Assembly: GCA_964636485.1 (NCBI GenBank)
Contig: CAZWSO010000034.1
Span: 1 to 19,939, forward strand
Reading direction: 5' to 3'
DNA from: an uncultured Gemmatimonadaceae bacterium
Lineage (GTDB): Bacteria; Gemmatimonadota; Gemmatimonadetes; Gemmatimonadales; Gemmatimonadaceae
Length of the DNA stretch: 19,939 bases
Below the pieces are notes generated by a model. That model had not been told where the DNA came from. It saw only the letters and a program-made list of their open reading frames with translations, and made no database searches. A program made the position numbers and the translations under genes. Below are positions 1 through 19,939 of this stretch, in pieces; within the stretch, counting starts at the first letter, position 1; the number at the start of each line of letters is the position of its first letter.

Positions 1-439
1 GCAGCTCCGTCGCTACGTGCTTATGCAGGAGAGCGCAAATTTCGAGCGACCGGGGTCGCCGCTCGGTTAAAAGGTCCAGGAGGTGGTTCATAGTCCGCCC
101 CGAATCGACAATGTCCTCGACCAGGAGTATATGCTTGCCCTCGAGGACCGTTTCCGGGTCATAGACGAGCCGTACCGCACCACTGGACGTCATCGCCGTG
201 CCATAGCTCGCCGCCACGAGGAAATCGACCTGAAGAGGACGCTCGATCTGGCGCACGAGATCGCCGAGAAAAATGAAGCTCCCCTTCAGCAATCCCAGCA
301 CGAGCAGATCGCCATCGGGGTAACGACGGGTTATCTCGGCACCGAGCGAGCGCACACGTGCTGCGATCTGCTCGGCATCGAAGACGATGCGGCGTACGGC
401 TCGGCCATCGAGCCGCGGATCAGTTGCGGACACGCTCAC
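1..439 (-). CDS. hpt: hypoxanthine phosphoribosyltransferase, 3'-truncated by the window edge (N-terminal ~146 aa present)
   Basis: Manual minus-strand translation gives VSVSATDPRLDGRAVRRIVFDAEQIAARVRSLGAEITRRYPDGDLLVLGLLKGSFIFLGDLVRQIERPLQVDFLVAASYGTAMTSSGAVRLVYDPETVLEGKHILLVEDIVDSGRTMNHLLDLL... The VLGLLKGSFIF, DFLVAASYG and HILLVEDIVDSGRT PRPP-binding motifs are diagnostic of Hpt. GTG start at 439 (alternative GTG at 433) overlaps the tilS stop at 420-422. Not in the supplied ORF track because the ORF runs off the window. Confidence 0.8.
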   Translation of the reverse strand, partial: MSVSATDPRLDGRAVRRIVFDAEQIAARVRSLGAEITRRYPDGDLLVLGLLKGSFIFLGDLVRQIERPLQVDFLVAASYGTAMTSSGAVRLVYDPETVLEGKHILLVEDIVDSGRTMNHLLDLLTERRPRSLEICALLHKHVATEL

Positions 440-1763
440 AGGCGAATCGCACCACCGGCCTGCCGGACCGGGCGGTTGCCGCACTGCCGCGGCGGACCCC
501 AGGAACCCATTCGATCTGGTCGTCTACGAGGACGACCGGCCATCCACGACGTTCCGCGGCGTCGACGCCGGCGTTAGCGAAGAATCCCTTTACCCGGCGC
601 GGCGTCGTGCCGCCCTCCGGAACCATCCGGTCACCCGGTTGCCACGCGCGTACCGCAAGCCGGCTTCCGGCGGGCAGCTCCACCGACCAAAGCCCTGAGG
701 AGCTATCCACCCGGCGAAACAGCCACCGGTCGAACTTCAATCCATCCGTCAATGCCTGTTCCGCGCTTTCATTCGGCCGACCGGCACGCCGCAGACGCAA
801 CTCGTCGCGGTGCCGAACCACCTCGACGCCGCCGGATAGCTGAATACTGCCTCCCGACAGCCCCTCTGTAGTAAACGACGTGACGCGAACGGTTCCGCGC
901 CGGTCGAGGGTCACTCCTGCGCGCGCCGCCAAACTCTGCCAGATGAGTGCAAGTCCCTGTGAATCATAGCGAAGCAGCGCCTCTCGGGCAACGATGAGCA
1001 CGCCACCAGCCACCCGGTGCGGCACCGACTTCGTGACAAACGCATCCACCTCCTCGCGCAGGCCGGCAGCCCGCCGAGCCAGCGCCAACAGGTCAGCCGA
1101 AAGCTCGGGACGAGCCGTCACCAGGGCGGGAATGAGATCCAGACGTAAGCGATTGCGAAGAAAACGCCGCGAAAGGTTGGAGGGATCCTCTACCCACTCC
1201 AGCCGGTGCGCTGCCGCCCACGCAGCGACGGCGGCGCGTGAGCAGTCGATCATCGGTCGCGTAACGCCCGTGTTCGCGTACAGCGCCGCAAGTCCGCGTG
1301 CACCCGTATCGCGCAGGATACGCATCACCACTGTTTCAAGCTGATCGTCGCGCGTATGCGCCGTGGCGACTCGAGCACCGAGCCGTGCCGCATGCTCATG
1401 GAAGAAGGTCCACCGAACCTCTCGCAGCGCAGCTTCGGACCGCAGCGGGCGTTCGGCCCGGCCCCGGACCACGTCCCATCCGAGGGCGCTGGCGCGCGCC
1501 GCGGCGAGGGCGGCCGCCCTCGCTGCATGTGCGCCGGTGCCATGATCGAAGGTGGCAACCGCACCTACGATGTGAGGAGCAACCTTGGCGATCACATGCA
1601 TCATCACCATCGAATCGCGACCACCGGACACGGCAAGGAGCAGCGCCCGCTCGCCAGCTACCGCCGCGGCGACTTTCGCCTCTATCTCCGCCATGCCGGG
1701 ATCGTGGCTGCCTTGCACCATCGCCGTGCTCATGTCGTCTGGCCGACCTTCGCGCTTAGCCAT
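420..1763 (-). CDS. tilS: tRNA(Ile)-lysidine synthetase
   Basis: 447-aa ORF carrying the PP-loop ATPase motif LLLAVSGGRDSMVMMHV (SGGxDS). Length and the downstream hpt match the conserved tilS-hpt(-ftsH) arrangement. Start is uncertain: an AAGGAGG motif lies about 18 nt upstream of the ATG at 1763, which is long spacing, and internal Met codons at residues 11, 15 and 24 are alternatives. Confidence 0.85.
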   Translation of the reverse strand: MAKREGRPDDMSTAMVQGSHDPGMAEIEAKVAAAVAGERALLLAVSGGRDSMVMMHVIAKVAPHIVGAVATFDHGTGAHAARAAALAAARASALGWDVVRGRAERPLRSEAALREVRWTFFHEHAARLGARVATAHTRDDQLETVVMRILRDTGARGLAALYANTGVTRPMIDCSRAAVAAWAAAHRLEWVEDPSNLSRRFLRNRLRLDLIPALVTARPELSADLLALARRAAGLREEVDAFVTKSVPHRVAGGVLIVAREALLRYDSQGLALIWQSLAARAGVTLDRRGTVRVTSFTTEGLSGGSIQLSGGVEVVRHRDELRLRRAGRPNESAEQALTDGLKFDRWLFRRVDSSSGLWSVELPAGSRLAVRAWQPGDRMVPEGGTTPRRVKGFFANAGVDAAERRGWPVVLVDDQIEWVPGVRRGSAATARSGRPVVRFACERVRN

Positions 1764-1802
1764 AGATTGTGCCGTAAGCTTCCTCCTTCAACCAGGGGTT
1801 GA

Positions 1803-1848
1803 ACTTGGAGACACAGGGACCACTTGGCACCTTGTGGGCCGGACTTGG
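1803..1848. promoter_or_regulatory. three direct ACTTGG hexamers at exactly 20-bp spacing in the tilS/lemA divergent intergenic region
   Basis: ACTTGG occurs at 1803-1808, 1823-1828 and 1843-1848 (read directly). The two-helical-turn phasing places all three on one DNA face, inside the ~254-bp region between the divergent tilS and lemA starts. Confidence 0.3.
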
Positions 1849-2017
1849 CCTCAGTGCCTTCTACGTCGCGCTGATCTGGCTCAACGTCCTGCTCGGCGCC
1901 TTCCTCACACCGCTTTTCCTCATACCGGTCACGTGGTTCGTCGGTGGCAAACGCCGCCGGCACGCAGAGGGGCCGTAGCTTTCGGCACCCAGCCTGGAAT
2001 TATCTCCGGAGGTTCGC

Positions 2018-2599
2018 ATGGGCTTGATTCTGCTGCTCGTCGTCGTCGCCGCCATCACGTTCTGGGTCATCGGGGCATACAACAACCTGATCCGGCTGAA
2101 GAATCAGGTGTTGAACGCCTGGAAACAGATCGACGTGCAGCTCAAGCGCCGCTACGACCTGATCCCCAACCTGGTGGACACGGTGCGCGGCGCGATGCAG
2201 TTCGAGCGTGACACGCTGGAATCGGTGATCAAAGCGCGCAATCAGGCTATACAGGTCAGCGCGTCGAATGCCGGTGTGGCGGGCGTGGCCGCGGCCGAGA
2301 ATCAGCTCACCGCGGCTCTCGGCAAATTGTTCGCACTGGTGGAGGCATACCCGCAGCTCAAGGCGACCGGCAACGTCGCGCAGCTTCAGGAGGAGCTGAC
2401 ATCCACCGAGAACAAGATCGCTTTCGCGCGCCAGCACTACAACGACTCGGCCACACAGTATAACACCAAGCAGCAGCAATTCCCGACCAATCTCGTCGCG
2501 CCGCTCGCGCGTGCGACGCCGGCCGAGCTGTGGGAAATCACCGACGTGCAGGAGCGGAGCGTGCCACGAATCGATCTGTCGATGCGCCCGAGTCCGTGA
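2018..2599 (+). CDS. lemA: LemA family membrane protein
   Basis: 193 aa with an N-terminal TM helix (LILLLVVVAAITFWVIGAY) followed by the LemA signature region NNLIRLKNQVLNAWKQIDVQLKRRYDLIPNLVDTVRG...FERDTLESVIKARNQA. GGAGG sits 7 nt upstream of the ATG. Confidence 0.9.
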   Translation: MGLILLLVVVAAITFWVIGAYNNLIRLKNQVLNAWKQIDVQLKRRYDLIPNLVDTVRGAMQFERDTLESVIKARNQAIQVSASNAGVAGVAAAENQLTAALGKLFALVEAYPQLKATGNVAQLQEELTSTENKIAFARQHYNDSATQYNTKQQQFPTNLVAPLARATPAELWEITDVQERSVPRIDLSMRPSP

Positions 2600-3648
2600 A
2601 CGGCTACGGCCCAAACCTGTTCGACCAGCAGGAGGCAAACCGCCGCCGGTCGCGCTGGCTGGTGATCGGATTCGTTCTTTTCTTCAGCTGGCTGGGGTTT
2701 GGCGGCGACCTGATCATCTGGCTCTGGGCCGGGGACGCTGATCCGGGCGGCTACCGGCACGGTTTCCCCTGGCTGGGGATCGTCATGACCCTCATCGCCG
2801 GCGGGATCGCTCGTCATGCGTGGAAGACCGGACCGGAAAAAGTGCTCTGGGCCACGGGCGCCCGCGAATTACTCGATCCGCAGAGCGATGATGAGCGCCG
2901 CTATGTAAATGTTGTAGAGGAGATGGCGGTGGCCTCCGGACTTCCTCGCCCCCGCATCTGGATCATCGAGGATCCGGACCCCAACGCCTTCGCCACGGGG
3001 CGCGATCCGCACAGCGCCAGCGTCGCAGTTACCACGGGCCTGCTCGCGATATGCTCGCGCGACGAATTGCAGGGTGTGGTGGCGCACGAGATGGGACACG
3101 TCAAGAACCTGGACGTGCGTCTCATGACGCTGCTCGCCGCCCTGGTCGGCGCCGTGGCACTCATCTCCGAAGGACTGGGGCGAACTTTACGAATGGGCGT
3201 GCATCTCGGCGGAGGCCGCCGGGGTGGCGCAGGCCGCAGTGCGGGTCGGAAGGGAGGCAACCTCGGGCCCCTGCTGATCATCCTGCTCGCCGTCTGGATC
3301 ATCAGCTGGATCCTCGCGCCAATAGTCACCCGCGTGCTCGCCCTCGGCGTCAGCCGCCGGCGCGAGTATCTCGCCGACGCCATGGCGGCACAGTTCACGC
3401 GCAACCCAATGGCGCTGGCAACTGCGCTCGAGAAGATCGAGGGCGCACACGGGCCCACTAGATCGATCCACCCCGGCAGTGCACACCTGTGCATCTCGGA
3501 CCCCGCCGGACGCAAGCTCAATCAGCGCGAGGGGCGACTGGCAGAATTTTGGGGCACGCACCCACCGATGAATCTGCGCATCTCTCGGCTGAAGGCGATG
3601 GCATTTCAGGATCAAAAGCGCGCCGGTACGTTCGCCGTCTCGACCTGA
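2596..3648 (+). CDS. M48 family zinc metallopeptidase (HtpX-like), membrane-anchored
   Basis: HEMGH zinc motif plus the downstream REYLADAMAAQ glutamate motif, with N-terminal TM helices (WLVIGFVLFFSWLGFGG). I place the start at GTG 2596, which overlaps the lemA TGA stop as GTGA (translational coupling). The track ORF begins in frame at 2530, but that would overlap lemA by 70 nt. Confidence 0.85.
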   Translation: MNGYGPNLFDQQEANRRRSRWLVIGFVLFFSWLGFGGDLIIWLWAGDADPGGYRHGFPWLGIVMTLIAGGIARHAWKTGPEKVLWATGARELLDPQSDDERRYVNVVEEMAVASGLPRPRIWIIEDPDPNAFATGRDPHSASVAVTTGLLAICSRDELQGVVAHEMGHVKNLDVRLMTLLAALVGAVALISEGLGRTLRMGVHLGGGRRGGAGRSAGRKGGNLGPLLIILLAVWIISWILAPIVTRVLALGVSRRREYLADAMAAQFTRNPMALATALEKIEGAHGPTRSIHPGSAHLCISDPAGRKLNQREGRLAEFWGTHPPMNLRISRLKAMAFQDQKRAGTFAVST

Positions 3649-3818
3649 CGCGATGTTCGGGTCCAAACCATATCTAGCCGCTCTCGTAATGCCGCATATC
3701 TGAAGGCGTCAGTCGCGTGCGAAATCGACCGGTCGCGAGCAGCGCGACGGCGCCGCCAGCGGCTAGCGTTACGAACCCGGTGCCGAGAAGCGCGGATCGA
3801 TCTCATCAATATCAGACA

Positions 3819-3858
3819 GGCGGAGGCCGCCTGGCCTCCGCCTGGCTTGTTATTCGTG
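3819..3858. terminator. terminator hairpin between the convergent M48 and flotillin genes, potentially acting in both directions
   Basis: GGCGGAGGCC (3819-3828), loop GCCT, GGCCTCCGCC (3833-3842) form a perfect 10-bp GC stem. It is followed on the + strand by the T-rich TGGCTTGTTATTCGTG and lies 27 nt beyond the flotillin stop on the - strand. Confidence 0.6.
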
Positions 3859-3868
3859 CGCCCCACCG

Positions 3869-5269
3869 TTAGCGCAGCTCGGCCGGATCAGCAGGATAGT
3901 TGACGGCCGCTGCCGGCACGCTCGCCGTTGCAGCCTTTCGTGCCGCCGCCTGAAGGACAGACTGGATATCGACACCGAAAGCCGAGCCCAGTCCCTCGAT
4001 GGTACGGAATGCGGCGTTCACCCGCTGGTTGGCAGCGTTGCCAACTCCATCGCCAGCGCCGCCGTCGAGCACTACCAGGCGGTCGATCTCGATCCCCTTC
4101 ACCGCCTCAATGGAGGTGGCGAGTAGCGCAGGAAGCTTCTCCGCCATGAATACCGCAAATCCCTGCTCCCCGGAATTTGCGATCTGCTCGTAGATGAGCC
4201 GCAGCACCTCCACCTGTGCCTTGCCGTTCTCGAGAATCGGTGCCGCCTCGGCGCGAGCCTGGGCCTCGGCCGCCTTGCGGTGCGCTTCGGCAGGCTCCAC
4301 GACATCGGCCACGAGACGCCGCCGCTGCAGCTCCACGCGCTGGCTCTCGAGCAGCTGCTGCGCCTCCACCTCTGCCCGCTGCGCTTCCACCTTTGCCACT
4401 CGCTCCGTGGTCTCAGCCTCACGGTTCAGGTTCGCCTGCCGGACACGCAGCTCGTTGCGGGCCTCCGCAATCTTCACGTCCGCTTGCGCCTGCGCTACTT
4501 CCGCCACGCGCCGCGCCTCGGCCTGACGCTGCAGCACTTCTGCCTCCATCTCCGCCTGAGTCACCTCGGCTACTCGCCGCGCCTCAGCCTGCCGCTGTCG
4601 GGTCTCGGCCTCGTTCTGCGCTTCCGCTATCTGCGCCGACTTGAGAATCTGCGACGTCTTTGCTCGACCGACAGCGGCCAGATATCCCACCTCGTCGGTT
4701 ACGTTCTGAATCTTGAGGGTATCGAGCTGGAGGCCAAGTTTCTGGAGATCCTGATCCGCCTCCTGCAGGAGCTCCGCGGCGAACTTCAGCCGGTCTTCGT
4801 TCACTTCCTCGGGCGTGAGTGTCGCAAGCACGCCGCGAAGGTTGGCCGACAGTGTTTCCTTGGCCAACGCTTCGATCTCCTGAACCCGCTTGCCGAGCAG
4901 GCGCTCGACACCATTGTTGAACGTGGCTTCAGGTTCCGATGCCAATTTCACGTTCCCTACCGCCTGCACAGACAGCGGAATGCCTCCCTTTGAGAACGCG
5001 TTCTGCACGCTGAGCTCGATCGGAATCGTCGCCAGCTGCATCCATTGAACCTCCTCGATGATCGGCACGCGCAGTGTGCGGCCGCCGATCACTGCCCGAT
5101 ACCCCACGCCCCGTCCGTCCTCGAGCTGTCGTTTCCGTCCCGTGATGATGGCGGCTGTGTTGGGCGGTACAATGACGACTAGCGACTTGATGGTTGCAAT
5201 GAGGGCGATAAGCGCCAGAACAACGACTACGGCCGCGGCAACCGGCCCGACGAAGGTGATGTCTTCCAT
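3869..5269 (-). CDS. floT: flotillin family protein (SPFH/band 7 domain, FloT/YuaG-like)
   Basis: N-terminal TM helix then an SPFH domain (VVIVPPNTAAIITGRKRQ..., IPIELSVQNAFSKGGIPLSVQAVGNVK) and a long Glu/Ala/Arg/Gln-rich coiled-coil typical of flotillins. Start chosen at the ATG at 5269 (MEDITFVG) with AGGAGA 8 nt upstream. The track ORF extends to 5335 with a non-homologous leader. Confidence 0.9.
   Translation of the reverse strand: MEDITFVGPVAAAVVVVLALIALIATIKSLVVIVPPNTAAIITGRKRQLEDGRGVGYRAVIGGRTLRVPIIEEVQWMQLATIPIELSVQNAFSKGGIPLSVQAVGNVKLASEPEATFNNGVERLLGKRVQEIEALAKETLSANLRGVLATLTPEEVNEDRLKFAAELLQEADQDLQKLGLQLDTLKIQNVTDEVGYLAAVGRAKTSQILKSAQIAEAQNEAETRQRQAEARRVAEVTQAEMEAEVLQRQAEARRVAEVAQAQADVKIAEARNELRVRQANLNREAETTERVAKVEAQRAEVEAQQLLESQRVELQRRRLVADVVEPAEAHRKAAEAQARAEAAPILENGKAQVEVLRLIYEQIANSGEQGFAVFMAEKLPALLATSIEAVKGIEIDRLVVLDGGAGDGVGNAANQRVNAAFRTIEGLGSAFGVDIQSVLQAAARKAATASVPAAAVNYPADPAELR
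4508..4596. repeat. 66-nt tandem duplication inside the flotillin coiled-coil region
   Basis: cgccgcgcctcggcctgacgctg (4508-4530) and cgccgcgcctcagcctgccgctg (4574-4596) are 66 nt apart. They encode the repeated protein segment (L/R)QRQAEARRVAEV(T/A)QA. Confidence 0.6.
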
Positions 5270-5297
5270 GCTGCTTCTCTCCTGGGGTGAATGCCGG

Positions 5298-5843
5298 TCA
5301 GTCCACTTCCGCCGGCAGCTCCTCGACGGGTGCAACGAGTGCCGCCCCGTTTTTCATGTCCACGATGACCACCGATGTCCACTGCTCCGGGGCAATCGCG
5401 CTTTCTTCGTGCCCGAATGGCCGAGCGAGCAGTTCGTGCCTCCGCCCCCCACGCAACACGGCCACCTTTCCGAGACCGCCGCCACCGATCGGTACCGTAA
5501 TCTGAGCGGGAAGACCGATGAAGCCGTGATCGCCCTCCCGCTCGCCCGAATCCGTGGCGCGGAGATAGCGGAACACCAGGCTGGCCACCCCGCTGATCGC
5601 GAAGCCCGCGGCGGCGGCGAGTAGCAGGGTGATTATTGGGCCGCCACGCCAGGCCAGCGTCAGCGCGGTACCTACGCCGCCAAAGGTGAATAGAAAATAG
5701 ATAAGCGACCGAAGCGACAGAACCTTGAACGCCTCGGCGAATCCCGTATCGACACCGACGTCGTGATCGCCGTGATCGCTGAACAGCGACACGGCGAGCA
5801 GGCCGCCACCCAGAACGAGCGCGAAGAGAAAGAGCTGGAGCAT
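5298..5843 (-). CDS. nfeD: NfeD family protein (short form, membrane-anchored OB-fold partner of flotillin)
   Basis: 181 aa with several N-terminal TM helices and a C-terminal soluble beta-rich domain (GKVAVLRGGRRHELLARP...WTSVVIVDMKNGAALV). It sits immediately upstream of, and co-directional with, the flotillin gene (29-nt gap). nfeD-flotillin is a classic operon. Confidence 0.8.
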   Translation of the reverse strand: MLQLFLFALVLGGGLLAVSLFSDHGDHDVGVDTGFAEAFKVLSLRSLIYFLFTFGGVGTALTLAWRGGPIITLLLAAAAGFAISGVASLVFRYLRATDSGEREGDHGFIGLPAQITVPIGGGGLGKVAVLRGGRRHELLARPFGHEESAIAPEQWTSVVIVDMKNGAALVAPVEELPAEVD

Positions 5844-6007
5844 GCAAGACGGGGGATGAGACGACGGCCGGGATAGTGCCGCCTACGTTGTGGTCGCCGA
5901 CGGCGCAACGCAAGCACTCTCACACAGTCCCAGCCGCCATGTCCAATCCCTGCGCCCGGCGGACCGGTTATGACGGGGTAAACGGGGGGCTCCGCCCAGC
6001 CTGCGGT

Positions 6008-6030
6008 CCCCGCTCGAAGCGCGAGCGGGG
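6008..6030. other. GC-rich hairpin 19 nt beyond the isocitrate lyase remnant stop
   Basis: CCCCGCTCG (6008-6016), loop AAGCG, CGAGCGGGG (6022-6030) form a perfect 9-bp stem. No U-tract follows on either strand, so this is not a canonical intrinsic terminator. Confidence 0.3.
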
Positions 6031-6048
6031 TTGCCCTGCAGCGGTTCG

Positions 6049-6440
6049 TTATGCGCCCGACGCTTTCTTGAACTGCGCCGCTTCTGTGGATCCATCGAGC
6101 GCGCCAGTGGACGCCGCTCCCGCGGTAATGGTCATGAGCACCCGGTCGAACTAACCGGTGCCCGCCTCCCGCTGGTGACGCGTAGCCGTGTAGCCATCGC
6201 TCTCCGCCGCAAACTCCTCAGCCTGCAGGCGCACGTAGGCGGGCTCGTCACGATATGCCTGCGCGAGCGAGTACGTGTGGTAGTTCACCAGGTGCCGGCG
6301 AGAGTGATGAACTGGAAGCGGTAGCCGAACGTGGCCAGCTCGCGCTGGAAGCGAACGGTGGTCTCGTCATCGAGATGCTTCTGCCAGGTTGAACGAAGGG
6401 CGAACAGTTGTACGCCAGCGAATCCCCCACTGCAGCTCTT
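6049..6440 (-). pseudogene. aceA: isocitrate lyase (aceA) 3' remnant: N-terminally truncated, two frameshifts, one in-frame TAG
   Basis: Three consecutive minus-strand frames together spell the C-terminal ~130 aa of isocitrate lyase: ...[11 protein letters not shown], then [33 protein letters not shown], then [80 protein letters not shown]. Compare the canonical KLLAYNCSPSFNWKKHLDD...FQKEL...KFQFITLAG(F)H(A)LNY...GYTATKHQREVG(A)GYFD...TALTGSTEE.QF. The frame changes near 6395 and 6290 are -1 shifts, and the TAG replaces the conserved Tyr of GYFD. The ~300 N-terminal codons are absent because aceB ends at 6495. Confidence 0.8.
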
Positions 6441-6494
6441 CCTGGTTCCAGCGGGTTCGCAGTTGAGCAGCTTCCGTGGCGTCCTCTCGAGCAC

Positions 6495-8111
6495 TCATTG
6501 TCTCTCCCTGTGGCTGGAGTGCCTCTCACCCAGATAGTGATAGCCCGGCAGGGTGAGGAAATCCTCGAACTGATCGTCGAGCACCAGCGCGTCCAGGAGC
6601 TCGGCGGCATCGGCATAGCGGTTCTCGCTCTCCGCACCAGCGGTAAGGGCGGCGAGCTCGTCATCGCGAAGCTGCTCGTACAGCGCAGGCGTCATCGTTC
6701 CTCCGTCAGCGAGAGCGGTCCCGTGGCGCAGCCATTGCCAGAGCTGGGCACGCGAAATTTCAGCGGTGGCGGCGTCTTCCATGAGGTTGTTGATGGCCGC
6801 CGCACCCAGACCGCGCAACCAGGACTCGATGTACTGGAGCGCAACGCTTACGTTGGTGCGCACTCCTTCCCGTGTGACCGTGCCACCAGGAATGTGGAAA
6901 TCGAGGAGCGCATCTGCATCAGGGCTGACATCCTCACGCAGACGCTCTTTCTGGTTGGGGTGTTCTCCGAGTACCTGGTCGAAGGCCTCCCGAGCCACCG
7001 GCACCAGATCTGGATGCGCGACCCACGTACCATCGAAGCCGTCGCGGGACTCCCGATGCTTGTCCTCTCGCACCTTGGCCAGGGCCCGCTCGTTCACCTC
7101 GGCGTCGCGTCGGCTGGGAATGAATGCCGCCATCCCGCCCATAGCGTGCGCACCGCGACGGTGGCAGGTATGTACCAGGAGCTCCGTGTAGGCGCGCATG
7201 AATGGGACGGTCATCGTGACCTGCGCCCGCTCGGGAAGCACCGCGTCCTCGACATGCCGGAACTGCTTGATGACGCTGAAAATGTAGTCCCACCGGCCAG
7301 CGTTGAGCCCGGCGGCGTGCTCCCTTAGCTCGTACAGGATCTCGTCCATCTCGAATGCCGCCAGGATGGTTTCGATCAGAACCGTGGCGCGCACCGACCC
7401 GCGCGGCACATCGAGCTCGTCCTGTGCGTAGAGGAATACATCGTTCCACAGACGGGCTTCGAGTCGGCTCTCCAGCTTCGGGATATAGAAGTACGGACCC
7501 GCTCCTCGCGCGAGCTGCTCGCGCGCATTGTGAAAGAAGCAAAGCCCAAAGTCGAACAGGCTCGCCGACACTGGCTCTGCATCCACCAGAAAGTGCCGTT
7601 CCGGCAGGTGCCAGCCTCGCGGGCGCACGAGCAACGTGGCTGTCCGCTCCGCCAACCTGTACTCGCGCCCGTCAGGGCTCGTGAACGTAAGGGTGCGCCT
7701 CACGGCATCCATCACGTTCGCCTGCCCCTCGACGACGTTCTCCCATGTGGGAGAGAGTGAATCCTCGAAGTCGGCCATGAAGGCGCTGGCGCCGGAGTTG
7801 AGCGCGTTGATCATCATCTTTCGGTCGACTGGTCCGGTGATCTCGACGCGCCGATCCCTGAGTGCGGGAGGCGCGGGCGCGACGCGCCAGTCGCCGCGCC
7901 GTATTTTCTCGGTAGCCGAGGGAAAATTGAGACGCTCACCAGCGACGAGGCGCTCTCGCCTTTGGGCGCGCGCCTCCAGCAGCTCGAGCCGGCGCGCGTT
8001 GAATGCACGATGCAGTCGGGCGACGAATTCAACCGCGTCAGGCGCGAGTACGCGCTCGCGAGAGCCCGTATCCTCGCCGATGACCGCAATGCTCTCCGGA
8101 AGTACCGCCAT
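6495..8111 (-). CDS. aceB: malate synthase A
   Basis: 538 aa containing [54 protein letters not shown] and the C-terminal FLTLPGY motif. GAGGGA lies 5 nt upstream of the ATG at 8111. Confidence 0.92.
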
Positions 8112-8374
8112 CGAGTCCCTCGAATTGAGGATGTCTGGCCAACGCGACAGCGCGGCCGAGCTGAGACAGCCGGCCGCACCGCACCCGATCGAGCTGGAGC
8201 GCTGCCCCGGGAAATTCTCGTCCCAGGGAACTCCAACCAGCGATCCTAGTGCAGGTTCGGGGCCGTTAGCGCAAGAGCTGTGCTATCTCTGCACCCATGA
8301 GGCGACGGCCTCGGGGGCGAGCAAACGCACGCCTGACGGCACAGTGCTGCGCCTCCAGACCCACGGGGTGTGCG

Positions 8375-8415
8375 TTCGCGCAACACAATAATAGTCAAAC
8401 GTTGTGCCAATCACG
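8375..8415. promoter_or_regulatory. AT-rich island with a short palindrome in the aceB / small-ORF divergent intergenic region (candidate promoter or operator)
   Basis: cgcaaCACAAtaatagtcaaacgTTGTGccaatcacg is markedly AT-rich for this GC-rich window. It contains the 5-bp inverted repeat CACAA...TTGTG, and on the minus strand (aceB direction) a TTGACT -35-like hexamer. It sits roughly midway in the 414-bp gap between aceB (8111) and the ORF at 8526. Confidence 0.25.
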
Positions 8416-8525
8416 TGGTACCGATCGCTCCGATGTCCCCACCTCCGGAGCGCTGGCGCGTCCGATGCATAGGAGAAGGACGAACGAGCTGAGGAGGCTG
8501 TGGACAACGCGGACAGGGGGATCGA

Positions 8526-8807
8526 ATGCAACAGCGATTTCAGTTCTTCGAGGAATACACGGGTCCGAGCATGCAGAAGAGCATGCGGAACGTGATTGCC
8601 ATAGATATGTCAGGTGCAGCGTTCGTGAAGGAGGGGGGGGTCTGCCTGAGCGCGGTGTGCTCGGAGACGGAGGACGAGGGGGTCGATGCCGTCGCTACCA
8701 CGTACTTCAACGCCGAATACCTCGGCACACACTGCAGGCGCATCAGCGAGGACCGTGCGCGAACGCTGCACCCCCGGCTGTTCGAGTATCTCGACGCTTT
8801 GTGCTGA
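8526..8807 (+). CDS. hypothetical small protein (93 aa), 4 Cys, acidic centre, no recognisable family
   Basis: ATG with GGGGGA 5 nt upstream. Third-codon-position G+C is about 80% by manual count, which fits real coding in this frame, although the first ~30 codons use atypical A/T-ending codons. It contains a G8 homopolymer at 8633-8640 (GAG GGG GGG GTC). Convergent with the ydbT-like gene. Confidence 0.45.
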   Translation: MQQRFQFFEEYTGPSMQKSMRNVIAIDMSGAAFVKEGGVCLSAVCSETEDEGVDAVATTYFNAEYLGTHCRRISEDRARTLHPRLFEYLDALC

Positions 8808-8871
8808 CGGAGGGGGAAGAGATCGGAGCCGCCTTCGGAGCCGGTGAGCGCGCGCTCGACGGCTTCGGGGG

Positions 8872-10389
8872 CTAAGCTTCCGCAACGTGCGACCGGTCGC
8901 CACGCACTCCAAACCTCCGCATCGCCGCTCGCAGTCGGATCGCCAACTCCGCCTGCAGCTGCAGCGCATCCGCTCTGGCAAGGTCCACCACTACCGCCTG
9001 ACGCCCGCCCCCCGCCGTATCTATCACGAGACTCGCCAACCCGTGGCGGCGCTGGAACGGAGTCTCGCTGGTCAGGAGGACCTGGAGTTTGTGGTTTGGT
9101 ACGACCCACGTGATACGATTCAACACACCGTTACGCGCGGCCACGAACCCGGGCGCGATGGCATAGCCGCGGTGCCGGTACTGCCACGCAGCGATCCCAT
9201 AGAGCGCGGGCAGGAGCAGGAGGAGGAGCGCCCACTGTCCATCCACTGCCCAACCAAGCGCTGACACGACAAGTATCAGCCCGGCGGAGTAACGGATGAA
9301 CGCACGCCGGCGCGAGCGCGGGTGCACGGGCTGGAAGCGCAGCGCACCAAGGTCGAGGTCCGGGAAAACCCCCGCGACGAGCGCCGGCAGCTCGCCGCGC
9401 CGCGCCAGGGGGAGGAACGCCTCCGCACCTCCACGCTGCCGCTCGCCAACAGGGCCGCCAGCCGTCGCCACCTTCAGGCTGGCTAGACCAAAGGGCCGGC
9501 GCAGTAGCGACTCCTCTATCCGCAGGGCCTGTACGCGCTCGAGCGGGATGACGGATTCCCGCCTGTTGAGCAAACCGTAGCTCTTGCGGAGCTCCGTGTC
9601 GATCCGCTCGAGTGTGAATCCGTGATAGCCTATGACGCTGCCAAGGATGGACACGATCCATCCGAGAACGATGAAGACCGCCAGCGCCACGACGACGAAC
9701 AGTACCGCGGCCGATACCGCAGGTAGTTCGACCAGGTCGAGTTGGCCGATGATCCTCTCCGCAAAGGGGTCGAGGAACTGAAGGGCTCCGAAGAGCGCAG
9801 CGGCGATCAGGCCCGCTTCATTGGCGGTCGCACCGGCGACCACCAGATCCCCGGTATCAAGCCGTGCGAGCGTTTGCCCGGCCTGCGGCTTCGGCGCCGC
9901 CTCCTCCTCGCCGGCGCGGCGTTGCACGGCACGTTGCCGCCGCGCCATTACGTCCAGTCGAAGTGCCTGTGCAACTTCGCGCGCCAGCACGGTGAGGTCT
10001 GCCTCCGCCTCTCCGGCGCCTCCAGCCGTCTCCACGCGCAGCTCCGCCACCCCAGCCAGTTGATGCAGCACGCCCTGACGCATCTCGATGTTCTGCACGC
10101 GGGAGAAAGGGATCACACGGTGGTGTCGCCGCAGAATCCCGGACGTGATGACGAGTTCCTCAGCGCCTACCCTGTAGCGGAAGCTCAGGTACTTGGCGAG
10201 TGCGAAAAGGAACGCCGGCACAGTGAGGATGAGTGCCAGCCAGAAGACGAACGTCCCTGGCGCTTCGCGGCTCGCCGAAAAGGCACCAACGACGGCTGGA
10301 AATATCAGCCGACGAGCCCATGCCAGCGCGGCGAAGACGAGAGTGAGCGGGTGCAGCCGCTGTGGCTCACCATCGACAGCTCCGGTCAT
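8872..10389 (-). CDS. ydbT: YdbT-like membrane protein with three bacterial PH (bPH_2/DUF304) domains
   Basis: Three repeats of a TM hairpin followed by a bPH_2 core (e.g. RVQNIEMRQGVLHQLAGVAELRVETAGG, ERVQALRIEESLLRRPFGLASLKVATAGG, HKLQVLLTSETPFQRRHGLASLVIDTAGG). I prefer the ATG at 10389 (MTGAVDGEPQRLHP...), 16 nt after the ydbS stop; a GTG at 10422 would overlap ydbS by 17 nt. Confidence 0.8.
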   Translation of the reverse strand: MTGAVDGEPQRLHPLTLVFAALAWARRLIFPAVVGAFSASREAPGTFVFWLALILTVPAFLFALAKYLSFRYRVGAEELVITSGILRRHHRVIPFSRVQNIEMRQGVLHQLAGVAELRVETAGGAGEAEADLTVLAREVAQALRLDVMARRQRAVQRRAGEEEAAPKPQAGQTLARLDTGDLVVAGATANEAGLIAAALFGALQFLDPFAERIIGQLDLVELPAVSAAVLFVVVALAVFIVLGWIVSILGSVIGYHGFTLERIDTELRKSYGLLNRRESVIPLERVQALRIEESLLRRPFGLASLKVATAGGPVGERQRGGAEAFLPLARRGELPALVAGVFPDLDLGALRFQPVHPRSRRRAFIRYSAGLILVVSALGWAVDGQWALLLLLLPALYGIAAWQYRHRGYAIAPGFVAARNGVLNRITWVVPNHKLQVLLTSETPFQRRHGLASLVIDTAGGGRQAVVVDLARADALQLQAELAIRLRAAMRRFGVRGDRSHVAEA

Positions 10390-10405
10390 GTCCCCGGCCG
10401 CGCCG

Positions 10406-10867
10406 TCAGACGGCGTCGTCACTGCCGCTCAACTGTGCCAGGCGTTCCCGCAGCGACTCCGCGTCTTCCTGCACGAGCCCCGGGATCGAGAGCGACGCCC
10501 CCACTGTGCCGGCAGTGAACATCACCACGGACGCCAATCCCATCGATCGTTCTATAGGGCCCTGCTGAGTGTCCACGTGCTGAATGCGACCATGGGGCAC
10601 TACACTCGTTGTCCGCCACAGAACGCCATGCCGAAGAAACACATCGCTGTCCCGCACCTGAAAGCCCCAGTGGCGATACCGTACCGGAGGCCAGAGTAGC
10701 GTGAGCACGATTCCAGAAGCGAATACGACGGCCACGGTCAGGAACGGCGGCAATGGTAGATCAGTCAGACGGAGCGCGAACACCACAAGAATCGTGAAAA
10801 CGAACGTCCGGATCAGCCAGCCGAGGCGCCAAAGTCCAATCACGCGAGGATCCAGATTGCGCATCAT
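10406..10867 (-). CDS. ydbS: YdbS-like membrane protein with a single bacterial PH (bPH_2/DUF304) domain
   Basis: LDPRVIGLWRLGWLIRTFVFTILVVFAL (the N-terminal WRL motif plus TM hairpin typical of YdbS) then a bPH_2 core (FQVRDSDVFLRHGVLWRTTSVVPHGRIQHVDTQQGPIERSMGLASVVMFTAG). Start taken at ATG 10867 by homology-based positioning. The open frame runs up to 10999 but the extra 44 codons are low-complexity. Confidence 0.72.
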   Translation of the reverse strand: MMRNLDPRVIGLWRLGWLIRTFVFTILVVFALRLTDLPLPPFLTVAVVFASGIVLTLLWPPVRYRHWGFQVRDSDVFLRHGVLWRTTSVVPHGRIQHVDTQQGPIERSMGLASVVMFTAGTVGASLSIPGLVQEDAESLRERLAQLSGSDDAV

Positions 10868-11120
10868 GGAATGCTCGGTCGCCACTGCCGCCTCTTCCCC
10901 TTCCACCTTGTGCTCCTCCTCAGTCGGGCCGTGCCGCAAGGCTCCCACGCTGCCGGCCAGACCGCGGCCGACGTCGAATCTGTGTCGCGCCGACGCCATT
11001 GCCTAGCCCCTGGCTGAGGTCGCGGAAATCCCGGCGGTGGACATCCCGCGTGCGGAGCGATACCGTCATGTCCCGGCGACGCCACACGGGCAACCCGGGT
11101 GAACCCGGCACGGAGGGCAG

Positions 11121-11723
11121 ATGAGACGCGGCATTCGATACACGTCTACACTGACGGCGATCATCGGCGTGGCAGTCCTGACGGCGTGCCCACGTGACCG
11201 GAACGCGAGCGCTGAGGTGGAAGCGGCACCCGAGGAGCAGGTCGCCTTCTTCGAGAGCATTCGGGAGCGCTGCGGCGATGCTTACCCCGGTCAGACACAG
11301 TTCGTCGCCATTCCGGACAGTCCGATGGCGAACGCCCGACTCGTGATGTACATCGAGAGCTGTACGGACTCGGTCATCCGCATCCCATTCGTGGTCGACC
11401 AGGATCACTCCCGCACCTGGGTCCTTACGCTCACTTCTGGCGGCCTGCTCTTCAAGCACGATCATCGGCACGCCGACGGCACGCCGGAGGATACCACGAA
11501 CTATGGCGGGTGGGCGACGGCGGAGGGCACGGCGACCACGCAACACTTCCCCGCGGACGAGGAAACGGCGCAGATGATCCCGCCAGCGGCCACAAACGTC
11601 TGGACCCTCTCGCTGGATCCTGCGACATCGCGGTTCGTCTACGACCTCCAGCGCGATGCCGCACCACGTTTCCGCGCCGAGTTCGACCTCACCACACCGG
11701 TATCCCCTCCACAGCACCCCTGA
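11121..11723 (+). CDS. hypothetical lipoprotein
   Basis: Signal peptide with lipobox: MRRGIRYTSTLTAIIGVAVLTAC (L-T-A-C). GGAGGG 4 nt upstream of the ATG. The TGA stop at 11721-11723 overlaps the tsaC ATG (TGATG). No family recognised. Confidence 0.6.
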   Translation: MRRGIRYTSTLTAIIGVAVLTACPRDRNASAEVEAAPEEQVAFFESIRERCGDAYPGQTQFVAIPDSPMANARLVMYIESCTDSVIRIPFVVDQDHSRTWVLTLTSGGLLFKHDHRHADGTPEDTTNYGGWATAEGTATTQHFPADEETAQMIPPAATNVWTLSLDPATSRFVYDLQRDAAPRFRAEFDLTTPVSPPQHP

Positions 11724-12733
11724 TGGCGGAAGGGATGCGACGCATCCGGGTCGACCCGGCGGCGCCGGATCCCGCCGTCATTCGCGAGGCCGCCGGTATA
11801 CTACGTGACGGCGGCCTCGTAGCGTTTCCAACGGAAACAGTATATGGCCTGGGTGCCAGTGCCTTCGACGCGGCCGCCGTGCGGCGGATATTTGATGCGA
11901 AGGCGCGACCCGGCCACAATCCGCTCATAGTACACGTGCCGGATGAAGCCCACGCCGCTGACCTCGCTCGCGAGTGGCCGCCGGAGGCCGGCCGCCTGGC
12001 GGCGGCGTTTTGGCCGGGTCCGCTCACACTGGTAGTGAGAAAGGTGGAGACGATTCCCAGCGAGGTCACTGCCGGACTGCCGACCGTGGGGCTCCGGGTG
12101 CCCGCGCATCCCGTTGCTCTGGCACTGCTGCGGGAAGTCGAACTACCGCTGGCCGCGCCCAGCGCGAATCCATTCGCGTCGATCTCGCCGACTACCGGTG
12201 GTCATGTCGAAGCGGGGCTGGGCCATCGAGTGGACCTTCTGCTGGATGCCGGTCCCACGCCGATCGGGATCGAATCCGCGGTGGTAGACCTCACTGGGCA
12301 GAGTCCAGTGCTCCTCAGACCAGGCTCGATATCCGCGGAGCGCCTGTCCGAGGTGGCGGGCGCGCTCGATTTGAACGTCGACCTCGAAGCCGAGGAGGCG
12401 CCACGACGCTCGCCAGGCATGCTTCGGCGGCACTACGCGCCGAAGGGTGCGGTGCGTCTATTCGGCGGCGCGGACCGCGAGCTCGTGCGCGCCGATGTCG
12501 ATAGCGCCCGGGCAGCAGGGCAGCGGGTTGGCGCGCTCCTCCTGGAACCCTTCGCTGCGGAGGTGGATCACCCCATACTGATGCCTGACGACGCGGAGAC
12601 ATATGCACGCCAGCTCTACGCCGCGCTCCACTCGCTCGAGCGCGAACAATGCGACCTGATCCTCATTGAGCAAGTGCCCGAGACGCCGGAGTGGCGGGGC
12701 ATTCGCGATCGGTTGAGCCGCGCCTCAGCATAG
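11723..12733 (+). CDS. tsaC: L-threonylcarbamoyladenylate synthase (YrdC/Sua5 family, with Sua5 C-terminal domain)
   Basis: AFPTETVYGLGASAFD, KARPGHNPLIVHV and LAAPSANPFASISPTT motifs of the YrdC fold, plus a ~120-aa C-terminal Sua5 domain. The track ORF begins in frame at 11510, but that region is the lipoprotein gene in another frame. The start is placed at the ATG at 11723 (MAEGMRRIRV). Confidence 0.88.
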   Translation: MAEGMRRIRVDPAAPDPAVIREAAGILRDGGLVAFPTETVYGLGASAFDAAAVRRIFDAKARPGHNPLIVHVPDEAHAADLAREWPPEAGRLAAAFWPGPLTLVVRKVETIPSEVTAGLPTVGLRVPAHPVALALLREVELPLAAPSANPFASISPTTGGHVEAGLGHRVDLLLDAGPTPIGIESAVVDLTGQSPVLLRPGSISAERLSEVAGALDLNVDLEAEEAPRRSPGMLRRHYAPKGAVRLFGGADRELVRADVDSARAAGQRVGALLLEPFAAEVDHPILMPDDAETYARQLYAALHSLEREQCDLILIEQVPETPEWRGIRDRLSRASA

Positions 12734-12746
12734 CGAACACGACGAG

Positions 12747-14732
12747 TCACGGCGTCCACTCGTGCGCTTCACGCGTGATGTAGGGGAACGCGTGCTCGCT
12801 GTCAATTCGAATCCGCGAAATGGAAGGATGCGCTCGCACGCGAAGGACCTGGGCTCGCTGCCCAGTCAACCAGGCACTGACGGTCAGCTCGTGCTGCTCG
12901 ACACTGCCCGGCTCGCGGGTTACCTCCAGACGCACGGGCATCGGCGCTGTACCACGATCCTCCACCACCACCTGGATCCATTCGCCTGCTTCCGTTACGG
13001 ACGCGATCGCGTGGTCGAGCGTCCACGTCTCGTAAAACCAGCTTCGCCAGAACCAGCCGAGGTCGCGTCCGCTCACGCGCTCAAAGGTATTCCACAGGTC
13101 TTCGGGCTGTGGGTGCCTGTTGATCCAGACGCGACCATACTCGCGATATGCCCGCTCGAAAGTAGCCTCGCCGACGAGGGCGCGAAGTGCTGAGAGCACC
13201 GCCGCCATCTTGTCGTATCCGGCCACGACGAAGGCTGACGTGCCGATCGGATACAGATCGCCGTGCCTCATCAATTCGACTTCGCCGCTCTGACGTGCCA
13301 ACGACAGGTAGCGTTCCCTGGCAACCTCTTCCAGATCGTAGCCGTCAAAGAACTCCCTCATTGCCTGTGCCTGATTGAAGCGCGTCAGTCCCTCGTCCTG
13401 CCAGGTATGGCGCTTCTCATCGGACGCGACCTGCATGGGGAACCACATGTGCGCGATCTCGTGAACCGTCACGGAGTAGAGTGCCAGCGTGTCGCGATCA
13501 CCGCCGATCAACGTAATCATGGGGAACTCCATGCCGCCCGTAATAATTCCCTCCACGGACGTCATGTGCTTGTAGGGATACGGCCACAAGTAGCGCGACA
13601 GGAACTCCACGGAGTGCCGGCCGTACCGAGCGGACTCAGTCCAGGTACGCGCGCCCGGCCGGTAGAGCGAGTGGATCATGACCGTGTCCGCTCGATGTTC
13701 TCCCACCGTATCGCCAACCAGCGCACGCGTAGCGTCCCACAAATAGTGTTCCGATGTCCCGAAGGCGAAGTCGCGCACGTTCTCTGCGCGATACTGCCAC
13801 GTCAACCAGCCATCGAAACCGGCTGCCGTGGCATGCCCGGCGCCGCGCTCGGCGGCGCCGATCACTGAGACGACATCGCCAGAGCGGCGTGCTTCCACCA
13901 GACGTTCGAGTACCGTGGGCGAAAGCACGTCCAGACTGTTCAGTAACTCTCCAGTTGCGGCCACCAGCCATCCCGCCGGCAACGTGATGCGAACGTCGTA
14001 GTCAGCGAATCCCATGTGGAACTCCGCCGCGCCCAGATACTGGTCCACATGCCACCCGCTCACGTCATCAAACACGGCGACCTGCGGGTACCAGTAGGCG
14101 AGAAAGAACACCTCGCCATCCTGCCCCATGCGGGGCGCACCGACGGGGGGGACCGTGAACGCCCAATGAACGTCGATCTCCACCTGCTGACCCGGCGCCA
14201 GCGGGCGTGGAAGGCGCACCCACGCCACAGTCCCATCCACACGGTAGCTGGCAGAATCCGACGGCGCCGTCACCAACGGCAGGCTCTCGCCTGCCACCGC
14301 CACCCGCTCGAGGCTAATGCCTCCGGTCACCGGCACCGCCCGGTTCCGGGCCGCACCAGGAGCATGGAGATTCTGGTACAGATGCAGGGCGATGTCGGGG
14401 AGCGGATATGGAGACCGGTTCTCGTACCGGATAGTGCCGCGGCCACGGAGGCGAGCCGCCGCCGGGTCGAGCTCGGCGTGCAGCTCGTAAGATGCGTACT
14501 GCTGCCAGTAGGCGGCACCCGGCGCGCCGGCGCGGGTGCGGGTACCCCGTTCCACGGCGCGCGCGAACGGTTCTCGCTCGACCAGCGCGTAGGGAATCGG
14601 TCGCGAGCCGTCCAACGCGAGCGCCGCCGCGGCCGGGGTATCCGATACCGGCACGGCACGAGGGCTCGTGGCGCAGGCAAGCGGGATCGCAACAGAGACG
14701 GCGAGAAGGTAATTGAGGAATCGCTTCGGCAT
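12747..14732 (-). CDS. M1 family metallopeptidase (aminopeptidase N-like), secreted
   Basis: 661 aa with HEIAHMWF (HExxH) followed by WQDEGLTRF (the third zinc-ligand Glu) and the upstream GGMEFPM exopeptidase motif. N-terminal signal peptide MPKRFLNYLLAVSVAIPLACA with an AxA cleavage site. Confidence 0.88.
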   Translation of the reverse strand: MPKRFLNYLLAVSVAIPLACATSPRAVPVSDTPAAAALALDGSRPIPYALVEREPFARAVERGTRTRAGAPGAAYWQQYASYELHAELDPAAARLRGRGTIRYENRSPYPLPDIALHLYQNLHAPGAARNRAVPVTGGISLERVAVAGESLPLVTAPSDSASYRVDGTVAWVRLPRPLAPGQQVEIDVHWAFTVPPVGAPRMGQDGEVFFLAYWYPQVAVFDDVSGWHVDQYLGAAEFHMGFADYDVRITLPAGWLVAATGELLNSLDVLSPTVLERLVEARRSGDVVSVIGAAERGAGHATAAGFDGWLTWQYRAENVRDFAFGTSEHYLWDATRALVGDTVGEHRADTVMIHSLYRPGARTWTESARYGRHSVEFLSRYLWPYPYKHMTSVEGIITGGMEFPMITLIGGDRDTLALYSVTVHEIAHMWFPMQVASDEKRHTWQDEGLTRFNQAQAMREFFDGYDLEEVARERYLSLARQSGEVELMRHGDLYPIGTSAFVVAGYDKMAAVLSALRALVGEATFERAYREYGRVWINRHPQPEDLWNTFERVSGRDLGWFWRSWFYETWTLDHAIASVTEAGEWIQVVVEDRGTAPMPVRLEVTREPGSVEQHELTVSAWLTGQRAQVLRVRAHPSISRIRIDSEHAFPYITREAHEWTP

Positions 14733-14828
14733 CTGCGGAGCGTCTGATTGTTATGGGCAGGTTCTGGTACGGTGCGTCACGGCGACGCTCTTGCACAAGA
14801 GGGGCCGACACTCAGGGCGGAGTTGCGC

Positions 14829-16034
14829 ATGAGGCGACTGAGACAGGCGCTCAGCACTTTGTCTGCCGCGATCGATTTACGCATCGATCGTGCGCGCTCT
14901 GGTATCCAGCGCCGGGTGGGCCGTCGCCCACCCTTCGCTCTCGCGGCATATCCCGGATTTGGCAACGTGAATCGGCTCGTGTTCATTGGGCGTGCTCTTG
15001 AGGATCGCGGCGTGCGCCCCGCAGGTGCCGGGGACTCGCGATTCCGGAACCTCGTTAACATATACCGCCGCATGCACGCGGGAGACCTGCCGCGGGCGCG
15101 CGTGCAAGTGGAATTCAAGGGCGACCGGCAGGAAGTGATGGCTGACGGCACCGGCTTCTTCGAGGTGTGGCTCACTCCTGGGGCACCGCTGCGCCTGGAC
15201 CAGAACTGGCATACCGCCAACCTCACCTTGCTCGATCCGGTTTCGCGTCGGCAAGGCCAGGTGATGACCACCGTGGGTCTGCTGGTGCCCGCGGCGTCGG
15301 CCAGCTTCGGGGTCATCTCCGACCTGGATGATACGGTCATTCGCACCGATGCCACGAGCCTGCTTCGCATGGCTCGCAACGTTCTGCTTGCCAACGCGCG
15401 AACGCGGCTTCCGTTTCCCGGGGTGGCGGCATTCTACCAGGCTCTCGAGCGCGGTTATTCAGACGCGCGCAACCCGATTTACTACGTAAGCAGTGGTCCA
15501 TGGAATTTGTTCGATCTCGTTCACGAGTTTCTGGAAGTTCAGGGTATTCCTCACGGGCCGATCATGCTCCGTCGCTGGGGGCTCGGGCGCGGTAGCTCGC
15601 TACCGACAAGACACGCAGCCTTCAAGCTCGATATGATACGGAGAATTCTCGATCTCACACCAGCACTGCCGTTCATGCTGATCGGTGACAGCGGGCAGGA
15701 GGATCCGGAAGTCTACCGCGAGATCGTGCACCAGTATCCCGGTCGGATCCTCGCCGTTTACATCCGCAACGTCAGTCGCCAGCCAGAGCGTTCCGAGCGG
15801 ATCCGCGCCCTGGTCGTGGAAGTGGTGGCGCGCGGCGTACCACTGGTTCTGGCCGACGACACCTTCGAGCTGGCCGAACATGCCGCGGCACATGGCTGGA
15901 TCAGCAACGAAAGCCTCGCTGCCGTACGCAGCGAAGCCGCAGCAGACGAAAGCGCCGCCGGCGAACCACCCGCGCCCACAGTGGTGGTGGAAGAAGGGCT
16001 AGCGATGCCGGCCTGGCTGCGCGAGGAGACCTAG
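14829..16034 (+). CDS. App1 family protein (DUF2183, HAD-like phosphatidate phosphatase catalytic domain)
   Basis: The DxDxT motif GVISDLDDTVIRTD is followed by the conserved YYVSSGPWNLFDLVHEFL and FMLIGDSGQEDPEVY segments of the App1 catalytic domain. Start taken at ATG 14829; a TTG at 14748 is in frame 27 codons upstream. Divergent from the M1 peptidase gene. Confidence 0.75.
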   Translation: MRRLRQALSTLSAAIDLRIDRARSGIQRRVGRRPPFALAAYPGFGNVNRLVFIGRALEDRGVRPAGAGDSRFRNLVNIYRRMHAGDLPRARVQVEFKGDRQEVMADGTGFFEVWLTPGAPLRLDQNWHTANLTLLDPVSRRQGQVMTTVGLLVPAASASFGVISDLDDTVIRTDATSLLRMARNVLLANARTRLPFPGVAAFYQALERGYSDARNPIYYVSSGPWNLFDLVHEFLEVQGIPHGPIMLRRWGLGRGSSLPTRHAAFKLDMIRRILDLTPALPFMLIGDSGQEDPEVYREIVHQYPGRILAVYIRNVSRQPERSERIRALVVEVVARGVPLVLADDTFELAEHAAAHGWISNESLAAVRSEAAADESAAGEPPAPTVVVEEGLAMPAWLREET

Positions 16035-16103
16035 CGTTTGTCGCAGAAGCGTCGCATCATCGTAGCTCGCAGGTCTGACAGCCAGGCATCAATGTCAACA
16101 TAG

Positions 16104-18332
16104 ATGGAGCGGATGCCCTTCGCTGGAAAGGAAGTCGCGCGCGAAGCACCCATTCAGTGGGACGCCAAGCCTGACAAGTGGCCTGATCGGTGGGGCGGTG
16201 AGCCCGGACCGCTCGACCGCCCGTCTCCCGAAGCGTTTGACCGGCTGGCCCGCCTCACCTGTCGTCTGTTGCGCGCCCCGGCAGCCCACATTGCCGTCGT
16301 CAAGGGATCGTCCCAGGTGGTGCGCGGCTGGGGCAGCTTCTCCCCCGCTGGAAGCACGCGGCGCGAGATCCCGCTTGCCCGGTCGATTTGTGAGCACGTC
16401 GTCCGCTCGGCCGAGCCGCTCATGATCACCGACTTCCGGAAGCCTGGTGAAGGCGGCATCGCACATGTCGTTCCCGAGTTTGGCGGCGTCGCATATATGG
16501 CCGTTCCCCTTTTTGCGGCGCAAGGATACGCGTTCGGCGCACTGAGCGTAATGGATCTGGAGCCGCGCGAATGGTCCAGCGATGATCTCGCCGATCTTCG
16601 CGACCTCGGCGCGTCGGTCGCCAGCGAGCTCGAGCTTGCCGCGGCGGTGCTGGAGGCGGAACGGCGGGCGGAGGAGGCCAGCCTGGCGCGGCGGGAGCGC
16701 ACGGCGCTGCTCGAGGCGGCGCCACAGGGGATCTGCGGCTTCGACGCCGACGGACGCTGCACGTTCATCAATCGCGCGGCGTCGCAGATGCTGGGCATCG
16801 CCGTGCTCGATTCGATCGGCCGAGAGCTGCACGACGTTCTTCGACATTCTCCCGCGGACGGCACCCCGTATCCGCCGGGCGCCTGCCCACTGACGGGCAC
16901 CATGACGACTGGCGCAGGACTGCAACTGCTGAACGAGATCGTTCGACGTCGCGACGACACGCAGTTCCCTGCAGAGCTGTCGGCCGAACCTGTGATCGTT
17001 GGCGGCCGGGTGACGGGTGGCATCGTCACCATCTCCGATGTCACCGAGCGCGAGCGCTTGGAAGCGCGCGCACGATTCCTTGGTGGTACCAGCGACCTGC
17101 TCTCCGCCTCGTTGGACTACGAGACGACGCTCGGCAGTGTAGCGCGCCTCGCCGTGCCTGCGATGTGCGATGTGTGCATTGTCTATATCCTCCAGCCTGA
17201 TGACAAGATCAGTCGGCTTGCAGTTTGCGCGGCGGATGAACAGAAGGGCCGTATCCTGGATCAGTTGCGCGAGCGTCACCCTATCTCGCTTGGCAGTACC
17301 GGGAACAGCGTCGCACGCGTAATGCGCAGCGGCATTCCCGAACTGTTCGAGACGGTGGCCGATGAACAGCTGCGGGCCGCTTCGGATCAGGAGCCGATTC
17401 GCCATCTTCTGCGGCAGCTCGACCTGCGCTCGCTGGTGGTCGTCCCGCTGATCGCGCGGGGCCGGACGCTTGGCGCGCTCGCTTTCGCTACGTCCGAGTC
17501 GGGGCGACGATTCGGAGCGTCCGACCTCGCCTTTGCCCGGGAGGTGGCCAGTCGAGCCGCGCTGGCGATTGACAATGCCGAGTTGTACCGCGCCGCTGGG
17601 TCGGCGCGGGGGCAGGCGGAGAGCGCGAACGAAGCGAAGGCTGCCTTCCTGGCGGTCATGTCGCACGAGTTGCGAACACCGCTGAGCGCCGTGCTTGGCT
17701 ACGCCGAGCTGCTTGCCGATGGGATCACCGGTCCCGTGAGCGAGGCGCAAAAGGAACAGCTCGGTCGAATTAAGGCGTGCGCGGGCCAGCTGTTGGGCCT
17801 CATCGACGAGATCCTTGCCTTCGCCAGGCTCGAGGCCGATCGCGAAGATGTTCGACTGGACACCGTGGAGCTGGGAGCGATGACCCGGGTCGCCGCGGCG
17901 CTCGTCGAGCCACGGGCTGTCGAGAAGGGGCTCGCCTTTGCTGTAGAACTCCCCTCCCCCCCCATCACGCTCGAAACCGACCCCGGTAAGGTGGGCCAGA
18001 TCCTGGTGCATCTGCTCAGCAACGCTATCAAGTTCACCACTGAAGGATCGGTGCGCCTGTTGGTGCGGGTGACCGATCGCCAAGCGTACTTCGAGGTCTC
18101 CGACACCGGTGTCGGCATTGCGATGGCGCATCGCGACCGCATCTTCGAGCGCTTCTGGCAGGTCGAAAGCCCGTCGACTCGGGCCGCCAGCGGCACAGGC
18201 CTCGGTCTCACGGTCGCGCGCCGCCTAGCGCGCCTTCTGGGGGGTGACATCGAGGTGGAGAGCACCGAGGGAGAGGGGAGCACGTTCACCCTGCGCCTTC
18301 CGTTGGGTGCCGAGGGGGCGCCTGGGAGTTAG
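16104..18332 (+). CDS. sensor histidine kinase, cytoplasmic, GAF-PAS-GAF-HisKA-HATPase_c
   Basis: 742 aa. H-box AAFLAVMSHELRTPLSAVLGYAELL, N-box LLSNAIKFT, G1 DTGVGIA and G2 GTGLGLTVARRLA are present. A PAS region sits in the middle (GICGFDADGRCTFINRAASQMLGI) between two GAF-like regions. There is no TM segment and no receiver domain. The long antisense ORF 16095..18131 is low-complexity and rejected. Confidence 0.88.
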   Translation: MERMPFAGKEVAREAPIQWDAKPDKWPDRWGGEPGPLDRPSPEAFDRLARLTCRLLRAPAAHIAVVKGSSQVVRGWGSFSPAGSTRREIPLARSICEHVVRSAEPLMITDFRKPGEGGIAHVVPEFGGVAYMAVPLFAAQGYAFGALSVMDLEPREWSSDDLADLRDLGASVASELELAAAVLEAERRAEEASLARRERTALLEAAPQGICGFDADGRCTFINRAASQMLGIAVLDSIGRELHDVLRHSPADGTPYPPGACPLTGTMTTGAGLQLLNEIVRRRDDTQFPAELSAEPVIVGGRVTGGIVTISDVTERERLEARARFLGGTSDLLSASLDYETTLGSVARLAVPAMCDVCIVYILQPDDKISRLAVCAADEQKGRILDQLRERHPISLGSTGNSVARVMRSGIPELFETVADEQLRAASDQEPIRHLLRQLDLRSLVVVPLIARGRTLGALAFATSESGRRFGASDLAFAREVASRAALAIDNAELYRAAGSARGQAESANEAKAAFLAVMSHELRTPLSAVLGYAELLADGITGPVSEAQKEQLGRIKACAGQLLGLIDEILAFARLEADREDVRLDTVELGAMTRVAAALVEPRAVEKGLAFAVELPSPPITLETDPGKVGQILVHLLSNAIKFTTEGSVRLLVRVTDRQAYFEVSDTGVGIAMAHRDRIFERFWQVESPSTRAASGTGLGLTVARRLARLLGGDIEVESTEGEGSTFTLRLPLGAEGAPGS

Positions 18333-18499
18333 AGCCCTCGCTTACCAGATGTCGGGTGTCGAGGAACAAGGTCAGGTCGGCACGCCCTTCTCGCGGGGAT
18401 CGGACAGCGTTCCCGAGGGTAGGCAGATACTGACGCCGGAGCTCCTCCATCGTCATCTGTGCAGACCCCTCTTGCCAGCGCCACCTGGTCCACCACGCC

Positions 18500-19723
18500 G
18501 TGTTGCTTTCCTTCCTCGTCGTTGCCGCCCTCTCATCTACGGACACCCTCGTTCGTCGCCCGCCTGAGGACGCAGGGATGTCCTCGGCGCGCCTCGCGCA
18601 GGTGGATCGCGTTCTGGCGGCAGGAATCGACGCCGGTGCGTTCCCCGGTGCCGCGGTGGTAATCGTTCGGCGAGGCACGGTGGTGTGGGAGCGCGGTGTC
18701 GGCCGACTCGGATGGAGCAGAGACGAGCCACCCGTGAGCCCGACGAGCACGCTCTATGATCTCGCCTCGATCACGAAGGTGATGGCTACGGCAATGGCCG
18801 TGCTGCTTCTTCATGAGGATGGCGCCCTGTCGCTCGATGATCCGGTCGGTCGCCATCTCCCTGAGTTCTCGGGCAGCGGGCGTGCAACGATCACGATCCG
18901 GCAGCTGCTGACCCATCAGGCGGGGCTCCCTTCCGGTATTCGACTGCGACAGGATGAGAGCCTTCGGGCGCGACATCGTCACCTCCTCACCGCACCGCTC
19001 GTCGCGCCGCCCGGCGGACGACCATTGTATTCGGACGTCGGACCGATGGTGCTCGCGTTCCTCGTGGAGCGCGTAAGCGGCAAACCCCTCGACGAGTTTC
19101 TGAGGCGGCGGGTATACGCGCCGGCAGGGATGCGCCGAACGCTCTTTCGCCCGCCCACTGCACTGCACCGCGCGGTAGCACCCACCGGATCCGGGGCGGC
19201 CCGGGGAGTCGCCCGGCGCGCTGTCGTGCACGATCGCAACGCGCAACTTCTGGGTGGCGTTGCGGGCCACGCCGGGCTCTTCGCCACTGCGCGAGATGTC
19301 GCCACGTTCGCGCAGTTGATACTGAACGGTGGGACCTACGGCGGCGCGCGGATTCTCTCCGAGACCACAGCGGCTGCATTCGTCTCCCGCGCCGCGGGAT
19401 GGCGCGCACTTGGCTGGAGCACCTGCCACGGCGGCGGGAGCTGCGGTCATCGCCTCGGCACCTCCGCGTTCGGCCATACGGGTTTCACCGGGACTTCGGT
19501 GTGGGTGGATCCGGAACGCGAGCTGATCGTCGTGCTACTCACCAACTGGGTGCATCGACCGCCTTTTTCAGAGGCGGATCCCGTGGCCGTGCTTGCCGAT
19601 GTGCGCGCGGACATCGCGGATCTGGCGGCGCTGGCGATCGTCGATGGACCCGAGATGATTCCGATGCCCGACCAGCTTCGGGTAGATCGGGCCGCAGGAT
19701 GGTACACACCCATCGGCCCCTGA
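18500..19723 (+). CDS. serine hydrolase of the beta-lactamase / penicillin-binding-protein-like family (class C fold)
   Basis: SxxK active-site motif LASITKVMAT, YSDVG (YxN-type) and HTGFTGTSVWVD (KTG-type variant HTG) in canonical order and spacing. GTG start at 18500 gives a weakly hydrophobic N-terminus (LLSFLVVAALSS); an in-frame ATG at 18578 is the alternative. Confidence 0.8.
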   Translation: MLLSFLVVAALSSTDTLVRRPPEDAGMSSARLAQVDRVLAAGIDAGAFPGAAVVIVRRGTVVWERGVGRLGWSRDEPPVSPTSTLYDLASITKVMATAMAVLLLHEDGALSLDDPVGRHLPEFSGSGRATITIRQLLTHQAGLPSGIRLRQDESLRARHRHLLTAPLVAPPGGRPLYSDVGPMVLAFLVERVSGKPLDEFLRRRVYAPAGMRRTLFRPPTALHRAVAPTGSGAARGVARRAVVHDRNAQLLGGVAGHAGLFATARDVATFAQLILNGGTYGGARILSETTAAAFVSRAAGWRALGWSTCHGGGSCGHRLGTSAFGHTGFTGTSVWVDPERELIVVLLTNWVHRPPFSEADPVAVLADVRADIADLAALAIVDGPEMIPMPDQLRVDRAAGWYTPIGP

Positions 19724-19875
19724 GAAGTCGCTCGCTGACGCCCGAGAGGCGTATCACAGGTAACACGGCGTCCCACGGCGTTGCGGCTGCGGTTGAAATC
19801 CCGCCTCCCGCGCACTAACGTAGCCCCCGCAGAATCACCCCTGTACGGCCGGCCCACCCCTACACACCGGATCAC

Positions 19876-19939
19876 ATGAGGCTAACCGCCCGACATCTGA
19901 TCGTCTTAATGGGCTTCCTGGCGGCCGCGGCTCTGTTCC
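19876..19939 (+). CDS. 5' end of a gene for a probable exported protein (runs off the window)
   Basis: ATG at 19876 opens MRLTARHLIVLMGFLAAAALF, which has a signal-peptide-like n- and h-region. Only 21 codons are visible. Confidence 0.3.
   Translation, partial: MRLTARHLIVLMGFLAAAALF

Follow-up and report, generated by a model that had tools for sequence, protein, structure and literature searches.

The question raised by this locus is whether aceA, the gene for isocitrate lyase (ICL), has been lost from a former glyoxylate-shunt operon while its partner aceB, which codes for malate synthase A (MS), has been kept, and, if so, what role is left to the MS. The window, i.e., the whole stretch of DNA that was analysed, is an entire MAG contig (NCBI) from an uncultured member of the Gemmatimonadaceae, of 19,939 nt and with a GC content of 65%. 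An initial annotation of it described a decayed ICL gene next to an intact MS gene, and this description is borne out, as an aceA relic directly follows aceB, both on the minus strand (Table 1). The answer that we regard as very probable is that aceA is dead at the 3' end of a former aceB-aceA operon, in a subclade that is losing ICL in parallel while MS is retained.

Table 1. Features of the aceB-aceA locus and of its surroundings in the window. A slash separates the two positions between which an event falls.
Feature	Coordinates	Strand	Basis or remark
aceB (malate synthase A, MS)	8111..6495	minus	intact, 538 aa
aceA (isocitrate lyase, ICL) pseudogene, whole relic from ATG to original TAA	6498..6049	minus	blastn to L001 aceA, PDB ICL match
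First 26 aceA codons, retained	6498..6421	minus	translation from ATG
Junction of 844-nt internal deletion	6418..6420 (join 6419/6418)	minus	codons ~27-308 (~281) gone
+1 insertion, extra T (CCCT-T-CG)	6397/6396	minus	alignment to L001, L164
+1 insertion, extra C (AAC-C-TGG)	6388/6387	minus	alignment to L001, L164
4-nt deletion, GCCGGC[TGGC]ACCTG	6294/6293	minus	frameshift; Trp of LAGWH lost; creates TGA 6287..6285
6-nt in-frame deletion	6244/6243	minus	Gly-Met of RDEGMPAY lost; six bases kept in L162, L163, L001, L164
Nonsense change TAC to TAG	6153..6151	minus	Tyr of conserved GTGYFD
Original aceA TAA	6051..6049	minus	
GC hairpin, 9 bp, CCCCGCTCG-CGCTT-CGAGCGGGG	6008..6030	minus	sequence and fold; 19 nt past relic TAA; no U-tract
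Membrane protein gene, 181 aa	5843..5298	minus	no Pfam match; NfeD-like by position
SPFH/Band 7 flotillin-like gene	5269..3869	minus	94% identity to L001
ORF, 93 aa, MQQRFQFFEEYTGPSMQKSM...	8526..8807	plus	divergent from aceB

The product of aceB carries the Pfam domains MS_N, MS_TIM-barrel, and MS_C, with E-values down to 6e-111, and its residues 8-526 align with residues 7-527 of the 528-aa malate synthase A (MSA) of B. anthracis, 3CUX (E=5e-196). The alignments with 3CUX and 3CUZ run from end to end and display the three domains of a full-length enzyme of the A isoform. The active-site motifs RPRGWH, EMDEIL, GRWDY, and DGTWVAHP are either identical or conservatively replaced in the alignment with 3CUX, by which activity is predicted; they include the residues that we take to be the catalytic ones assigned in MSA/MSG, namely the Arg of RPRGWH, the Glu of EMDEIL, the Asp of GRWDY, and the Asp of DGTWVAHP. 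The gene shows no gaps relative to its orthologues and a dN/dS of 0.08, and these comparisons mark its product as a putative malate synthase A of full length on which purifying selection still acts.

Regarding the stretch that follows, its frame-repaired translation matches solved ICLs with an E-value of 6.6e-43 (3e5b, residues 305-432) and the Pfam ICL family with 1.3e-15. The similarity to ICL on which the initial annotation had staked its reading is therefore found, and the ICL peptides that it had pieced together from three frames are all present on the minus strand. Among the species-representative genomes, the nearest is L001, a contig of a Gemmatimonadaceae MAG, which is collinear with window 1480..14069. 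When the relic was compared to it by blastn, two blocks were returned, L001 7614-7693 and 8537-8915, such that window 6498..6419 corresponds to nt 1-80 of the L001 aceA and window 6419..6049 to its last 379 nt. The relic thus consists of ICL codons 1-26 joined to codons ~308-433. The statement that no N-terminal codons are left does not hold, as the ATG and the first 26 codons are retained and ~281 codons are missing through one deletion. This deletion measures 844 nt by comparison with L001, a length not divisible by three, so that it is itself out of frame; compared with L162 (GCA_964605335.1), which has a +1 of its own, it measures 845 nt. Over ~107 nt that cover the 3' end of aceB and the 5' segment of aceA, the window shares 95% nucleotide identity with L162. 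The deletion junction has a 2-nt GC microhomology, and the 7-mer GC[A/T]GGCC occurs at both breakpoints in L162. The KKCGH catalytic loop and SGWQ are known motifs of the ICL family; both fall inside the deleted segment, and both are present in the intact aceA of another relative, L164.

The remaining 3' part holds further damage. Its two +1 insertions lie 9 nt apart, with the SFN codons between them in the third frame, and its 4-nt deletion falls at a site where L163 and L001 keep GGCTGGCA. Two single-base frame changes had been reported, near 6395 and near 6290: frameshifts do occur at both places, but this part contains three frame-shifting indels, because the first site is a pair of insertions and the second is a loss of four nucleotides rather than of a single base. 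The TAG that had been read at the conserved Tyr is where it was said to be, and the 6-nt in-frame deletion comes in addition to the lesions recognized earlier. In place of the open TIM-barrel ORF of ~430 aa that a functional ICL would have, there are remnants spread over three frames and interrupted by the TAG, and the relic, as judged from these frames, is unable to encode ICL. Translation coupled to that of aceB would yield at most a 43-aa nonsense peptide (6498..6367). Counted against the intact aceA of L164 and L165, which stands in identical synteny, the lesions are six, and what is left of the gene is a pseudogene of the ordinary bacterial kind in a degraded aceBA operon.

The probable course of events is that one illegitimate-recombination or slippage event between short GC-rich microhomologies produced the 844-nt deletion, by which the catalytic core was lost in its entirety, the KKCGH loop with it, and the frame was shifted. 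The 3' remainder would have gained the two +1 insertions, the 4-nt and 6-nt deletions, and the TAC to TAG change, in whatever order. A point that counts against this account is that the relic combines five indel events (four small ones and the 844-nt deletion) with almost no nonsynonymous excess, which implies an unusually high indel-to-substitution ratio or a very recent burst.

To place these lesions among those of related bacteria, relatives were collected through a protein search with the MS, their contigs were fetched, and each aceA was compared to the intact 433-aa aceA of L164. The two genes of the window are adjacent on one strand with an overlapping stop and start, ATGA at 6498..6495, in which the TGA of aceB (6497..6495) shares bases with the ATG of the relic (6498..6496); this is the arrangement expected of coupled genes, and the same ATGA is found in L162, L001, and L164. 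The ancestral aceB-aceA operon postulated by the initial annotation can be recognized in L164 and L165 (MS identity 81%), where aceB and a 433-aa aceA are both intact, with the same overlap and the same flanking genes. In L168 (81%), aceA is open as far as the contig end, and in L166 and L167 (79%) it is open except for a 100-N scaffold gap.

The three relatives that are closest, by contrast with L164 and L165, have aceA broken by lesions that differ from those of the window, as the syntenic comparison proposed at the outset revealed. In L162 (MS 93%), the gene is of full length and carries a TAC to TAA change at codon 30 (Tyr), a +1 near nt 633, and SGWP in place of SGWQ; in L001 (MS 88%), a +1 gives rise to a TAA at nt 265, followed by a -1 at nt 315, the point lesions of both being read from a single MAG consensus each. 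In L163 (Logan, DRR769818; MS 92%), a deletion of ~1045 nt runs from aceB codon ~530 to aceA codon ~340, together with a +1. No lesion is common to any two of the four lineages (window, L162, L163, and L001), and the same gene would therefore have been knocked out separately in the three closest known relatives. Of the 168 loci fetched, 88 have ICL next to MS, and outside the subclade every one of the 68 ICL genes beside MS that do not run off a contig is open, so that broken aceA genes number four of four within the subclade and none of 68 elsewhere (p~1e-6). A single ancestral inactivation was considered and rejected on account of the KKCGH loop, which is intact in L001 and L162, and of the low omega.

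Several apparent lesions were set aside during this comparison. The aceA of L166 was discarded as a fifth pseudogene, because its apparent 365-nt deletion is a run of 100 N; this gap (7126..7228 of L166, GCA_964628595.1) leaves a called ICL fragment of 95 aa that is open to misreading as a pseudogene. In the ICL genes of L044 and L150, what looks like an internal stop is the natural one following ...EEQF, past which the HSP runs, and these genes are not pseudogenes. Small paired indels in the divergent N-terminus, seen in the global alignments of L162, L001, and L166, sum to zero and were regarded as alignment noise. Apart from these, a scan of metagenome contigs with the MS gave a best identity of 71%, with none from the close clade, and one further contig, L161 (Logan, SRR35968911), found via the 93-aa ORF of Table 1, matches window 7789..13034 at 96.6% nucleotide identity and ends within aceB.

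When the losses took place can be approached through the substitutions, for which dN/dS was calculated by the Nei-Gojobori method (NG86). For aceB, dN/dS is 0.072-0.124 over all pairs and about 0.08 among the four close lineages, with dS at 0.46-1.0. For the aceA relic, the values are 0.056 (window-L001), 0.106 (window-L162), and 0.19 (window-L163), and for the full-length aceA genes of L162 and L001 the value is 0.058. The substitutions assigned to the window branch of the relic comprise 7 nonsynonymous and 16 synonymous ones, distributed over the codon positions as 2/3/18; the resulting N/S of 0.44, compared with 0.35 for aceB on the same branch (p=0.79), leaves relaxation not detectable. 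Such low values in the relic indicate that strong purifying selection acted on aceA during nearly the entire time over which the lineages diverged, and, together with the lack of any common lesion, they point to four knock-outs that were recent and independent. The substitution pattern would thus show each aceA knock-out to be recent relative to the divergence of the lineages.

This timing bears on the first of the rival explanations, according to which another functional ICL keeps the shunt running, be it an additional aceA, an enzyme of the ICL2 type, or a methylisocitrate lyase that also has ICL activity. The data come from one contig of the genome, and ICL paralogues or distant ICL-like genes are found near MS in other taxa (~29-35% identity; L043, L081, and L082), both of which lend this explanation some credit; if a second ICL exists, the shunt has not been lost and only a redundant copy is gone. 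However, for nearly as long as the four lineages have been diverging, the aceA of the operon had a dN/dS equal to or below that of aceB, which argues that the operon copy was needed until recently, since an old redundant paralogue would have relaxed selection on aceA earlier. Four parallel losses would moreover require the recent gain or takeover of a paralogue in all four lineages. We therefore hold redundancy to be unlikely.

A second alternative is that the whole operon is decaying, i.e., that the shunt has become useless and aceB is neutral and has so far escaped being hit. Little time has passed since aceA was lost, and in L163 the deletion and the +1 remove the last 10 codons of aceB, leaving a product of 528 aa, as this view would lead one to expect. 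That tail nevertheless extends past the point where the solved 528-aa MSA fold ends, and each of the four lineages in which aceA is broken has an open aceB. Within the window, the four small disabling lesions in the 450-nt relic would translate into 14.4 in the 1617 nt of aceB if the latter were neutral, and none is observed (P~6e-7). The absence of lesions from aceB where ~14 would be expected, and its open frame in four lineages, indicate that MS has been retained by selection after the loss of ICL, and decay of the operon as a whole appears decidedly improbable. Concerning the details of L163, the +1 is an extra A (CT-A-GGGTGA, 6560..6600) that ends MS 10 codons early, and the aceA deletion starts at the 3' end of aceB and has clipped its non-conserved tail.

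Could the lesions be errors of the assembly, with aceA intact in the organism? The source is a MAG, and two of the indels fall in short runs (CCCTT and AACC). A separate Logan contig, L169 (run SRR16547336, 1375 nt), built by a different assembler, nonetheless corresponds to window 7356..5982 with no gaps and one mismatch and carries each of the six lesions exactly; as it may share reads with the MAG, it excludes an error of the assembler and leaves an error at the level of the platform. The 69-aa junk ORF at 6494..6285, which runs across the junction and the two insertions as far as the TGA created by the 4-nt deletion, has one exact match in the database, recorded from both NCBI and Logan. 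The five indel events and the nonsense codon are packed into the 450-nt relic, whereas the other ~17 kb of coding sequence of the contig is free of frameshifts and none of its genes is disrupted, a clustering that is unlike sequencing noise. Besides, base-calling error does not produce a loss of 844 nt that lacks repeats on its flanks, and three further assemblies, which come from separate samples and pipelines, have differing lesions in aceA. The judgement of the initial annotation that sequencing error is improbable is accordingly strengthened, and an intact aceA hidden by MAG errors is barely credible. The sole difference between the window and L169, G versus C at position 6133, changes ATG to ATC in the old frame of the relic and may be a polymorphism inside the pseudogene.

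Hardly any weight attaches, finally, to the idea that the relic has a new function, either as a small protein from the C-terminal helices of ICL or as a regulatory 3' UTR of aceB, because, even though the ATGA coupling is preserved in the window and the relic of L163 is an open, in-frame ORF of 92 codons with a Pfam ICL match, the window relic is spread over three frames with a TAG and no ORF covers what is conserved in it, no common architecture is shared by the relics of the four lineages, and Rfam gave no match in the window at the gathering threshold.

With a dead aceA and a retained aceB as the preferred reading, the consequences for metabolism can be considered. From the one contig of 19.9 kb, we infer that the acetate-assimilating shunt would have been lost with ICL, unless another ICL is encoded elsewhere in the genome, and the MS is probably kept to dispose of, or assimilate, glyoxylate that comes from an ICL-independent route. 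The initial annotation had offered the loss of the shunt and the retention of MS for an ICL-independent role as two possibilities; they are not exclusive, and both fit the open aceB of four lineages that have lost ICL. In the Gemmatimonadota, glycolate oxidase would be the most plausible source of glyoxylate. In this phylum, the glyoxylate cycle is of patchy occurrence (52% of soil genomes), and the glycolate oxidase genes glcDEF are frequent (PMC10581226). MS without ICL is also known, working in a "malate cycle" on glyoxylate derived from glycolate (PMC7486775). These precedents render an ICL-independent role of MS plausible and are not proof of it for the genome of the window, whose contig has none of the genes for producing glyoxylate (glcDEF, allantoin, and hydroxyproline routes) and thus lends no local support to the proposed role.

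Compared with the aceBA(K) operon of the E. coli type, the locus has the same order of aceB and aceA on one strand, the same overlap of stop and start, and an MS of the A isoform, an arrangement found exactly in the intact relatives L164 and L165; it differs in that aceA is destroyed, no aceK or IclR-type regulator is visible on the contig, and a conserved 93-aa ORF is divergent from aceB. With the classical gene decay of Mycobacterium leprae and M. shottsii, it shares the homology to a family, the many disabling lesions, the deletional bias, and the intact orthologue in relatives, whereas here the neighbours are all intact and one gene has been hit separately in four free-living lineages. Examples of MS without ICL, such as E. 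coli GlcB with glcDEF and the "malate cycle" of Cupriavidus necator (PMC7486775), resemble it in that MS is apparently kept and the partner ICL is missing. Unlike GlcB-type MS, the enzyme is an A isoform in a former shunt operon rather than GlcB in a glc operon, and the source of glyoxylate is not on the contig. As genomes with MS only are already known, what is modestly new is the parallel and recent loss of aceA in four related lineages that retain MS; the loss in the window is not described in the literature that was searched.

Beyond the loss itself, it can be asked whether ICL is being shed adaptively and recurrently rather than by passive decay. The long purifying selection on aceA, its recent and separate knock-outs, and the keeping of aceB would agree with this idea, which we advance tentatively, as possible rather than probable. 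If it holds, a recent ecological shift shared by these lineages would have made flux through ICL costly and turned a shunt operon into a glyoxylate-scavenging module. Alternatively, recurrent losses could reflect source-sink dynamics, in which ICL-null variants arise repeatedly, are locally favoured, and are evolutionarily short-lived. The four separate knock-outs, set against outgroups whose available aceA genes are lesion-free, represent a natural replicated experiment, and ICL and MS would be separable in free-living, soil-type bacteria. The retention of MS after ICL was lost supports a role of A-type MS in consuming glyoxylate independently of ICL, and the subclade is a lineage where this role could be tested with metagenomic or metatranscriptomic data. 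On its own, the pseudogene is of importance chiefly to annotation: a metabolic reconstruction that scores "glyoxylate shunt present" from aceB, or from a Pfam ICL fragment, would be mistaken about this MAG and about the three relatives nearest to it.

The surroundings of the relic contribute some minor features. The hairpin located past the original TAA is a weak feature that would possibly mark the end of the former aceBA transcript; a scan of 5700-6600 for promoters and terminators found nothing above shuffles and did not call this hairpin, and hairpins 3' of aceA are not conserved among the relatives. Further 3', the genes for the 181-aa membrane protein and the flotillin-like protein are kept as a pair in all relatives, and ~120 nt upstream of the former are also conserved (82%). 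Look-ups of the exact proteins for the MS, the NfeD-like protein, and the flotillin of the window returned no record. The neighbours shared with L001, namely TilS, an M48 peptidase, the flotillin, the NfeD-like gene, two bPH_2 genes, Sua5, and an M1 peptidase, are all open and collinear. The stretches 8872..10999 (minus) and 11121..12733 (plus) hold the two bPH_2 (bacterial PH domain) membrane genes, arranged in tandem and coding for 197 and 516 aa, and a 200-aa gene with no Pfam match in head-to-tail fusion with Sua5/TsaC; a long ORF taken from the mechanical ORF list, 10920..11717 (minus), was rejected as spurious. Lastly, the 93-aa ORF lies inside the 760-nt gap between aceB and bPH_2; its GC3 pattern resembles that of coding sequence, and it lacks a Pfam match at E<=1. 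In L161-L168, gene calling places a counterpart of 92-94 aa at the corresponding position. The ORF could be a regulator or a partner of the aceB locus, and its identity to the counterpart in L001 is 96.8%, well above that of the neighbouring genes (77-94%).
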